Shown here: in pieces, positions 1-64,000 of the stretch
Position numbering within the stretch: position 1 is the stretch's first letter
Layout: every line of letters starts with the position of its first letter
Translations under genes and position numbers: made by a program
Source of the DNA: a virus
Direction: 5' to 3' (one strand)
Length of the DNA: 64,000 nt
Virus record (IMG/VR): IMGVR_UViG_3300035670_000086
Location: 1 to 64,000 of that record
The notes under the pieces: model-generated
Database searches by the model: none
Told to the model about the DNA's origin: nothing
What the model saw: the letters and a program-made list of their open reading frames with translations, nothing else

Positions 1-164
1 TAAGGTTATGAAACGCATTAACAGCATCCCATTCAAAGTTTTGTTTCATAATCTCTTTGACTTTTTCCTCATGGGCATTTAAATCCATCCAATCTTTCAT
101 ATCAAACTCCCATTCATATGTAATTTGCACTTTGACTTTCTTGTTTTGGGAACTTTTGTTCATA
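1..164 (-). pseudogene. Partial hypothetical gene running off the window, apparently broken by a 1-nt insertion
   Basis: ATG at 164 gives MNKSSQNKKVQSANYI*; removing one G at 134/135 gives an open MNKSSQNKKVKVQITYEWEFDMKDWMDLNAHEEKVKEIMKQNFEWDAVNAFHNL to the window edge. Could be a sequencing error or a GTG start at 130. Confidence 0.4.
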
Positions 165-268
165 ATTTGCTTTGACTTTTGTTTGAAGTGTTGCTTTTTG
201 CAACAGGTATGATGCTTTTTTTAACAGGTAAGGCCAAAAACCTAACTTTGACTTTCTTTGACTTTTAT

Positions 269-829
269 TTACTTTTGAGGGTAAATATCATCCATTAACT
301 TGCAGAACTCATCGGTTTTATTCACTTTGACTTTCTCCTTTGACTCTTCTTCCGTATCAGAACTAGCTACAATTGTGCTTTGACTTTTATCTTCTTGCCC
401 TGCGCTTACCTTGCCATCTTCAACTCCAGCTTCATAGATTAGCAGGTTTTGTAGGCTAGTAGGATCCTTTGGTTTAGGATCTTTGACTCCAGTCTCATGG
501 AATAAAAGATCTTGGTACATTTGCTTATACTTAAGATACATTGAATGGTAGTGGTCAGATTCTTTACTTACTGTCTCTAGGTCTTTATTGAGCTTATCTA
601 CCATCTTGATAAGGTTATCAATAGACTTTTGTAGGATGTATTCTTGTGTATTGTTCATTAGATTTTTATTCACTAAAAAGGACACATTTTCTTTTGCTAG
701 ATCTTTGGCTACTTCTGGATCCCACATTACGGCAATGCTTACATCCATAATGTTTACATTATATTGTTTAGCTACCTTTTCTTTCAATAGCTCAACAATG
801 TCCTCTGTTGACATTTGGTCTTTGTTCAT
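269..829 (-). CDS. hypothetical protein (coiled coil; shares a segment with 837..1043)
   Basis: 186-aa ORF; LNKDLETVSKESDHYHSMYLKYK nearly identical to a segment of 837..1043. Confidence 0.75.
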   Translation of the reverse strand: MNKDQMSTEDIVELLKEKVAKQYNVNIMDVSIAVMWDPEVAKDLAKENVSFLVNKNLMNNTQEYILQKSIDNLIKMVDKLNKDLETVSKESDHYHSMYLKYKQMYQDLLFHETGVKDPKPKDPTSLQNLLIYEAGVEDGKVSAGQEDKSQSTIVASSDTEEESKEKVKVNKTDEFCKLMDDIYPQK

Positions 830-836
830 TGGTTTT

Positions 837-1043
837 TTAATGTTGGCAGTCCAGATTATCGTACAGTTCCTTATACTTAAGATACATTGTATGGTAGTAG
901 TCAGCTTCTTTGCTTACCGTCTCTAAGTCTTTATTAAGGTAGTCCAAAAGAGCTTCCTTATCTTCCTTTGAATCAAAGGATACTTTTACTGTATAAACAC
1001 CTGTCCAGATATTCGCAGAATGAGTCTTAGCTTTCTTCTTCAT
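837..1043 (-). CDS. hypothetical protein, chimera of its two neighbours
   Basis: N-half matches 1040..1267, C-half matches the middle of 269..829; ATGA overlap. Confidence 0.7.
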   Translation of the reverse strand: MKKKAKTHSANIWTGVYTVKVSFDSKEDKEALLDYLNKDLETVSKEADYYHTMYLKYKELYDNLDCQH

Positions 1044-1267
1044 TTGATTTCCCTTAGCTTGTTAGATACTTCTTCTAGTTTGGCTAGCTTTTTACCTAAG
1101 AGGTTACAGACTTCCTCTACGGACAGTCGATTTAAGATATCTTCTGGGAGTTTATTTTCGATGTAGTCCAGAAGAGCGTCCTTATCTTCCTTTGATTCAA
1201 AGGATGCAGTTACAGTATAAACACCTGTCCAGATATACGCAGCATGAGTCTTAGATTTCTTCTTCAT
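1040..1267 (-). CDS. hypothetical protein
   Basis: ORF with AGGAGG SD upstream; paralogous N-terminus to 837..1043. Confidence 0.75.
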   Translation of the reverse strand: MKKKSKTHAAYIWTGVYTVTASFESKEDKDALLDYIENKLPEDILNRLSVEEVCNLLGKKLAKLEEVSNKLREIK

Positions 1268-1343
1268 TGTGACCTCCTATTGACCAGCTAAAGGTGATTG
1301 TGAATATCCACAGATCAATGGTAAAAGATGGTTTGTCTTTCAT
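1251..1343 (-). CDS. small hypothetical peptide (30 aa, not in ORF track)
   Basis: MKDKPSFTIDLWIFTITFSWSIGGHNEEEI; ATGA overlap with the stop of 1340..1633; fills the gap. Confidence 0.45.
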   Translation of the reverse strand: MKDKPSFTIDLWIFTITFSWSIGGHNEEEI

Positions 1344-1633
1344 TGGTTTACGATTTCATTGGATTGGGTTACGATTCCCTTAGGTTGCTTTACGATTTCT
1401 TCTTTTACTGAACCAGATACCCATCCAATTGTATATCCTGCATTTGGACAACAGAGGGGTACTTTCTTTTGTGCATGAGCATATGCACGCTTAACTGATC
1501 TTTTGGTAGAATAAGACTCCATAAAACCTTTATTGCACTCTGTACACTCACCATATAAAACGAAGTTCGTTTCATCTGGCATAGCGAATCTCATAAATTC
1601 TTTATGGCTTATCTGCGGCTTACGGTTTAACAT
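1340..1633 (-). CDS. Cys-rich hypothetical protein, possible Zn binding
   Basis: LYGECTECNKGF...CC...YTIGW; paralog of 1620..1844; C-terminal 7-aa repeats IVKQPKG/IVTQSNE/IVNQ. Confidence 0.7.
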   Translation of the reverse strand: MLNRKPQISHKEFMRFAMPDETNFVLYGECTECNKGFMESYSTKRSVKRAYAHAQKKVPLCCPNAGYTIGWVSGSVKEEIVKQPKGIVTQSNEIVNQ

Positions 1634-1844
1634 CTGTGATTCCTCGTTGTTGGTTTACGATTGCCTCTTGTGCGAAATCATATGCCCATCCAATCGTATA
1701 ACTCTCGTCTATACAACAGGGCATTCCTTTGTTTAACGCACGAGTATATGCACACTTAACTCCTCTTTTGGTAGCGTAACGCCTCTCAAAGCCTTTAGAG
1801 CACTTCGCACACTTACCATACAGGATATAGAGTTTGGGTTCCAT
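1620..1844 (-). CDS. Cys-rich hypothetical protein, paralog of 1340..1633
   Basis: LYGKCAKCSKGF...CC...YTIGW. Confidence 0.7.
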   Translation of the reverse strand: MEPKLYILYGKCAKCSKGFERRYATKRGVKCAYTRALNKGMPCCIDESYTIGWAYDFAQEAIVNQQRGITDVKP

Positions 1845-1847
1845 GAT

Positions 1848-2051
1848 TTAAATGCTAGTGATCTCACAGGTACAGCCATGAGATTGCCCATTCCTAAGGT
1901 TTCGCCCAATAAGAGCAACCTGCAACGGAGGATAGTCCATGAAGTCTGCTTCTCGGATCATGGAAACTACCTGATTAACTTCTTTCTCGTTAAAATCATA
2001 TCCATCGGGGACGGTGATCTTGATCGTGAAGTCTTTGTGGTTGTCGTTCAT
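1848..2051 (-). CDS. hypothetical early protein
   Basis: ATG 7 nt after the TATAAT of a promoter cassette. Confidence 0.7.
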   Translation of the reverse strand: MNDNHKDFTIKITVPDGYDFNEKEVNQVVSMIREADFMDYPPLQVALIGRNLRNGQSHGCTCEITSI

Positions 2052-2104
2052 GGTAGGTATTATAACCGATCAGGAAGAGATAGTCACGGGTTTTTTGAGA
2101 AATT
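2052..2104 (-). promoter_or_regulatory. early promoter cassette copy 1 (GTGACT-N17-TATAAT-N7-ATG)
   Basis: -35 2082-2087, -10 2059-2064, upstream A-tract; conserved spacer CCTGATCGGT. Confidence 0.8.
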
Positions 2105-2311
2105 AGTTTGGCTCATCCAATACTTTGTTTCTCGACGGGCAACAGTTAAATTTTCATCCTGATTATCCAAGAGCCTCCGAAGAGTGCAGATGATAGATTT
2201 AAGTTCTTGGACATCGTTGGTTTCAATATCCTTGGGGTCATAGTACCCGTTTAAGTTAGGCTTCATGTTGTTCATGGTAGGCAGTACCCATTTTTTGTTC
2301 ATGTTGCTCAT
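2084..2311 (-). CDS. hypothetical early protein
   Basis: ATG 7 nt after cassette -10; stop TGA lies inside the next cassette's -35 box. Confidence 0.7.
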   Translation of the reverse strand: MSNMNKKWVLPTMNNMKPNLNGYYDPKDIETNDVQELKSIICTLRRLLDNQDENLTVARRETKYWMSQTNFSKNP

Positions 2312-2355
2312 GGTAGCTATTATAACCGATCAGGAGGGGATAGTCACAGGTTTTC
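2312..2355 (-). promoter_or_regulatory. early promoter cassette copy 2
   Basis: GTGACT 2342-2347, N17, TATAAT 2319-2324, N7, ATG. Confidence 0.8.
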
Positions 2356-2703
2356 TTAGTTTTTTTTGAACAAACGCACATGATCTCTTACCCATGCGTT
2401 ATCTGATAAATGAACATTACCAGTTAGCCAAATATCATCTGTAACCCAAGCATTCCCAGAAATGCGAACATAACCAGAAATCCAAGCGTTACCATCTACC
2501 ATCCCGTTATCACAAACACAGGAGTGTTCATCCATTCGGGCAGTATCACTTACCCTAGCCTCCCCATATACACGAGCGTCAGGGCCAATATACGCAGTAT
2601 CAGCCACAGTTGCAGTATCAGCTACCCATCCTCCCCCATTGCTATGCTGGTGAGCAGGTACAGGGCCATTACCATCTTCAAAATCAAAGGTTGTGATGCT
2701 CAT
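2356..2703 (-). CDS. hexapeptide-repeat (left-handed beta-helix) protein
   Basis: Repeating VADTAT/VADTAY/IGPDAR/VYGEAR/VSDTAR/ISGNAW hexads after a GPVPAHQHSNGGGWVA head. Confidence 0.75.
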   Translation of the reverse strand: MSITTFDFEDGNGPVPAHQHSNGGGWVADTATVADTAYIGPDARVYGEARVSDTARMDEHSCVCDNGMVDGNAWISGYVRISGNAWVTDDIWLTGNVHLSDNAWVRDHVRLFKKN

Positions 2704-2715
2704 GGTAGGTATTTA

Positions 2716-2934
2716 TCAGGCAGATGCATCACATAAGCAGTATTTGGAATCAAGTTCGCCGCATTTACAAGACATAGCTAAGGGCAGGTAGTTGGTAGGA
2801 TATTTATCCATCCACCATTGAATTAACTTGTTCTGCTTACGCAGCATAATACGCATCTCTGCGATCTCCTTATCCTTGCTTTGCAGCTTTTCCGACATGA
2901 GATCAATCAGTAGGTTTGTTGCTTTGTCGTTCAT
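2716..2934 (-). CDS. hypothetical early protein
   Basis: ATG 7 nt after cassette -10. Confidence 0.7.
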   Translation of the reverse strand: MNDKATNLLIDLMSEKLQSKDKEIAEMRIMLRKQNKLIQWWMDKYPTNYLPLAMSCKCGELDSKYCLCDASA

Positions 2935-2987
2935 GGTAGGTATTATAACCGATCAGGAAGGGATAGTCACGAGGTTTTTGAGAATTT
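2935..2987 (-). promoter_or_regulatory. early promoter cassette copy 3
   Basis: GTGACT 2965-2970, N17, TATAAT 2942-2947, N7, ATG. Confidence 0.8.
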
Positions 2988-2989
2988 AT

Positions 2990-3295
2990 TTAACCTCTGT
3001 TGCCATACTCTAGATCTTTTTTCATGTTCTTGGCATCTCGGATAAAATCTTCACGAGTCTCAGGGCTGTGATTAAGATTCCGAACTTCTTCCTTGAGCGA
3101 CATTACCATATCACTTAGATAATCACGGACTGCCCACTCTTCGGACAATGCACCTACCGTAGGATTACTAAGAACTTTATTGATATGATTAAGAAGATAG
3201 TTATCCTCTTCAGTATTAATCAGATGATCACGCTGTGCTTCCAGTTGCAGGATAGTGGACTCGGACAAGGGCTTGTTGTAGGTTGCGGTCTTCAT
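2990..3295 (-). CDS. hypothetical early protein
   Basis: ATG 7 nt after cassette -10. Confidence 0.7.
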   Translation of the reverse strand: MKTATYNKPLSESTILQLEAQRDHLINTEEDNYLLNHINKVLSNPTVGALSEEWAVRDYLSDMVMSLKEEVRNLNHSPETREDFIRDAKNMKKDLEYGNRG

Positions 3296-3348
3296 GATGC
3301 TTAGTATAACCGATCAGGAGGGTTTGGTCACGGGTTTTTTGGGAATTT
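3296..3348 (-). promoter_or_regulatory. early promoter cassette copy 4
   Basis: GTGACC 3326-3331, N17, TATACT 3303-3308, N7, ATG. Confidence 0.8.
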
Positions 3349-3582
3349 ACTTAACTGCTTCTTTAAGTTTTCGATCTCGATAGAACGAAGATTGCAGAGA
3401 TCAGCAACCTCTACATACCTACCATGGAAATAATTAAGTTTCTCTTCAGTTTCCTTCAACTTAAGTTCCAATTCAGCGATCTCTAGTTTTCTAGATACTT
3501 CAGCATATCGTACACCCTCCTCCCATGCGTGATTCCAGACTTGGGAGTAGGTGAGTGAAAAGGTTGTTTCGTTGTTGCTCAT
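3328..3582 (-). CDS. hypothetical early coiled-coil protein
   Basis: ATG 7 nt after cassette -10; stop inside the next -35 box. Confidence 0.7.
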   Translation of the reverse strand: MSNNETTFSLTYSQVWNHAWEEGVRYAEVSRKLEIAELELKLKETEEKLNYFHGRYVEVADLCNLRSIEIENLKKQLSKFPKNP

Positions 3583-3635
3583 GGTAGATAATATAACCGA
3601 TCAGGATGGGATTGTCACGCACTTTTTCAGAATTT
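3583..3635 (-). promoter_or_regulatory. early promoter cassette copy 5
   Basis: GTGACA 3613-3618, N17, TATATT 3590-3595, N7, ATG. Confidence 0.78.
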
Positions 3636-3876
3636 ATTTATACCACTCTAGAACTTCATCGTTACCATTCAACCATTCCAAAGCCATCTCTTTGGCTAAG
3701 TCTTGTCCCTGAAAACCTTTAGATGCTTTATGTCTCTCACCTTCCCATCCATAAACAAAATAAGTGTTTCCGTAATCTTTAAAATGAATTACTTCCACTA
3801 CTCTAGTATCTTTGGATAGAAAGACACCATTTAAGTCTGGATCCTTAATTTTCTGCCAGTTACTCATTTGTGGCAC
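3634..3876 (-). CDS. hypothetical protein (start probably 3867)
   Basis: ORF; an ATG at 3867 overlaps the upstream stop. Confidence 0.65.
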   Translation of the reverse strand: MPQMSNWQKIKDPDLNGVFLSKDTRVVEVIHFKDYGNTYFVYGWEGERHKASKGFQGQDLAKEMALEWLNGNDEVLEWYK

Positions 3877-4061
3877 TCGATAAAAGCACAGGGGTGTTCG
3901 TTGTTGTAGAAGTCTTCTACATAACCAAAGAAGTCAGCAGAGGTATCGAAACTTCTGCGAAATTCTCCATTCCAAGATTCTGTTTGTTTACAGATAGGAC
4001 ACTTAGTCCAAGTATCCTCCAAACCAGAATCAAGCAGGATATATGTTGCTTTGTTATTCAT
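3864..4061 (-). CDS. hypothetical protein with CxxC
   Basis: CPIC...HPC; ATGA overlap. Confidence 0.65.
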   Translation of the reverse strand: MNNKATYILLDSGLEDTWTKCPICKQTESWNGEFRRSFDTSADFFGYVEDFYNNEHPCAFIECHK

Positions 4062-4348
4062 TGGTGAGGTTCCGATTTGATGTTATCTCCGAGCCAAGCC
4101 TTGCCGTTTTGAATCGTCTTAGTTGCTACTTGAATGATTCTGGGGGAGTCTTGATTATCTTCGTCTTCATATTCAAGTTCAGCAAGATCGGCAACAAGGG
4201 CAATATCATTGACTCGCTGTTCGATCCAGAAATTAGTCATTTCATGGCCGAAGCCATTGTTATCATCGACGCGCAACTTAACATCGTAAGTGCCACCAAC
4301 TTGTTGTTCTAGGACGGTTAGATCACGGATCAGTTGTGAGAGTCTCAT
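4058..4348 (-). CDS. hypothetical early protein
   Basis: ATG 7 nt after cassette -10. Confidence 0.7.
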   Translation of the reverse strand: MRLSQLIRDLTVLEQQVGGTYDVKLRVDDNNGFGHEMTNFWIEQRVNDIALVADLAELEYEDEDNQDSPRIIQVATKTIQNGKAWLGDNIKSEPHQ

Positions 4349-4401
4349 GGTAGGTATTATAACCGATCAGGAGGGTTTGGTCACGGGTTTTTTGAGAAAT
4401 T
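4349..4401 (-). promoter_or_regulatory. early promoter cassette copy 6
   Basis: GTGACC 4379-4384, N17, TATAAT 4356-4361, N7, ATG. Confidence 0.8.
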
Positions 4402-4852
4402 AGTTAGCCCAAATAACTTTGGGAACATTGATAGAGTTATAGTTAGCTTTTGCTTTATTGTCAGACACTTGCGTTAAAACTAACTTTGCAATTACTGCAA
4501 AGAAGACATAACCTGAGTTTGAAACATACTCAGGATGCGAGTTGATGGGATTACAGTTACCATCATTCTCTAGCATAAATTCTAAGTGCTTGTAGGGATT
4601 GTAGTTAACATTACCGCGAAACTTACAAGCAATGGAAGTATCATCTACAAGATCACCATAGATGAAAGCATGGACATTCTTCCTACGCTCAGAAAGAACT
4701 TTGTTACGACCACTCTCGGACACTTTGAACTTAGGGTTCTTAAGTAACAGATGATCCTTGTGGCTCGTAACACGCCAACCCTTGTCAGTCTTGGTTTGAA
4801 CAGACCAACACTTCTTGTGGAAGTTCCAGTAGACTCGGCATTGCTTGCTCAT
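4400..4852 (-). CDS. conserved phage hypothetical protein
   Basis: RVYWNFHKKCWSV...FKVSESGR...RKNVHAF...YNPY motif set recognised from widespread phage proteins. Confidence 0.8.
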   Translation of the reverse strand: MSKQCRVYWNFHKKCWSVQTKTDKGWRVTSHKDHLLLKNPKFKVSESGRNKVLSERRKNVHAFIYGDLVDDTSIACKFRGNVNYNPYKHLEFMLENDGNCNPINSHPEYVSNSGYVFFAVIAKLVLTQVSDNKAKANYNSINVPKVIWAN

Positions 4853-4900
4853 GTTACCTACTATAACCGATGACTAGGCAATAGTCACGCTTTATTTATC
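4853..4900 (-). promoter_or_regulatory. early promoter cassette copy 7 (diverged spacer)
   Basis: GTGACT 4883-4888, N17, TATAGT 4860-4865, N7, ATG. Confidence 0.75.
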
Positions 4901-4997
4901 TTTTTTTTTCAGAATCTTTGGTTGCCGTATATAAGAACCATAGCAAAATTAGTGCATACGGAATCCAAAAATAAAGTTCTACAAACTCGTAATCCAT
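4896..4997 (-). CDS. small single-TM peptide (33 aa, not in ORF track)
   Basis: MDYEFVELYFWIPYALILLWFLYTATKDSEKKR. Confidence 0.5.
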   Translation of the reverse strand: MDYEFVELYFWIPYALILLWFLYTATKDSEKKR

Positions 4998-5101
4998 AGG
5001 TATGTTACCAGCCATTTAATAACTAACAAAGGTAACCCTATCACGAGGAACAATACTAAGATTGCTCTCAAAATTATTGTGGCTACCTTTGTAAGTTTCA
5101 T
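4979..5101 (-). CDS. small hydrophobic membrane peptide (40 aa, not in ORF track)
   Basis: MKLTKVATIILRAILVLFLVIGLPLLVIKWLVTYLWITSL; ATGA overlap with the upstream stop. Confidence 0.55.
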   Translation of the reverse strand: MKLTKVATIILRAILVLFLVIGLPLLVIKWLVTYLWITSL

Positions 5102-5313
5102 TTGTATTGATCTCGCCAATCCCTACCAAACAAGGTAGGAACTTGCTTTGATATCGTATCCATAACTACATCGTCTGGGTAGTGCTTTAGCAATCGTCTA
5201 GCTTCTTCCCTAACTTTACGAGGAACTTTGGGTGTGACTTTCGGATTCAAGAGATGCCGAAGAAAGTCTCTTGTTGCCGTTACAGCCCCAAACCTCTCGT
5301 AGTTAAGTGTCAT
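5098..5313 (-). CDS. BPSL0761-family protein
   Basis: MTLNYERFGAV..TRDFL...PRKVREEARRLLKHYP; GAGGA SD before ATG 5313. Confidence 0.7.
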   Translation of the reverse strand: MTLNYERFGAVTATRDFLRHLLNPKVTPKVPRKVREEARRLLKHYPDDVVMDTISKQVPTLFGRDWRDQYK

Positions 5314-5314
5314 A

Positions 5315-5542
5315 TTAGTCCTCGAAATCTTCGCCATATCTTGCATTCCATTGATTATAATTCTCGATCCTAGCTTGCATATGTTCCATAAGCTCTAGGC
5401 AATCCATAACTACTTGATGATAGTAGTTGATTGTTGGCTCGTAGTTGGGTTTGACTTTCTCGTTTTCGATGATATGTTTGCAAGCTGCCTTTAGATTGGT
5501 AGCTGATTCTACCAGTTGCTGATACGGATCCTTCTCTTTCAT
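5315..5542 (-). CDS. hypothetical protein
   Basis: ORF with AAGGAG SD. Confidence 0.7.
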   Translation of the reverse strand: MKEKDPYQQLVESATNLKAACKHIIENEKVKPNYEPTINYYHQVVMDCLELMEHMQARIENYNQWNARYGEDFED

Positions 5543-5543
5543 A

Positions 5544-5807
5544 TCAATCTCCTTCGATGGGTTGGACTACGAGATTGGGCAGACTATCTGTACAGTCGAT
5601 AGTATCCACAGCCTCTAGTTTATATTTGACTACTTGGACTGACTTGATAGTCTCAGGCTTAAACCATTTGACTTGTCGCATCATTTGCTCCAAAACCTTC
5701 TCCTTGGTGTTGGAGAAGTTCGTCATCATATATAGGTACGGAGGCTTCGAGTCGTTGAAGGTGATTTCTACTTGCCAGATTGTCTTGTTGTTGCTGTGTG
5801 CGCTCAT
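5544..5807 (-). CDS. hypothetical early protein
   Basis: Start reassigned to ATG 5807, 7 nt after a cassette -10. Confidence 0.7.
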   Translation of the reverse strand: MSAHSNNKTIWQVEITFNDSKPPYLYMMTNFSNTKEKVLEQMMRQVKWFKPETIKSVQVVKYKLEAVDTIDCTDSLPNLVVQPIEGD

Positions 5808-5852
5808 GATATACAGTATAACCAGTTGGTCAGCCCTTGTCACTCATTTTTT
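5808..5852 (-). promoter_or_regulatory. early promoter cassette copy 8 (inside the 3' end of 5830..6114)
   Basis: GTGACA 5838-5843, N17 ending GGT, TATACT 5815-5820, N7, ATG 5807. Confidence 0.7.
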
Positions 5853-6114
5853 CGGGAAAATATTTAACTGCCACATAGGTTCCTACGAAAGAACCTAACG
5901 CGATACTTACAATGTACCAAGGATTTTTAGTGTATGCAAGCACTCCATATGTTAGTAGCACATACATACCTGCTGCTACTAACCCCGCTCTGAACGCATC
6001 TCTCTTTGCAACAAGAAGATAGTAGAGAGCGTACAAGTAATCAATTACAACATAGGTGAAGAACAATGCGATTGCAATCCACCAATTAAACTCACTCTCC
6101 ATACATATTCTCAA
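5830..6114 (-). CDS. small integral membrane protein (about 3 TM helices)
   Basis: Three hydrophobic stretches, ending ALGSFVGTYVAVK. Confidence 0.75.
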   Translation of the reverse strand: MRICMESEFNWWIAIALFFTYVVIDYLYALYYLLVAKRDAFRAGLVAAGMYVLLTYGVLAYTKNPWYIVSIALGSFVGTYVAVKYFPEKMSDKG

Positions 6115-6430
6115 ATTCTTCTTCGTACATAATGTTCATTTCTAACTTCCAAGCTAGGTCGTGTTCAATAGTTGCGCCTCGACTTGAACTCCAACCTTTT
6201 AACAAGAAGATAGTATCACACTCCATCATAAGTTTTATACACTCATGCATATAGTATGACCACAACCCATCCTTGCCCCAATCGTCTTGTGTAAACTTTG
6301 GGCTAGGAATTAGCATTGGGTTTTTAATCTCAGCGGTAGGATACATTCTAGATAATAGAATGTGAGCCTTCTTAAAGTTTTCTTCTGCTTTGACTTCCCC
6401 GCTAATCGGGCCTGCAATGTAAATCTTCAT
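6092..6430 (-). CDS. DUF4406 / nucleoside 2-deoxyribosyltransferase-like protein
   Basis: MKIYIAGPISG...CDTIFLLKGWSSSRGATIEH; ATGA overlap at 6427-6430. Confidence 0.8.
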   Translation of the reverse strand: MKIYIAGPISGEVKAEENFKKAHILLSRMYPTAEIKNPMLIPSPKFTQDDWGKDGLWSYYMHECIKLMMECDTIFLLKGWSSSRGATIEHDLAWKLEMNIMYEEEFENMYGE

Positions 6431-6813
6431 TCTGGGAGTTCTCCTTGATATCCGTAATGTAGCCACTTAAAAGCTACAGACTTGTCTTTTGTGATCACTA
6501 CATTTAAAACACCATCTTTAGAGAATCGAGCATCAAACTCTTCGATGTAAAGATCGTGTCCAAGATGCTTCCATACAATCTTTTGCAGGCAAACCATGGT
6601 TCCTGCCTTTCGATCATATTCTTCGTTATCACGGCATCTTGCAAATGTAAGTAGTCCTGTGTCACCATATGACATGATTGTTACGCCACCGTAACGCTCA
6701 ATATCAAATTTACCCGCTTTGACTTCTTTTCGATTACGGATATGCTTGACTCTAAACCAGATGTCAAGGATTTCACCAGTATCTTTGTTGTAGATTTTTG
6801 CAGTTAGTCTCAT
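6427..6813 (-). CDS. hypothetical protein
   Basis: ORF; ARCRDNEEYDRKAG motif. Confidence 0.7.
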   Translation of the reverse strand: MRLTAKIYNKDTGEILDIWFRVKHIRNRKEVKAGKFDIERYGGVTIMSYGDTGLLTFARCRDNEEYDRKAGTMVCLQKIVWKHLGHDLYIEEFDARFSKDGVLNVVITKDKSVAFKWLHYGYQGELPE

Positions 6814-6828
6814 TTGACTTTTCCTCCG

Positions 6829-7419
6829 TCACATCATAGTCATGTTGTAGCGAGATCTAATGTAATCTAAATAATATCTCACCTCTTCGACTTTTAACTT
6901 TGTAGCCTTACAGAGTTTAGCAACATTTACCCTGCCGTTATCTTTCATACAATCAGGGTTGCCTACGATGTTTTCTACGATCAACTTTTCTTGGGGCAGT
7001 AGTTTGACTCTGATATCTTCAAGAACATTGTCTGCAATGTTCATGTTTACAATTTTAGGGTCAACAACATCCAACAGCAGTCTTTCGTCCTGCATAGAAT
7101 AATTGTGACCATCGACTGAATAGGTAGATGTAATACCTAGTTTCTTAGTTACATCTGATCCCTTCTTACCTTTCTTGTGCCACAAGCAGGTCTTGATGTA
7201 CTTATCAAAGCCTTTGGTATCTTTGAAGTCTTCAAATTTACCATTCTTACCATTGTCCTGAGCCTCATAACCTCTGATAGCTTCTAAGGCAGAGATCCAA
7301 AGGTCTTGCACATTATCATCAGGATCACATTTTGCAACATCCCCGTTGATCTTTTTGGCAATCATATGAATAAGATTGCCATACTTTTCTTGGATAAATT
7401 GATATTGTTCTTGATTCAT
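6829..7419 (-). CDS. sigma-70/ECF-like RNA polymerase sigma factor
   Basis: Region-2-like KYGNLIHMIAKK...DDNVQDLWISALEAIRGY...FDKYIKTCLW and region-4-like LLPQEKLIV...VAKLCKATKLKVEEVRYYL HTH. Confidence 0.6.
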   Translation of the reverse strand: MNQEQYQFIQEKYGNLIHMIAKKINGDVAKCDPDDNVQDLWISALEAIRGYEAQDNGKNGKFEDFKDTKGFDKYIKTCLWHKKGKKGSDVTKKLGITSTYSVDGHNYSMQDERLLLDVVDPKIVNMNIADNVLEDIRVKLLPQEKLIVENIVGNPDCMKDNGRVNVAKLCKATKLKVEEVRYYLDYIRSRYNMTMM

Positions 7420-7832
7420 TGTACGGGCCAGAAGTATTCGATAGTTACTGCGTTTTCGGAGTCGATGCCCCAGTTAAACTGGGAGTAGTAATGAGGGTCT
7501 TTGCGAATCAGGTTAGCACGATGCGTATACCAGATACGCTGATCTTGCAGCCAAGGAGGTAGTACGAGGTTGGTTTCGTCACGCTTCTCCATGGTGTTAT
7601 TGTAGCCTCTACGAACCCACTCGTCAATACATACATTCATGTAATGAGCAAGGGCTGGAGCATATCCTTCCCACATCTTAAGTGCGGGATGACTGCGCCA
7701 GCCTTTGGTGGTCGTTCGATTAGTAAGAATATTGTGAAGTTGCATAGCCTCAACACGCTGCTTACCAAGACGGCGATAGTCTAGGCAGCGTGCGGACTCT
7801 ACAAAGTCAGCGTAGGGTAGGAAGGTCTGCAT
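7416..7832 (-). CDS. MSMEG_6728-family / pyrimidine-dimer DNA glycosylase (endonuclease V-like)
   Basis: MQTFLPYADF..SA..LD.RRLGKQRVEA.Q...GWRSHPALKMWEGY...PPWL...THRANLIRKDP..Y...YFWP. Confidence 0.85.
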   Translation of the reverse strand: MQTFLPYADFVESARCLDYRRLGKQRVEAMQLHNILTNRTTTKGWRSHPALKMWEGYAPALAHYMNVCIDEWVRRGYNNTMEKRDETNLVLPPWLQDQRIWYTHRANLIRKDPHYYSQFNWGIDSENAVTIEYFWPVQ

Positions 7833-7885
7833 GGTCGTGCATACTATAACCGACTACTGACACCAAGTCACGCTTTTTTTAAGTT
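7833..7885 (-). promoter_or_regulatory. early promoter cassette copy 9
   Basis: GTGACT 7866-7871, N17 ending CGGT, TATAGT 7843-7848, 10 nt to ATG. Confidence 0.75.
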
Positions 7886-7889
7886 ATTT

Positions 7890-8141
7890 TTAGAGGTTCT
7901 CGTCTAACAACTTAAGCACAGCCAACCAGTTCTCTTTAGTTTTAAAGTAAATCTCCATGGTTGTTGCTCCTCCCTTATCATTCATAAGATAGATGTCAAG
8001 GCCATACAAGTCTGTATCATCCTTGTAAGCATAATATCCTTTGAAATCTAACTGGTTGAATGTAAATGCTACATATCCGTCAATACATACTTTAATTCTA
8101 CCGTTGTAGATTTTGAATGAGTATTTATGTTTCTTCTGCAT
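7890..8141 (-). CDS. hypothetical protein
   Basis: 83-aa ORF directly downstream of the tRNA cluster. Confidence 0.65.
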   Translation of the reverse strand: MQKKHKYSFKIYNGRIKVCIDGYVAFTFNQLDFKGYYAYKDDTDLYGLDIYLMNDKGGATTMEIYFKTKENWLAVLKLLDENL

Positions 8142-8151
8142 AATATCTTTC

Positions 8152-8226
8152 TGGTGAGCCTAGATCGACTTGCACGATCCTTTACGGATTAAAAGTCCGT
8201 TATATCGCTATCTATATTTTAGGCCC
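8152..8226 (-). tRNA. tRNA-Lys(UUU), atypical D and T loops
   Basis: Acceptor GGGCCTA/TAGGCTC, anticodon arm ACGGA-CTTTTAA-TCCGT, encoded ACCA; T loop TGCAAGT. Confidence 0.75.
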
Positions 8227-8231
8227 GTGTA

Positions 8232-8305
8232 TGGAGTGAGTAAAGAGATTCGAACTCTTATCATTAGCTTGGAAGGCTAAGGTAATGCCTTTATACGATA
8301 CTCAC
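8232..8305 (-). tRNA. tRNA-Gly(UCC)
   Basis: GTGAGTA/TACTCAC stem, TTAGC-CTTCCAA-GCTAA, TTCGAAT, U73 and CCA. Confidence 0.9.
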
Positions 8306-8311
8306 AATGTT

Positions 8312-8388
8312 TGGTAACCCCACCCTGACTCGAACAGGGACTCGCAAATTTAGAAAATTTGTGCTTTATCCAGTTAAGCTATGGGGTC
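8312..8388 (-). tRNA. tRNA-Arg(UCU)
   Basis: TAGCTTAACTGGATAAAGC D arm, CAAAT-TTTCTAA-ATTTG, TTCGAGT, CCA. Confidence 0.9.
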
Positions 8389-8394
8389 GTGTAT

Positions 8395-8470
8395 TGGTAG
8401 CCTAGGTGAGACTCGAACTCACACTTGACAGATTTTAAGTCTGTTGACTCTGCCATTGGTCTACTAGGCC
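8395..8470 (-). tRNA. tRNA-Leu(UAA) with a short variable loop
   Basis: ACAGA-CTTAAAA-TCTGT, 5-nt variable loop, TTCGAGT, ACCA; 76 nt. Confidence 0.88.
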
Positions 8471-8485
8471 ATGTTGTGAAAGAAG

Positions 8486-8536
8486 TGGTAGGAAGTGAGT
8501 TCTGTCAGTCAGCCTTACGGTTTGACTCTTCCTACC
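8486..8536 (-). ncRNA. structured 51-nt element inside the tRNA operon, ending in ACCA
   Basis: 9-bp outer stem GGTAGGAAG/CTTCCTACC enclosing a GTAA-tetraloop hairpin. Confidence 0.35.
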
Positions 8537-8540
8537 TGAT

Positions 8541-8617
8541 TGGTGCGCTCGGATGGATTTGAACCATCGACCTTAGCTTTATAAGAACTCTGCTCTAACC
8601 AACTGAGCTACGAGCGC
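8541..8617 (-). tRNA. tRNA-Ile(UAU)
   Basis: GCGCTCG/CGAGCGC stem, TAGCTCAGTTGGTTAGAGC, loop CTTATAA, TTCAAAT, ACCA. Confidence 0.88.
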
Positions 8618-8629
8618 GTTTTCGGTCTA

Positions 8630-8642
8630 CCATAATAGCATG
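8630..8642 (-). promoter_or_regulatory. putative tRNA-operon promoter (extended -10 TGCTATTAT)
   Basis: CTATTAT about 14 nt upstream of tRNA-Ile, just downstream of a terminator. Confidence 0.5.
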
Positions 8643-8669
8643 ACCTTTGACTTTTTTTATGGTGACGAC

Positions 8670-8710
8670 AAAAAAAGACACCATTTTGTTACCGTCAACA
8701 AAATGGTATC
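8670..8710 (-). terminator. rho-independent terminator
   Basis: GATACCATTTTGTT-GACGGT-AACAAAATGGTGTC followed by T7. Confidence 0.8.
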
Positions 8711-8744
8711 CTTTGACTTTTAGCTTTGACTTTTGTATTGTGGT

Positions 8745-9014
8745 TTAACTTCTTCTTCTAGAAGCTCTAACATTCATCGCTGTCCACCCTTCTCCCGTTC
8801 TCTCAGCAGCAGTTCCTCCTCTTCCATGTCTAGCTGCTTGTGTTGCTACTGCTATGTCTGTTGGATCGTTGGGATTTGGTTTTGTTGGAGATAAAGCAAA
8901 TCCTCTTTCTGCATGGAACTTTCTTTTAGCTGCTTTGTTTGCAGCTTTTACTTTACCTTCATTTACTGAAAGTGATTCATAAATTAACTGCGCTATTCTT
9001 TCATAATGATTCAT
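8745..9014 (-). CDS. putative internal head protein (capsid-targeting-like leader)
   Basis: MNHYERIAQLIYE leader then K/R/A-rich body. Confidence 0.65.
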   Translation of the reverse strand: MNHYERIAQLIYESLSVNEGKVKAANKAAKRKFHAERGFALSPTKPNPNDPTDIAVATQAARHGRGGTAAERTGEGWTAMNVRASRRRS

Positions 9015-9016
9015 AA

Positions 9017-9214
9017 TTATTTATCTCCAAAATGCAATCTAGCATGACCTTCTATATCATAAGGCTCTCCTTCGTGAGGGTCAGGAGATCCTTTTCTATG
9101 AGGAAGTTTACCTTGTTTAGCTAACTTAGCTCTTAGTCTTTTTGCTAAGTTCTTATCTAAAGGCTTCTTTTTAGCTTCCAAAAGAAGATCATGTATTCTT
9201 TGATATGTGTTCAT
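9017..9214 (-). CDS. putative internal head protein (capsid-targeting-like leader)
   Basis: MNTYQRIHDLLLEA leader, near-identical to 51987..52265; basic body. Confidence 0.7.
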   Translation of the reverse strand: MNTYQRIHDLLLEAKKKPLDKNLAKRLRAKLAKQGKLPHRKGSPDPHEGEPYDIEGHARLHFGDK

Positions 9215-9419
9215 GTGGTTTCTCTAGGTGGTTTGACAAAGCTACCACCCTGTTTAAACATGAGGTTAGGCTTACCCTTTATCGCACCCAAACGAGCAGT
9301 CATTTTTCCATATCTTTTTTTTGTTTCAACTTAGCTCTATCTGCGGCTGCTGCTGATGCTGGATCAGCAGACCACTTCTCTTCACTTAAAAGATCATATA
9401 TTCTTTGGTAGGGGTTCAT
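9211..9419 (-). CDS. putative internal head protein split by a frameshift in an A8 tract (9300..9419 plus 9211..9303; not in ORF track)
   Basis: MNPYQRIYDLLSE leader; the -1 frame after A8 (9315-9322) continues RYGKMTARLG...PPRETT to an ATGA overlap with the next gene. Confidence 0.6.
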
Positions 9420-10780
9420 TCCTTGACTTCCTTAGATTTAAGTTTAAAATCAATAGCGTTAGTTATGATTGGGTTTCCATCAATCACATCTATCTTATAG
9501 TATTTACTCTTGTCAGGCACTTTCCCAGAAATAATTGTTTGAGCAATCTTCTTGGCTATGTTCTTACGGATAAACCTCTTTATATTTCTTGCTCCGTACT
9601 TCTCAGAATACCCATTATCCACAATATAGTCTAGGATATCCTTGTTCTTGGTTACAGGGAGGTTCTTTAATTCCAATGCTGCTATCTCCCGTACATTCTC
9701 CTTGGTTAGAGAATTAAAGATAATTATATCGTCTATACGGTTGATAAATTCAGGTTTAAAGTGACCCTCTATTGCATCAGTTATCTTGTATCTCTGCTCA
9801 TCGAAAGTCTTATTCTTCTGTGCAAAACCTATATCCTTGTCGCGTCGAATATCCTTCATGCCCAAGTTTGATGTGAAGATAAAGATCGACTTTTTGAAAT
9901 CACAAGTATGACCTTGTGAGTCCATGATTGTGCCCTCATCCATCAAGTTCATAAGGGCATCATACATTTTATCTGAAGTCTTTTCAATCTCGTCAAAGCA
10001 GATAACCCAGCGATTACCCTCCTTTGACTTTTCATACAAAAGACTCTTTTCATTTGATCCAATATATCCGGGGGGTGATCCTGTGAGGCTTGACTTTTCG
10101 TGCTTGTCACTTAAAGTACCACAGTCTACCTTGAAGAACTTATTCCCATATCTTTGAGCTAACAGTTTTGCAAGCTCTGTCTTGCCCACACCTGTAGGCC
10201 CAACGAACAAAAGAGCAGAGTGATCAGCCATGTTAGCAGTATGAAGCTCTAGAGTCTCCATGACCACATCAATGGCTTGATCCTGCCCTATGATCTTCTT
10301 CTTGAGGAATTTTCTTGTCTTATCTAGTTCAGTAGCCAAGATCCTACCAATCTCCATATTAGAATCAACTCCTGTAGGTGCGCTAGCTTCCTCCTCCAGC
10401 AAATCTAATTTATCAAAATCTAGTTCTGACTTTAGTGTGCTGACTCTAGCTCTTATGTGGTTTAGTAGATTTAGATTTAAGCAAACATTTTCTAACTTGT
10501 AATGTGGATATAACTCGACAACTGAGTTATACAATGAAGAGATAACTACAGGCTCCTCATCAGGGCTGAGAATAGCAAGCAAGTCCGCATAATCTACAAC
10601 GAACTCTGTTAGGAGTTTATGCTGATAAGATTTGATTGAAAATTGCTTGGTCTTCTTACTGATCCCTGTAGCTATCTTATTAAATAGCTCGGTGTCCTGA
10701 TCTGTGGTTAAACACTTGATGAAGACTACCTTACGGATAGGCTCTAGTACAATTCTGTAGTTGTCGATTCCTGATGTCAT
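9416..10780 (-). CDS. Clp/Hsp100 AAA+ ATPase (single D2-type AAA module)
   Basis: IIGQDQA, Walker A GPTGVGKT, GSPPGYIG pore loop, Walker B ICFDEIEK, IFTSNLG, FKPEFINRID, YGARNIKR. Confidence 0.9.
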   Translation of the reverse strand: MTSGIDNYRIVLEPIRKVVFIKCLTTDQDTELFNKIATGISKKTKQFSIKSYQHKLLTEFVVDYADLLAILSPDEEPVVISSLYNSVVELYPHYKLENVCLNLNLLNHIRARVSTLKSELDFDKLDLLEEEASAPTGVDSNMEIGRILATELDKTRKFLKKKIIGQDQAIDVVMETLELHTANMADHSALLFVGPTGVGKTELAKLLAQRYGNKFFKVDCGTLSDKHEKSSLTGSPPGYIGSNEKSLLYEKSKEGNRWVICFDEIEKTSDKMYDALMNLMDEGTIMDSQGHTCDFKKSIFIFTSNLGMKDIRRDKDIGFAQKNKTFDEQRYKITDAIEGHFKPEFINRIDDIIIFNSLTKENVREIAALELKNLPVTKNKDILDYIVDNGYSEKYGARNIKRFIRKNIAKKIAQTIISGKVPDKSKYYKIDVIDGNPIITNAIDFKLKSKEVKE

Positions 10781-11118
10781 CAGTCTTCCTCGAAAAAGTC
10801 TACTTCTTCCTTCTTTGACTCTCCAGTTCCATCCTTAACTGTAGCATTATGGATTTCGTACTTGACTAGTAGATCCATTAGCTTTGCTACAGAAACCTTA
10901 GATGACTGAGCTAACTTGAGTGACTCAACCATCAACTTTTGTGCGTTTGTTCTAAGTTGCATATCGAGAGCTTCATCATCGGCATCCCGCTTGAACTTAG
11001 TATAAGCATCTAGTGCAAGTTTACGGTCATCCGTAGAGTCTTGCATCAACTGCTTAACAACTTTGCGAATCCTGTTAGGTTCAACAGGAGACTTCTTTAG
11101 TTTATAGTTTGTTACCAT
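10780..11118 (-). CDS. hypothetical protein
   Basis: ORF with SD; TGATG coupling to the Clp gene. Confidence 0.75.
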   Translation of the reverse strand: MVTNYKLKKSPVEPNRIRKVVKQLMQDSTDDRKLALDAYTKFKRDADDEALDMQLRTNAQKLMVESLKLAQSSKVSVAKLMDLLVKYEIHNATVKDGTGESKKEEVDFFEED

Positions 11119-11248
11119 ATCTATCTCCCATATCTTCAGCCCATAACATAAGCTGATCTTCGTATACTTTCATGCTTACACCCATAAAGCTATCAAAGGT
11201 AGTTACTTTGAAATCTACGGGAGTGTTCCAGAATGGATTATTTAGCAT
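11102..11248 (-). CDS. small hypothetical protein
   Basis: ATG 11248 avoids a large overlap with 11238..11432. Confidence 0.55.
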   Translation of the reverse strand: MLNNPFWNTPVDFKVTTFDSFMGVSMKVYEDQLMLWAEDMGDRYGNKL

Positions 11249-11432
11249 TCTGATCGCGTCCAAATCGTTCAAAGTTGTCTGTAAGGAATTCTCCGATGTT
11301 GCGTTCGTTTCTGATTTCTTCATTTTGTTTGTGTCTTTTTATTTGGCGTTGTTTCTTACGAGCTTCAACTGCTTTCTTTTTGTTACGAAATTTAAAACTA
11401 TCCTCATTGTTGGTTCTGAATGTTCTGCCCAT
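11238..11432 (-). CDS. small basic hypothetical protein
   Basis: MGRTFR start with AGGA SD; K/R rich. Confidence 0.6.
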   Translation of the reverse strand: MGRTFRTNNEDSFKFRNKKKAVEARKKQRQIKRHKQNEEIRNERNIGEFLTDNFERFGRDQNAK

Positions 11433-11694
11433 CTAAATCTTCCTTTGCGAATTGTATCTTCTCTTCTGCCTCCTTTTGTTTATTCAGCCTCCGAGTTTGA
11501 CTGTTTTGTATGTCTCGTTTTACACGACGAGCTTCTAACCATACAAGCCAATTCAATCCAAGATCCAATTCCGTATTTGAATCATACCCAAATAGTTTAA
11601 GTATGACATTTCCTGCACGGGAAATCCAGTCCAGTATGTAATAGACTCCCCACTTGAATAAATTAGTTAGAGTTTTCATCTTCTCTGTCTTCAA
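11404..11694 (-). CDS. hypothetical protein
   Basis: ORF in operon. Confidence 0.65.
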   Translation of the reverse strand: MKTEKMKTLTNLFKWGVYYILDWISRAGNVILKLFGYDSNTELDLGLNWLVWLEARRVKRDIQNSQTRRLNKQKEAEEKIQFAKEDLDGQNIQNQQ

Positions 11695-11989
11695 AATCTA
11701 ATTCGATCCCATACTCTTTTATTTTATTGTGGATGACACCATCTCTTGGGAAATAGAATGCTACACACTCTTCTATGTGATCCCAGTAGATGTGACCTAG
11801 TTTAGAATCCGTCTCCGACATATCATAGACCAAGTTATATATTTTGCACATGATATCCCAGTCTTGATACTCTGGAACATTATGTTCAAATTTACTATCA
11901 CCATTAGGGCGATTCAAAAAGAATTGAAGCTGCCCCTGTGTGATGTATAACCCTGTTTCTTCTTCTATGAGTATTGGATCTCTAAACAT
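11663..11989 (-). CDS. hypothetical protein
   Basis: AGGAGG SD upstream. Confidence 0.75.
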   Translation of the reverse strand: MFRDPILIEEETGLYITQGQLQFFLNRPNGDSKFEHNVPEYQDWDIMCKIYNLVYDMSETDSKLGHIYWDHIEECVAFYFPRDGVIHNKIKEYGIELDFEDREDENSN

Positions 11990-12000
11990 TGTAACCTCCT

Positions 12001-12040
12001 AAAAAACGAAGGGGTCTAGATTTTAGCCTAGACCCCTTTC
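12001..12040 (-). terminator. rho-independent terminator
   Basis: AAGGGGTCTAG-GCTAAAAT-CTAGACCCCTT then CGTTTTTT. Confidence 0.85.
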
Positions 12041-12059
12041 AAAAGAGCGACTGATGGTA

Positions 12060-12320
12060 TCAGAGTGTTCCCGCTTGTTGACGAGCATTAAACGCTTGCT
12101 GACGACCTTCTTCAGTTTTTCCATACTGGATCATCTCTGCTTTGGTCATACGGAAGCGTTTGCCTGTCTTCTGGCGGTAATCCTCTACATCAGTATATAG
12201 CTGTGAGGACGATTGCATTTGAGTAGATTCTTGAGGCGACCCAAAAGCATTGTCGAAGGCTTGGTTAATCATAGTTTTTAGATCCTTTTCATTCATGGTT
12301 GTTAGCCGGATTTGGCTCAT
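12060..12320 (-). CDS. hypothetical protein
   Basis: ORF preceded by a TGCTATTAT -10 motif; true start may be 12296. Confidence 0.7.
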   Translation of the reverse strand: MSQIRLTTMNEKDLKTMINQAFDNAFGSPQESTQMQSSSQLYTDVEDYRQKTGKRFRMTKAEMIQYGKTEEGRQQAFNARQQAGTL

Positions 12321-12349
12321 TTATAATAGCATATTCCGGCTACTTAAAT

Positions 12350-13327
12350 TTAGTTATTTTCCAAGAAATCCTTAACTGCTTGCGAAGATTGGATATAAGA
12401 CATTAGCTTATCCTCTCCTTGGAACTTATTTCCTGTGGACTTTTCAGTATACCAACCACCATTCTTTTCAATCAAGCCACAGTCCAGCACCACCTGTTCT
12501 AGGCCACAGTACCGTGTAAGCCCTTGGTTGAAGTACAACTCAAACTCACACTCTTGGAATGGAGTTGTAACCTTGTTCTTGGTATTCTTAAGTTTGCCCT
12601 TGATGCCTAGCGGATTGTCCTTGCTATCACGGAGGACATCTGAAGTTTTATTTGAATGTGTGCGGATACATACACCACAATAGAACTCCAAAGACTTACC
12701 TCCACCAGAACGGGTTGTAGGATCCCCATACATGACCCCCGGCTTAGATCTTACTTGATTGATAACGATAAGTGCTACCTTGTTCTTACGCAAGATAGGA
12801 TTGATATGGCGCAAGCACTGACCAATCTCTTTGGCTCGTACAGCACCATCCATGTTATCAAACTCACCAATCTTCTTTTCTGCTTCTTTATCAGATTGGC
12901 CTGCCATAGAATCTAATCCAATGACAATAGGTGTGTCCTTATCGTGCTTACGGATTTCTTCAATTAGAATCTCCATACGGCTAAAGCACTCAGGTACAGT
13001 CTCTGGATCATCGTAGATTAGCTTCGCAGGATCTACACCCATTGACTTAGCGAAAGATGCATTGTATGAGAATTCATTGTCGTACATTGCAGTAAACCAA
13101 CCATTCTTCTGCGCTGATGCAAATGCGTGCGTCAAGAATAGAGTTTTACCCGTAGACGAGTCTCCCATAATCTCAGAGATATGACCAATAGGCCACCCTC
13201 CATTATACTTTCCAGATATGACTTTGTTCAAGGCATAGCTGCCACTATCAACATAGCCTAGATTAACTTCACGCTCAGACAGCAATCCTGCGCTGTTGAG
13301 CTTCTTGAGAATTTCCATTTGATTCAT
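12350..13327 (-). CDS. uvsX: RecA/UvsX recombinase
   Basis: Walker A GDSSTGKT, IGLDS, LIVINQVR, GGKSLEFY, KNKVTTPFQECEF. Confidence 0.95.
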   Translation of the reverse strand: MNQMEILKKLNSAGLLSEREVNLGYVDSGSYALNKVISGKYNGGWPIGHISEIMGDSSTGKTLFLTHAFASAQKNGWFTAMYDNEFSYNASFAKSMGVDPAKLIYDDPETVPECFSRMEILIEEIRKHDKDTPIVIGLDSMAGQSDKEAEKKIGEFDNMDGAVRAKEIGQCLRHINPILRKNKVALIVINQVRSKPGVMYGDPTTRSGGGKSLEFYCGVCIRTHSNKTSDVLRDSKDNPLGIKGKLKNTKNKVTTPFQECEFELYFNQGLTRYCGLEQVVLDCGLIEKNGGWYTEKSTGNKFQGEDKLMSYIQSSQAVKDFLENN

Positions 13328-13679
13328 AATTTATTCCTTGTGTATACACAAACTTCGTGATACCAAAACTCTTGAGTACCCTTTGACAATTAGCACAGGG
13401 TTTAGCAAGAAGTCCTCCTTCACGATAGATGTACGCTGTTGCACCCTCTACATCATAACCTTTTGAGAGTGCATCCTTCAATGCCTTTGTCTCTGCATGA
13501 TAGTACTGATGATATCCTACACCCATCTGGGGATCAGTACGATAAAGGTTGAATCCTCTACCAATGATCTTGCGCTTTTGTACAATCACACACCCTAACT
13601 TGTAGGGTGCATGAGACTTAAGACTTTCTTTCTTCGCAATACGAAGAAATCTGCACAGGGAATCTTGCATATCAGGCAT
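13275..13679 (-). CDS. zinc-dependent CMP/dCMP-type deaminase
   Basis: HAE...PCANC motif; LGCVIV...IIGRGFN. Confidence 0.85.
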   Translation of the reverse strand: MPDMQDSLCRFLRIAKKESLKSHAPYKLGCVIVQKRKIIGRGFNLYRTDPQMGVGYHQYYHAETKALKDALSKGYDVEGATAYIYREGGLLAKPCANCQRVLKSFGITKFVYTQGINYESNGNSQEAQQRRIAV

Positions 13680-14001
13680 TTTTATTTTTACGCATTTCAG
13701 CGAGACGCTTACCCTGTGCAACACGACCATCAGACGCTTCCATCTTAGCAATCATAGTATCATACTCTTGCTTGCTAGGAATGTGACCCTCAGGGGCTTC
13801 CGTCTTGTCAGACCCCGGCCTATAACGCCATAAGGGGCATACATAAGACTTACAGTTACGAGCATCTGATCGAGATCCGCCAAAGCAAGATGTACAAAAC
13901 ATCTCAATAGCAGCGGACCGACTACCTTCGTAGTCGGCCTTAAAACCATCCTTGGGGTTTTTGACTCTTACATCATTCTCTGTGCAGTTTCTCATCGTCA
14001 T
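13672..14001 (-). CDS. Cys-motif hypothetical protein
   Basis: AIEMFCTSC...C....CPLW.YR; CTATAAT upstream (likely start 13995). Confidence 0.7.
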   Translation of the reverse strand: MTMRNCTENDVRVKNPKDGFKADYEGSRSAAIEMFCTSCFGGSRSDARNCKSYVCPLWRYRPGSDKTEAPEGHIPSKQEYDTMIAKMEASDGRVAQGKRLAEMRKNKNA

Positions 14002-14029
14002 TCATTATAGAACTGACAGAGGTAAAAAT

Positions 14030-14350
14030 TCAACGGTTATCCCCAGACCCTTGGATTTTATTGCGACTCATCCTGTCCTGTAGCTTTATGATGTTGTCTG
14101 AAGCTACTGTAGTCATGTCTAAATCTAGATCTGAGCAGATAGCTGCAACATACCAAAGCACATCACCTAGCTCCGATCTAATCTTTTCTTTATCTTCAGG
14201 AGAAAAGAATCCCTGCGAATCCCTCATTACCTTCTTGACTTTTCCACAAACCTCTCCTGCTTCTGATGCTAGGCCAAGGGTGGGATAAAGGATTCGATCT
14301 CTGTAAATTGCAAACTTCTTAGCTTCTTGTTGGTATTGATTAAAGTCCAT
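14030..14350 (-). CDS. mazG: MazG-like nucleotide pyrophosphohydrolase
   Basis: YPTLGLASEAGEV...ELGDVLWY...N..KL.DR..R.KIQGSGDNR. Confidence 0.92.
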   Translation of the reverse strand: MDFNQYQQEAKKFAIYRDRILYPTLGLASEAGEVCGKVKKVMRDSQGFFSPEDKEKIRSELGDVLWYVAAICSDLDLDMTTVASDNIIKLQDRMSRNKIQGSGDNR

Positions 14351-14375
14351 GCCAACATGATAGTTCTATTAAAAT

Positions 14376-14416
14376 AAAAAAAGGTAGGAAGAGCGCACGA
14401 TCCCCCTCTTCCTACC
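14376..14416 (-). terminator. rho-independent terminator ending the glycosylation island
   Basis: GGTAGGAAGAG/CTCTTCCTACC stem followed by T7. Confidence 0.8.
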
Positions 14417-14482
14417 CTACCCTATTCAGGGTTGAACTATGACGGTCCCAAAAGTATATACTAATCTTTAAACGGTAAATTA

Positions 14483-15166
14483 TTAAAAATTAATAAAACT
14501 GGGATTAAAGTATTTCTCATATCGTTCTGGATAAATTTGCTCGTGCTTTGTTTTATCATCTAAACTTCTATTTTTATTATGCCAAATATATTCACATACA
14601 GGAATAGGAACATATGTAATTTTTGGGTTAGTTTTCATAATTAAATTGGCTGTTTCCCAATCACAACCCCTTTTAGGGAAAATAAATTTATTTTTTTTCC
14701 AAACTTCTGATTTATAAATAAATTGACCCCCATCAACCCCCCACCCTTTTCTTGGATCCCAATTTGGGGTGGACACTAATTTAGTCACAATATTCGGTGT
14801 TGGATTTTTTTGAGTAAAAGGTAAATACCTTTCAATTCTGTCACCGTAACAAATCCAAGAATCTTGAATATGTTTAAGTAAATTATCAAATTTATCTTTA
14901 AAAACGACTACATCATCATCTATGTGTGATATGTAATCACCCGTAGCATAACTCAACCCTACAGCTCTTGGTATTGAAACTGAACGCGAATTATTCTCTA
15001 TTTTAATTATTTTAATACTTAATTTACTAGGAATATCGTAAGACTCGACAGGCCCATCTTCAATAATTATAACTTCTAAATTTTCATAAGTAGAATCTGC
15101 AAGTTCTTGCAATCTACTTGTAACCCATTGACCCCCTCGATTCGTTGGTAATATGCAAGAAATCAT
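14483..15166 (-). CDS. GT2-family glycosyltransferase
   Basis: ISCILPT.R, EVIIIEDG, ATGDYISHIDDD (DxD). Confidence 0.85.
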   Translation of the reverse strand: MISCILPTNRGGQWVTSRLQELADSTYENLEVIIIEDGPVESYDIPSKLSIKIIKIENNSRSVSIPRAVGLSYATGDYISHIDDDVVVFKDKFDNLLKHIQDSWICYGDRIERYLPFTQKNPTPNIVTKLVSTPNWDPRKGWGVDGGQFIYKSEVWKKNKFIFPKRGCDWETANLIMKTNPKITYVPIPVCEYIWHNKNRSLDDKTKHEQIYPERYEKYFNPSFINF

Positions 15167-15780
15167 ATTTCATCTACAAACCCAAAAGTAGGGTTATTTT
15201 CAATTATAAATTTTTTTATTTTTGGCATAACTTGTTTTATACCATTTCCACACACATTATGAGTATGCCCGTGTGCAACTAATGTATCCTCTACTGGAGC
15301 GTCATCCTTTAGATTCCAATTATAATATACAACTTTGTTTTTGAATAAATGATCTAAGTTTCTGTAATCTTCATGATTATACAGATGAGTATAATTGAGT
15401 TCATTTAAAGCATCTATTGATTCTTGATTTATGCCCCAATGCGGACCTCTAAAAACTTTAACAAAAGGAAGTTTGGCATGATCAAAAGCAGAATGTACTA
15501 AGGATAAACTAGCAAGTGCTTGATCCTTAGTCATATATTTAAATTCTTGATTGTTGTGATAAATACCATGAACAGCCAATCTAATATTGTCAGATAGAAT
15601 AAATTTTTTTACTTTTGAAACCCATTCCACATTATTTGAGATGGGTAAATTAGACAATAATGCCGTTGTAAATAAAGATATTTTGATATCAGGAAATTCA
15701 TCTACCAATTCTTGTATTTCAGAAATACAATTTTCTGGATATCTCCAGTGAAAATCATCAAATTCTAAAATTAGCTTCAT
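15163..15780 (-). CDS. polysaccharide deacetylase / DUF2334-like protein
   Basis: LEFDDF, HGIYH, FRGPHW, HGH NodB-like motifs. Confidence 0.75.
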   Translation of the reverse strand: MKLILEFDDFHWRYPENCISEIQELVDEFPDIKISLFTTALLSNLPISNNVEWVSKVKKFILSDNIRLAVHGIYHNNQEFKYMTKDQALASLSLVHSAFDHAKLPFVKVFRGPHWGINQESIDALNELNYTHLYNHEDYRNLDHLFKNKVVYYNWNLKDDAPVEDTLVAHGHTHNVCGNGIKQVMPKIKKFIIENNPTFGFVDEI

Positions 15781-15781
15781 A

Positions 15782-16300
15782 TTAAGTTTTTCTAATTAAA
15801 CAGGATGTGTTTTGCGTGCCTTCGTAAATATCAATTAATTCAAAATCTTGGAACAAAATTTTCATACCATCTTTACTTACTCTCCAATAATCACCAAAAC
15901 TAGGAGGCTCTGCGTGATATGGATAAAGCCAAGGGCAATCTATAATTGCATACCCATCATTTTTTAATATTCTCTTTAATTCTTTTGGCAAATCCCAGAG
16001 ATTAGGGATATGTTCAATTACTTGAACACAAATTATTACATCCCATGAATTATCCGCAAAAGAACTTTTTGTTATATCACCAACTATATCTGGATTCCAT
16101 TTAACATCTGCATCAAATGTTGAAATTGTAAAATTTGAAAATAAAGGAGAGTACTCGCCCCCCTTCGGATCTCCTGCAATTCCAACATATAATAAGTTAC
16201 CTGTATTTTTTTTTTGATTTATTATGTGTGAAAAAAGTGTTACTGCTGATTCACATTCACTACGAGTTGTACTTTTCATATAGCAAAAAACCTTCAACAA
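15782..16300 (-). CDS. class I SAM-dependent methyltransferase
   Basis: LYVGIAG, DVIICVQVIEH, ELKRILKNDG, PYH...DYWR. Confidence 0.85.
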   Translation of the reverse strand: MLKVFCYMKSTTRSECESAVTLFSHIINQKKNTGNLLYVGIAGDPKGGEYSPLFSNFTISTFDADVKWNPDIVGDITKSSFADNSWDVIICVQVIEHIPNLWDLPKELKRILKNDGYAIIDCPWLYPYHAEPPSFGDYWRVSKDGMKILFQDFELIDIYEGTQNTSCLIRKT

Positions 16301-16857
16301 TATATGATACCATGCAATTCAGCAGACAATCTAGTTTTTTCAATCACCTGATATTTAAGATTTTGTTTATCTAAAATATCTGTAAATTCTTTTGGATCAT
16401 CTATGGGCCAAACATGAGAAGGATTATTGATTCTAACAAATTCTTCAGTTTCTCTAATTGGTATTATAAACCAAATTTCTTTCTTAGTAGCTTTAACTAA
16501 GTAACTTATTACTCTTGGCAAATCATACATATGTTCAAGAGCATGAGAAGTAAAAACATAATCATATTTCTTTTCTCCTAATATATCGTCATGAAGATCA
16601 GCACAAAGCAGATTTAAACCTGTAGATTTACCTTTATTTACTTTCTCCTCAGTAATATCAATCCCATAAACATTTTTATGCCCAAGATTTAATAATGTTT
16701 GAACTCCCCTACCTTCCCCGCAACCGACATCTAGAATTGAATCTTCTAGATTTTTATTTGGATGAAACCAAAATGTTAAAGAGTGAACCATCTGATCACC
16801 CCATGCTGATCCATAAGACCAGTCAGATCCTTTAACTTGTAACTCTTTGTAGTCCAT
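16294..16857 (-). CDS. class I SAM-dependent methyltransferase
   Basis: ILDVGCGEG, GIDI, YDYVFTSHALEH. Confidence 0.88.
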   Translation of the reverse strand: MDYKELQVKGSDWSYGSAWGDQMVHSLTFWFHPNKNLEDSILDVGCGEGRGVQTLLNLGHKNVYGIDITEEKVNKGKSTGLNLLCADLHDDILGEKKYDYVFTSHALEHMYDLPRVISYLVKATKKEIWFIIPIRETEEFVRINNPSHVWPIDDPKEFTDILDKQNLKYQVIEKTRLSAELHGIIYC

Positions 16858-16877
16858 ATAACAATATCCTTTTAAAT

Positions 16878-17552
16878 TTACATTCTACCATAAAAATATT
16901 CTTTATATCGTTCTTTTTGTCCTAAAGTGGACTCTAAGTGCTCTACAATTATAGCGTTTTCTAGGTAAAACATTGGAATATTTTGTGTTTTACAATATTC
17001 GGAAAAATTAACATCTTCTCTACCACTGTTTAGTGGAGAATAATCAAAAGGCCAACAAAAAGATTTAGCTATTTTACTAGGCATGATTCTAGCAAATCCT
17101 CCTATGTGATGCACTTTTCTAAATGTATAATAAGTATCTGTATTTTTTCCGTAAATTAAAAAATGTTCTTTAGAATGAACGCCACCGGGATTGTTTATTA
17201 ATCCGACTGGGTAAGGTGAAAATATACAATTTCCTCCTGTAAGGTTGTATATTTCTTTTATATGCTTGAAATAATGTTCCCCATACGGTAAAGCGTCATC
17301 ATCTAATTTGCATATGATTTCACCAGAACATTCTTTAATTAATCTGTTATTAGCTTCACCTGCACCACAATTAGTATCCCATCTATGTAATTTTATCCAT
17401 GGTTTGTCTGGAATACCTAAATCGTTATCAGAACCCTGAATCCCGATGTGCCATTCTAAAATTTCATCATGGTGCGAATCTAAGAAATGAAACAATTTTT
17501 GTAAATAAAAATTTCTGTTCCCTAATGTTGTTGTATATACACTTATGCTCAT
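16878..17552 (-). CDS. GT-A fold glycosyltransferase (GT2-like)
   Basis: NCGAGEANN...GEIICKLDDD, REDVNF. Confidence 0.75.
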   Translation of the reverse strand: MSISVYTTTLGNRNFYLQKLFHFLDSHHDEILEWHIGIQGSDNDLGIPDKPWIKLHRWDTNCGAGEANNRLIKECSGEIICKLDDDALPYGEHYFKHIKEIYNLTGGNCIFSPYPVGLINNPGGVHSKEHFLIYGKNTDTYYTFRKVHHIGGFARIMPSKIAKSFCWPFDYSPLNSGREDVNFSEYCKTQNIPMFYLENAIIVEHLESTLGQKERYKEYFYGRM

Positions 17553-18253
17553 ATCAACTCCCAGTTTTTTATTGGAGATAACATTCCTAATTCACAGTGC
17601 GTTGAATAACCCGGAATGGGTGTGATTAGAGGTATGTTATTTTTCCATAAATCTAAACACCTTTCATGATCTCTACTGTAATTTAACCCCAGTGATGACC
17701 ATTTTATCATAATATCTTTAGCCTTTTGTAATGTTGATTTTTTTATACAAAATGTATCTGTTGTAGATGGAGTTGTTCTCCAATGAGAAAGTTTTCCTGA
17801 CAATATTTGTGCAGTCAGGTTATTGTATTGAGGTAATTCATACTTGTCTGGATGGTCATACAATGATATGTACCCATTAGGATTCATAAGCATACCTTCA
17901 AACAAAACATCAATCCAACCCTCTTTGTGAATGTAATCGTCTTCTAAGAAATAAACAATATCATCATCACCTGCGTTATCCAAAGCATATTCTATAGACA
18001 TAATAAAAGATTTAGCACCTGAGTTAGCTGCTATATTTATCACTTTATTTGCACTAGGTATTTTTGTAACAAAATGCTGGGAACTATCACCATCAAAAAG
18101 AACAATGTGTGAGATGTCTACATTTTGATATTTTTTTATAGAATCAGCTAAATTTAAATAGCATTTTTCTCTAGAAAACCAACTCGGTCTAGGTTTATTT
18201 TTTGATATTTCTGAATATGTGCAATGTCTGTTTATTATCCACAGTTTATTCAT
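17549..18253 (-). CDS. GT-A fold glycosyltransferase
   Basis: VYFLEDDYIH, YISLYDHPDKY, PIPGYSTH. Confidence 0.75.
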   Translation of the reverse strand: MNKLWIINRHCTYSEISKNKPRPSWFSREKCYLNLADSIKKYQNVDISHIVLFDGDSSQHFVTKIPSANKVINIAANSGAKSFIMSIEYALDNAGDDDIVYFLEDDYIHKEGWIDVLFEGMLMNPNGYISLYDHPDKYELPQYNNLTAQILSGKLSHWRTTPSTTDTFCIKKSTLQKAKDIMIKWSSLGLNYSRDHERCLDLWKNNIPLITPIPGYSTHCELGMLSPIKNWELI

Positions 18254-18816
18254 TTAAATATACCCATTTGTTTGTTTATCATAATAGTCCTTTTTCCATG
18301 AAATCCGAATTGGTTTTTATACGGTAGATCTTCTACAGAAAAGTCATAGGCAACTGATATCGGTGCAAATTTAATTCCTAAATTTTCTAAGTAATCCCCA
18401 CTCATTCTGCATAAGAATTCATCTTCTGGAATTTGTAAATCTGGGTATTTCAAATTACTACAGCACTCTAAAAATTTTTTACTTCTTAGTGAGAATCCCC
18501 CATTACCAACAGTTTTATTTTTATTCCAAGGTTGTGTAAGCCAAGGTGCTCCTATATAATCATACTCAAGAAAACTGTCAGACCATGCATTTTTATTAAT
18601 GATGTAACCGTCATGTTGAATGATTAAAACATGACCATCATCAATTTCAGAATTTAAATCATGTACAATAAATTTGTTATATTCAGATAAAGTTTTGGGA
18701 TGATCAAAAAAAATAGAATTTTTAAATTTATACAAAGAATTCATTTCATTGAATATTTTTTTTGATGCTTCTTTTGTTTGACCACCATCAATACATACTA
18801 AAGTAAAATTAAACAT
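18250..18816 (-). CDS. DUF5672-family (GT-A-like) protein
   Basis: LIIQHDG, YDYIGAPW, VGNGGFSLRSK, PED, FSVE, FGFH. Confidence 0.85.
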   Translation of the reverse strand: MFNFTLVCIDGGQTKEASKKIFNEMNSLYKFKNSIFFDHPKTLSEYNKFIVHDLNSEIDDGHVLIIQHDGYIINKNAWSDSFLEYDYIGAPWLTQPWNKNKTVGNGGFSLRSKKFLECCSNLKYPDLQIPEDEFLCRMSGDYLENLGIKFAPISVAYDFSVEDLPYKNQFGFHGKRTIMINKQMGIFK

Positions 18817-18837
18817 ATTATTTCATTAAATAAAAAA

Positions 18838-19542
18838 TCATACATTTTTAGCATTTACCCTATCAAAAACGACAGTAGGGTAAACTCTATACTGTTCTAT
18901 GATTAGATTTTTTTTCATTCCCTCTGCTAGTGCATGACATAAATTTGCGTTACTTATAAACAAATCACTACCAGAAATACATTCTGCTAACTCTAGAATA
19001 GTAGGAGTTTTATAATATTCAACCTTGTGTCCAAAAGTATACTCAAATATTTCATGTTCTTTCTCTAATCCAACAAAGAGAGACTGATTTTTTATCATTG
19101 GTAAATTATGTTCCCAAAAACCATAATTACCGTGATACCTTACTGACCTTGATATCAAGATAGATTTATGTAATTTTTTTGGATTTTTTATACTTAACCA
19201 TGCAGAATCTCTTTCTGACAAAGGTAAATTAAACGCAGCTAGATGAGAATCTGAAAGATTATTATATTTTATATGCTTTCTAAAATTATCCAAATCATAA
19301 TCGACATCCCTTCCATCCCAAATTTTTACATCTTTAATATATTCCTGTTGTTCTAAAACAGGAATTAAAGAATCTATAGTAGATTTATTTAATTTAGTAC
19401 ATATTTTATCTGCCCACTTAACTAATTTACTAGACTTACCGCCATCTGGATCTAAAAATAAAACTCCGCCACCCAATGCTCTTATCGTGGGTAATGAAAA
19501 TATTATATCCCCTAAGTCTCCAGAATGCTTAAATGTTTTCAT
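18838..19542 (-). CDS. GT9 (heptosyltransferase-like) glycosyltransferase
   Basis: HSGDLGDIIFSLP..., LELAECISGSDLFISN..LCHALAEG. Confidence 0.7.
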   Translation of the reverse strand: MKTFKHSGDLGDIIFSLPTIRALGGGVLFLDPDGGKSSKLVKWADKICTKLNKSTIDSLIPVLEQQEYIKDVKIWDGRDVDYDLDNFRKHIKYNNLSDSHLAAFNLPLSERDSAWLSIKNPKKLHKSILISRSVRYHGNYGFWEHNLPMIKNQSLFVGLEKEHEIFEYTFGHKVEYYKTPTILELAECISGSDLFISNANLCHALAEGMKKNLIIEQYRVYPTVVFDRVNAKNV

Positions 19543-20786
19543 TTTGTGTTTTTCCAATCATAGAATTTCTTGTACATGGTTAGTCTATGGTGTACGACCT
19601 TGTTAAGATCAAAGTACTGTTCCGTGACTTGATTTAGGTTTTTCCCCATTTCAATCCGTAGATCACGATCTTTGATCACTTTAGCTAAGGTAGACACCCA
19701 CTCACTCTTTGGAGCATCGTGAGGAATCAAGAATCCCGTTTTGCCATTTATTATAGTTTCATCATAGCATCCAACATTAGATGCAATCAGAGGAACACAA
19801 TACCTACCTGCCTCCGCAACCTTAATCTCAGACTTGGAGTCATTAAACTCATTCATCTGCAACGGTGCTATAGCCATTTCCATGTGACTATACATTACCC
19901 CATACTGGTCTGTAGGCATCGCAGGATTGATGGTGTAATTGCGACTACCCTTTAGACCCATCATGATTATACGCTCATAGTTCTTCCATACATCTTGTTG
20001 CCAATCAGGGCCTGTGTTTGGGTCTACTGGAGGCTTACCATAGAAGTCCCAACGAACTTTTTCTTTTCCTGCTCTCTGGTTAACGAGATTAGGAACTCCT
20101 GCAAACTCTTTGACATCCTCCTCATGGTGAATGCCTCCTGCCCACCCAACTCTAACAAATCTGTCTTTTGGCACTACAGATCTTGGAGAATTCCAACAGG
20201 GTAAAGTGTAATCAATAGCATTCTTGACTACAGCCAAGATACCACTACCCATATACTCTTTAATTCTATCTTGGAACTTACGCTGAGTGACTGTAACAAT
20301 ATCACTATTGTTGTATATAAACTTAGTAAGATCGGACAACCCGTTTTCATAAACGGATTCTAGTCTGTGCCCCTTATACAACTGAGTAAGCAAGTCATCC
20401 GTATCGTAATGGAATACCTTTCCCCGTTCTTTTGCCTTGCCACATATGCGAGCGGTATACTGCCCACCATAGTTGGATATATTGTTGGTCATCACGATAT
20501 CAGACCAATCCATATCATCCCACTGCCAATCAGTAATCCAAGAGAACACTCCCTTCTTGGCAGCTTCTTCATTCAATCCCAATATGTTTTCAGTAAATCT
20601 AACTTCAACTACATTTGGGTATAGCTGTGCTAATTTGGCATATGGAACTATCGCACGATAATAAGCACAACCACCTTTGTTTGGTAGTGCAACAGCGATT
20701 CGTAGTGGTCTGTTTAATCCCGGAAATCCTTGTTGTGATTTCCAAAAATCAATTGAATAGGTATCGTTAAGTATTTCTTTGTGCAT
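19539..20786 (-). CDS. GT4-family (GT-B) glycosyltransferase
   Basis: GGCAYYR, YDTDD, VGWAGG..H..D, IAPL..NEFNDSKSEIK..EAG, PLIASNVGCY, NGKTGFL. Confidence 0.88.
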   Translation of the reverse strand: MHKEILNDTYSIDFWKSQQGFPGLNRPLRIAVALPNKGGCAYYRAIVPYAKLAQLYPNVVEVRFTENILGLNEEAAKKGVFSWITDWQWDDMDWSDIVMTNNISNYGGQYTARICGKAKERGKVFHYDTDDLLTQLYKGHRLESVYENGLSDLTKFIYNNSDIVTVTQRKFQDRIKEYMGSGILAVVKNAIDYTLPCWNSPRSVVPKDRFVRVGWAGGIHHEEDVKEFAGVPNLVNQRAGKEKVRWDFYGKPPVDPNTGPDWQQDVWKNYERIIMMGLKGSRNYTINPAMPTDQYGVMYSHMEMAIAPLQMNEFNDSKSEIKVAEAGRYCVPLIASNVGCYDETIINGKTGFLIPHDAPKSEWVSTLAKVIKDRDLRIEMGKNLNQVTEQYFDLNKVVHHRLTMYKKFYDWKNTK

Positions 20787-20818
20787 AAAAAAAGATGAGA
20801 GGTTATTAGCCTCTCATC
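20787..20818 (-). terminator. rho-independent terminator abutting the GT4 start codon
   Basis: GATGAGAGG-CTAATAA-CCTCTCATC, T7, then ATG. Confidence 0.8.
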
Positions 20819-20841
20819 CATAATAGTCTTTCTAACTTAAA

Positions 20842-21471
20842 TTAGCCGTTGATTTGCTGTGATTTTTGTTGAGTAATCACATCACCAGATTCTTTGGGAG
20901 CTAGTGTGACAGCCTTGCTCAAGTCAATGAGAGCTTCACGCAAGTCATCCAAGTTGGGAATCTTACCATCATGATTAGGCCCTTCAACACCGGGAATTAC
21001 ACGCTTGGCTGCTGTAACGGTGTGCTTGCGGAATCTACTAGACAGGAAGGGTAGAACCACAACAAGTAGCTGCATCCATGGTGCTGATCCCGGAATCGTA
21101 GACCCAAACACATTTGCAATCAAACTAACCACACTCGGGGATAGAATTTCTTGCGTTGCGTTTGCATCCAAGGTTACAACCATTGCGCCCGGGGTATCCT
21201 TGAGATGATCTTTTGTAGTGATTACAGGTTGAGTACCACGCTTCTCAAATTCGAGCTTAAGGGCATCACCTACATCACCACCAAGAGTCTCAATTGGAAT
21301 CACTACAGATTGTTTACTCTCTAGTGATTCGGGCGTAACATTACTTGTCTCTGTGATAACTAGAGGTGCTACAGGATCCTCGGTGTTACCCCCTCCGAAT
21401 GTAAATCCGGGACAAGAAGCTAGACCTAACGAAAGTACCACACCTAGTATAAAGTTTTTAATCATAATCAT
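20842..21471 (-). CDS. putative lipoprotein / membrane protein
   Basis: Signal peptide with lipobox LASC plus a later hydrophobic segment. Confidence 0.65.
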   Translation of the reverse strand: MIMIKNFILGVVLSLGLASCPGFTFGGGNTEDPVAPLVITETSNVTPESLESKQSVVIPIETLGGDVGDALKLEFEKRGTQPVITTKDHLKDTPGAMVVTLDANATQEILSPSVVSLIANVFGSTIPGSAPWMQLLVVVLPFLSSRFRKHTVTAAKRVIPGVEGPNHDGKIPNLDDLREALIDLSKAVTLAPKESGDVITQQKSQQING

Positions 21472-22244
21472 CCTTTTAGTTTTGATAAATAATCACCGTC
21501 ATCGTTACCTTCTGCTGGAGAAGACACAACTCTGGGTGAGAGTGAAGCAATACCAATCTCAGCAAGCAGGATGTCTGCACTCTTACGCATCTCTTCAAAG
21601 TCTTCCAACTTGACTAGTGCGTGAATATCATGGAGTGATTCCATGAAGGCAGCGATTTCCTGACCTGTTCCTGCTGGAGATGACTTGGGACGAGGGCTAG
21701 ATTGGTCGTACTTCGGGAACCCGCCATCCATTTCCTTTACGATCTTGAAATCGTATCCAGTCTTCAAGTCGGTGATATCACCGTAGTCAGGATCCATCAT
21801 CGTATTCAAGATCTTCTTAAAGACGATCTGACCGATTGAAAGAATCTTGACTTCGTTAGCAGGACGGACAGCTACATTCAAGTAGTAGCGTTCACGAGGC
21901 TTGATCAAGCGAGCAAGAGTCGCATACTGATCCTTACCATCCTTGCCAGTCTTCTTGCTGTAATCCCACAACTTATAGTAGGCATCACAAAGAGGACACT
22001 TTTCATTGTGTACCTTACGGCAATGGAAGTTCTTTACATTCTCACCCTCTCCGATGCGGTGAATCTTAGTCTCCGCATAGAACAAAGGATCGTTCTCACC
22101 CTTAGGGGGAAGAATGCGAAGAGTTGTTGTACCTTCCTCTAGCTGAACAAAGTTCTTGAGGAAGTCCTGACCGCCACCGCCCGTCTTACCTGACTGAAGG
22201 GCTTCATGCTTCTTACGAAGCGCATCTAGATCTACTTTTCCCAT
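21468..22244 (-). CDS. gp32: T4 gp32-like single-stranded DNA-binding protein
   Basis: LRILPP, H...C...CPLC Zn site, RYYLNV, DITD..TGYDFKI, YDQS, acidic tail. Confidence 0.88.
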   Translation of the reverse strand: MGKVDLDALRKKHEALQSGKTGGGGQDFLKNFVQLEEGTTTLRILPPKGENDPLFYAETKIHRIGEGENVKNFHCRKVHNEKCPLCDAYYKLWDYSKKTGKDGKDQYATLARLIKPRERYYLNVAVRPANEVKILSIGQIVFKKILNTMMDPDYGDITDLKTGYDFKIVKEMDGGFPKYDQSSPRPKSSPAGTGQEIAAFMESLHDIHALVKLEDFEEMRKSADILLAEIGIASLSPRVVSSPAEGNDDGDYLSKLKG

Positions 22245-22258
22245 GTTAGTTTTCTCCG

Positions 22259-22699
22259 TTACTTAGCGTATAGCTTGGTTTCTGCTCTTTGGTTACTAGA
22301 CAGTTGAATTAGCATATCCTTCTTGTGGTCGAGAGCAGTCACTAGCGACTTCAAGAGGGAGTAGCGTGTTGTAAGGTTGTTATAGTCCTGTTTGAGTACA
22401 AAAATCTCAGGGTCTGCTGAAACGATTGCCTCTAGGTTTTTATCCGTGATCTTTTTATCTGCACCATCTACAGCAGCAAGGCGTACTTGTGCAGACTTTT
22501 GCTCTATTTGAATTTCTACAGCATCCATCTTCTGTTTTACAAGTACCATAGCTCCAGCATAGTACGCATAAATAGAAGATTGACGCTCCAGTTCATGATC
22601 AACTTGATGTTTGTCTATCAAAGTTAGATTATCGCATAAGCTGATGTAGAGTTCCATATCGAGCTTGTCTGCGATGTTCTGTATAATTTCAGACTTCAT
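22259..22699 (-). CDS. uvsY: UvsY-like recombination mediator
   Basis: Helical 146 aa with KITDKNLEAIVSADPE pattern, next to gp32; UvsX present in window. Confidence 0.65.
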   Translation of the reverse strand: MKSEIIQNIADKLDMELYISLCDNLTLIDKHQVDHELERQSSIYAYYAGAMVLVKQKMDAVEIQIEQKSAQVRLAAVDGADKKITDKNLEAIVSADPEIFVLKQDYNNLTTRYSLLKSLVTALDHKKDMLIQLSSNQRAETKLYAK

Positions 22700-23070
22700 T
22701 GCGTGTCCACTAGTAGTTTAAACAGTTTGGGGTTGAGTCTCATCAATAATAGGAGACTCCTGCTTAAATTAGTTGTTAGCTGTTCGTTGGTTGGATTAAA
22801 TTCTTTATCCTCATCAGGATCTGTGTATCCAGATATCTCCATCATCAAATGCGTCATCTCGTGGAGCAATACTTCTCTAAAGTATTCACTAGGCAATCTA
22901 TCATCGACATAGATTATGTATGAATTTAAGTTTGTAAACCCAGCACATTCGTCAGGAGAACATGGGATGTCATTAGTAAATTTTAATTGAAACTTAGCCC
23001 ACCCAGCATCCACATGGGTGATTTTAGCGTCAATTATTTGGTTCATAAGATGATCAGGCTTCCGCTTCAT
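22696..23070 (-). CDS. HExxH metallopeptidase-like protein
   Basis: IIYVD...EVLLHEMTH...NEQL. Confidence 0.65.
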   Translation of the reverse strand: MKRKPDHLMNQIIDAKITHVDAGWAKFQLKFTNDIPCSPDECAGFTNLNSYIIYVDDRLPSEYFREVLLHEMTHLMMEISGYTDPDEDKEFNPTNEQLTTNLSRSLLLLMRLNPKLFKLLVDTQ

Positions 23071-24355
23071 TTTGTTCCATGACTCCTTCCGTCATTCTAA
23101 GAGTATTATAGTCCACATCTAAAGGTACGATAAAGCCCTTACGAGCGTTACGAGACTTAATGACATAAACCCTTATTCTGCCGTCTTCGTACTCTTCCTC
23201 ATTCTGGTTTAAACTAACCACGAAATCACAAGGACGAACCTTACCGTAGCTATCTGCCATTTCGGCATCTGTAATAATCTCTGCTCTACGACCAGCACGG
23301 TTTGTTTGTGTGGCCGTCCAGACTAAGATATTATGCTCTACAGCAAGTCCACGAAGCTCTTGCGCGATCCTTTCCTGTGCTTGGTATTCAGGCATACCCT
23401 CAGCAATAGGGCGTAGTAGCTCAAGATAATCAACAATGAGAACATCAGGGGTAAAGTTTTCATAGTTCTTTAGCTGATTAAGAAGTGCTCTAATGTTATT
23501 AACATTAGCACGACCTGTTGGGAATTCCTTGATTACCAACTTACCATCAGGGAATTCCTTGCAGAAGATATCCAAGCGTTCCTTAACTTCGCCTGTATAG
23601 TCCTTTAGACGGGACTGAGGCAACAAAGTCATTACAGAGTCGAACCGCTGTGCAAGACGATCCTCACTCATTTCTAGAGATACATACAAGACCTTGCGGT
23701 TCTCCATCAAAGAGGTAACTCCTTGATTCACAAGGTATAAGGACTTACCTACACCAGCAGGAGCCACAACCATACATAGCTCCTTTCGCATAGATCCACC
23801 TTCCATGTTACGATTCAGAGAGCGCAAAATAGTCTTGAAGGAGTCTCTCTTTGCAACATTATATGTGCGATCCCAACGGTCCTGTAAATCATCAAAATAA
23901 ACCTGACCGTTATCAACAGATCGAGAAATCATCAATGCCTGACGAACACGATCTTCTACCTCACCAAACTTATCTTCCTTAATCAGGGTTAACGAATCTA
24001 CAATCGCACCCTTCATTGCTTCCCGTTTGGCGAAGTTTTCAATGATATCAAGATAATATTGCTGGTGACCAATCGACTGGACATCCAATTTGTTGATAAA
24101 CTCTAGTTCATCAGCGTAATCAGATAGATCCTGCCCCTGCCGCTTAAACTTCTTGGCCTCTTCAATGATCAAATCATCAGTTGGAATTTCCTTATATTTC
24201 TCGTAATATTCAGTTACGATAGTATAAATCTGAGAATGGATCTTGGCTTCGAAGTACTCAGGCTTTACGAGGTTCACAATCTCTAGGTAGAAGTCTCGGT
24301 TAGACTTCACTAGATACAAAATGCCTCGTTGGATTGATTCTGCGAAATTATACAT
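23054..24355 (-). CDS. gp41: DnaB/gp41-like replicative helicase
   Basis: APAGVGKS, YVSLEMSE, LIVDYLELL, ELRGLAVE, WTATQTNR, ADSYG, IKSRN. Confidence 0.93.
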   Translation of the reverse strand: MYNFAESIQRGILYLVKSNRDFYLEIVNLVKPEYFEAKIHSQIYTIVTEYYEKYKEIPTDDLIIEEAKKFKRQGQDLSDYADELEFINKLDVQSIGHQQYYLDIIENFAKREAMKGAIVDSLTLIKEDKFGEVEDRVRQALMISRSVDNGQVYFDDLQDRWDRTYNVAKRDSFKTILRSLNRNMEGGSMRKELCMVVAPAGVGKSLYLVNQGVTSLMENRKVLYVSLEMSEDRLAQRFDSVMTLLPQSRLKDYTGEVKERLDIFCKEFPDGKLVIKEFPTGRANVNNIRALLNQLKNYENFTPDVLIVDYLELLRPIAEGMPEYQAQERIAQELRGLAVEHNILVWTATQTNRAGRRAEIITDAEMADSYGKVRPCDFVVSLNQNEEEYEDGRIRVYVIKSRNARKGFIVPLDVDYNTLRMTEGVMEQNEAEA

Positions 24356-24761
24356 TTTTCTTGTTCTTAACCAGTTTGTCTTTGATGTTATTGATGTTCT
24401 CCCCCACCTTATGGGTAAGGGATTGTTTTCTGCTAATCTCAGATTCGGACATTACACGCATCATGCCACTTTTTACAGCGTTTTGCGTAGGGACATATCT
24501 CCTGTACGGGCTAGGTGTGTTATCAACATTGAGTCGTTCCTTGCTATCCCGTATGGCCTCATTATAGAAGGCATTGACCTCAGTTTTTCCTAACCTGTAA
24601 GGCATTCCCTTCATGTGAAAAACTCCAGCCGAAATCATCTTCTCTGCAAGTTTTCCACATTCAGGACACTTTTTCTTTTTAGGAATATTCTTTGGTACAG
24701 ATTGATATATGTGCTCGAAAATTAGTTCACACTTGTGACAGCTAAACTCATATGTCGGCAT
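24348..24761 (-). CDS. FmdB-family zinc-ribbon protein
   Basis: MPTYEFSCHKC...CPECG. Confidence 0.8.
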   Translation of the reverse strand: MPTYEFSCHKCELIFEHIYQSVPKNIPKKKKCPECGKLAEKMISAGVFHMKGMPYRLGKTEVNAFYNEAIRDSKERLNVDNTPSPYRRYVPTQNAVKSGMMRVMSESEISRKQSLTHKVGENINNIKDKLVKNKKNV

Positions 24762-24762
24762 A

Positions 24763-26667
24763 TCAAGCTCCGCAGTCCCCACCATTCAGAGAGCAAGCAC
24801 CACCATCAGCCATGCCTGTCTCTACTGAACGATCACCAACATACTTAGCAATGTTCTCTGGTGTCATGGGTACGGCTTCCAAAGGTTCATTACCCTTTGA
24901 TCCTGCACGATAAATGGTAAGTCCTTTTAGGTACTCAACATAATCCAAGGCTACGGTGCTAAGTTCGGCAGCTTCTGCATGCTTTGGCAAGTTAATCGTT
25001 TTGCTGATTGAAGAATCAATATACTTCTGCCAAGCAGCCTGTACAGCTAGGTGTTGTTCAGGAGTTATGTCGTATGCCCCTACGAATCCTTCGATTGACT
25101 TGCCTGAATCAAAGTACTCACGGAGTAGAGGATCAACCACGATAACTTCCTTCCACACATTTGCATCCCGGTATCTACGAATGTAAATAGGAGCAAACAT
25201 AGGCTCGATGCCACTTGACACACCCCATAGCATAGAGATAGTGCCAGTAGGGGGAATAGTAAGCATAACAGCGTTACGAATGCCATGCTCCTTGACAAGA
25301 AGTCGGATACGGGCAGGTAAAGTTCTTGCAAATCCTTCATCTAGATATTTCTTTCTATCAAATGCAGGGAAAGCACCCTTATCTCTTGCAAGATAAGCAG
25401 ACTTGATATATGCGATGTCCCGCATAGCCATCGCAATACGCTCAGTTAGTTCAATACACTTCTCACTACCATAACGGATTCCGAGTTTGATTAGCATGTA
25501 ATGATAACCAAGAACACCAAGACCAATACGGCGTGAACGATGACCTACTTCTCTGCACTCAGGAGTTGGGAAGTAATTTACTTCTAGAATATTATCTAGG
25601 AACTGAATGCCAGTGCGAACTGTGTGAGCAAACTTCTTCCAGTCAAACTCACCGTCAGTAACCATGTTAGCTAGGTTAATGTTACCTAGACAGCAGTTTC
25701 CATAGTTAGGTAGTGGAATTTCACCGCATGGGTTGGTTGAACGCATCTCCTCAAAGTAAGATACATTCGTATGACGATTAGCTAGATCTAGATTGAATAT
25801 GCCGGGATCTCCAGACTTAACTGAGTTCTCCCAAATCATATCCCAAAGCTCACGAGCCTTCAATGGCTTAATTTCAGCAGATGTAAAGTCATCTGTGAAG
25901 TGAATTTTATACTGCTCCTTAGCACGAGAAATAGCATCCTCTGCTGAGTTAGCAACTACCTCAATCGTAGCTGGAGTCGGATGTGCTTCATTTACACGAT
26001 TGACTGTATAGATCTGATACTTACGGTTTGCGAAGGTAAAGTACCAATCTTCATTATTCTTGCACGCTTCAATGAAACGATCAGTAATACCTACCGAGAT
26101 GTTAAAGTTATTCAACTCCTTCATGTCTAGCTTAACATGAAGGAACTCTAGTAGGTCAGGGTGCGTAACATTCAAGATAGCAATCAATGCTGTGCGACGA
26201 TTCTTGCCTGCACGAACATGGTTACCAATCTCGTTCAACATACGCATAACAGAGACTGAACCGGGAGCAGAGTTCTTCTGCTGCTGAATGTGGTCACCCT
26301 TGGGGCGAATATCAGAGAAATTGAACCCGATACCACCACCTGCACAAGAGATCTTGTACATATCCTGAATGGTCTTGCCAATAGACTCGACTGAATCTTG
26401 TGGGTTGATCACATAGCAGTTGAGTAAGTTTTGACGACCAGCGTTACGGCCAGAGCCATAAATGATTCTACCACCGGGAACTAGGTCGCCTGATGATAGG
26501 GCTTCGTAGAACCTTTGCTCAACTCTTTCCTTATCCTCATCACGCTCTGCACCAGCAGCAGTCTTTGCGATAACTCTCGCACGCTCGGACCAATTTTTTT
26601 CGCCGGGGTATGCATAACGCTTCTCAAATATTTCTTGACCTAATCCTGTTAACTTAGCTATTGACAT
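24763..26667 (-). CDS. nrdJ: class II (adenosylcobalamin) ribonucleotide reductase
   Basis: PGGRI, NCYV, GGGIG, TNPCGEIPL, CCLGNINL, RRIGLG, PTGTIS, SSGIEP, C-terminal Cys pair; no beta subunit in window. Confidence 0.9.
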   Translation of the reverse strand: MSIAKLTGLGQEIFEKRYAYPGEKNWSERARVIAKTAAGAERDEDKERVEQRFYEALSSGDLVPGGRIIYGSGRNAGRQNLLNCYVINPQDSVESIGKTIQDMYKISCAGGGIGFNFSDIRPKGDHIQQQKNSAPGSVSVMRMLNEIGNHVRAGKNRRTALIAILNVTHPDLLEFLHVKLDMKELNNFNISVGITDRFIEACKNNEDWYFTFANRKYQIYTVNRVNEAHPTPATIEVVANSAEDAISRAKEQYKIHFTDDFTSAEIKPLKARELWDMIWENSVKSGDPGIFNLDLANRHTNVSYFEEMRSTNPCGEIPLPNYGNCCLGNINLANMVTDGEFDWKKFAHTVRTGIQFLDNILEVNYFPTPECREVGHRSRRIGLGVLGYHYMLIKLGIRYGSEKCIELTERIAMAMRDIAYIKSAYLARDKGAFPAFDRKKYLDEGFARTLPARIRLLVKEHGIRNAVMLTIPPTGTISMLWGVSSGIEPMFAPIYIRRYRDANVWKEVIVVDPLLREYFDSGKSIEGFVGAYDITPEQHLAVQAAWQKYIDSSISKTINLPKHAEAAELSTVALDYVEYLKGLTIYRAGSKGNEPLEAVPMTPENIAKYVGDRSVETGMADGGACSLNGGDCGA

Positions 26668-28306
26668 TTTGTTTCTTCTTTACTTTCTGATTACCTATTG
26701 TAGATACACCATTCTTCTTGGTGACCGTAATTATAGTCGGGGCATCTATCAAATTTTTAAGATCATTATTGTGTGTAATTATAAATAAAGTCTTAGTTTT
26801 CTTTAGATTCTGTAGTAATATATAGAGTCCGTGGAGAGACTCCGTATCCAAACTTTCAGCAATTTCATCAAAGAAGATGATATCTGATAAGTCTTTATCT
26901 GTCAATGCTAAAAGACTTTGAAGCCCTAATAGCACTGCGATATTTATCTTTTTTACCTCGCCACCTGATAGGGAGGAGAACTTAGTTTCCTTGCCACCAA
27001 TGTATACTGTTTCTTCTAGTACCTCATTAAATTGAATTCTGTACTTGCCTGCTGTTAAATGAGTTAAGTGTTGGTTGCAGCTATCGTTAAAGTAATCAAT
27101 GATGTTTCTAATGATGTACTTAACCAACCCCTGTTCTGAAAATGCAACTTCCCAGAATCGCATTACTTCATACTTCTTGGTAGACTGCACTCTTTCACCA
27201 GCTAAAGAAGTTAATTTCTCTTCCGCTGTTTTACGATCTTTTAACAAATAATCCTTCTTGGAGTGTAATTCTTTCCAATCAGAAATTAACTTGTATTGAT
27301 TAGACCTAATAGGCAACAGAGCTTTTAAGGAGACAATGTTATTCTCCATGGATACTCTATTAGCATTTTTCTTTCCTAATTCATCATCTAAGTGTTTTAT
27401 TTTATCTTTTAAGGTCTTTAGATCTTGTTTAGATATTTCTCGTTTAGATGATACACCACAATGCTTACAAAGCACAGGCTTATCACTCTTGGCTTCATCT
27501 AGCTGCTTTTCATAAAGAATGATATCATCTTCAGATTGGCGGATGTTCTGATAAATAACCTTGAGTGCTTCTTCCTGCGTTTTAATCTTGTTCTCTACAT
27601 CTAGGATTTCTCCTAGGGAATACTTGGTAAGCATCTCTTCGGTTACTCGATTTTCAGAAAGGAACTTTACTTCCCCCTGTTCAATCTCTTTAATCGTTGA
27701 GTCTACCTTATTAACTATCGCAGTGTACTCTTTGATTAGAGCGTCTATACTTTTTATCTGCGTTGAGTATTCTGCTTTACGAGTTTTAATTAGTTCCCTC
27801 TTGTCGAACAACTCATCAAGGTTTAAGAAGTTCTTGATGATCGTGCGCTTCTCTTCGGGAGTAGCTGACACAAAATCTAGATTGTTATTCTGGCCGAACA
27901 CCATGCTAGCAAGGAAGAGCTTGTAGTTGGTATTAAGATATTGCTCAATCTTCTCTTGTGTAGCAGCAACGGACTCCTGTGTGAAGTTCTTGTCACCTAC
28001 AAAGAATTCCAAGAAGGTTGGCCGTCTTGTTCTTATGATTTTTATATTACCATTAATAAGAAGCTCTACTGTGCAGTTCTTCTTATTGGTAAAATTAATC
28101 ATGGCCTCCTCAGTAGACTTACGGACAGTCTTACCAAAGAGTCCCCAGACTACTGCTTCGATGAGTGAGCTTTTACCAGATCCATTACTCCCACCAGTAT
28201 CTTTGTTTTTACCTTCAATCAACACTAGACCAGAGTAATCATCGAACTTTAGTTCCGCATCATGGAAACTATAGAAGTTATTTATTTTTATCTTATTGAT
28301 CTTCAT
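26654..28306 (-). CDS. gp46: SbcC/Rad50-like recombination ATPase (T4 gp46)
   Basis: NGSGKS, coiled coil with CKHC hook, LSGGE, FFDE, IITH. Confidence 0.92.
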   Translation of the reverse strand: MKINKIKINNFYSFHDAELKFDDYSGLVLIEGKNKDTGGSNGSGKSSLIEAVVWGLFGKTVRKSTEEAMINFTNKKNCTVELLINGNIKIIRTRRPTFLEFFVGDKNFTQESVAATQEKIEQYLNTNYKLFLASMVFGQNNNLDFVSATPEEKRTIIKNFLNLDELFDKRELIKTRKAEYSTQIKSIDALIKEYTAIVNKVDSTIKEIEQGEVKFLSENRVTEEMLTKYSLGEILDVENKIKTQEEALKVIYQNIRQSEDDIILYEKQLDEAKSDKPVLCKHCGVSSKREISKQDLKTLKDKIKHLDDELGKKNANRVSMENNIVSLKALLPIRSNQYKLISDWKELHSKKDYLLKDRKTAEEKLTSLAGERVQSTKKYEVMRFWEVAFSEQGLVKYIIRNIIDYFNDSCNQHLTHLTAGKYRIQFNEVLEETVYIGGKETKFSSLSGGEVKKINIAVLLGLQSLLALTDKDLSDIIFFDEIAESLDTESLHGLYILLQNLKKTKTLFIITHNNDLKNLIDAPTIITVTKKNGVSTIGNQKVKKKQNVNS

Positions 28307-29354
28307 TTAGCTCTTTGAGTCCGTTTAGTAAATCTTGTTTATCTAACGGTGTGACACTACTATCAATGTAGTCTTCTATGATAGCTTCATTTATATTAAA
28401 CAATTGCCGCTCAGGACGGTAGTAGCTAATTTCCTTCTTCACATCTACCTTGCTATCAAATCTTAAATCTACCCAATTAATTAGTGGGTAATCAGATCTG
28501 ATCTTGCTGATCAAATCAAGGTCGTTGCCCTCCTTCAAAGGATTAGCAATAACACGAACTAAGTTAAAGTTCTCTTCACTCAACTTAAGAGATGGTAGAT
28601 CTTCTAGCTTGCAAATATGATGCTTGGGGCCTCCAACAGCAGGGATGGCTTTCCAATAGTTTCTCTTATTTTTGAACTTGTAGTGAATAACATAGTTTGG
28701 CTTACCTGCTTCTTGGAATGATGTAGTGTACGGAGTACCTACAACTACCACTTTATCTTTTGCTGAGTAGTGATGAATGTGTCCAAGAAAAGTAAGGTTA
28801 TCAAAGCACTCAAGAGGAATACGGAAGTCATTATCCCCAGCACTGTTAAGGCTCCCATGGTAACCAAAGTGACCAAATACAATGGCCCTTTTATCATTAA
28901 TGCTAGCAAGGTGATTCTTAATAGTTTCTTCATTTTCGTAGTGTGGGATTAAAATGCCCAAACCTCTATCTTCAGGTTCAAGACTTATTTTCAGCGGAAA
29001 CGACATAGGTTTATCTGTGCAAACCTTAGCATACTTCGATTCAAACAATGACAATGCAGTAAGACCATCATCAGCCTTGGATACTGCATCGTGATTTCCT
29101 CTTACAATAAAAACATCAGCATGTAGCTTGCTTAGAAGAGCTTTTAATGCAAGCATAACTTTTATGCTAGGATTTCTTTTATCGAAGATGTCCCCTAGAA
29201 ATACAACCTTAGGATAATTAATAGGACATATCTCATTGAAATCTTTTACCGTTTTCTCGATAAACGCACATTGTGCATCTAGGTAACCCGGAATATCATC
29301 TCGAAGGTGCAAGTCGCCAAAGATTAACATTTGAGGATCACGCATTTGTTTCAC
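28293..29354 (-). CDS. gp47: SbcD/Mre11-like nuclease (T4 gp47)
   Basis: GDLH, LGDIFD, GNHD, GH, GHIH metallophosphoesterase motifs. Confidence 0.9.
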   Translation of the reverse strand: MKQMRDPQMLIFGDLHLRDDIPGYLDAQCAFIEKTVKDFNEICPINYPKVVFLGDIFDKRNPSIKVMLALKALLSKLHADVFIVRGNHDAVSKADDGLTALSLFESKYAKVCTDKPMSFPLKISLEPEDRGLGILIPHYENEETIKNHLASINDKRAIVFGHFGYHGSLNSAGDNDFRIPLECFDNLTFLGHIHHYSAKDKVVVVGTPYTTSFQEAGKPNYVIHYKFKNKRNYWKAIPAVGGPKHHICKLEDLPSLKLSEENFNLVRVIANPLKEGNDLDLISKIRSDYPLINWVDLRFDSKVDVKKEISYYRPERQLFNINEAIIEDYIDSSVTPLDKQDLLNGLKELNEDQ

Positions 29355-30138
29355 CCCCTAAGATAGAAGACTTAGTTATTTCCATTCTGTTTAGATCAGG
29401 ACAGACGAGGGTGTATATAGAATTTGCTGCACGCTGAATCTCGAACTGGGCATCGGGGTGTAGTCGTTGCTGCAAGAAGTGTAGTACTCCCTGCAAGCTC
29501 ACAGTCCAGTACGCCTCTGTGTAGATGTTTTGTGGAAGCATCATACGGGCGATCTCTTTGGCGATACCTGATTCAATTCTTTCCTCGTATGCTTTGTATG
29601 CAGCTTCGCACTCATTAAACATCTTAATTCTAGCTGCTGAGTGATCGAAGTCTGATCCAAGCACAACACTAGCCTGCTTATTGCCGTGAGGAGGGTTTGC
29701 ACGCATCATCATCGGGATATAGAACTCAGGCTTAAATGGAGCGTATCGACCGCTCACCTCATTCCATGAGCAGCCCTTGTCTGTATCGTACATCAAATCA
29801 AACATCTCTACAGACACAGGATTCCCATCAACTTCGTATTTTCTCCAAGTGCTGCCTACCTGATACTTTATCCATTGACGGAGTGTAAATAGGGGAGCCT
29901 TAACATGGAAGGTATAGTAGCTATGACGGAAGGGAGATGTATGCGAGTGTGCAAGAAGGAACTTGATTAAATTAATATCCTTCTCTTCCATCTCGTACCG
30001 TACTTTAGAATAACTAATGCGTGCTGCGTTTACTACTTTCAAGGCAGCATCATTTTTCATTCTATCTACGATTGAAATAAATCCAATACCATCGTTGAGA
30101 AAATAACTTCTATTAGGGTTTTCAGCCGACAATGACAT
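29338..30138 (-). CDS. thyX: flavin-dependent thymidylate synthase
   Basis: VNAARISY, HTSPF, WNEVSGRY, GIAKEIARMMLP, R....AQFEI; AAGGAG SD before ATG 30138. Confidence 0.88.
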   Translation of the reverse strand: MSLSAENPNRSYFLNDGIGFISIVDRMKNDAALKVVNAARISYSKVRYEMEEKDINLIKFLLAHSHTSPFRHSYYTFHVKAPLFTLRQWIKYQVGSTWRKYEVDGNPVSVEMFDLMYDTDKGCSWNEVSGRYAPFKPEFYIPMMMRANPPHGNKQASVVLGSDFDHSAARIKMFNECEAAYKAYEERIESGIAKEIARMMLPQNIYTEAYWTVSLQGVLHFLQQRLHPDAQFEIQRAANSIYTLVCPDLNRMEITKSSILGGETNA

Positions 30139-31234
30139 TCTTAATCTCCTTGATATTGGCGACACCGCCACTCTTGTTAAACTTTACATCTACACCGCCA
30201 CCGAAGGAAGTTCCTACTTCTACCTCAATAGCCATAGGTACTGCACAATTAAATCCCATGACCTTACGGAGGTAGGGGTATTGTGTCATTTTATGATTCA
30301 TAATCATCAGAGCTTCGTCAATCTCGTCCTTAGGACTAACAACTTCAATCGAGTCGTGTACGCTTGCAACAACACGAGATTGCATGTTTTGTGCTTTGAA
30401 CTCTTGAGCAATATCTAGAAGTGCGAAGGTTGTGATCTCTGATGCGGAGCTTTGAATAATAAAGTTCACACCCTGACGCTCGCAGCGAGAACGGATCTTG
30501 GGGATAGGAGATCTGATATTGTCTAAATTTCTACGGCGACCGAAAATACTCTTGGCATACTTGTTCTTGTTAATGTATTCCTTGACCTCATTCATCCAAG
30601 CAAACACGCCGGGATAAACCGTTCCATAAGTATCAATGATGTCTTTAGCTTCGTCGATATCAATATTAACAGTTTTACTGAGCTTGAACTCGCTACCACC
30701 GTACACAATCAAGAACGAAACTGATTTAGCGATCTGGCGTTCTTCCTTAGTAATCTGGTCAATAGGCTTCTTCCAAATAAGCGAGGCTGTGTACTTGTGT
30801 AGGTCTTGACCAGAGAAGAACGCCTGAATTAGATTCTTGTCTTTGCACACATGAGCCAAGATTCTAAGTTCCATCGCTGAGTAGTCAGCAGCGATAAAGT
30901 AGTGATCCTTAGGAGCTACGAATAGGCTACGGATGTTCGGATCCTTAGTCCGAGGCAAAGTGTGGAACGACACACCCATATTCTCACGAGCGGAATATGC
31001 AGCACAAGACAATCGTCCTGTAACTGTGCCATCGAATCGGAAGTCGTAGTACACCTTATCATGACCGTTATATGTGACGGCTTTCCCCACGCCATCAATG
31101 TAGGTGGACTGCAACTTCTCTAGACCACGAAGCTCTTGAAGTTTGTTCAAGAAGTCGCGTGCTCGTTCTAGCTTCTCAGTAGGAGTGCTGCTGATTACAC
31201 TCTTACTGACTGCAATAGGATCAGTTCTTGCCAT
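30122..31234 (-). CDS. polA: family A DNA polymerase, C-terminal piece (thumb end, palm, fingers)
   Basis: KLQSTY, TVTGRLS, motif A ADYSAMELR, motif B RQIAKSVSFLIVYG, motif C VHDS. Confidence 0.93.
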   Translation of the reverse strand: MARTDPIAVSKSVISSTPTEKLERARDFLNKLQELRGLEKLQSTYIDGVGKAVTYNGHDKVYYDFRFDGTVTGRLSCAAYSARENMGVSFHTLPRTKDPNIRSLFVAPKDHYFIAADYSAMELRILAHVCKDKNLIQAFFSGQDLHKYTASLIWKKPIDQITKEERQIAKSVSFLIVYGGSEFKLSKTVNIDIDEAKDIIDTYGTVYPGVFAWMNEVKEYINKNKYAKSIFGRRRNLDNIRSPIPKIRSRCERQGVNFIIQSSASEITTFALLDIAQEFKAQNMQSRVVASVHDSIEVVSPKDEIDEALMIMNHKMTQYPYLRKVMGFNCAVPMAIEVEVGTSFGGGVDVKFNKSGGVANIKEIKNVIVG

Positions 31235-31775
31235 AGATGTAATTATAGAGCCGAACCGCTTGTTTTTCTAGCTCTTCCACCGTACCCTCATTACGGATAC
31301 GAACATCATATGGATATGAATCTAAAGATATCTCAGAGACATCTTTCTCAAACTCGGGGTTAGCTCCTCTTTCCTCGCGGATCTCATCAGATGCCTCGAT
31401 CCGAACAACTAATACTTTTCTGTGAGTGTTAGCTGCAAAGAACTTACCATTCTCTATTTCGTTTGGGTAACGAGCATCTGTGATGATTACATTATTTTGC
31501 TGGTATTCATCACTGTAGTAGATGTGATCTGCCCAAGTGTGTGGAGCTATCGCACGGACAAGGTTACCACCGAAAATTAGCCTCTCTCTATAGAGTTTTT
31601 TCTTTTCGGGATCATGTAGATCTTCTACAGGAACGCCTAGGACTTGTGCGGACAGTCTCTTCAACTCATCTGCAAATGCCATGCGGCGCAGAGAAGGATC
31701 GAGCTTAATCATAATCTTTGCAAGCTCGTCCTTCCCTGCACGCATCTTACCTGTTAATAACAATGTATACTTCAT
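31221..31775 (-). CDS. deoxynucleoside monophosphate kinase
   Basis: GKMRAGKD P-loop, AFADELK, VIITDARYPNE, SE, IRNEGT. Confidence 0.85.
   Translation of the reverse strand: MKYTLLLTGKMRAGKDELAKIMIKLDPSLRRMAFADELKRLSAQVLGVPVEDLHDPEKKKLYRERLIFGGNLVRAIAPHTWADHIYYSDEYQQNNVIITDARYPNEIENGKFFAANTHRKVLVVRIEASDEIREERGANPEFEKDVSEISLDSYPYDVRIRNEGTVEELEKQAVRLYNYIYGKN
31235..31248 (-). promoter_or_regulatory. -10 element giving a leaderless start for the polymerase C-terminal piece
   Basis: CTATAAT-TACATCT-ATG, same 7-nt geometry as the early cassettes. Confidence 0.55.
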
Positions 31776-32248
31776 CTCGACTCCAGTTCATCTTCTATCT
31801 GCTCTAACAAGATCTCTATACACTCTGAGTTTACTGATGGCTTCCCCTTCGCCGTGTTCACAGGAGGATACAGTTGAAAACTATCTTCCCGTGTGAATAG
31901 GATATCTACCAAGTCAGCCGAGGAATTCATATTGTCTTCCACAGCTACTTCTGGGATAGCCTTGATGTCCTGATGCTTACCAGTGATCTTAGCTTCAAGG
32001 TCTGCATTAAGTTTGTCTAGTGTACTTGAGTCTACTTCCAGACCATTGTACTCGATTTCAGCAAATACAGGGGTCATGGGGGCAATTAGATTCTCGTACA
32101 GGTGATGTAACTCTAACTCCTTAAGCTGATCCTCCAACAAGTGGAAGATCTTCCAAGTGAAGAATGCATCTTGTGCATTACCTTCAGCCAACTCGGTGAG
32201 AGACATCTCAGCCCAGTTCTGCTTCTTGGGATCCTTAACGGTTAACAT
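31772..32248 (-). CDS. polA: family A DNA polymerase, middle piece (ExoIII and N-part of thumb)
   Basis: GNAQDAFFT (ExoIII Asp), EIEYNGLEVD, NMNSSADL..ILF, TAKGKPSVNSECIE; AAGGAG SD. Confidence 0.85.
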   Translation of the reverse strand: MLTVKDPKKQNWAEMSLTELAEGNAQDAFFTWKIFHLLEDQLKELELHHLYENLIAPMTPVFAEIEYNGLEVDSSTLDKLNADLEAKITGKHQDIKAIPEVAVEDNMNSSADLVDILFTREDSFQLYPPVNTAKGKPSVNSECIEILLEQIEDELESR

Positions 32249-33267
32249 CAGAACTCCTTCAGGTACTCGGGGAAGTATTGCTTAACAAGATCCATTAACG
32301 ACTTGGGTGCGTCTTCACGGATAAAGTGAGATACTAGCTTAGTGTCCCACACATTCGTAAAGGTGATTCCCTGCCCATACAAGAACTTCAGGTCGAACTT
32401 AGCGTTCTGTAGAATCTTCTTGTTGTTGGGGTTGTTGAAGATCTTGTTTAGTATAATAGCCACCTGCTTACGGTCTTCTACGGAAAACGGAGATTCTTTG
32501 TGGATGTAAGGAATGATGGCTTGCTTTAATTCTCCGTCCTGCTTGTAAGAGATAGCTATCGTCATGATGGAATCCTTCTTGAAATCCAAACCCGTAGTTT
32601 CAATGTCTACAGCAATGTTTTCCTTCTGTCCGTATAAGAAGGACAGATTTTCTAGCTGTTCTAGCGACATTATGATCTCGTAAGGCACAATCAGTTCACT
32701 ATCCTTCTTTAGGATATACTTATTGTACCCGTTACGGATATCCTGCTGGAAGAGGGTTACGAGCTTTGGCTCAATGGATACCGAGGCTGGGTGCAGGATG
32801 GGGATGACGGGGATACCATTGTAATCAAAAGTCTTGCCCCGCTTGTTAGTAATGCCAGACTTCTTAATAAGCATCTTCATGGCTAGGTTGCCACAAGTAA
32901 AGATTAGCTTTGGCTTGTACTGATCTACCGTAGCCTGTAAGTGGTTTCGGCAGATTTCCATGTTAGAGGGAGACATATCCTCCTCCTTAACATCTGGACA
33001 CTTGATTGCAGCAGCCACAGCGTACTTTTTAATTATTGGGTTAACATAACCCTTAAAGACCGCCTCCTCACCCTTGTCGGAAAGGTTGGTAATCTCAAAC
33101 CCTCCCCAACGGAGTGAGTCCATAAGGAACAAAACATCAGTCTGCTCTGCTCCAGTGTAGTCCATATGAGCATGGATAGGCTTGGGCTTGTCTAGAATAG
33201 AACATCCTTGGCAAACAGGATTGTTGCAGTTTTTTCTATTCTTATAGAGATCTAAAAGGTCTACCAT
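32248..33267 (-). CDS. polA: family A DNA polymerase, N-terminal piece (family-4 UDG-like domain plus ExoI/ExoII)
   Basis: CQGC..KCP..C Fe-S-type cysteines, KPKLIFTCGNLA, ILHPA; DIETTGLD, QNAKFDLKFL, WDTKL. Confidence 0.85.
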   Translation of the reverse strand: MVDLLDLYKNRKNCNNPVCQGCSILDKPKPIHAHMDYTGAEQTDVLFLMDSLRWGGFEITNLSDKGEEAVFKGYVNPIIKKYAVAAAIKCPDVKEEDMSPSNMEICRNHLQATVDQYKPKLIFTCGNLAMKMLIKKSGITNKRGKTFDYNGIPVIPILHPASVSIEPKLVTLFQQDIRNGYNKYILKKDSELIVPYEIIMSLEQLENLSFLYGQKENIAVDIETTGLDFKKDSIMTIAISYKQDGELKQAIIPYIHKESPFSVEDRKQVAIILNKIFNNPNNKKILQNAKFDLKFLYGQGITFTNVWDTKLVSHFIREDAPKSLMDLVKQYFPEYLKEF

Positions 33268-33276
33268 ACTTTAGTT

Positions 33277-33289
33277 ACCTATTATAGGT
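33277..33289. promoter_or_regulatory. palindromic bidirectional -10 element between polA and gp55
   Basis: ACCTATTATAGGT reads TATTAT on plus and TATAAT on minus in a 23-nt divergent gap. Confidence 0.6.
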
Positions 33290-33290
33290 T

Positions 33291-33698
33291 ATGAGTAAGT
33301 ATTATCTTGATAACAAGCGTTTTGAGGAGTTGATCGTATTATACCTCAAGTACGATAAGAAAAAACGGAAAAAAGGCCCAAACCCATACGAGGATGAATT
33401 GATGGCCTTGTTTGATTTACTAATATCAACTATATTAGAGTCTTTTAAATTTAATGTGGATTTGGAGGATGCCAAGCAAGAATGTTTTCTGCTGATCATA
33501 AAGAAGTTAAAAAACTTTGATCCCAATCACGGAAGTGCTTTTAACTACTTTACAACAGTCATACTTAATAACCTTAGGTTGGTCTACACTAAGGCTAAGA
33601 AGTATGATAAAAAAATTGCGGACCTTTTTGAGATCCGCAAAGATTCGTCAGTAATCGTTCTCGTCAATCCCGAAAGTCCAAAGAATTCTAGAAGGTAA
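33291..33698 (+). CDS. gp55: T4 gp55-like late sigma factor
   Basis: YYLDNKRF...EDAKQEC...NFDP..GSAFNYFTTV. Confidence 0.75.
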   Translation: MSKYYLDNKRFEELIVLYLKYDKKKRKKGPNPYEDELMALFDLLISTILESFKFNVDLEDAKQECFLLIIKKLKNFDPNHGSAFNYFTTVILNNLRLVYTKAKKYDKKIADLFEIRKDSSVIVLVNPESPKNSRR

Positions 33699-34010
33699 AA
33701 CTTCCTTGAATATCTTGTACTCTCTTAGTCTTTTTCTATTCTCATAGAAGTAGCAGACTGGAACTGATGTGCAGGGGATGGTCTTATCAACTTCTGTGAA
33801 AAGATCAGGAGTCTCAAAGGAATCAATCAAAAAGACTGTCGAGAACACATCATTCCCGGGCTTTTGCAATTGATCCAAGATGTAGGTACATCTGTCATCC
33901 CAAGGAGACTTAAAGAAAACAGCGAAACCGTTTTTATCTTTCTGCCCCTGTATCTGCCTGATTGATTTGAATAGATGATTTCTATTTTTTATTTCAATCA
34001 GTTCCATCAT
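33648..34010 (-). CDS. thioredoxin-fold protein lacking the first catalytic Cys
   Basis: AVFFKSPWDDRC, LIDSFETPDL, SVPVCYFY. Confidence 0.55.
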   Translation of the reverse strand: MMELIEIKNRNHLFKSIRQIQGQKDKNGFAVFFKSPWDDRCTYILDQLQKPGNDVFSTVFLIDSFETPDLFTEVDKTIPCTSVPVCYFYENRKRLREYKIFKEVLPSRILWTFGIDENDY

Positions 34011-34432
34011 AGTTTAGGTGCTTCTTCAGCAACTGTAACGGAGCCTTCGGATTGACCTTGTTGAGCTTCCACTTCGGCACGCATCTTAGCATAGCCTTCG
34101 GGATCTTCTTGACGGAACTGTTCGATCCGCTTTGCAAAATCTTGTTGCAAGGCTTCTACTCCCTTGTAAAACAAGAACTTAGCAAAATCATCATTCGATA
34201 GATGATCGGGCTTCGCCAGTTTACAGAAGTTGTTAAAACCTTCGGCCTCGTCCTTGGCAAACTTTAGTGTAATTTTCATGCGACCTTTCTTATGTCCTTC
34301 TGATTTAAACTCAATTTTTGAGGTTGAGTTATCTAATGATACTTTTATTAATCTTGAAGATTCAAACTTTTTAGCTGATTTGACGGTCAACTTATTATTT
34401 GAATCGGTTATTGGGAGTTGTTTTGTTTCCAT
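34007..34432 (-). CDS. hypothetical protein
   Basis: ORF; METKQ start downstream of a CTATTAT element. Confidence 0.7.
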   Translation of the reverse strand: METKQLPITDSNNKLTVKSAKKFESSRLIKVSLDNSTSKIEFKSEGHKKGRMKITLKFAKDEAEGFNNFCKLAKPDHLSNDDFAKFLFYKGVEALQQDFAKRIEQFRQEDPEGYAKMRAEVEAQQGQSEGSVTVAEEAPKL

Positions 34433-34449
34433 AAAAGAAAACCTTTCCC

Positions 34450-34458
34450 CTATAATAG
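34450..34458. promoter_or_regulatory. palindromic bidirectional -10 element CTATAATAG
   Basis: Centre of the second divergent gap (34432/34478). Confidence 0.55.
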
Positions 34459-34477
34459 TCAGGAAGGATAAGAAAAT

Positions 34478-35017
34478 ATGCAAGACGAATACGATCTAAG
34501 CAAACTAGTTAAGAATAAGAAGAAGCGATTGAACAGCAAGAACAAAGGCAATACTTTTCAACGAAAGATTGCACAGATCTTTAATGAACACTTACAAACT
34601 GAAGAGTTTGCTCCTACGCCGGGGTCAGGGGCATTCGCAACCACGCACAACTTACCACAGCATCTTCAGATCTATGGGGACTTAATTACCCCTAAGAACT
34701 TTAATTTTGTATTAGAATGTAAAAAAGGATACAACAAAGAAAACATAGGATCTACATTTACAGATAAGTCTTTGATACGGGATGCTTTAGCACAAGTAGA
34801 AAGAGATGCTAAGAAGTGCAATAAAATACCATTAGTAATCTTTCAACAGGATAGAAAAGATATCCTTTGTGTCATTCCTTGCACCAGTTTTCAGGATCAG
34901 TTTTTATCTAAACTAAGCTATTATGTAGTATTAAAAAAAGAGTATATAATAATAAAACTAAAAGAGTTATTAAGTATATACCCTAAGGAATCTAGTTTCT
35001 GGTTTAACTACTTCTGA
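34478..35017 (+). CDS. Hjc-like Holliday junction resolvase (PD-(D/E)xK)
   Basis: NSKNKGNTFQRKIA, PGSGA, GDL, LECKKGY, PLVIFQQDR. Confidence 0.8.
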   Translation: MQDEYDLSKLVKNKKKRLNSKNKGNTFQRKIAQIFNEHLQTEEFAPTPGSGAFATTHNLPQHLQIYGDLITPKNFNFVLECKKGYNKENIGSTFTDKSLIRDALAQVERDAKKCNKIPLVIFQQDRKDILCVIPCTSFQDQFLSKLSYYVVLKKEYIIIKLKELLSIYPKESSFWFNYF

Positions 35018-37710
35018 AATCTATAGATAATATCCTCTATTAGCTTTCTCTGACCATGTAAGAACTTAATTAATATTTCAGAAGAATCATTTACTTGTCT
35101 GTAATCAGGACTTTCGGTTGTGTAATGTTGTAATCCTTGTTCAGAAAAATATGATTGCATTTGTGCTGATGGCCCTAGTCTTTTTACATATAATTTAGCC
35201 ATTTTTTGTTTTTTAAAGTTACCTGCTTTATTTTTTACTCGTCTACCTTTTTTATCTAACTCATATCTATATAAAGTAAATCCACCTGATTTTCCCGGAA
35301 CAAAATCAAACTCATTTGGATTTGTAGTAACTTGATCCATATAATAATTTACCATATGGTTATGTGCAACAGATTGGGTTTTTGGTTTAGACTCTCCATA
35401 AGTTTGAATTTGTGTTATTAAATTAAAATCAGGAGCAATTGAGCAGGCTCTGAACATATCCACAAGATCTCTTGTAGCTTGAGTTTTATTTTTTTTGTAT
35501 TTATATTTTAAAGAATCTATTGTTAAATGATATCTATAATCTCCAATAATTTCTTTAATGCTATCAATACTATCTGCATCACTAATAGAATCTTGTAAAT
35601 CATTGTATTTTTCTTGATCTTCAGGGGATAAAGCATCACCCAATATTTTGCTTATATCTATTTTTCTTATTTCCCTTACTAAGTCAGTTCTTGCAGATTC
35701 TATATCTTTAGGGTTATTTTTGTATTCAGTATTATTATTCTTAGTGCTTTTTGGTGGTTTAAGTTGATCTAATGCTTTATCAATAGAATCAAAACTACTA
35801 TCTAACTTTTTCATTACCGGAGATGCTGTTTGTATTTTTTCTAAATAAGAAGTAATCATTGTTGATCCCATCTTAACATCATCTCCTTTATTTTTAATTA
35901 CTTTTACCCCAACAGCTACAGCATGTGTAATTTTTTCATTCCTTAATCGTTTACCTCCTAAATAAAATTGTTCAATAGTTTTTGGTGATAAAATCAAATC
36001 ATTTATTACTTTTTGTGGAATACCGTCTCGTATTAATGATTCTCGTAAGGTATTTTCATTATCATATAATTCAATTATATCTGGTTTTTTTCCATTTATC
36101 AATTTTTCTCCTACCCCAAATGCATCTGTAGGATGTCTTAACTCAATGTATGTTTTTTGTGTTAGTTTTAATCCTGTCAAAACTATGCTATCTATCATAT
36201 TTTTAAGATCAGTTTCTGACCACCCACCACTGTTAGCAACAGCATAAGATTTTAATTCCTCTAAATACATGTATGCTTCTTGAGATATGGCTACATTTCC
36301 TACTCCATCTCTAAGTAAAGTTTTTGTTATATCAGACAATGTATCTGAAGAAAATTGATTTTTTATGATATTTACTTTTAGTAATAATTTACTATATAAA
36401 GCCTTTTTATCTTGTTCTGTTTTTGCTGCTCTTATTTGAGCAAATATAGGGATTGTAACCTCAACAACTTTTTCAGCAAATGTTCCTATTTTGTTATTTA
36501 GTTGACTGTCTGCTTTTCCTTCACCCGCGAGTAATTTTGATAGTGAACCTTTAAAAGATGGTTTGTGTTTTTCATACTCTTTCTTTAATTCTGGATTTGA
36601 TTCCCTTTCAATTAATTGAAGGTATGTTTTTGCTAACACTGTAAGTGGGTGATTGTCTTGTAAAGCACCTAAAATTAAACCTCTGCTACTTCCTGAAGTA
36701 GGAATTATTCTAAGGTTATTTCCAGTATCATCAAATTGAAGATGGTTCAAATATATGCGATCATTTGAATCAATTGGTTTTCCATCTGAAAGACTTTTTA
36801 TAGCTCTTACAAGAGCTGATATAGATTTAGCAGCCTCTTCTCTTAAGTGTTTATCTACTTGTTGTGGTTTTTTTTCAGCAGAGGTTATTGAGAATGTTGT
36901 AGATGTATTGTCTATTTTTATAAAGTATGCAGGATGTGCTAATTTAGTAAGTATTGACTGAGGACGACCACCCCCTTTACTAATACCAATCATTAAATCA
37001 ACTATATTTCCATTATTTAAATTATTAAAAGTATCTATTAATTGTCTTATTTGTTGAATCTCTAAGTTTGTTTGGTTTTTAGATTCTTCATCTTCTATAC
37101 TCTCTGCTGCTTTTTGTTTTTCTGCTATAATTGATTCCCACAAATCTTTAAATGCACTTGAAGCAAAAATATTCATTGCAGTTGAAGTAGTATCATTTAC
37201 AATCTTAAATATATCTCTGTCATGCTCAGATTTAAATTTTTCCAATGCTAATGCTTCTATTTGTTGCTGTCTTCTAATTAAAGATTCTTGATTCATTACT
37301 TCCGCTCGTGATGCTGCTTTTTCTGCTTCTGTTCTTCCGGCTACTACTCCTTCTTGGCCTTTTGACTGATCTTGTCCCCCGGAAGATAATAACCTTACAA
37401 AATCATAATAATTTTGTGTAGCAATATTACCTCCACCTCCTATAGGCATAGCTCTACCTTTGCTACTAGGAAAACCATCAAATACAGGTTTACCTGCTGA
37501 GTTTCCTTCCTTAGCTATCCAAACAATACTGTCAGGAATTTGAGATACAGGAATTTTATTATTTGGAGAAGGTGCACCTGATGCAGCCTCGGCACTTTTT
37601 ATATATTGATCTGCTAATGCTTTAGCTTGTGGATCTAATACCACTTCTTTTTTTTCATCTATTTTATTTGCACTGTAATATGCTGATATTAATTCTTTTA
37701 AGTAATCCAT
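35008..37710 (-). CDS. 900-aa hypothetical protein, possibly packaged/ejected internal protein
   Basis: Long AT-rich ORF after tail tube; leader MDYLKELISAY...KIDE. Confidence 0.8.
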   Translation of the reverse strand: MDYLKELISAYYSANKIDEKKEVVLDPQAKALADQYIKSAEAASGAPSPNNKIPVSQIPDSIVWIAKEGNSAGKPVFDGFPSSKGRAMPIGGGGNIATQNYYDFVRLLSSGGQDQSKGQEGVVAGRTEAEKAASRAEVMNQESLIRRQQQIEALALEKFKSEHDRDIFKIVNDTTSTAMNIFASSAFKDLWESIIAEKQKAAESIEDEESKNQTNLEIQQIRQLIDTFNNLNNGNIVDLMIGISKGGGRPQSILTKLAHPAYFIKIDNTSTTFSITSAEKKPQQVDKHLREEAAKSISALVRAIKSLSDGKPIDSNDRIYLNHLQFDDTGNNLRIIPTSGSSRGLILGALQDNHPLTVLAKTYLQLIERESNPELKKEYEKHKPSFKGSLSKLLAGEGKADSQLNNKIGTFAEKVVEVTIPIFAQIRAAKTEQDKKALYSKLLLKVNIIKNQFSSDTLSDITKTLLRDGVGNVAISQEAYMYLEELKSYAVANSGGWSETDLKNMIDSIVLTGLKLTQKTYIELRHPTDAFGVGEKLINGKKPDIIELYDNENTLRESLIRDGIPQKVINDLILSPKTIEQFYLGGKRLRNEKITHAVAVGVKVIKNKGDDVKMGSTMITSYLEKIQTASPVMKKLDSSFDSIDKALDQLKPPKSTKNNNTEYKNNPKDIESARTDLVREIRKIDISKILGDALSPEDQEKYNDLQDSISDADSIDSIKEIIGDYRYHLTIDSLKYKYKKNKTQATRDLVDMFRACSIAPDFNLITQIQTYGESKPKTQSVAHNHMVNYYMDQVTTNPNEFDFVPGKSGGFTLYRYELDKKGRRVKNKAGNFKKQKMAKLYVKRLGPSAQMQSYFSEQGLQHYTTESPDYRQVNDSSEILIKFLHGQRKLIEDIIYRFQK

Positions 37711-37718
37711 ATAATGAG

Positions 37719-37747
37719 AAACCCACCCAGCCTGAACTGGATGGGTT
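37719..37747 (-). terminator. hairpin after tail tube (weak U tract)
   Basis: AACCCATCCAG-TTCAGG-CTGGGTGGGTT then TCTC. Confidence 0.55.
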
Positions 37748-37770
37748 ACCTTTCTGTATCTAATTATAGA

Positions 37771-38367
37771 TCAAGTATTTGTGTTGGCATTCTGAACAAT
37801 GAAATCGTAACGGAAAGTTGCTTCGATTGTATGGAACTCGTTAGTTGAGTAGTTAAACTCAGCTTGCTTCCAAGACTTAGGATACACACCGTAAAGCCGT
37901 GTGAATGACATTGGCTTACCCTTGTTATCCAACTGAACTATGTCTGCAACTGTTTTAAAGTTGCCGACTACACCACCGGGGGTAACTTGTCTACCATTTT
38001 CAAACTCTCCTGTAACTGGATTGTAAATAGTTTTTATCCAGTCAAACAATAGAGAACTCATCTTAGTTTTGTACAAGTTATCAAACTGTACAGTTAGTTC
38101 TTCTGGGCTTGCTTTGCCGGGGTAGAAGACTTTATCGTTTACACGATGGACTTCTATATCTTCTACAGTGTAACCAGTCTGGCTTACTGACTTAGCAGCC
38201 AAGGTCAAAGGACGATCAACGCCATTGGCAGCAGCAACGGGAACATTGTAGAATGTGATTTCCCATTGATATGCACGCACGGAATCGAGATCCTGTGACA
38301 CCATAGGGAGTTTCTTTCCCTGAAGGTTACGATTCTGAGATGTAACGAATAGTGGATTATATGGCAT
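37771..38367 (-). CDS. gp19: tail tube protein (T4 gp19-like)
   Basis: FYPGK, LTVQF, LFDW, IVQLD..G, LYGVYP, IEATFRYD; follows sheath. Confidence 0.88.
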   Translation of the reverse strand: MPYNPLFVTSQNRNLQGKKLPMVSQDLDSVRAYQWEITFYNVPVAAANGVDRPLTLAAKSVSQTGYTVEDIEVHRVNDKVFYPGKASPEELTVQFDNLYKTKMSSLLFDWIKTIYNPVTGEFENGRQVTPGGVVGNFKTVADIVQLDNKGKPMSFTRLYGVYPKSWKQAEFNYSTNEFHTIEATFRYDFIVQNANTNT

Positions 38368-38379
38368 AGTCTATACCTT

Positions 38380-40461
38380 TCAGCTTCCTAGCTTGGCTGA
38401 TTGATTAGTAACATTGATTTCGAATACAATGATTTCTGCGGTCTTGGTTGGCTTGAGTAAAATCTTGCACCAAAGTTCGTTGCGATCCACTCTAGCAGGA
38501 GTGTTAGTTGTTTCATCGCAAACCACCTTGTACTCTGTGATACCCCGTCTTCTACGAATATCGTCAAGGAGAGGATCTACCACACCAACAATATTTTCCC
38601 ATGTTATTGGGTCGTTAGGTTCAAACACAAACGATTGAGTGCTTGCGAGTAGAACTTTGCGTAGGTAGATCATTAGTCTACGAACATTGATTCTATCCAA
38701 GGCACTTGGATTACGCTGTGCTGTGCGTTGACCAAAGATTGTGATACCTCTTTGTGGGAACTCAACTACAGGGTTAATAACATTGCCACCACTGTAGAGA
38801 GAATCACGGTCCCCTTGGTTTAGTACAACATCTACATCTATCGGCTTGGTCAATCTACCTCTCTGGAATCCAGCAGGAGCAAACCAAGGATCTGCGATTG
38901 AGTCAGTGTAGCACATCTGGCGTGCGGCAAAGATGGTTGGGTCGTACCAACGGTCGATGCCATCAAAGACACTGTATACCTTTACCCAAGGCCAGAACAC
39001 TGCTGCGTAGCTGCTATTGAGAGAAGCGGTTCTTGTTTCGCTTCTTCCATTTGTCCAATCTATGGCCTCTTGAACAGAGTCAACTGATCCATAAGGAGGA
39101 GCAACTAGTGCAATAAAGTTTTGAGTTTGTTCGGCTAAGGTAACCAAAGCATTCTGTAGACTTTGGTTATTCATGCCGGGGGTCAAAGCTATTGAGATGT
39201 TTAAAGTATCATCGTCTAGAGCGTAGATACCTGTTTTTGGTGTTTGAGTAGGATCGCCAATTAGAGCTAGAGCGTTGGTATCATCATCTGTGCTTGTGCC
39301 GTTAGTACCACTTCTTAGTGAGTAAGTACCTTCGATTGGCTTAACGAACATTCTAGCTGTGGCTGTTCCTGTGCCACCTTGTCCTGTACCAGTAATTCCA
39401 GTAACACCTAGGTCACTCAAAGGATCAGTGAATGCTCCTATTGGGGTAGCAGTGAAATCGGTCAATGCTGCTCCAGAGGTCAAGTATCCAAGGATCACTT
39501 CTGATGTTGTGTTTTCTGCACCAGTGTTTATAATTTCTTCTACGAATGTATACTGGTTAACTAGATCCCCCTTGAAGGTTTCTAGTGCAGCACCATCTTC
39601 GTTTAGTTGGAAGACTACTTTTTCACCACCGAGGCTATTAATTTCAAAAGAGTTTCCGATTGTGTTGCCATCTGAATCGGTGCTCAAGTTGTAGCCAGTT
39701 CCGGGGTATAGGGTTTCTACATAGTAAGCAACGCCGTTAGCACCACTAGCGAAGGTAGTTCCTATTACAGTTAGTGATGAAGCTGCTGTGGCTGATGCTG
39801 TACCTGAGAAGTTTATGGCTTTTAGAGCGGATACACCATTGGTGAATGCCGCATCTGAATAGGCTGATACTGATAAAGATGCACCTGAACCAGCCCAAGA
39901 ACCAACAAGGTATCCAGTGGTTACATCTGAATCAGAGTAGAATATGCCAACCTTGTCATTATCTAAACTTCCACCAATTACTGTCTTTAGAGCCAAGGCT
40001 TGACCACCTGATGCGGTAGTCTCTACTTGTCCTGATGGAACAGCAAACTGCTTAGTTACTAGATACTGATTAACTCCCGTATTATCCGTTACATCTACCT
40101 TTAAATAAAGATTAGCTGATACGCCGAGTCCGCTTGCTACAAATTGAACCGCTGGGCAAGCACCGATTGGAACTAGTGCAGAAGCCTCGGCAGCAGTTTG
40201 TGTAACTCCACGGACGAAATAAATTTTATTTGTAGCTTCTAAAATTTCGATAGCCCCTTCCAAGGCTTGGCCGGGGATGGACTCACTAGGCTTACCGAAA
40301 GTATTTATTAGCTGTTGAGGAGAAGTTATTAGGGTAGCCTCATCTACGGGACCCTTGGAAGCAAATCCAACGATACCGACAATAGACGAATCTACCGTAG
40401 CTGCGTACTCGCTAATGTCCTTCTCTATTACATAAACGCCGGGAGATACAATATTAGCCAT
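38380..40461 (-). CDS. gp18: tail sheath protein (T4 gp18-like)
   Basis: SPGVYVIEKD, WFAPAG..RG, INPV, FGQRT, SALDRINVRRL, FEPND. Confidence 0.96.
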   Translation of the reverse strand: MANIVSPGVYVIEKDISEYAATVDSSIVGIVGFASKGPVDEATLITSPQQLINTFGKPSESIPGQALEGAIEILEATNKIYFVRGVTQTAAEASALVPIGACPAVQFVASGLGVSANLYLKVDVTDNTGVNQYLVTKQFAVPSGQVETTASGGQALALKTVIGGSLDNDKVGIFYSDSDVTTGYLVGSWAGSGASLSVSAYSDAAFTNGVSALKAINFSGTASATAASSLTVIGTTFASGANGVAYYVETLYPGTGYNLSTDSDGNTIGNSFEINSLGGEKVVFQLNEDGAALETFKGDLVNQYTFVEEIINTGAENTTSEVILGYLTSGAALTDFTATPIGAFTDPLSDLGVTGITGTGQGGTGTATARMFVKPIEGTYSLRSGTNGTSTDDDTNALALIGDPTQTPKTGIYALDDDTLNISIALTPGMNNQSLQNALVTLAEQTQNFIALVAPPYGSVDSVQEAIDWTNGRSETRTASLNSSYAAVFWPWVKVYSVFDGIDRWYDPTIFAARQMCYTDSIADPWFAPAGFQRGRLTKPIDVDVVLNQGDRDSLYSGGNVINPVVEFPQRGITIFGQRTAQRNPSALDRINVRRLMIYLRKVLLASTQSFVFEPNDPITWENIVGVVDPLLDDIRRRRGITEYKVVCDETTNTPARVDRNELWCKILLKPTKTAEIIVFEINVTNQSAKLGS

Positions 40462-40472
40462 AAATTAAATCC

Positions 40473-40652
40473 TTATCTATAGTCAGAGACTTTAACCATT
40501 CTTCGTCTCTGTAAGTTTTTAATCATTTTACTTAAATAAGACGCTGGGACCACAACGCTCTGTCGTGGTTCTAAACGGTACATCTTGTTACCTTCTGGGG
40601 TGACTAGACATACCTGAAGTGCTTGTAGACATTCGTTTATTATCTGTTTCAT
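40473..40652 (-). CDS. small hypothetical protein (59 aa, not in ORF track)
   Basis: MKQIINECLQALQVCLVTPEG...RRRMVKVSDYR fills the gap upstream of sheath. Confidence 0.65.
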   Translation of the reverse strand: MKQIINECLQALQVCLVTPEGNKMYRLEPRQSVVVPASYLSKMIKNLQRRRMVKVSDYR

Positions 40653-40661
40653 AGCTATAAG

Positions 40662-40669
40662 TATTTAGT
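40662..40669 (-). promoter_or_regulatory. putative late promoter (ACTAAATA)
   Basis: TAAATA core as in T4-like late promoters, intergenic, upstream of the sheath/tube operon. Confidence 0.45.
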
Positions 40670-40699
40670 ATTGGCTATAATATAATTTTAGAATAATTT

Positions 40700-43600
40700 T
40701 TAAGTATTATTACCATTTAACTTTAATGCGTATTGAATGTACGCTATCAACGGAGCAACATAGAATAAACCAGCAGGATTATTTTCTCCCATAGGAACAG
40801 TTCTTGCTTTATTTAAAGCGTAAGTCATGGATGTAAGATAATCTGCTGTTGACCACGCTGGATCTAAAACATTTGATATTGTATTATAATTAGAATTAAA
40901 CCAAGCTGATTTATTTAAAAATTCATTGGATGAAGTTAGATTAGATAAGTTATCTCCAGCAGCAATGATAGCACCTATTGCTATTGTTGAATGCCCATCC
41001 GTATTTCTTGCAAATCCAGATCTTGAAGGGAATTTGTTAAAATCACCTCCAGAGAATCCACTAGCAGGATTACCTATAGTAAAGTTACCTTTTCCGTAAA
41101 TATCTGTTCCCCTCTTCCATGCTGGATAATGCCAAGAGTTTGTATTGCATACTAAAAACTCTGGGGGAGCAGCTATAGTTTTATTTGGATCCACAGAACT
41201 TAATGGATTTCCATTAATAGTAAAACTAGTTAAAACATTACCATAAGCTCCGGGATTTCTCCCTAGTATACTAAGTAATGTTCCACCAGAGTACTGAGAC
41301 AATAATGTTGGAAGCTCAGGCATTTCAGCACAGCCAGAGAAATTATGAAATGCTGAATCTAGGAACAGTGTTCGAGCAACTGAACTACAAGCATTATTTA
41401 ATCCTGATGATATTACCGGATCAAATTCTTTAACTGATTTAACTAAGCATCGGAACAAGTAAACTTGATAATGCGATTGCATTACCGTAACCCAATAAGA
41501 ACTAGCACTATAGATGCCACCCTGCAAATATAAATTTGGTTGACCAGCCTGTGTTAATGTTGGATAATTTGAGTCTGGTGCTGGTTCCCAACTTACTTGC
41601 CCATCATTAGTACCTAAGGCATATGCTTTTCCTGACGGATTGTATAACCAATATCCTTTAGATGGATTAGTAGGTATAGAACTAAAAGTATTTCCTGCTG
41701 CCAAAATTTGTTCTATATCTTGTGGATTTGGTGATGCTCCTGTTTGTTTACTTAAATGAAGACCCCCAATTAATCCATTTTGCGGTATGTAAGAATAATT
41801 TAAAGCACTTGCTGCATATTCAAATAATACTTGATTTTGATTTCTCCAATTGTTAGAAGCTATTTGATAATACATGGCAGGACCACCGATACCAAACGCC
41901 AAGAATCTGACATTTGAAAATTGTCCTAATGCACCGTTTCCTCGACCACTTGGATTATCACGCAAAACAGAGTAAAAATTTGTTAATGAATAATTTGTAG
42001 AATATGCGTTACCTCCACCAAGATTAGTGGGAATAGATAAAACTACAGAGCTTGGATATGGATTCATTAGAATTGAATAGAATCCAGCGATAGATTCAAA
42101 TTCTTCTTTCCACATCTCATCATTAGTTAAAGTTGTGATAGCATGCATTAAAGGGAACACACGACTTGAGTGTTCTGGGGATGCTGGTCTATATCCAGCT
42201 ATATTCGTCCCATCAAAAATAGTCGCTCCATTAAAAGGCATACTAAAATAAGAATATTTACACGCATTAACAAGGTTGTAGTTTAACAATTCTCCATAAA
42301 TAATATTACCTTGAGAATTTGTTGATGGATTATCTTTTAGTTTTACAATATTGGAGAGATTAGAGTCTTCATAGGGTTCACATAGTTTTGAGTTTGATTT
42401 TTTTGATCCATAAATTTTTGGGAACAAGAATGGCTTACCATTATTTTCTATTACTCGACATCCCGGATAACCACCGTACCCCCATTCATAAATAGTTGTT
42501 GGTGTTGTGGTTGTAGATGTAATTCCATAATGAGTCATTACCTGACCAGCAGAAATAGGAACACCGGAAAAATCAAAAATACCGTAGTACCTATCTGTAA
42601 TAAAATGAGATTCTGCATTTAATAATCTCAAATAATTATTACTCAAAAACATACCTTTATACAAGTGAACAAGAGCTAATCCTCCGATATCTAGATTTCT
42701 AGACCCCATAACTGTATGAGGAGTTTTTACTCTGTACATCCAATTATATTCTGAATTATTAACATCTGTTCCTTGGTAATAAGCTGGGCTTGTTGGTGTG
42801 TATGCGTAAAAATTATGAAAATTTGTTCCTCTGGTCCCTATAGATCCATAATTACCTCCGGGATTTGCATTAGAGGGTTGTTCATATCTGCACAAACCAT
42901 ACTTAGTATTTTCTTCAAAATACTTATATAAATTATCACTAATTATGTTATATCCAGCCATACCATCAACATTAGTGAATAATTTATAAGGACCATTATC
43001 AAAATAATCACCTACTTGATTTCCAAAGTGAGTATCGTTAAAACTTTTTTGCCCAACGAAATCATCATTTATCAAAGGAGCTAAATCTTTGGTAGGACCC
43101 CACTTTGGAATTGTCCACCAAGTTCTTTTTCTATTTGGGAAGGCAACATCACCAAACTGTCCCATCTCCTTTGCATAAGAATAAGTAACATAAGAATTAT
43201 CTACTGGGAACAATCTAAATCGTCTATGGAATTTTTTTACTTTTCCAATACCGTGAATATTAAACCCTAAAACTTTTTGTTCTGCTGTTAACTCTTCATC
43301 AGTATCGCTAGGGAAATATCCTTCTTTTCCTTGAGTTCTAATAATCCATTCAGGAATACTTTCAAAGTTATTAACTAAACCATATCTATTAACATCCCCA
43401 TAGACATTACCCCAGTCTACATTTGAAAATCTTTCTAGTTCTGAAACGGCACTGACTCCAGAAGAAACTTCAAACCACAAATCAGAGTAATAGAAATTAC
43501 CTAAAACTTGATTTTCATTTTGTAGGACTGTGCCGATCCCTTTGCCTGCATCAATTCCTCTGTAATCGTAGTTGCCGTTACTAATCTTAAAGTCTAATCC

Positions 43601-45220
43601 TACAATAGGGTCATCTTTTTTTATTGTTAAATATACATGCAAGCCTAAGGCGAATGGCTTTTTCTCATCTGTAGGTGATGTAGTTGCCCAAGACTGTGGA
43701 AGCATTCTGGTGTAGAATCTATACACTCTTTTGTATGGACCGTCTTTTAAAATGCTAGAGACTGTTGCCGCTCCAGACCAAATGTTTCCTTGATATTGAT
43801 ATCCCGATAAATCTTTTACATAAAAGTATAGATTGTTTTGTATGTATGCTGGAATACTAAGCGTTGTTGCTGGTAAGGAATCGCTGGTGCTATATATGTC
43901 ATAATATTGATATGACCCTGCCGCAGAAACTATTGTTGTTGGGAATACCACTTCTACAGTTTCTGCACCTCCAGAAGCATCTCGAACAGTTTCGTGTGTT
44001 TGTGCAACAAAACCACTAGCAGAAATAGAATTAGTTCCAGCACCAGAAACTAACCATTTGTTATGAGAACCCCAAATTGAAGCGTTGAAATCACCGGAAC
44101 TCAAAGGCATAACAGTATGAATTACAGTGCTTGCTCCTAGGACTGCACCGGATGGGACTACCCAAGCAATTTGACCCAAATAATCTGATGTTGGGTCTGG
44201 AGTTCCTTTAGGGATTGATGCCTCATAATAAACTCTAGTTTGCACAGTATTATAATTTGTGCTACTAGGTTGAGCGGACACTACTAGTAATCCAGTTCCA
44301 ATTTCTGCGACTGAAATATTTCCTGATAATTGTCCATTTTGGGGGTTTATTTCAAAGGTTGTTCCTGTGGTCACAAGGCCAAAACTTCCACGCCTGAATG
44401 CGTTAGTCGGAGAAATAATTGGATTTAATGTTTCAATAGGTAATCCTAATTCTACTAACCACGGATTTGCAGCAGTTGTGCCGTAAGATAATGTAGGTAC
44501 AGGATCTGAACTTCCTCCATTCCCTCGTTGAGTTGTAGGAGCATCAATACCTGTTTCACCACTAGAAAGACTTTGCCAAGTTTCAAGTGATCCAAGATTA
44601 GTTACTTGAATTGTCCAAGTAAATTTTATAGAAAAATCTTTTGTCTTTTCAATCGGTACGAATTGTTTGTATGCTACAAGGACAGACTCTTTTGTACCTG
44701 TAGTGCCAACATTATCGGAAAATAAACCTACCTCTCGAACAGTTAAACCATTTGCTGTTTTCTTATCTATGTTTAAAGTAACAACTACAGATGAATCATT
44801 TTTAACAGTGACTTGACTATCAGCAATTGTTATAAAAGAATTTAGTTCTTTAGAGTACTGTAAATTTTTTGATGATATAAATTCTTCTAAAGCAACTAAA
44901 GAATAGTGCTCAGAAACTCTAAAAGGCAATCCTGTGCCGTAAGCTGATTTATTTAGAGGAGAATTTAGTTTAAAGAAATTATATCTAAGTTCTGAGTTAG
45001 TATCAATTTTTTGATAATCAACGACACCTGTACCTAGTTGTGCATATCTTATAGAATAAGGATTTTTAGTTTGCCGAGATCCAGACAACAACATCGAGGT
45101 TATTGTAATGCCCATTCCTCGGGTAACAATATTATTATATTCCCCAACTTTCTCTACGAAATCTCCGTAGTCCTTATAAACCTCTAGTTTGCCTTGTACA
45201 GAATTTTTTAAATAACTCAT
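40700..45220 (-). CDS. 1506-aa fibre/appendage-like structural protein
   Basis: N-terminal about 205 aa has a tail-collar-fibre-like NIV..G...VREVGLF...LVAYK.F.PIEK...F.WTI domain also seen in 63879..64000; remainder a large Y/G/N/S-rich region. Confidence 0.7.
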   Translation of the reverse strand: MSYLKNSVQGKLEVYKDYGDFVEKVGEYNNIVTRGMGITITSMLLSGSRQTKNPYSIRYAQLGTGVVDYQKIDTNSELRYNFFKLNSPLNKSAYGTGLPFRVSEHYSLVALEEFISSKNLQYSKELNSFITIADSQVTVKNDSSVVVTLNIDKKTANGLTVREVGLFSDNVGTTGTKESVLVAYKQFVPIEKTKDFSIKFTWTIQVTNLGSLETWQSLSSGETGIDAPTTQRGNGGSSDPVPTLSYGTTAANPWLVELGLPIETLNPIISPTNAFRRGSFGLVTTGTTFEINPQNGQLSGNISVAEIGTGLLVVSAQPSSTNYNTVQTRVYYEASIPKGTPDPTSDYLGQIAWVVPSGAVLGASTVIHTVMPLSSGDFNASIWGSHNKWLVSGAGTNSISASGFVAQTHETVRDASGGAETVEVVFPTTIVSAAGSYQYYDIYSTSDSLPATTLSIPAYIQNNLYFYVKDLSGYQYQGNIWSGAATVSSILKDGPYKRVYRFYTRMLPQSWATTSPTDEKKPFALGLHVYLTIKKDDPIVGLDFKISNGNYDYRGIDAGKGIGTVLQNENQVLGNFYYSDLWFEVSSGVSAVSELERFSNVDWGNVYGDVNRYGLVNNFESIPEWIIRTQGKEGYFPSDTDEELTAEQKVLGFNIHGIGKVKKFHRRFRLFPVDNSYVTYSYAKEMGQFGDVAFPNRKRTWWTIPKWGPTKDLAPLINDDFVGQKSFNDTHFGNQVGDYFDNGPYKLFTNVDGMAGYNIISDNLYKYFEENTKYGLCRYEQPSNANPGGNYGSIGTRGTNFHNFYAYTPTSPAYYQGTDVNNSEYNWMYRVKTPHTVMGSRNLDIGGLALVHLYKGMFLSNNYLRLLNAESHFITDRYYGIFDFSGVPISAGQVMTHYGITSTTTTPTTIYEWGYGGYPGCRVIENNGKPFLFPKIYGSKKSNSKLCEPYEDSNLSNIVKLKDNPSTNSQGNIIYGELLNYNLVNACKYSYFSMPFNGATIFDGTNIAGYRPASPEHSSRVFPLMHAITTLTNDEMWKEEFESIAGFYSILMNPYPSSVVLSIPTNLGGGNAYSTNYSLTNFYSVLRDNPSGRGNGALGQFSNVRFLAFGIGGPAMYYQIASNNWRNQNQVLFEYAASALNYSYIPQNGLIGGLHLSKQTGASPNPQDIEQILAAGNTFSSIPTNPSKGYWLYNPSGKAYALGTNDGQVSWEPAPDSNYPTLTQAGQPNLYLQGGIYSASSYWVTVMQSHYQVYLFRCLVKSVKEFDPVISSGLNNACSSVARTLFLDSAFHNFSGCAEMPELPTLLSQYSGGTLLSILGRNPGAYGNVLTSFTINGNPLSSVDPNKTIAAPPEFLVCNTNSWHYPAWKRGTDIYGKGNFTIGNPASGFSGGDFNKFPSRSGFARNTDGHSTIAIGAIIAAGDNLSNLTSSNEFLNKSAWFNSNYNTISNVLDPAWSTADYLTSMTYALNKARTVPMGENNPAGLFYVAPLIAYIQYALKLNGNNT

Positions 45221-47508
45221 GATAATTCATCCATAATTTCTATATTATAATAGAATCGTTCTATTTCCCCAGTCGAACTAAAAGTGAATTTAGGAGACGG
45301 TATATAAGTCTCTACATTAACAGTAAAGGATCTCATTAAAATTCTATCCTCTCGGTCAGAAACTGTTAAAGTAGATTCGTCAGTTTCTTCAGCTAAGGTG
45401 GCTTTCGTATTGTCCGATATTGATGTATTTAGTTCGTAGGAGGGATTAAATAGTAATTGTATTTGTTCTGTTAACTGGTCCAAGTCTGATTTATACTTAG
45501 ACAATATGGTGACCTTGTATGATATATCTACTGGCTTAGGAGATAAACTTACAACTCTTCTTGCTCTTTGGATACGGTCATCCCAAATAGACTCACTTAC
45601 CACTAATGGGAAATATTTTTGTCGATCTGTGGTTATTTTTGTTGACGGCTGCGATATTGATATTATTGGTAGGATTAAATTATCTTCCTGTATCTGTTTA
45701 GCTATCGAGCGTTCTGGGTTTGCGTAAATACATTTTACGGACTGAAGTTTATTTTCCCAATCTATTAATTTAAACTGGGAGAACACATGTCGCATGGATC
45801 TTAGAGTGTCCTTGTATGTTAAAGATATATTACTCTCCTGATCCACGGTTTCCAATAGTAACTCTCTAACTCTGTAAGACGCATCTTTAGACGGAACAAT
45901 TTCGTTTACTGTGTTGCGTTGCTTATAGTTAATTGGCTTGATACTAGTAGTTTCTGATGCTGAAAGATTATCTGTAGTTTCTGGGATGACATCTACTAAA
46001 TAATTTTCTGAGTAGAACCGCTCAATCTTGCCAGTAGAACTAAACACAAATTTCGGAGCAGGAATATAAGTTTCCACCGATATCGTGTAAGTTCTAATTA
46101 ATACCCTATCTTCACGATCTCCAACTGTAAGAGATGATTCACTTGCCTCTTCTACAAGTTTTGCTTTTGTATTGGTAGAGATACTAGTTTGTAACTCGTG
46201 TGATGGATTAAACAATAAGTTTAATTGTTCACTTAGTTGATCTAAATCACTAGCGTACTTAGCAATGAAACTTACTTTATAATTAATGTCTATCGGACGA
46301 GGAGCTAGACTAACGACTCTTGTTGCCCGTTGCTTCCGATCATCCCAAATAGATTCGCTAACCACTAATGGAAGATATTTTTGTCGAGCATTGTTTACTG
46401 TTGCTGTAGGTTGAGTAACAGATATAATCGGGAAAATTAAATTTCGCTCTTGGTCAATTTTAGCTATTGCCCGTTCTGGGTTTCCATAGAAGCAAGAAAC
46501 AAGTTGAGTCTCCTCACTAGAGTTTAAGATTTTAAACTTAGATAAAGAGGAATGTACAGCACGCAAAGTATCTTTAAATACTAGTGAAATGTTTGCTGAT
46601 TCTTTTGCAGTCTCTAATATTAGCTCTCTGACACGATAAGAAGCGTCCTTCTCTATAGACACAGTGTTGGAAGCATTCTCTCCCGTTCTAGGCATCTTTA
46701 TATATAAAGTTTCTTGTGATGCATCTACAGCGGAATCAACAGGCATTTCTTCTACAACATTAGAATCTGTATTAAATCTTTCTATTTTGCCTGTAGAGCT
46801 AAAAACAAATTTCGGACTAGGAATATAAGTTTCTACTGTGATAGTAAAAGTCTTAGTCAATACTCTATCTTCTCTGTCTGCTACCTCTAAAGCAGATTCG
46901 TTTGTCTCCTCTATTAACACGGCTTTTGTATTGTTTGCAAAGCTAGTTTGAAGTTCACAGGAAGGATTAAATAGTAAGTAGATCTGTTCTGATAACTGAT
47001 CTAAATCATTTTTGTATTTTGTAAATACTGAGATCTTGTATGAAATATCAACTGGCTTGGGAGCTAAACTAATAACTCTACTAGCTCTCTGGCGACGATC
47101 ATCCCACTTAGATTCACTAACAATCAAAGGAACATACTTACGACGATCAGGTTTCGCTACCGTGGTTGGCTGAGATACCGATATTAGTGGGAGAATGATA
47201 TTTTCTTCTTGTATAATCTTGGCTATAGAACGCTCTTGATTAGCCGTTATACACTTTACAGCCTGTAAAGACTCATCAGAATTGATAACATTCAGCCTAG
47301 AGAACAAACTTCTCATAGACCGAAGAGTATCTCTGTAGACTAGAGATATATTATTCTCAGCAGAAGATGCCTGCTCTAAATACTCCCGTATGCGATACGA
47401 TGATGATTTACCTGTGATTAGATCAGGCAATAATTGGATTTCCGTAGGCTTACCTACGATAATCGGAATTTCCTGTGGTCTAACTTGCCCAAGTAATGTT
47501 AAAAACAT
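45217..47508 (-). CDS. gp15: tail terminator/sheath stabiliser (T4 gp15-like) with three tandem copies of the domain
   Basis: Three repeats spaced 253 and 254 aa, each with ILP.IS.SQ, P.P.DI.Y, DLDQL.EQ..LLFNPS, DREDR.L, VETYIP; follows gp13 and gp14. Confidence 0.8.
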   Translation of the reverse strand: MFLTLLGQVRPQEIPIIVGKPTEIQLLPDLITGKSSSYRIREYLEQASSAENNISLVYRDTLRSMRSLFSRLNVINSDESLQAVKCITANQERSIAKIIQEENIILPLISVSQPTTVAKPDRRKYVPLIVSESKWDDRRQRASRVISLAPKPVDISYKISVFTKYKNDLDQLSEQIYLLFNPSCELQTSFANNTKAVLIEETNESALEVADREDRVLTKTFTITVETYIPSPKFVFSSTGKIERFNTDSNVVEEMPVDSAVDASQETLYIKMPRTGENASNTVSIEKDASYRVRELILETAKESANISLVFKDTLRAVHSSLSKFKILNSSEETQLVSCFYGNPERAIAKIDQERNLIFPIISVTQPTATVNNARQKYLPLVVSESIWDDRKQRATRVVSLAPRPIDINYKVSFIAKYASDLDQLSEQLNLLFNPSHELQTSISTNTKAKLVEEASESSLTVGDREDRVLIRTYTISVETYIPAPKFVFSSTGKIERFYSENYLVDVIPETTDNLSASETTSIKPINYKQRNTVNEIVPSKDASYRVRELLLETVDQESNISLTYKDTLRSMRHVFSQFKLIDWENKLQSVKCIYANPERSIAKQIQEDNLILPIISISQPSTKITTDRQKYFPLVVSESIWDDRIQRARRVVSLSPKPVDISYKVTILSKYKSDLDQLTEQIQLLFNPSYELNTSISDNTKATLAEETDESTLTVSDREDRILMRSFTVNVETYIPSPKFTFSSTGEIERFYYNIEIMDELS

Positions 47509-47524
47509 GTATCACACCTAAACC

Positions 47525-48094
47525 TCAATCGGGTCGGCTATTTAAGACACCACCTAGTTCTTTACTAATATCTGTAAGTGGAGTGTTTTGAATATCAGGA
47601 GAATCACGAAGGATCTTAGCTGTGCAAACATAGTGATACACACCATAAGCCTCAAAGCTATCTTCCTGCACTTCAAAAATCTCGTACATCACATGCTGAA
47701 AATGTGGTTGAATCAAATCCCCCGGAATAGGAGATCTACCTATTCTACGCTCAACATATGACTTGTTGAATGTAAAAACTTGATCGCTGGTTAATTGAAT
47801 ACCAAACTGTGTTAAGTTTTCTTCTATTACTTTAGGATCATAGTGAGAGTATAAAGTAATTGGAGATCTTGCAATCGGCTTATTCTTCTGTTCCATATAG
47901 ACATCATCATACTCTTCTGATCTATGGAACTTATAGTAATTTACCTTTGATCCAGACAGTCTAATTTGTTCGTCATCAACCATATTGAAGAATCCAATAT
48001 CAGGATTCCGTTGGTCGAACAAACTAAGTTCGCTATCCACATTTGCGGATTCTACTTCTGGAATTTTAGTTGTTACTTTAAAATTCTTTTTCAT
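47525..48094 (-). CDS. gp14: neck protein (T4 gp14-like)
   Basis: EQIRLSG..V.YY, DDVYME, LTQFGI, PIPGDLI, YEIFEV. Confidence 0.8.
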   Translation of the reverse strand: MKKNFKVTTKIPEVESANVDSELSLFDQRNPDIGFFNMVDDEQIRLSGSKVNYYKFHRSEEYDDVYMEQKNKPIARSPITLYSHYDPKVIEENLTQFGIQLTSDQVFTFNKSYVERRIGRSPIPGDLIQPHFQHVMYEIFEVQEDSFEAYGVYHYVCTAKILRDSPDIQNTPLTDISKELGGVLNSRPD

Positions 48095-48954
48095 TAGTAT
48101 AGACTAAACCCGGGGGGTTCCTCAAATTCAGACATGAGTTGTTTATCTAGTAATTCTAATTCTTTTTCACTCTGTTGAAGTAGGGCATCTCCGTTTAATT
48201 GAGATCCGCCCCCCGGCCCGGGCAATGTTCTATACTTACCACGAACCTGACCTAAAATACCTTTGCATACAGCTAATGCGTATCTTTGAATAAAGTTTCT
48301 GTACGCTGGGTGAATTGTGCCAGAATCAATCGCACGATATTGTACAATGACAGTATCGGTAAAAGCTGGAACAGGATATAGCTGAAGATACTGGTTGTTA
48401 AGGATATCAAAGGAACCATCTTGTCCTAAGATCTTTCTCATCTGCTCCAAACTGATTTGAAGTAGATTAAACTCACCTATGCTAAAGTCGTTGAACAAAA
48501 AGTTTTGTTGGAAATACTTTAGGAAGTAATCTTGTTCTAAAGTTTGTCCCATGCCCGGAATACCTATCAAATCTTTCTTGTAAACAACATATGTTATATT
48601 ATCAATAACATAGTTTGGTAGCTCGTAAGTATTAACTCCGGGAGTAGTTTTAAATGTCATTAACTGAGCAGTACACAGGGGTGCATGAAAAGATAACTTA
48701 GTTATGGCTTCATCAATAGCTATCTTTATTTGGTAATCAGTAAGCTCTACTCTTATTGTAGGATATCCGAGTCTACCCAAAACAAAAGATTTTATTTGGT
48801 CTTCAAATTGTGTTAGTTCTACAGGATCTTGTAACCCAGTTTCGTTTAAACTAGAAGTTATAATATCCCCTTTTGGTTTTATAGAAAAAACATTATTTCC
48901 GTAAGGAATTCCAAAGCTGTTACCATAACTACCAGTTTCAGGTTTTATCTGCAT
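48094..48954 (-). CDS. gp13: neck protein (T4 gp13-like)
   Basis: RLGYPTIRVELT..QI..AIDEA, YALA..K.ILG..RGKY, PGG..QLNG. Confidence 0.88.
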   Translation of the reverse strand: MQIKPETGSYGNSFGIPYGNNVFSIKPKGDIITSSLNETGLQDPVELTQFEDQIKSFVLGRLGYPTIRVELTDYQIKIAIDEAITKLSFHAPLCTAQLMTFKTTPGVNTYELPNYVIDNITYVVYKKDLIGIPGMGQTLEQDYFLKYFQQNFLFNDFSIGEFNLLQISLEQMRKILGQDGSFDILNNQYLQLYPVPAFTDTVIVQYRAIDSGTIHPAYRNFIQRYALAVCKGILGQVRGKYRTLPGPGGGSQLNGDALLQQSEKELELLDKQLMSEFEEPPGFSLY

Positions 48955-48985
48955 ATGTACACACGACCCCTAGGATTATATAGCT

Positions 48986-49026
48986 AAAAAAGAAAGAGCC
49001 AGAGAGATTTTATTTCTCTCTGGCTC
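48986..49026 (-). terminator. rho-independent terminator after the major capsid gene
   Basis: GAGCCAGAGAGA/TCTCTCTGGCTC stem then TTTCTTTTTT. Confidence 0.88.
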
Positions 49027-49052
49027 GATTGTTTACCCTAAGGTAACTCTAC

Positions 49053-50585
49053 TCACTTAGTAGCTTTTGCGAAGGGGTAGAGCATGTAGTTTGAAGCAGT
49101 ACCAACGATTCTAATTATTCTGTAGAATCTTTGAGCAGGTTGGATTGCCATCTTGCCGTAGCGGGTCAAGATACCCTTTCTTGGTTGGAAGGTTTCAGGG
49201 TCAGTTATTGTTGGTAGTGACTCGATTGGGATGTATGGGCAGTAAACGAATCCACCGTCCATAGGGCTTCCACCCTTGTAACCCATCAAAATCTCGTCTT
49301 CAGGCCAGAGTGGGTCGATGAAGAGATCGTACTTACCAGCGAACTTACCACGGTACTCAATCTTGTTAGCACCCATGTTTGTGATGCCTTCAGTCTTGGG
49401 ACCGATACCACCTTCGAGCTTGGCAGCGGATTCCATCATTGCACCAACCAATGGTGATGTGATAATCCAGTTACCGGGGCCACGATGGGTTGTCTTGTAA
49501 ATATCTTGTGATGCAAAGTTCATTACACCCAAGAGATTAGCGTAAACTTGGCCCATGTGTTGAGGAGCAAAGTTTGCAGCGCATGCGGTTAGGTCAACGA
49601 TGAAAACATTGCTGTCGACTGCTGCGCCGTAAGCATCTGTTGGCATTGTGCCTTGACCATATGTGAATGATGCTGGGGTGAACCCTGTGCCTTCTGGGCC
49701 ACTGCCACCGATAGCACCAAAGTTATTTGAATTGGAGTTATCTAGTGAAGCGTATGTCCAGTTGGGGTTGTATGTTGCACCAGTGACATTGTAAGCAATA
49801 CCACGGAGGTCTTCGATCAACTCGCGGTCGATTTCGAGTTCCAATTCCTTTGACATGAGTTCAGTCAACTCACGCTCAAGGTCAAGGTTGTGATATGCCT
49901 TGAGGTCTTGGCTGGCTTCAATTGTCCACAATGCACGCATCTTGCGTGTACGGGCAACGACAGGCTGCTGCTCAACACTGATGTTGAGTTCAGGAATACC
50001 AGAACCTGTTAATGCTTCACCTGCTGAAACTGACCAACCTAGGATTGTGTTTGTTGAAGGCCAAGCTGCGATTCTACCACCGTAAGTAGTAGTTGCCCAA
50101 CCAGTGGCAGATGCACCAGAAGTTCCGTAGAGCTTCTCTGTGCTGACACCAGTCAATGCACCAGTGTACAATCCACCAACTGTGCTACCTTGAATGGTGC
50201 TAGTTGTTAGGCCCTGATAGGTTAGGTTGTACTTGCTGTACAACTGCTGCTTAGTTGCACCGTATTGACGGGCTGAACCTAGATAGAAGATCTGTGATAC
50301 TGGACCTTCCATAGGCTGAACTGAACCGATCTTGTTGAAGATCAATTCAGGGAACACTCTACGAACGAGTGGGAAGGCGAACTTTTGGAAAGTGCCTAAA
50401 CGACCAGCAGTGGTTGCACCTGCTGATAAGTCTTCGTTAACCTGTTGGGCAACGATTGACTTCGCTTGGTTCTCTAAGAGAATAGCGGTAACTTTAGCTG
50501 TGTACTGGTCACTAATGCCTTCTAGTACTGGTGACCACTTTTCAACTAACTTATTGTGGTTGAGATTAGTTAATGTATCGGACAT
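49053..50585 (-). CDS. gp23: major capsid protein (T4 gp23-like)
   Basis: KWSPVLEG, LLENQ, PLVRRVFP, VQPM.GP, ARTRKMRALWT.E..QDLKAYH, EIDRE, YCPYIP, FQPRKGILTRYG; GAGGA SD before ATG 50585. Confidence 0.96.
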   Translation of the reverse strand: MSDTLTNLNHNKLVEKWSPVLEGISDQYTAKVTAILLENQAKSIVAQQVNEDLSAGATTAGRLGTFQKFAFPLVRRVFPELIFNKIGSVQPMEGPVSQIFYLGSARQYGATKQQLYSKYNLTYQGLTTSTIQGSTVGGLYTGALTGVSTEKLYGTSGASATGWATTTYGGRIAAWPSTNTILGWSVSAGEALTGSGIPELNISVEQQPVVARTRKMRALWTIEASQDLKAYHNLDLERELTELMSKELELEIDRELIEDLRGIAYNVTGATYNPNWTYASLDNSNSNNFGAIGGSGPEGTGFTPASFTYGQGTMPTDAYGAAVDSNVFIVDLTACAANFAPQHMGQVYANLLGVMNFASQDIYKTTHRGPGNWIITSPLVGAMMESAAKLEGGIGPKTEGITNMGANKIEYRGKFAGKYDLFIDPLWPEDEILMGYKGGSPMDGGFVYCPYIPIESLPTITDPETFQPRKGILTRYGKMAIQPAQRFYRIIRIVGTASNYMLYPFAKATK

Positions 50586-50593
50586 AATATTCC

Positions 50594-51214
50594 TCATTTG
50601 GCTTTTGGCATTAGAGCCATTACACCTTCAGTCAAGAACTGGTTGTTTACCTTAGACACTTTCTTAACTGGAGTATGTTGCATCTCGTCGGCAATAATTA
50701 CTGCCTTCTCTGATGTCTTGAATGGAAGTGAGGCTTGTTCTGTTAATTGTTCTACTTCCTCCTCAAGATGTACGGTTTGCTCTTGTAGAGCTTTGTTCTT
50801 CTTAGAAATAATCTTCACAGTACGCTCTAGTTGTTGTATTTGCGTTACTGCGTTGTTTAGTTCTTCTATGAGAACTTGGTTTTCTTCTTCGACTTGGCTC
50901 TGCTCCTTAACTACTTGAGCAACTGCACGCTGCTCATCCTTTTCGTTAAGTTCTAAAGCCATAAGAGATTTTATGCTTTCAAAGAGTTGTGCGTTGCGAT
51001 AGACATCACTCTCTTCTTGTAGTTCCCGTAAAGCGTGTTCTTTTACGGATTGAATCTCCATACGCAAGAAGCCTTTTACTTTAGCTTCTAGTAAATTAAC
51101 TCTTTGATTAACTTCTTCCTTGATTACGGTGTCTACCAATTCGGCAATTTGGTTTACTGCCTCCTCTGACAAACCTTCTGGAAGTAGTTCGGCTATTGAT
51201 TTTACTTTTGACAT
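50594..51214 (-). CDS. gp22: prohead core scaffold (T4 gp22-like)
   Basis: Glu-rich coiled coil between protease and capsid genes. Confidence 0.75.
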   Translation of the reverse strand: MSKVKSIAELLPEGLSEEAVNQIAELVDTVIKEEVNQRVNLLEAKVKGFLRMEIQSVKEHALRELQEESDVYRNAQLFESIKSLMALELNEKDEQRAVAQVVKEQSQVEEENQVLIEELNNAVTQIQQLERTVKIISKKNKALQEQTVHLEEEVEQLTEQASLPFKTSEKAVIIADEMQHTPVKKVSKVNNQFLTEGVMALMPKAK

Positions 51215-51232
51215 AAGTTCTCCTAGAGTCTA

Positions 51233-51240
51233 TATTTATC
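51233..51240 (-). promoter_or_regulatory. putative late promoter (GATAAATA)
   Basis: Intergenic, upstream of scaffold and capsid genes. Confidence 0.5.
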
Positions 51241-51272
51241 TATAAATGATAAAATAAAATACTTAGATTTTT

Positions 51273-51977
51273 TTATTTTTTGTAGCGATTAACGATTTTA
51301 TCTATTTCACGAGCAAGGGATTCAGCCTTGCTTATTTCTTCTATATTTACATCCTCAATGATTTCCTGAGGCTTGTATTTTAAATCTAGCTTATTTTTAA
51401 GTAGCGTAACTAATACATTCTCTCTCAAAGCCTGTTGCTTAGTCTTCTGTTTTAATAATAGCGTAGATTCTGAGACAGATGGGAATGCTCCTCTTGTGCT
51501 TGGGTCTGCAACTAGGTCGAAGGTTACCATTTTATAATCTTCTTGAACCTCTTGCTTACCCGGAGTATCGTCACATTCCTTTAAGCTACCTAGACCACGG
51601 CTTGAGATACCGATTCTAACACCGTCTTTAATTAACTGTTGTGCAACCTTACCAGCAGGAGTATTAAGCAATTCAGCTTCTCCAATTAGTTTGTTACCAT
51701 CCCAATCTAATTTTGTAATTAAGTGTGAGACATTTGTTAATTTAACAGATGTATACTCAGGGTGATCTAGTTCACCTAGCAATCTTCTCTCTGTAATCAT
51801 AGGCATTAGTTTGCCCATCTCACGCTCTAATAACGACTTCTTGTAGCGACGATTGTTATTATTAAACTCATCGGCTCTACCGAAGATGCCTGCTACACGA
51901 ACCAAACCATTACCTGATTTAGATTCGTTGATTACTCGTACTGAGTCTGTACCAAAAAAGTCTGTTAATAGATTCAT
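51273..51977 (-). CDS. gp21: prohead protease (T4 gp21-like)
   Basis: N.N.R.Y, LGELDHP, VSHLI, TPAG, GISSRGLGS, FDLVADPS. Confidence 0.95.
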   Translation of the reverse strand: MNLLTDFFGTDSVRVINESKSGNGLVRVAGIFGRADEFNNNNRRYKKSLLEREMGKLMPMITERRLLGELDHPEYTSVKLTNVSHLITKLDWDGNKLIGEAELLNTPAGKVAQQLIKDGVRIGISSRGLGSLKECDDTPGKQEVQEDYKMVTFDLVADPSTRGAFPSVSESTLLLKQKTKQQALRENVLVTLLKNKLDLKYKPQEIIEDVNIEEISKAESLAREIDKIVNRYKK

Positions 51978-51986
51978 ATTAAATTC

Positions 51987-52265
51987 TTACCTAGATCCTG
52001 TTCTTCTTCCAGACCGTCTTCTAGCCGTCGCGTTTCCAGCTCGTGATGCTGGAGTTCCAGCAGCCACTCCGGGATGTAAGTCTGTCGATGTTGTACCACT
52101 AATTTGTCTTGATATCAATTTTTTAGTTCCTTTCCCCGGATAGTTTGTTGCATGCTTCAACATTCCGGGAGTTAATAAAGGACGAGGTTTTTTTAATTTA
52201 GGATTACCAACCTCATTAATTTGAGCTTCAACTAACAAATCATGTATTCTTTGAATGTAATTCAT
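51987..52265 (-). CDS. putative internal head protein
   Basis: MNYIQRIHDLLVEAQINE leader; basic body. Confidence 0.7.
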   Translation of the reverse strand: MNYIQRIHDLLVEAQINEVGNPKLKKPRPLLTPGMLKHATNYPGKGTKKLISRQISGTTSTDLHPGVAAGTPASRAGNATARRRSGRRTGSR

Positions 52266-52266
52266 A

Positions 52267-52782
52267 TTAGCAATTCCACTTTCTTAATGCTTTGTTTATT
52301 CTGCTATTAGGATTCTTAGCAGTCTTTGCGGATGTTCTGCGCTTCTTCATCCCACCCATTCGAGCGCAGAATGATTTTCTTCTCTTAGCAGCCTTTGAAC
52401 CTTTTTTAAGTTTTGATGGCTTGGTGGTTACAGCAGTCTTTAATTTTGAACCGGGGTTTTCTCTACGATAGGATTCAACTCCCTTTTTATTTAGACCACC
52501 GGAAGGATTTTTTCCCTCTTTTCTTTGCCAAGCTGCTACTTCTGTTATTAGATCACCTATTCTTTCAATAGAATCTTCAACTCTTGCGGCTCTACGACCT
52601 GCACTCTCTTTCTTAGCAGCTTGTAATTTATTTAATTGAGCTTGATGTGCAACTCTTGTTGCTGATTCAGCAGGTGTGCCCTCAGCCTCTTTTCTTTGTT
52701 TATAAAGAGCTTTTGCTACTCTCGTAGCTCTTTTTATTTTTTTTTCATTTATTAAATTTACTATCTGTTCGTAGATGTTCAT
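52267..52782 (-). CDS. putative internal head protein with DUF6321-like C-terminal domain
   Basis: MNIYEQIVNLINE leader; AAWQRKEGKNPSGGLN...RRKSFCARM...INKALRKWNC. Confidence 0.75.
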   Translation of the reverse strand: MNIYEQIVNLINEKKIKRATRVAKALYKQRKEAEGTPAESATRVAHQAQLNKLQAAKKESAGRRAARVEDSIERIGDLITEVAAWQRKEGKNPSGGLNKKGVESYRRENPGSKLKTAVTTKPSKLKKGSKAAKRRKSFCARMGGMKKRRTSAKTAKNPNSRINKALRKWNC

Positions 52783-53321
52783 TTTGATTTTGGTACGCAA
52801 TTTGGAACCTTGCGCCCACCTTTCATCTTCATTCCGATAGCTTCATAACCTTTCCAACAAGGACCTTTTTTCTCATTTAATTGAAAAGATTCTCTAATTA
52901 GTTTTGTTATGTATCCGTAATAAGTTGATTCATTTTCTCCGGGAAGCGGTGCATCACTTTTGGCAAATTTAGAGGTGTCCATTGATGTAGCCTTCTTAGC
53001 TGATTTTTTTGGTTTTGCGGCGCGTCTTTTCTTTACTTTTGGTTTAGGTTGTTTAGGAACAGGAGCAGCATCTTTTTTCTTAGCAGCTACTCTAGCTCTA
53101 ATTGCTGCTCTTCTATCATCTGCATTTAAACCTCCCTCATACTTTCCCCTCAATGGATTCCATTGTCCTGTATAGGGGTTAGCTGGTTTGGATGAAAGTA
53201 GAGTTCCCATCGCTCTACCAATTCTACCAAGAAGTTCATCTATTCTTTCTTGTTGTTCTTGAGACTCTACAATAATTTGATCGCCTGAGATTACCTCAGT
53301 TATTCTGTTGTAATAATTCAT
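52779..53321 (-). CDS. putative internal head protein
   Basis: MNYYNRITE leader; C-terminal PCWKGYEAIGMKMKGGRKVPNCVP module. Confidence 0.72.
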   Translation of the reverse strand: MNYYNRITEVISGDQIIVESQEQQERIDELLGRIGRAMGTLLSSKPANPYTGQWNPLRGKYEGGLNADDRRAAIRARVAAKKKDAAPVPKQPKPKVKKRRAAKPKKSAKKATSMDTSKFAKSDAPLPGENESTYYGYITKLIRESFQLNEKKGPCWKGYEAIGMKMKGGRKVPNCVPKSK

Positions 53322-53704
53322 TTGTGTTCCTTGTATTTTAAAAACTTCTTGGATCTTTGCTTACCATGTTTTTTCATGGTGCGAACTGAATAACCTTTGA
53401 TTTCGCTAAATGGAGTTCCAGCAGCAAAACCTTTAGCAACTTTTTCTGATTGTTGAACGCTCTTCTTACCCCATGTAGGACGGGTAACTACATATAATCT
53501 ATCACTAGCAGTTGTGGAAAAGATTGTTCCAAAGTCTAAAACACCCAATGCTTTAGAAATTGAAGGGAATACTCTAACTCTTGATTTTCTAGCTTTTACT
53601 CGTTCTCTACTTGCGCCTTCTTTGGATGCAAATACATTCCTACCAGAACGGCTACCCTGTCCAGATTCAAATCTAGAATCAATAATTAGTTGTAATATTC
53701 TCAT
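53318..53704 (-). CDS. basic hypothetical protein in head cluster
   Basis: ORF, ATGA-coupled on both sides. Confidence 0.7.
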   Translation of the reverse strand: MRILQLIIDSRFESGQGSRSGRNVFASKEGASRERVKARKSRVRVFPSISKALGVLDFGTIFSTTASDRLYVVTRPTWGKKSVQQSEKVAKGFAAGTPFSEIKGYSVRTMKKHGKQRSKKFLKYKEHK

Positions 53705-53856
53705 TTCATTCCCTGTTTCTTTTTAACATCCATTACACAGCGTTCGTATTTATCTTTATCTCCTCTACCAACAGAAGCAGTGCATACCGCCCAAGGATTT
53801 ACTTTTTTACCCTTTTTAGCTTCTGTCAATAGATTAAAGATTTTTTTGTAAATCAT
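53701..53856 (-). CDS. putative internal head protein
   Basis: MIYKKIFNLLTEA leader; NPWAVCTASVGR..KDKYERCV module. Confidence 0.68.
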   Translation of the reverse strand: MIYKKIFNLLTEAKKGKKVNPWAVCTASVGRGDKDKYERCVMDVKKKQGMK

Positions 53857-53857
53857 G

Positions 53858-54259
53858 TTAGTAGGTCCAACTCTTTTTTTTCTTTTTCTTCTTTTTACCG
53901 GGGCCTGCCATGTTAACACCAATCATCCCACAAGAAGTCATCTCCTGAATCAACCCTCTAGCTTGAACTAGAACTTGTTCAAATTCAGTTATTAGTTGTT
54001 CAGGAGATTTAGTCTTAGTTCTTTCCTCTACCCTCTTAGATTCTTGTACAGGTCTAGCTACAGCCTTCTTTTTTATTCCAAAGGATCTAGCAAATATATC
54101 TGTGACCGTAGCTTCATCTACTTGAATCTTAGAGAGATCAGGACCATCAGGAGTTGGGATTGATACAGGCAATCCATTAGATGTACTTCTTTTGTACTCA
54201 TTTTTGTTTTGCTCAATGAGTGACATTGCAAAGTCACCTATAGATTTAATATTGCTCAT
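53858..54259 (-). CDS. hypothetical protein with poly-Lys tail
   Basis: LIQEMTSCGMIG...K9 C-terminus. Confidence 0.7.
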   Translation of the reverse strand: MSNIKSIGDFAMSLIEQNKNEYKRSTSNGLPVSIPTPDGPDLSKIQVDEATVTDIFARSFGIKKKAVARPVQESKRVEERTKTKSPEQLITEFEQVLVQARGLIQEMTSCGMIGVNMAGPGKKKKKKKKSWTY

Positions 54260-54262
54260 ATG

Positions 54263-54748
54263 TTATTGTTTAATTATTTTTTTTGGCTTCTTTACTGGTG
54301 GCTGTGTTTTTTCTACTGGTAGTTTTGTAGACCCTTTTCTTCTAGCCATTTGTTCTTGGTGTTGTCTATAATCATCTCTATCCCAACCACCCGTAGTATA
54401 ATATTCATTTTCTTCCTCCATCAAAGAACGAAGAATAGGATCAGCTATAGCTAAGAAAGCCTCTTCTGAGATTAGTTCATCTTGATAAGCCTCTTTGATA
54501 AGGTTTAAAATGTTTGCTATCTCAGTAGATGCATTTACTTTTTTTCCGGCTTTTTGCTTGTGGTCATGGTCGTAACAATTGGCTGATCCCACAGGTGATT
54601 TTTGACCACCCTTTCCTTCATGATGAGTAGGGATCATTGCTTTACCTTTACCCTTACCTTTACCCTTACCTTTACCGGATTTTTTCTTAGCCGTTTTAGC
54701 TTTCTTAGCTTCGTTAATTGAAGCAAATATACGATTTAGTGAATCCAT
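54263..54748 (-). CDS. putative internal head protein
   Basis: MDSLNRIFASINEA leader; GK repeats (6-nt tandem repeat near 54641-54676); AAGG SD. Confidence 0.7.
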   Translation of the reverse strand: MDSLNRIFASINEAKKAKTAKKKSGKGKGKGKGKGKAMIPTHHEGKGGQKSPVGSANCYDHDHKQKAGKKVNASTEIANILNLIKEAYQDELISEEAFLAIADPILRSLMEEENEYYTTGGWDRDDYRQHQEQMARRKGSTKLPVEKTQPPVKKPKKIIKQ

Positions 54749-54797
54749 AGTTACACCTTTCTTGCTAACAGCAAGTTTAATAGATGTGAGTTTAGAC

Positions 54798-55217
54798 TCA
54801 CTTATACTTCATACCTTTTTTGCCCATTTTACCCTTTGCTTTTTTTAGCTGATGTGGCATTTTACCTTCTTCGATTTGTTCATCTTCATCGTCGAAGTCT
54901 TCTTCATCATCTTCGTCTTCTGATTCGTCTTCTTCATAGAGTTCTTCACCGTCTTCTTCTTCCTCTTCTTCATTGAGGGTAGCAGCATTAACTGCTTCGA
55001 GAACATTAGCTGTGTGCTCCATTAGGGCCTCGTCGCTAATAGCCTCGTCTAGGTGTGAAGAGCAGAGGGGGCATACATGAGCTTCCTCTTCTACTTCTTC
55101 GGTTGACTCGTCTATTTTCTGGTCTTGTGTTTTGTTAACCTTTAGACCAAAATCTGACCAAGCGGCGTTCTCAAGAATAATCTTCATTGCATCATCTGAT
55201 ATATTTAAGTGCTTCAT
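54798..55217 (-). CDS. highly acidic prohead-core-like protein (gp67/gp68 analogue)
   Basis: Long E/D tract, HVCPLC, first gene after a late promoter in the head cluster. Confidence 0.55.
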   Translation of the reverse strand: MKHLNISDDAMKIILENAAWSDFGLKVNKTQDQKIDESTEEVEEEAHVCPLCSSHLDEAISDEALMEHTANVLEAVNAATLNEEEEEEDGEELYEEDESEDEDDEEDFDDEDEQIEEGKMPHQLKKAKGKMGKKGMKYK

Positions 55218-55254
55218 AATTTTAAATCCTTTGTGGGAATAAGTTCCCTATTGT

Positions 55255-55262
55255 TATTTATA
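55255..55262 (-). promoter_or_regulatory. late promoter TATAAATA
   Basis: Exact T4 late consensus, intergenic, upstream of the head cluster. Confidence 0.65.
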
Positions 55263-55299
55263 CTACTTTAAAACAAGTAGAATATTTTTATTAATTTTT

Positions 55300-55590
55300 T
55301 TAATTAGCAAAGACATCTGGGGATCCAATTCCTGCAATATCTCCACATTGAACTAAATCCCCTGTTCTATGGACCCCTTTATTGTTAACAAGGACAGTAG
55401 AACTTCCTGTAGCAGCGGGACCCATAACATGGGTATCGTCACCACAAGTGTGAGTTTGAGAATAATTATCCCCAATCCTGACCACAGGTTTATTATTAAC
55501 GAAGACATCTGGACTGCCTATTAAACAAAGTTTAGGCCCATAACAATGTCCTACCGAAAGATCTGTATTTGCTCTAAATATTTGGGGCAT
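55300..55590 (-). CDS. PAAR-repeat spike tip (T4 gp5.4-like)
   Basis: GH, GSPDVFVNNKPVVRIGD, H..C..H, GSSTVLVN, RTGD..CG, GSPDVF. Confidence 0.92.
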   Translation of the reverse strand: MPQIFRANTDLSVGHCYGPKLCLIGSPDVFVNNKPVVRIGDNYSQTHTCGDDTHVMGPAATGSSTVLVNNKGVHRTGDLVQCGDIAGIGSPDVFAN

Positions 55591-58363
55591 TTCGAATATT
55601 ATTAATAATTGCTGGGCTTGTTGTATTTATTTCAACTGGAACGACCTTAGCGGCATCAGGAACACCCTGAATTGTCACTGGTCTAAATCCTAGTAATCGT
55701 GTTTCTTTACGGAATATATCGTTTCGAGTGTGTAGTAATTTAACTCCGGTCTTTTCTCCGAGTCGTAACTTATCTATCATAGTCTTAGAAATTCCTATCT
55801 TAAATGTCTTATATTGTTCTATAGTTAATCTAATGAACAAATCAGACCAAGAAACTCCCTCGTCTATGACATAGTTATTATTTATTGCACTAGCAGTTTC
55901 TACTGCGGCTCTAAATCCGTGTTTTCTTCTTGGTAAAGGCTCTTGATTTTCTTTAAACCCTAAAGATAATAATCCGGCTCTACCAGTAAATGTTCCTTGC
56001 TTTCCATTAACATTTAACTCGTCATTAACATCGGTATTTGGGTAAGTGTCTTCGATTTTAATCCAATGCTGATCCAAGCCAGTTTTATTATATCTGGGGT
56101 CTGGAGATGCTGTAAAAAGCATTCTACGCTTGTTCCATTCTATCAGCCTAGAATAGCCATTAAAGAAGTTTAAATTATATTTATTAGTGGGCAATATAAT
56201 TATAAGTTCAGGGATCTTTCTAACAAATAATTGCTCCCCTGCTTTAGTTCCAAATTGGTGTAAACTAAAATTGGTAAACTCAAATTCGTATGTGCTGCTA
56301 GATGTAAAATGACCTAAGATAGGATCATTATGATTTACAGTGAAAACCTTCCAAGGATACAATCTGTACTTAACTGCGTTTCTAATATTAGTCGCGTTAG
56401 TTTCTATTGTATATTGAACCTTTGTTTTTCTAGTAAATATGCTATCTGAATCAGGAAGATCCTCTATTGACTCCCTGTCAATTTTTAAAACATAATACTT
56501 AGATCTTTCCCCAGATAGACTATAGTTAATTTCTAAGTCATTTGCAGAGGGGGAAGTTACCGTAAACACTGTTTGCCACTTAGATCCTACATCGTGTAGC
56601 GTAGCAAATTCCACATCATTTTGTAATGTAACTGCTCGGTTAATATCACTATAAGATCCAACATAATCCAAAGAATTGTTTGTTAGTGTTACGCAAACAG
56701 AGTAATCTATTCTATCTACAGGAACAGTAATACTAGATCCAGCAGATGTTGTTACTTGGATAGTGTCGGTGTCCTGAATGTATATTGGGTAGTCCGTACC
56801 ACTAGCAGTAACTAAAATCCTACGGTTTATATCGGTAGGCAAAATGTACCATAGTTTTAGTAATTCTTTATTTTGATCAGCATAGTTATCTGGATCTAGT
56901 GATTTTACATTTTGTAAAGCGCGTACTACACCTCTAGTTTGATTTGGTGCAGTATCTATTACTACGGGTTGAGTAGTTATTCTTTGTTTTTGATCAGTTC
57001 TGATTTTTTTCAATTCGCTTTTAGAAACACCGAATTGAGATTTTAAGAGTTGTAAAGAACGAGCATTTTCGTTATTTTGTTGTACTGCTCTTTCTTTTAA
57101 ATCACTAATATAACCAACATCTATTTCATTTATCGTATTCTCTAGTAAGTGCTTCTTTATTCCTTTAGCTATTTTCGACTCAGGAATAGGTCTACCATCT
57201 GGGTAAGTTAAATTAAATAAAATATCTCGTAAATCTTTTTTAACTGATTGTTTTATGTTATTTAAAGATAAACTAGCAATATCAACATTCAAAGCACTAA
57301 GCACAGATTGAGAACTTGCTATTAAATTTTGAACTCTTATATCCCGCTGTTCTCCGAAGAAATCACTGTAGATGGAAGATCTAACAAAATTAACTACATT
57401 AGATGGTTTTGTAATAATCGTATATGTCGGATCACCAAAAGAGTATCCTGTAGGCACTCGACTGTCTAATATTCTAGGATCATACTGATACCCGGGTAAG
57501 TTATCTCCATATTGATTGGTTGGGATAGTTACCTCTTGAGTTTCAGTTTGCACAACAACAGAAGGCTCCGTTGTGACAACAGATCCCCCAGTCCCAAGAC
57601 CCCCAGTGCCTCCAGTCCCACCGCCACCACCTGTCTGAGGCTCATCTGGATTTATAATTTCTGTGCAAGTGTTAGGAATTAAGGTTAATGTAAATCCTGT
57701 ACATGGTGGATTTATAGAAGCACAATCTGCGAATTCTCCTACTCCGGGTAATGGAGGGTTTGGAGTAGTATATGTATAAACTCTAGGTAGACAATTTTTT
57801 ACTGATTTTATACATCTACAATCAGTCTCCTCTGGTACAGTCTCATCAAATTGTCCTCCCCCTATGGAGATACAAGGAACTATTGTGTTTACAGTTTCAC
57901 AGTAGTAAAAAGTAATAGATCCACCCTCACCATCTGGAGGGTTAGTATCATCAACACAATTTGCCTGACAATCAGTTATACTCGCATAAGTTAATTCCCC
58001 AGCTACGACATCGCGCTGACGAATGTATAAACATTCAAATTGTCCTGTAATTGCGTTTCGCCTACAAACTATGACTGGGAAACATTCATATTCACATTCG
58101 TCTTTTGTAGTATGTGTACTTATTGCTCCAGCGGGAACGGCATTTAAACTATATTCTTTACAAGTTCTGCTTGTTGGTCCTGCTTCAGCATCGGTGCTTT
58201 CACATACCCAAACCGTAGGAATAGGATCTACAGGATCACCTGTATTATCATCACCATCATCATCAGATTGATCTAAACTTCCTCCATCAATAGCGTCAAC
58301 AGGAATCGGTAAAAGTCCCGGATTCCCTAATTCACAAGGAAGTCTATTAAGATCAACTGTCAT
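55574..58363 (-). CDS. large virion/baseplate-associated protein with Cys-rich N-terminus
   Basis: 929 aa in tail cluster; Cys cluster in first 235 aa followed by a Gly linker. Confidence 0.65.
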   Translation of the reverse strand: MTVDLNRLPCELGNPGLLPIPVDAIDGGSLDQSDDDGDDNTGDPVDPIPTVWVCESTDAEAGPTSRTCKEYSLNAVPAGAISTHTTKDECEYECFPVIVCRRNAITGQFECLYIRQRDVVAGELTYASITDCQANCVDDTNPPDGEGGSITFYYCETVNTIVPCISIGGGQFDETVPEETDCRCIKSVKNCLPRVYTYTTPNPPLPGVGEFADCASINPPCTGFTLTLIPNTCTEIINPDEPQTGGGGGTGGTGGLGTGGSVVTTEPSVVVQTETQEVTIPTNQYGDNLPGYQYDPRILDSRVPTGYSFGDPTYTIITKPSNVVNFVRSSIYSDFFGEQRDIRVQNLIASSQSVLSALNVDIASLSLNNIKQSVKKDLRDILFNLTYPDGRPIPESKIAKGIKKHLLENTINEIDVGYISDLKERAVQQNNENARSLQLLKSQFGVSKSELKKIRTDQKQRITTQPVVIDTAPNQTRGVVRALQNVKSLDPDNYADQNKELLKLWYILPTDINRRILVTASGTDYPIYIQDTDTIQVTTSAGSSITVPVDRIDYSVCVTLTNNSLDYVGSYSDINRAVTLQNDVEFATLHDVGSKWQTVFTVTSPSANDLEINYSLSGERSKYYVLKIDRESIEDLPDSDSIFTRKTKVQYTIETNATNIRNAVKYRLYPWKVFTVNHNDPILGHFTSSSTYEFEFTNFSLHQFGTKAGEQLFVRKIPELIIILPTNKYNLNFFNGYSRLIEWNKRRMLFTASPDPRYNKTGLDQHWIKIEDTYPNTDVNDELNVNGKQGTFTGRAGLLSLGFKENQEPLPRRKHGFRAAVETASAINNNYVIDEGVSWSDLFIRLTIEQYKTFKIGISKTMIDKLRLGEKTGVKLLHTRNDIFRKETRLLGFRPVTIQGVPDAAKVVPVEINTTSPAIINNIRNAPNI

Positions 58364-60615
58364 CTGAGTTGAATAGTGGGAGTGTTATCTTGAGGTAATC
58401 TACTGCTGTACGCTTGTGATGGATATCCTACAACTTCAAAAGCTACAGTAGGATAAACACATTTTACAATTACAGGGTTTTTGTTTCTGTGTGCAGATTC
58501 ACTTATCGAATTTATAGTGTAATCTAAAACATCGTATCCATTATTGTTTGTTGGGTACGGTATTTTTGTACTAAATGTAAAGAAAGCTAATCCAGCACTA
58601 GAATTTCTATTTTTTCTAGGATTTAAATTTTGATTAATATTATCCTGACTAAAAATAGAATTCGGGTTAAACACCGTATCACTCGAAGTAGGGTTAGAAA
58701 GATTAGCTGGTGCGACACAATAAATTATAAAATGATCAGGGAATTTTTCATAATACAAACCTTGTGTGTAAGAATATAGAGAATCTCCCTCAAAACCAGT
58801 AGGTAGAGTTGTGTCTGAACCTGCTTGAACACAATTTTTATATGACAGCTTTACCTCATAATCTGCCATCCAAGGGACTTGAGTTCTATCTATATTAATT
58901 CGTTTTTTCAAAAATAACATTCCACGCAATCTATTTCTGATTTGTAAATTATAGTTATTATTTATTACTGTAGGATCAAAGAAGGAGAAATTAATTCTAT
59001 CTCCAACCCTAGTTCCGGGATCTACAAGGTTAGCTGTAGTTGTTGGTGGTTCTGAAGTCCACCAATCAGCTAAATCCCAGTCTGGTAATGCAGGAACAGT
59101 GTCATCAGTAAACACATTTTCAGTAATTCCTAAGGATGAGAGTGTGGCGTTAATTGCTCCTTCTGGACCAAAGTTTAACCCTCCCCAAATGTTCCCTCCA
59201 GCTACAGTTCTAGCAGGGTTATTACCTTGTGTGATTGTACCGTTTAGTCTAGAAATTTCTGCATCAATATAACCCTTTAATTTTGATGCTTCCGCATCTA
59301 TAGCATATTGAGTTGCTACAGGGTTAGCTAGTGAAGGTGATGGTAATGCAGCAGCTAAACCAGCACGCTCATTGTAAGTTAACTCTGCTGTTCTAAAGAA
59401 TGGACGGATATCCAAAATATCAGACTCAGTTAGAACTATATTACCTAAAGAGTTGACTGTGCCTGTTTTTCTGACAACAACATAAGCTAATGGGAGTATT
59501 GATTGACCAATTAGTTGAGCATCAGTTTCAGATAGTCTCTCAGAGATTACAGGAGCTAAGTTCATCAAATCATCCGGGCTAGGGAATGATCCATGGACAT
59601 TAATTGATGTAGCTTGGAATCCATTTGTGGTTATGGATGCATCTTTGTAATCTGCTAAAATTTGAGTGTTTCCAGCAACATCGCGTGCGGGGGAGACGGA
59701 ATATGTTGTGGGAGATATACCTACGCCTGCACCACGCACGATACCTAAAACTGGTTTAGTTATTGTTACGGGTTGACCACCAGACCACTTTTGTATTGTT
59801 GTTGATGAAACATCAACAGGTTTGCTGTAAACAAACAATAGGTCGATTCTAACTGATGCGTTAGGAATTAATTGCTTCTCGCCAGCAGCAGTTATTGTAA
59901 AGAAATCATTCTCATCAAAATTAGGTATTTGAATGGATAACTCTTCTGGAACATCGACAATTGCAGTTCTAGCTACGCCTCTAAATTGTTTTACAAACTC
60001 AGCACCTAATCTTGGTAACTCATATCCTGCACCGTATGCTTGAGTAAATGTTGCGAAGAAATCAAAATTATTCAATAAAGGCCACTTGGAAGAAGCATTT
60101 ACTAATCCTATTGATGGTAAAGAATTTTGAATGCTTGAATCACCAACCAAATCTGTATCAAATACAGGCCAAGTAAGGACTCTTTCTACAAGACCATTTA
60201 AAGAAAGAGCATTAGTTGTTGTTGCTGATTGTAGGCTAGAAACAAATGATTGAGCAAGGGTTAAACCACTAGGATTGTTATATTGCTCGAATTGACCTGC
60301 TTCCAATCCAGTTAGTAAAGAAAGTTTTTGTAACGGATTTTTGTTGTATGCATCATTAATTCTAGCAGTAAAGCGTCCGGGTTTAACCTTTACAATATTT
60401 GTATTTCCCTCTACATAAGGACGCAATTCATTAATCTCATTACGATCTATACCATCTGCTGCTGGGTTTGATGCTATTTGATCTTTGAGCCACAAACAGT
60501 TTTCTTGCAACTGTTTTAGTGGTATATTATCCACTTCCCAGTAGTAAGGATCATTCTCCTTAAAATATCTTACAGGATCAGTAAAAACATAATTAGATTC
60601 TTTAAAACCAGCCAT
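58360..60615 (-). CDS. tail/baseplate fibre-associated structural protein
   Basis: N-terminal YYWEVDNIPLKQLQEN resembles the N-terminus of 60615..63869. Confidence 0.65.
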   Translation of the reverse strand: MAGFKESNYVFTDPVRYFKENDPYYWEVDNIPLKQLQENCLWLKDQIASNPAADGIDRNEINELRPYVEGNTNIVKVKPGRFTARINDAYNKNPLQKLSLLTGLEAGQFEQYNNPSGLTLAQSFVSSLQSATTTNALSLNGLVERVLTWPVFDTDLVGDSSIQNSLPSIGLVNASSKWPLLNNFDFFATFTQAYGAGYELPRLGAEFVKQFRGVARTAIVDVPEELSIQIPNFDENDFFTITAAGEKQLIPNASVRIDLLFVYSKPVDVSSTTIQKWSGGQPVTITKPVLGIVRGAGVGISPTTYSVSPARDVAGNTQILADYKDASITTNGFQATSINVHGSFPSPDDLMNLAPVISERLSETDAQLIGQSILPLAYVVVRKTGTVNSLGNIVLTESDILDIRPFFRTAELTYNERAGLAAALPSPSLANPVATQYAIDAEASKLKGYIDAEISRLNGTITQGNNPARTVAGGNIWGGLNFGPEGAINATLSSLGITENVFTDDTVPALPDWDLADWWTSEPPTTTANLVDPGTRVGDRINFSFFDPTVINNNYNLQIRNRLRGMLFLKKRINIDRTQVPWMADYEVKLSYKNCVQAGSDTTLPTGFEGDSLYSYTQGLYYEKFPDHFIIYCVAPANLSNPTSSDTVFNPNSIFSQDNINQNLNPRKNRNSSAGLAFFTFSTKIPYPTNNNGYDVLDYTINSISESAHRNKNPVIVKCVYPTVAFEVVGYPSQAYSSRLPQDNTPTIQLR

Positions 60616-63600
60616 TAGTCATCTCTCCTTAGATCAAATATTTCAGCAGATTTAAATCCTTTACCGTAGCCAGCAACATTAGAATCATATCCTTGTCCAC
60701 CAGCAGTAGAGGTAGATCTATAGATGGTAACTAATGCATGCCGTCCAGACTTTGCTATTGCATTGTGTTTTGCATTAGCAAAAGAATCAGCAGCGGACTC
60801 ATCCAATCGTATTCTATTTTTGTAACTAGCATCTACCATGGCTGAAACATAGTAGAACGCAGATGTGGATATACCGCTGTAAATTGCATCAAATGCTGAT
60901 GCTCCAATTAAGTTTCCTGATGGGTTGTATCCTTGAGCCAGCATTTGATAGGGAGCACCGTAGAAAGCTGCTTGGTCTGCTCCAGTTCCGCTAACATAAC
61001 CAAGCATCTTAGCTTGTGAATGTGGTGAGAAATACAATCTAAATGGTCCGTAATTTGTACCTGCTCTAGATGAAGACACCCCATAGAAATCTAAAACACT
61101 CAAAGTGCTAGTGTCTGGAGTAGAGGATGGTGCTCCTGATGCTGGAACACCCGCACCACTTAAATAAACTGCGCTAGGGCCATAATATCCAGCCAAACTT
61201 GGATACATTCCACTAACAGATAGGTAAGCTGCTTCCAACTCAGAGTTTTGACAGATGTTCCAAATTCGCAACAGTTCACAGTTTCCAGATGATGAATCAT
61301 AGAATGCAGATGAAGTGTTGTACCATCCAGCAGCAAAGTTAACATTTAGAGCTTTTACTTTACTACCATTTTGAGCTTTAACACAAATTCCACCTTTAGA
61401 GTAGTTAGCAATATTTGTTGCGGAGTTTGCGTCTTTGTATGAAGTTAAGAAGTAACCGGGGTTTGTTTCTGTATATACATACGAGCCTATTGCTGCTGGG
61501 ACTAAGTTTGTACCAGTTAACAAGTTATCATCTTGTGGGTTGGGATAGAACTGAACATACCCACCACTAGTGTAATAAGTTGTATTGTACACATCAGAAT
61601 TATTGTAGTCTTGACTAGGTAAAACCGTTGCTCCCCATTGAGTAGCGTAATCTCCAATATCCTCCATGTTAATCACAGAGTTTTTATCTGCAACTAAGCA
61701 AGATTTAATTGCATGTAATTCTACTCTTGTATGATTCTGATTATCACTTAAATTCCAACCAGAAACATCTAATGTATTATTATCTCTCTTATGAGGTCCA
61801 AAGTTTACGACTGAGTTATCTTCAGCTAAAACATCTACAGCCCCTTGTGCAATTAAAGTATTTCCGTTGAATGTAGCCGCTGAGTTTTTAGATACATAAA
61901 CAATTGCTGCCTTTTTCTGTGCAGCTAAAGTTTGAGGTCCAACTAACATAGTGGGGCCTGTGTTAGGTGATACACCTCCTGAACCACGCAAAACAACTTT
62001 ACTGTTATCAGATATGGATAAGCATGCACCGAACAAAGGTTGGGCATACACACTAGTTGTTTGATAAGTTTTAATTTCGGGATGTATTAATTCTGCGCGT
62101 GAGCTATTCTTTATTTCTATAGCGGGTAATCTTCCCTTTGTACCACTTACATCGTAAGATCCAAAAGAATCTATGGCAAGAATATTACCTACCTTTGAAG
62201 GCATTGATGTTGCATATGGATATCTCAAAATGGAATGGTTTAGAACCATGTGTTGACCATTTCGATAGAATGTAAATTGCTTGTAAGTTTTACCTATCTG
62301 ACTGTTTTCATATGATGTAGTCACGCTAGGTCTAATTAAATCTGGATTGAAAACAATATCACAATTATTAGCTTCAAATCCGATCTCTTGATTGTTTTCT
62401 ATGGTTAGTAGTGGGAAGTTCAATTTAGAATTATTAGCAACTATACCGTTGTAATTATTAATAATTTCCAAGCCACCTTGATGGTCAAAGATAGAATTAG
62501 TTACTTCCAAACCCACTCTCTTATTGTACAAAGATTGGATCATGGTGGGGCCATCAGTCACAGAGAATGCTGTAGTTATCTTGTTGCCACCTACTATTTT
62601 GGAATTATTTAATTGAATACCTACATCATTAAATGCAAACTGAGATATTAGATCCACACCCGAATACTGCACATATGCTGTGCTTACAGGTACAAAGTTT
62701 ATTAAACTGTTTTCTGCATATAAACCAATTCCATTTGAATTCGCAGATCTATCTGAAGTTGAGGATATTTCGTAGTTTCTTGCAGCTACGATGGCTCTAC
62801 GAACATCTACATTAGAATTAATTATTTTAAATCCATGCTTCTTGCAACGCATGGACATTACATTCTCTAGAACAACATCAGAGTTTACTATATTGAATCC
62901 TGAGTCAATACTTTGTGTAATAGTTCCTGTTGTGTCTAATGACCCATCAACCAAGAATCCACGAATAAATATTGGGCCATCACAATTACTAACTTTTACA
63001 TTAGATAAGAAATTACCAAATGCTAAAACTGCAACATTAGATTGGTCTTGTATTGCTGTTCTTGCTATTGCTGCTCCTGAGATTGTATCCGTTACTGCTA
63101 CATCATATGCAGTGATAGTTGGGTCTTCAGTATTGCCATACTCTGCAATAGCGAACTTATTTGTTGCTATTGATTGATCAAATTGAGTATCTTTAAAACT
63201 TAGTATAGGTTTTTTAGTTAGTAGTGATGTTGCTCCGTAAGCGTAATTTACAACCCATGAACGGTTGTTTGAATTTAGTCTTGCATCTGTGGTAGCACTC
63301 AAAACTACTGAACTTATGGCAAGAGCAGATGCATTATGGAACATTTCCTTTATCATCAAGGAGCTTACGGATGGATCGCTACTGATGTACAATGCAGATG
63401 GGGCTGCGGCAGAACCAAATTTAGATCTTGCAAAAACTCGGTTAACTATTTCTAGACCTGCGCCCGGACAGGAATCATCTATTTTTATATTATTTAAATT
63501 AAGTTCACCTAAGTTTCCAAAACTTGCTACTTCAATTATAATCGGATAAGTAATTGGATTAGGGAGTACATTTATAACTGAACTTAAATCTCTAAAAACT

Positions 63601-63869
63601 ATACCACTAGAATCTTGTCCAACAGGGAAACCATAGTCTGAGGACACAACAAACATTTTGCCGGGAATACCGGAGAAACCATCTCTAACTGGGTAGCCTA
63701 TTCTTTCCCAGATATAAGATGTACGATCCTCAAGATCATATATTGGCATGTTATCTTCTTCCCAGTTGTAGAAAGAAGATGAATCGAACTTAGTTACAGT
63801 TGCTTGCCAGTCGTTAATTATTGCGACTGTGCCCGAGGTTAAATATAAATCTTGAGGGATGAAAGACAT
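60615..63869 (-). CDS. tail spike-like protein with right-handed beta-helix repeats
   Basis: Recurring G[FIL]xxxNS.[VI] rungs; FYNWEEDNMPIYDLEDR anchor motif. Confidence 0.7.
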   Translation of the reverse strand: MSFIPQDLYLTSGTVAIINDWQATVTKFDSSSFYNWEEDNMPIYDLEDRTSYIWERIGYPVRDGFSGIPGKMFVVSSDYGFPVGQDSSGIVFRDLSSVINVLPNPITYPIIIEVASFGNLGELNLNNIKIDDSCPGAGLEIVNRVFARSKFGSAAAPSALYISSDPSVSSLMIKEMFHNASALAISSVVLSATTDARLNSNNRSWVVNYAYGATSLLTKKPILSFKDTQFDQSIATNKFAIAEYGNTEDPTITAYDVAVTDTISGAAIARTAIQDQSNVAVLAFGNFLSNVKVSNCDGPIFIRGFLVDGSLDTTGTITQSIDSGFNIVNSDVVLENVMSMRCKKHGFKIINSNVDVRRAIVAARNYEISSTSDRSANSNGIGLYAENSLINFVPVSTAYVQYSGVDLISQFAFNDVGIQLNNSKIVGGNKITTAFSVTDGPTMIQSLYNKRVGLEVTNSIFDHQGGLEIINNYNGIVANNSKLNFPLLTIENNQEIGFEANNCDIVFNPDLIRPSVTTSYENSQIGKTYKQFTFYRNGQHMVLNHSILRYPYATSMPSKVGNILAIDSFGSYDVSGTKGRLPAIEIKNSSRAELIHPEIKTYQTTSVYAQPLFGACLSISDNSKVVLRGSGGVSPNTGPTMLVGPQTLAAQKKAAIVYVSKNSAATFNGNTLIAQGAVDVLAEDNSVVNFGPHKRDNNTLDVSGWNLSDNQNHTRVELHAIKSCLVADKNSVINMEDIGDYATQWGATVLPSQDYNNSDVYNTTYYTSGGYVQFYPNPQDDNLLTGTNLVPAAIGSYVYTETNPGYFLTSYKDANSATNIANYSKGGICVKAQNGSKVKALNVNFAAGWYNTSSAFYDSSSGNCELLRIWNICQNSELEAAYLSVSGMYPSLAGYYGPSAVYLSGAGVPASGAPSSTPDTSTLSVLDFYGVSSSRAGTNYGPFRLYFSPHSQAKMLGYVSGTGADQAAFYGAPYQMLAQGYNPSGNLIGASAFDAIYSGISTSAFYYVSAMVDASYKNRIRLDESAADSFANAKHNAIAKSGRHALVTIYRSTSTAGGQGYDSNVAGYGKGFKSAEIFDLRRDD

Positions 63870-63878
63870 TTAAAATCC

Positions 63879-64000
63879 TTAGAATGTTATAGTCCACTTA
63901 AATACTAGTGCAAAATCAGAAGATTTTTCTATAGGTGTAAAATATTTATATGCTACAAGGATGGGGGCTGGAGTTGATAACTTTCTAATGTTATGTACAA
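63879..64000 (-). CDS. 3' end of a tail-collar-fibre-like protein (partial)
   Basis: ...PILVAYKYFTPIEKSSDFALVFKWTITF*, homologous to LVAYKQFVPIEKTKDFSIKFTWTI in 40700..45220. Confidence 0.7.
   Translation of the reverse strand, partial: VHNIRKLSTPAPILVAYKYFTPIEKSSDFALVFKWTITF

Follow-up and report, generated by a model that had tools for sequence, protein, structure and literature searches.

The family A DNA polymerase (PolA) is the textbook single-chain polymerase, and its proofreading site is regarded as one compact domain. Among phages, single-chain PolAs with an N-terminal uracil-DNA glycosylase (UDG)-like domain (UDG-PolAs) have been described in SPO1, SP-10 and the N4-like cluster 17 (Czernecki et al. 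2023, PMC10201439). In the S-SBP1-like/S-TIP37-like (clade B) T7-like cyanophages, PolA is split into an exonuclease and a polymerase piece (Czernecki et al. 2023, PMC10201439; also PMC12695635); the AlphaFold-predicted complex of the two pieces superposes on an unsplit relative, and, according to that study (Czernecki et al. 2023, PMC10201439), an exo/pol gene split had not been seen before in PolAs. Outside family A, the T4-related phage Aeh1 encodes its PolB, gp43, as 43A and 43B, and its nrdA gene is split by mobE (PMC2988022, PMC3045599).

Here we analyze a T4-like uncultured phage in which the only DNA polymerase found is encoded by three separate small genes, with one cut within the proofreading domain and the other within the thumb. 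The interpretation we favor, with a probability of roughly 0.85, is that these genes encode a replicative polymerase of the UDG-PolA type that is made as three non-covalently assembling polypeptides, that the cuts are ancient gene fissions, and that a kinase gene occupying the second cut was acquired recently, as a passenger.

Three collinear polymerase genes

The window (the whole stretch of 64,000 nucleotides analyzed) carries on its minus strand four tightly overlapping ORFs (Table 1), at exactly the coordinates given in a first-pass annotation that had read them as three collinear PolA ORFs with a dNMP kinase gene at the second break; both the ORFs and the domain matches agree with this reading. 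The three products, here p1, p2 and p3, match a single polymerase profile, phrog_17 of PHROGs, collinearly (at 477-785, 800-935 and 929-1240, respectively) and align with the Klenow fragment in the same order. The thyX gene is the conserved downstream neighbor of the tripartite polymerase in most relatives, as seen when the gene order (p1-p2-p3-thyX) is compared between loci. No PolB, PolC or second PolA was found in the whole record, which comprises 99.9 kb and is estimated to be 89% complete. The replication module is rich in nucleotide-metabolism genes (ThyX, RNR). In current annotation, the pieces appear as 'uracil-DNA glycosylase', 'hypothetical protein' or 'DNA polymerase I-like'.

Table 1. 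Genes and start signals of the split polymerase locus
Feature	Position	Strand	Description
p1	32248..33267	-	339 aa; UDG-like domain and ExoI/II
p2	31772..32248	-	158 aa; ExoIII and start of thumb
dNMP kinase-like gene	31221..31775	-	184 aa; T4 gp1-type; between p2 and p3
p3	30122..31234	-	370 aa; remaining thumb and motifs A-C
thyX	29338..30171	-	Pfam PF02511; overlaps p3 end
Junction 1 (p1/p2)	32246..32259	-	AAGGAG 32259..32254, 5 nt, p2 ATG 32248..32246
p3 start region	31232..31270	-	TAGAAA-17-TATAAT 31270..31242, 7 nt, ATG 31234..31232

The N-terminal part of p1 is a family-4 UDG-like domain (Pfam PF03167, 34.9 bits against a cut-off of 24.3) that aligns with the Thermus family-4 UDG 1ui0, including the histidine of the HP(A/S) motif (H159). 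The GE(A/G)PG motif, which we take to be typical of family-4 UDGs, appears to be replaced by (S/M)-D-S. The C-terminal part corresponds to positions 1-128 of the 173 in the DNA_pol_A_exo1 profile (PF01612), that is, to the N-terminal two-thirds of the 3'-5' exonuclease domain, and carries ExoI (D-x-E; D221-x-E223) and ExoII (N-x3-(F/Y)-D; N288...D292). In an alignment of 18 sequences, cysteines C19, C22, C90 and C106 are invariant, and D221, E223, N288 and D292 are invariant or nearly so. Stand-alone p1 proteins of about 336-345 aa form 586 clusters; in one relative (L015), the UDG-like part carries a frameshift. The first break lies between ExoII and ExoIII, at position ~128 of 173 in the exo1 profile, with approximately no surplus residues.

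The remainder of the exonuclease domain is found in p2, residues 12-147 of which align with Klenow 486-617. The ExoIII aspartate is retained (D27, equivalent to Klenow D501) and is invariant in an alignment of 48 sequences, but the Y-x3-D signature of DEDDy exonucleases is absent from p2: Klenow Y497 aligns with Gly23, and the helix reads G23-N24-A-x-D27. The placement of ExoIII on p2 in the first-pass annotation therefore holds for the aspartate, with a non-canonical motif around it. Every split form has Gly-Asn in place of the tyrosine (one has G-C), whereas all fused relatives keep the tyrosine; judging from this substitution, proofreading in the split forms may be weakened or work differently. 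The remaining part of p2 contains the start of the polymerase domain and of the thumb, matches the DNA_pol_A profile weakly at positions 3-69, and ends in a conserved acidic helix (...LLEQIEDELESR). The AF2 model of p2 (pLDDT 89) has helices at residues 17-44, 48-68, 74-96, 110-119 and 141-157, and its top fold matches are all PolA large fragments, albeit with weak E-values. A profile search found about 100 clusters (at 50% identity) of stand-alone p2 proteins of 157-181 aa. The N-terminus (MLTV...GNAxD) and the ExoIII aspartate are among the most conserved parts of p2.

The pattern of conservation in p2 bears on whether the pieces could be independent factors, with p1 acting, for example, as a free UDG/exonuclease-like repair protein and p2 plus p3 as a proofreading-free polymerase. 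We consider this very unlikely: the exonuclease fold of p1 alone has no ExoIII helix, strong conservation of the ExoIII aspartate and of the p2 N-terminus would be unexpected if p2 no longer completed the exonuclease site, and all loci examined preserve the order p1-p2-p3, even though the tyrosine is lost in all split forms and inserted genes often uncouple break 1, in which case p2 has a promoter-like box of its own.

The third piece, p3, is a strong match to DNA_pol_A (Pfam PF00476, 278.7 bits against a cut-off of 34.3; profile positions 61-379 of 381). Its alignment resumes at about Klenow 607 and, therefore, thumb helix I (YRGLAKLKSTY) belongs to p3. The residues of motifs A (D-Y-S-x-x-E; D117..E122), B (R-x3-K-x3-F-x3-Y-G; R166/K170/F174/Y178-G179) and C (H-D; H293-D294) are invariant or nearly so among 22 sequences; the residue following HD is Ser, not Glu, and an invariant glutamate, E297, is found two positions later. 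The piece has N-terminal extension helices, and its AF2 model (pLDDT 80) shows helices at residues 6-15 and 19-56. The best GenBank phage matches of p3 come from Bacillus and Staphylococcus myoviruses, at ~31-35% identity. The second break maps to positions ~61-69 of the DNA_pol_A profile, with ~38 surplus residues. At the gene level, the proposal that the exonuclease site and the thumb are each shared between chains is thus borne out, with ExoI and ExoII on p1, ExoIII on p2 and the thumb divided between p2 and p3.

Conservation and origin of the breaks

An assembly artefact, a possibility raised in the first-pass annotation, is countered by the recurrence of the four-gene order at 95-99% identity on contigs from three other metagenomes (L002-L004). 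The search for relatives with the same breakpoints that was suggested there uncovered a large clade. In the window, as at over 40 related loci, stops separate the three ORFs, and both break points are the same in relatives at 75-99% identity, in ~35 viral contigs at 38-54% identity, and in a Prochlorococcus single-cell genome, there on a contig of 130 kb. For p1 and p3, dN/dS is 0.02-0.10 in all comparisons; for p2, it is 0.03 in the sole comparison with unsaturated dS, and pN is far below pS in the others. Across the alignments, the catalytic residues of ExoI, ExoII and polymerase motifs A-C and the ExoIII aspartate are invariant or nearly so. These comparisons indicate that the split is old and under selection.

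The earlier claim of a family A polymerase in three polypeptides agrees with purifying selection, conserved breaks and the lack of any other detected polymerase. The opposite possibility, that the polymerase gene is broken and decaying while the phage uses a host polymerase or another one of its own, could draw on the lost ExoIII tyrosine, the frameshift in p1 of one relative and the incompleteness of the genome record (89%), but is extremely unlikely in view of the low dN/dS, the identity of the breaks in lineages down to ~38% identity, the invariant catalytic residues, the conserved translational coupling and the absence of another polymerase from that record.

The coupling is apparent at each junction. 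The p1 TGA (32250..32248) and the p2 ATG overlap as TGATG, and a TAATG/TGATG overlap at this break is kept in ~17 lineages that have no insert there; p2 and the kinase gene overlap as ATGA; the kinase gene and p3 overlap by 14 nt, with the kinase stop (31223..31221) lying 11 nt inside p3. Among relatives, stop/start overlaps are conserved at both junctions between polymerase pieces. In other relatives, break 1 is occupied by unrelated genes, mostly of unknown function and some on the opposite strand.

Because of these unrelated, partly opposite-strand genes, a read-through or spliced single chain is ruled out, and rejoining of the pieces by any route (RNA splicing, protein splicing, programmed frameshifting or read-through) has hardly any chance of being correct. 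The codon overlaps leave no room for an intron, and p2 and p3 of the window are set apart by the kinase gene, 555 nt long and in a different frame. No intein domain was detected with Pfam, no Rfam match, and hence no intron match, was obtained at E up to 1, and the termini are not those of inteins: no Cys, Ser or Thr follows an HN, p2 starts with MLTV and p3 with MART. The surplus of only ~38 residues at break 2 also speaks against rejoining. These results agree with the lack of intein and intron features noted previously, and a split intein or intron-interrupted polymerase gene was rejected on the basis of the termini, Pfam and Rfam. What might point to rejoining is the L055 lineage, in which, compared with L053 and L050, a 2-nt indel joins p2 and p3 in frame at an A-rich junction.

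In the phylogenetic tree, the three-part and two-part forms fall into one clade (SH-aLRT 99) that is the sister group of fused metagenomic UDG-PolAs. Because forms cut at break 1 alone appear to branch basally in this clade (in a quick tree with midpoint root), break 1 is probably older than break 2. One two-part form (P0103) is nested among the three-part forms.

The kinase gene and the start of p3

The gene located in break 2 is assigned to dNMP kinases by phrog_139 (E 1.6e-25, residues 1-183), with a Pfam DNMK score of 22.7 bits, below the cut-off of 27.1; its P-loop reads TGKMRAGKD (family pattern G-x4-G-K-D), and the genome has only one copy of the gene. The boundaries of the insertion, determined against L013 and L017, coincide with the start codon of ancestral p3, and the gene uses the ancestral GGAG-N5-ATG and ATGA overlap with p2. 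Among relatives, the kinase gene is confined to those with at least 95% identity. Relatives at 75-90% identity have the same p2 C-terminus (...EELESR) and p3 N-terminus without the kinase, and in them an ATGA joins the stop of p2 to the start of p3. None of five larger related records, of which one is 100% complete, contains a phrog_139 kinase.

Because of this distribution, the kinase is most likely a recent passenger and not a polymerase subunit, contrary to the earlier suggestion that it is part of the system and may associate with the enzyme. Its position exactly at break 2, with translational coupling on both sides, could be taken to mean that it is a fourth subunit or a docking partner that channels dNDP/dNTP synthesis to the split polymerase; an independently split PolA (L069) that carries Nuc_deoxyrib_tr and NT5C genes in its break might be cited for the same view. 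We give this view only a slim chance, considering that the same p2 and p3 termini exist in the 75-90% relatives, that only the lineage with at least 95% identity has the gene, and that the larger records lack it; moreover, the location is not special since the replication module is full of nucleotide-metabolism genes.

Upstream of the p3 ATG, no Shine-Dalgarno sequence is visible. The TATAAT region is the best promoter-like match between 29000 and 34600 (10 of 12 positions), TATAAT-N7-ATG occurs six times in the window against 1.47 expected, the p3 start region is identical in a relative at 95% identity (L012), and a similar box precedes p2 in relatives wherever p2 is uncoupled from p1. A leaderless start of p3 from TATAAT-N7-ATG, the start signal given for this piece in the first-pass annotation, is plausible given the rank of the box, its enrichment and its analogue before uncoupled p2.

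Proposed assembly and comparison with known split polymerases

We infer that the three pieces assemble physically into an active enzyme. In this model, p1 would provide the UDG-like Fe-S domain and the ExoI and ExoII carboxylates, and p2 would serve as a bridge, its first helix bringing the ExoIII aspartate and completing the exonuclease fold with p1 and the rest forming the thumb base and the first half of the thumb; the fingers, the palm and thumb helix I would come from p3. Since translation would be coupled through the stop/start overlaps, comparable amounts of the three pieces would result. The arrangement would stem from two ancient gene fissions, of which the cut in the exonuclease probably came first, with the thumb cut probably arising later, inside a clade already split. 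The inserted kinase gene would have taken over the original start signals of p3, and p3 would have acquired a different start, through reinitiation or leaderless from TATAAT-N7-ATG. A more elaborate version seems unlikely to us: fission of the exonuclease domain would have gone with a rebuilt active site, p1 would be a dissociable editing subunit, proofreading or uracil sensing would be tuned by subunit stoichiometry or exchange, and the breaks would be landing sites capturing genes, such as the kinase, with leaderless promoters.

If the proposed assembly is correct, a large, apparently abundant clade of uncultured aquatic phages builds its proofreading site and DNA-gripping thumb from different polypeptides. 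Kept through deep divergence, this arrangement amounts to a natural experiment on the chain breaks that a polymerase fold tolerates and provides protein engineers with a natural polymerase already divided into three parts. That the ExoIII change from Tyr to Gly-Asn strictly accompanies the split yields a testable hypothesis on proofreading chemistry. For annotation, the clade is a warning, since it will be missed or miscounted in virus surveys that rely on PolA and assume full-length genes.

The single-chain UDG-PolAs share the domain order with the tripartite polymerase (family-4 UDG-like, 3'-5' exonuclease, polymerase) but consist of one chain of ~750-1100 aa with ExoIII Y-x3-D, as opposed to three chains and G-N-A-x-D; with three ORFs and stops between them, the locus does not encode a single UDG-exo-pol polypeptide. 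In the S-SBP1 type, as here, a phage PolA is fissioned into adjacent genes with start/stop overlap, without intron or intein, and with presumed non-covalent reassembly. That split, however, produces two pieces of a T7-like subfamily enzyme, cut between the exonuclease and polymerase domains, whereas here a UDG-PolA is divided into three, with cuts inside the exonuclease (ExoII/ExoIII) and inside the thumb and with a remodelled ExoIII (Gly-Asn for Tyr). Neither break falls between the two domains, and the locus is not a member of the S-SBP1 split. Aeh1 likewise has an essential replication enzyme in separately translated chains, which work as a complex, and a foreign gene may occupy the break, but family B polymerase and RNR are involved and the breaks are tied to homing-endonuclease genes; in the window, neither break contains an endonuclease gene.

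The LUZ24-like Pseudomonas phages (Bruynoghevirus) are cultured phages with PolA annotated in three genes. In LUZ24, these are gp25 ('DNA polymerase exonuclease subunit'), gp34 ('DNA polymerase part II') and gp36 ('DNA polymerase'), with unrelated genes, including one for endonuclease VII, between them. gp25 matches positions 79-171 of 173 in the exonuclease profile, a weak match that appears to reach the profile end, whereas gp34 covers positions 47-150 and gp36 positions 295-381 of the 381 in the polymerase profile, the latter being the last part around motif C. The break points thus differ from those described here, there is no UDG domain, many genes separate the pieces, and no close sequence relationship between the LUZ24 polymerase and that of the window is detectable. 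The description of the present locus as an undescribed system was accordingly overstated: split PolAs are known from T7-like cyanophages and from LUZ24, although the breaks in the tripartite UDG-PolA lie elsewhere.

Gene layout and position of the two breaks

The window comprises the initial 64 kb of a 99.9 kb IMG/VR virus record with a completeness of 89% (CheckV). The structural genes of this phage are distant relatives of those of T4: its major head protein is assigned to phrog_138 and shows ~33% identity to cyanomyovirus capsids, and a tail sheath gene was also found. Four minus-strand ORFs overlap head to tail (see table): p1 (UDG-like domain, ExoI and ExoII), p2 (ExoIII and the start of the thumb), a T4 gp1-type dNMP kinase-like gene, and p3 (the end of the thumb and polymerase motifs A to C), followed by thyX and then by sbcD and sbcC. 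In Pfam, p1 matches the family-4 UDG domain and positions 1-128 of the 173 in the PolA exonuclease profile, and p3 matches positions 61-379 of the 381 in DNA_pol_A; in PHROGs, all three pieces fall on the polymerase family phrog_17, at 477-785, 800-935 and 929-1240, respectively. The ORFs, domains and break sites are as described in the first-pass annotation. A search of the 89%-complete record for a second polymerase (PolB, PolIII-alpha or another PolA) found none.

Coordinates of the features discussed
Feature	Sequence	Positions	Strand	Size or remark
p1	window	32248..33267	-	339 aa
UDG-like domain	window	32713-33267		p1 residues 1-185
p2	window	31772..32248	-	158 aa
Altered ExoIII	window	32168-32182	-	p2 residues 23-27, G-N-A-x-D
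Kinase	window	31221..31775	-	184 aa
p3	window	30122..31234	-	370 aa
Divergent gene	window	33291-33698	+	135 aa, 23 nt from p1 start
Repeated cassette	window	2049-4361	-	four copies
p1 with deletion	L015	5985-7003
p2+p3 in one frame	L055	7286-8128
Independent two-part split	L069	5797-9306
Break 1 insert	L111	4992-5420
p3-thyX insert	L035	8577-8960
p3-thyX insert	L037	3937-4419
p3-thyX insert	L070	1818-2294

Residues 12-147 of p2 align to Klenow 486-617, with D27 on the ExoIII aspartate (Asp501), and the alignment of p3 begins at Klenow ~607, so that thumb helix I (YRGLAKLKSTY) belongs to p3. Accordingly, break 1 (p1/p2) lies in the ExoII-ExoIII loop and break 2 (p2/p3) in the thumb, between the equivalent of the Klenow 607-617 helix and helix I. 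A surplus of ~38 residues is split between the two new ends at break 2; conceivably, the helix at this break is duplicated, the C-terminal end of p2 and the N-terminal end of p3 each being similar to the Klenow 607-617 helix. The AlphaFold2 models of the separate pieces are confident. That of isolated p2 (pLDDT 89) is all-helical and ends in a 17-residue helix (141-157), of which the acidic tail is a part; that of isolated p3 (pLDDT 80) has a helix at its N-terminus (6-15), followed by one of 38 residues (19-56) that prolongs helix I. The two long helices may pack against each other at the break in the thumb, with which these models are compatible. In Foldseek, the best matches of the p2 model were all PolA large fragments, with E values of 0.015 or worse and TM ~0.46, weak scores that are expected for an extended fragment removed from its context.

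The UDG-like domain of p1 has four invariant cysteines (C19, C22, C90 and C106), whose spacing is that of 4Fe-4S ligands in family-4 UDGs, and the histidine of the HP(A/S) motif (H159) is also kept; the GE(A/G)PG-type motif appears to be substituted by (S/M)-D-S.

Restoration of a single chain through an intron, an intein or a frameshift was considered. The junctions in the window are stop/start overlaps (TGATG, ATGA and a 14-nt overlap) that leave no space for an intron, an Rfam search of the region with E up to 1 gave zero matches, and neither an intein Pfam domain nor an intein-like terminus was found at the ends of the pieces, in agreement with the initial reading of this locus as lacking intein termini and room for an intron. 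Furthermore, break 2 in the window is occupied by a 555-nt gene in a different frame, and break 1 holds other genes in at least seven related lineages, several of them on the opposite strand. All three readings were therefore rejected, and to the extent that sequence can tell, rejoining into a single chain is excluded.

Conservation and history of the split

Contigs from three further metagenomes (L002-L004) show the same four-gene layout at 95-99% identity, which rules out an artefact of assembly. At 75-90% identity, relatives (L005-L008, L013-L018) encode p1, p2 and p3 with identical ends and without the kinase, the ATGA being in these cases the overlap of the p2 stop with the p3 start. In a wider scan, ~35 viral contigs at 38-54% identity were found to carry separate p1 (336-342 aa), p2 (158-170 aa) and p3 (355-375 aa), in most cases with thyX next after p3; single-chain UDG-PolAs (750-1150 aa) were seen only at 31% identity or less. 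The break points are shared from 95-99% down to 38-54% identity; the kinase insertion is present in the 95-99% contigs and absent from the 75-90% relatives. An exhaustive profile search detected stand-alone p2 of 157-181 aa in roughly 100 clusters at 50% identity, and a word-based search detected stand-alone p1 in 586 clusters, the sources including Tara, JGI, ENA and NCBI; the pieces are labelled in the databases as 'uracil-DNA glycosylase family 4', 'DNA polymerase-1' or 'hypothetical protein'.

In every comparison, dN/dS is 0.02-0.10 for p1 as well as p3; for p2 it is 0.03 where dS is unsaturated, with pN far below pS in the other p2 comparisons; on this evidence, the pseudogene reading was rejected. 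The carboxylates of ExoI, ExoII and ExoIII are invariant, as are motifs A, B and C of the polymerase. In one 76% relative (L015), the UDG-like part of p1 has a deletion and a frameshift that leave an ORF of 242 aa starting just upstream of the exonuclease part; possible explanations are a faulty assembly and a variant that lacks the UDG-like domain.

All fused relatives examined have the canonical ExoIII motif, Y-x3-D. In every split form, both two-part and three-part, the tyrosine is replaced by glycine followed by an almost invariant asparagine (G-N-A-x-D), and the aspartate is retained. Among the forms examined, loss of the tyrosine tracks fission exactly, and given this substitution, the proofreading site is remodelled as well as divided between p1 and p2. 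Proofreading in the split enzymes may be kept, weakened or chemically altered.

The profile search also recovered proteins of 480-563 aa that extend from the p2 N-terminus (MLT[VI]...) through to the polymerase C-terminus and are forms cut at break 1 only. When the polymerase part was used for a quick maximum-likelihood tree, the split forms (21 three-part, 7 two-part) fell into one clade (SH-aLRT 99) that is sister to the fused UDG-PolAs (support 98); the two-part forms are mostly basal in the split clade, and the p3 of the window is basal among the three-part forms. The order in which break 1 arose earlier and break 2 afterwards is suggested provisionally, given the quick search and the midpoint root. 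Break 2 apparently can toggle between cut and joined. One two-part form (P0103) is nested among three-part forms, and in a single contig (L055), a 2-nt indel relative to L050 and L053, located in an A-rich junction (AAGAAGAAATA[TA]AGAA), puts p2 and p3 in one frame; this re-fusion may be natural or may stem from an error in sequencing. An independent two-part split was found in a distantly related UDG-PolA (L069), with a nucleoside 2-deoxyribosyltransferase-like gene (PF05014) and a 5'-deoxynucleotidase gene (NT5C, E 7e-46) in the break.

Start signals and inserted genes

At loci without an insert, the p2 start lies within a TAATG or TGATG overlap with p1, and the p3 start lies inside the p2 stop or a few nucleotides upstream, an arrangement of classical translational coupling. 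Where break 1 contains an inserted gene, p2 instead has TAATAT/TATTAT-N6-ATG at its start and lacks a Shine-Dalgarno sequence. Upstream of p3 in the window is TAGAAA-17-TATAAT-N7-ATG, the top promoter-like match of the region; TATAAT-N7-ATG has 6 matches in the window against 1.47 expected. Given these promoter-like boxes, a leaderless start would be a reasonable reading for the uncoupled pieces. The window also contains four near-identical copies of GTGAC-N20-GGTTATAATA(C/G)CTACCATG, with the -10 box 7 nt ahead of the ATG. The possibility that the element upstream of p3 is a copy of this repeated early-promoter cassette (located at 2-5 kb) was rejected, only TATAAT-N7-ATG being in common.

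The feature specific to the window is the kinase insertion. The P-loop of the kinase (TGKMRAGKD) is like that of T4 gp1, and its match to phrog_139 (dNMP kinase; E 1.6e-25) covers the full length, the Pfam score being under the cut-off. Compared with L013 and L017, two relatives without it, the kinase is inserted exactly at the ancestral p3 start, where its translation would begin from the ancestral GGAG-N5-ATG, in the ATGA that overlaps p2; p3 starts at a new ATG, 11 nt ahead of the kinase stop. The kinase is present in a single copy in the genome, outside the lineage sharing at least 95% identity its relatives do not exceed ~35% identity, and phrog_139 members were not found in five related records of larger size, among them a 100% complete one. 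The suggestion that the kinase may associate with the enzyme was not supported, since the p2 and p3 ends, which the initial reading put forward as a possible docking interface, are the same where it is absent, and a polymerase subunit was rejected by comparison with the 75-90% relatives and the five larger records. Given these identical ends, the kinase is best read as a recently captured gene of nucleotide metabolism, in a module that already contained ThyX and RNR.

Break 1 inserts were observed in L033, L036, L038, L043, L050, L068, L071 and L111. Those on the opposite strand encode basic proteins of 142-330 aa and putative lipoproteins, and those on the same strand encode small membrane proteins; a Pfam search of these inserts gave 0 matches. 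In some relatives, a gene for an endonuclease VII-type protein (PF02945) or for an unknown protein of 160 aa is located between p3 and thyX, a third insertion-prone junction of the module. The position of the divergent 135-aa gene next to p1 is conserved in all relatives, including the Prochlorococcus single-cell contig; this gene has no PHROG match at 1e-5, and its stretch ...ECFLLIIKKL...SAFNYFTTVILNNLR is suggestive of sigma-factor region 2.

Host link and relation to known systems

The scan of genome contigs used the p1 alignment as the query. A contig of the Prochlorococcus single-cell genome AG-409-P03 (L111; QCKN01000003.1, 130,604 bp) encodes a three-part polymerase at 46% identity, in the order p1, insert, p2, p3, sbcD, sbcC. 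This layout closely parallels that of the complete 129.9-kb IMG/VR record behind L043, with the same opposite-strand insert in break 1. A possible link is thereby given between Prochlorococcus cells and the clade's marine branch; nothing firm follows for the host of the window's phage.

Megablast of the region against GenBank phages gave no match, and tblastn of p2 against the same phages gave three weak matches only; no cultured relative was found, and a p2 homologue is absent from the cultured phages in that set. A literature search yielded no account of a PolA with one cut between ExoII and ExoIII and a second in the thumb. Split enzymes have precedents in OM43 phages (PMC10580990) and in Aeh1 (PMC2988022). 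In T7-like cyanophages, gene fission of PolA into exonuclease and polymerase genes has been called the first PolA split of this kind, in a study that also reports single-chain UDG-PolAs (Czernecki et al., 2023; PMC10201439). The PolA of LUZ24 is annotated as three pieces as well (gp25, gp34 and gp36), but the positions of its breaks differ from those in the window.
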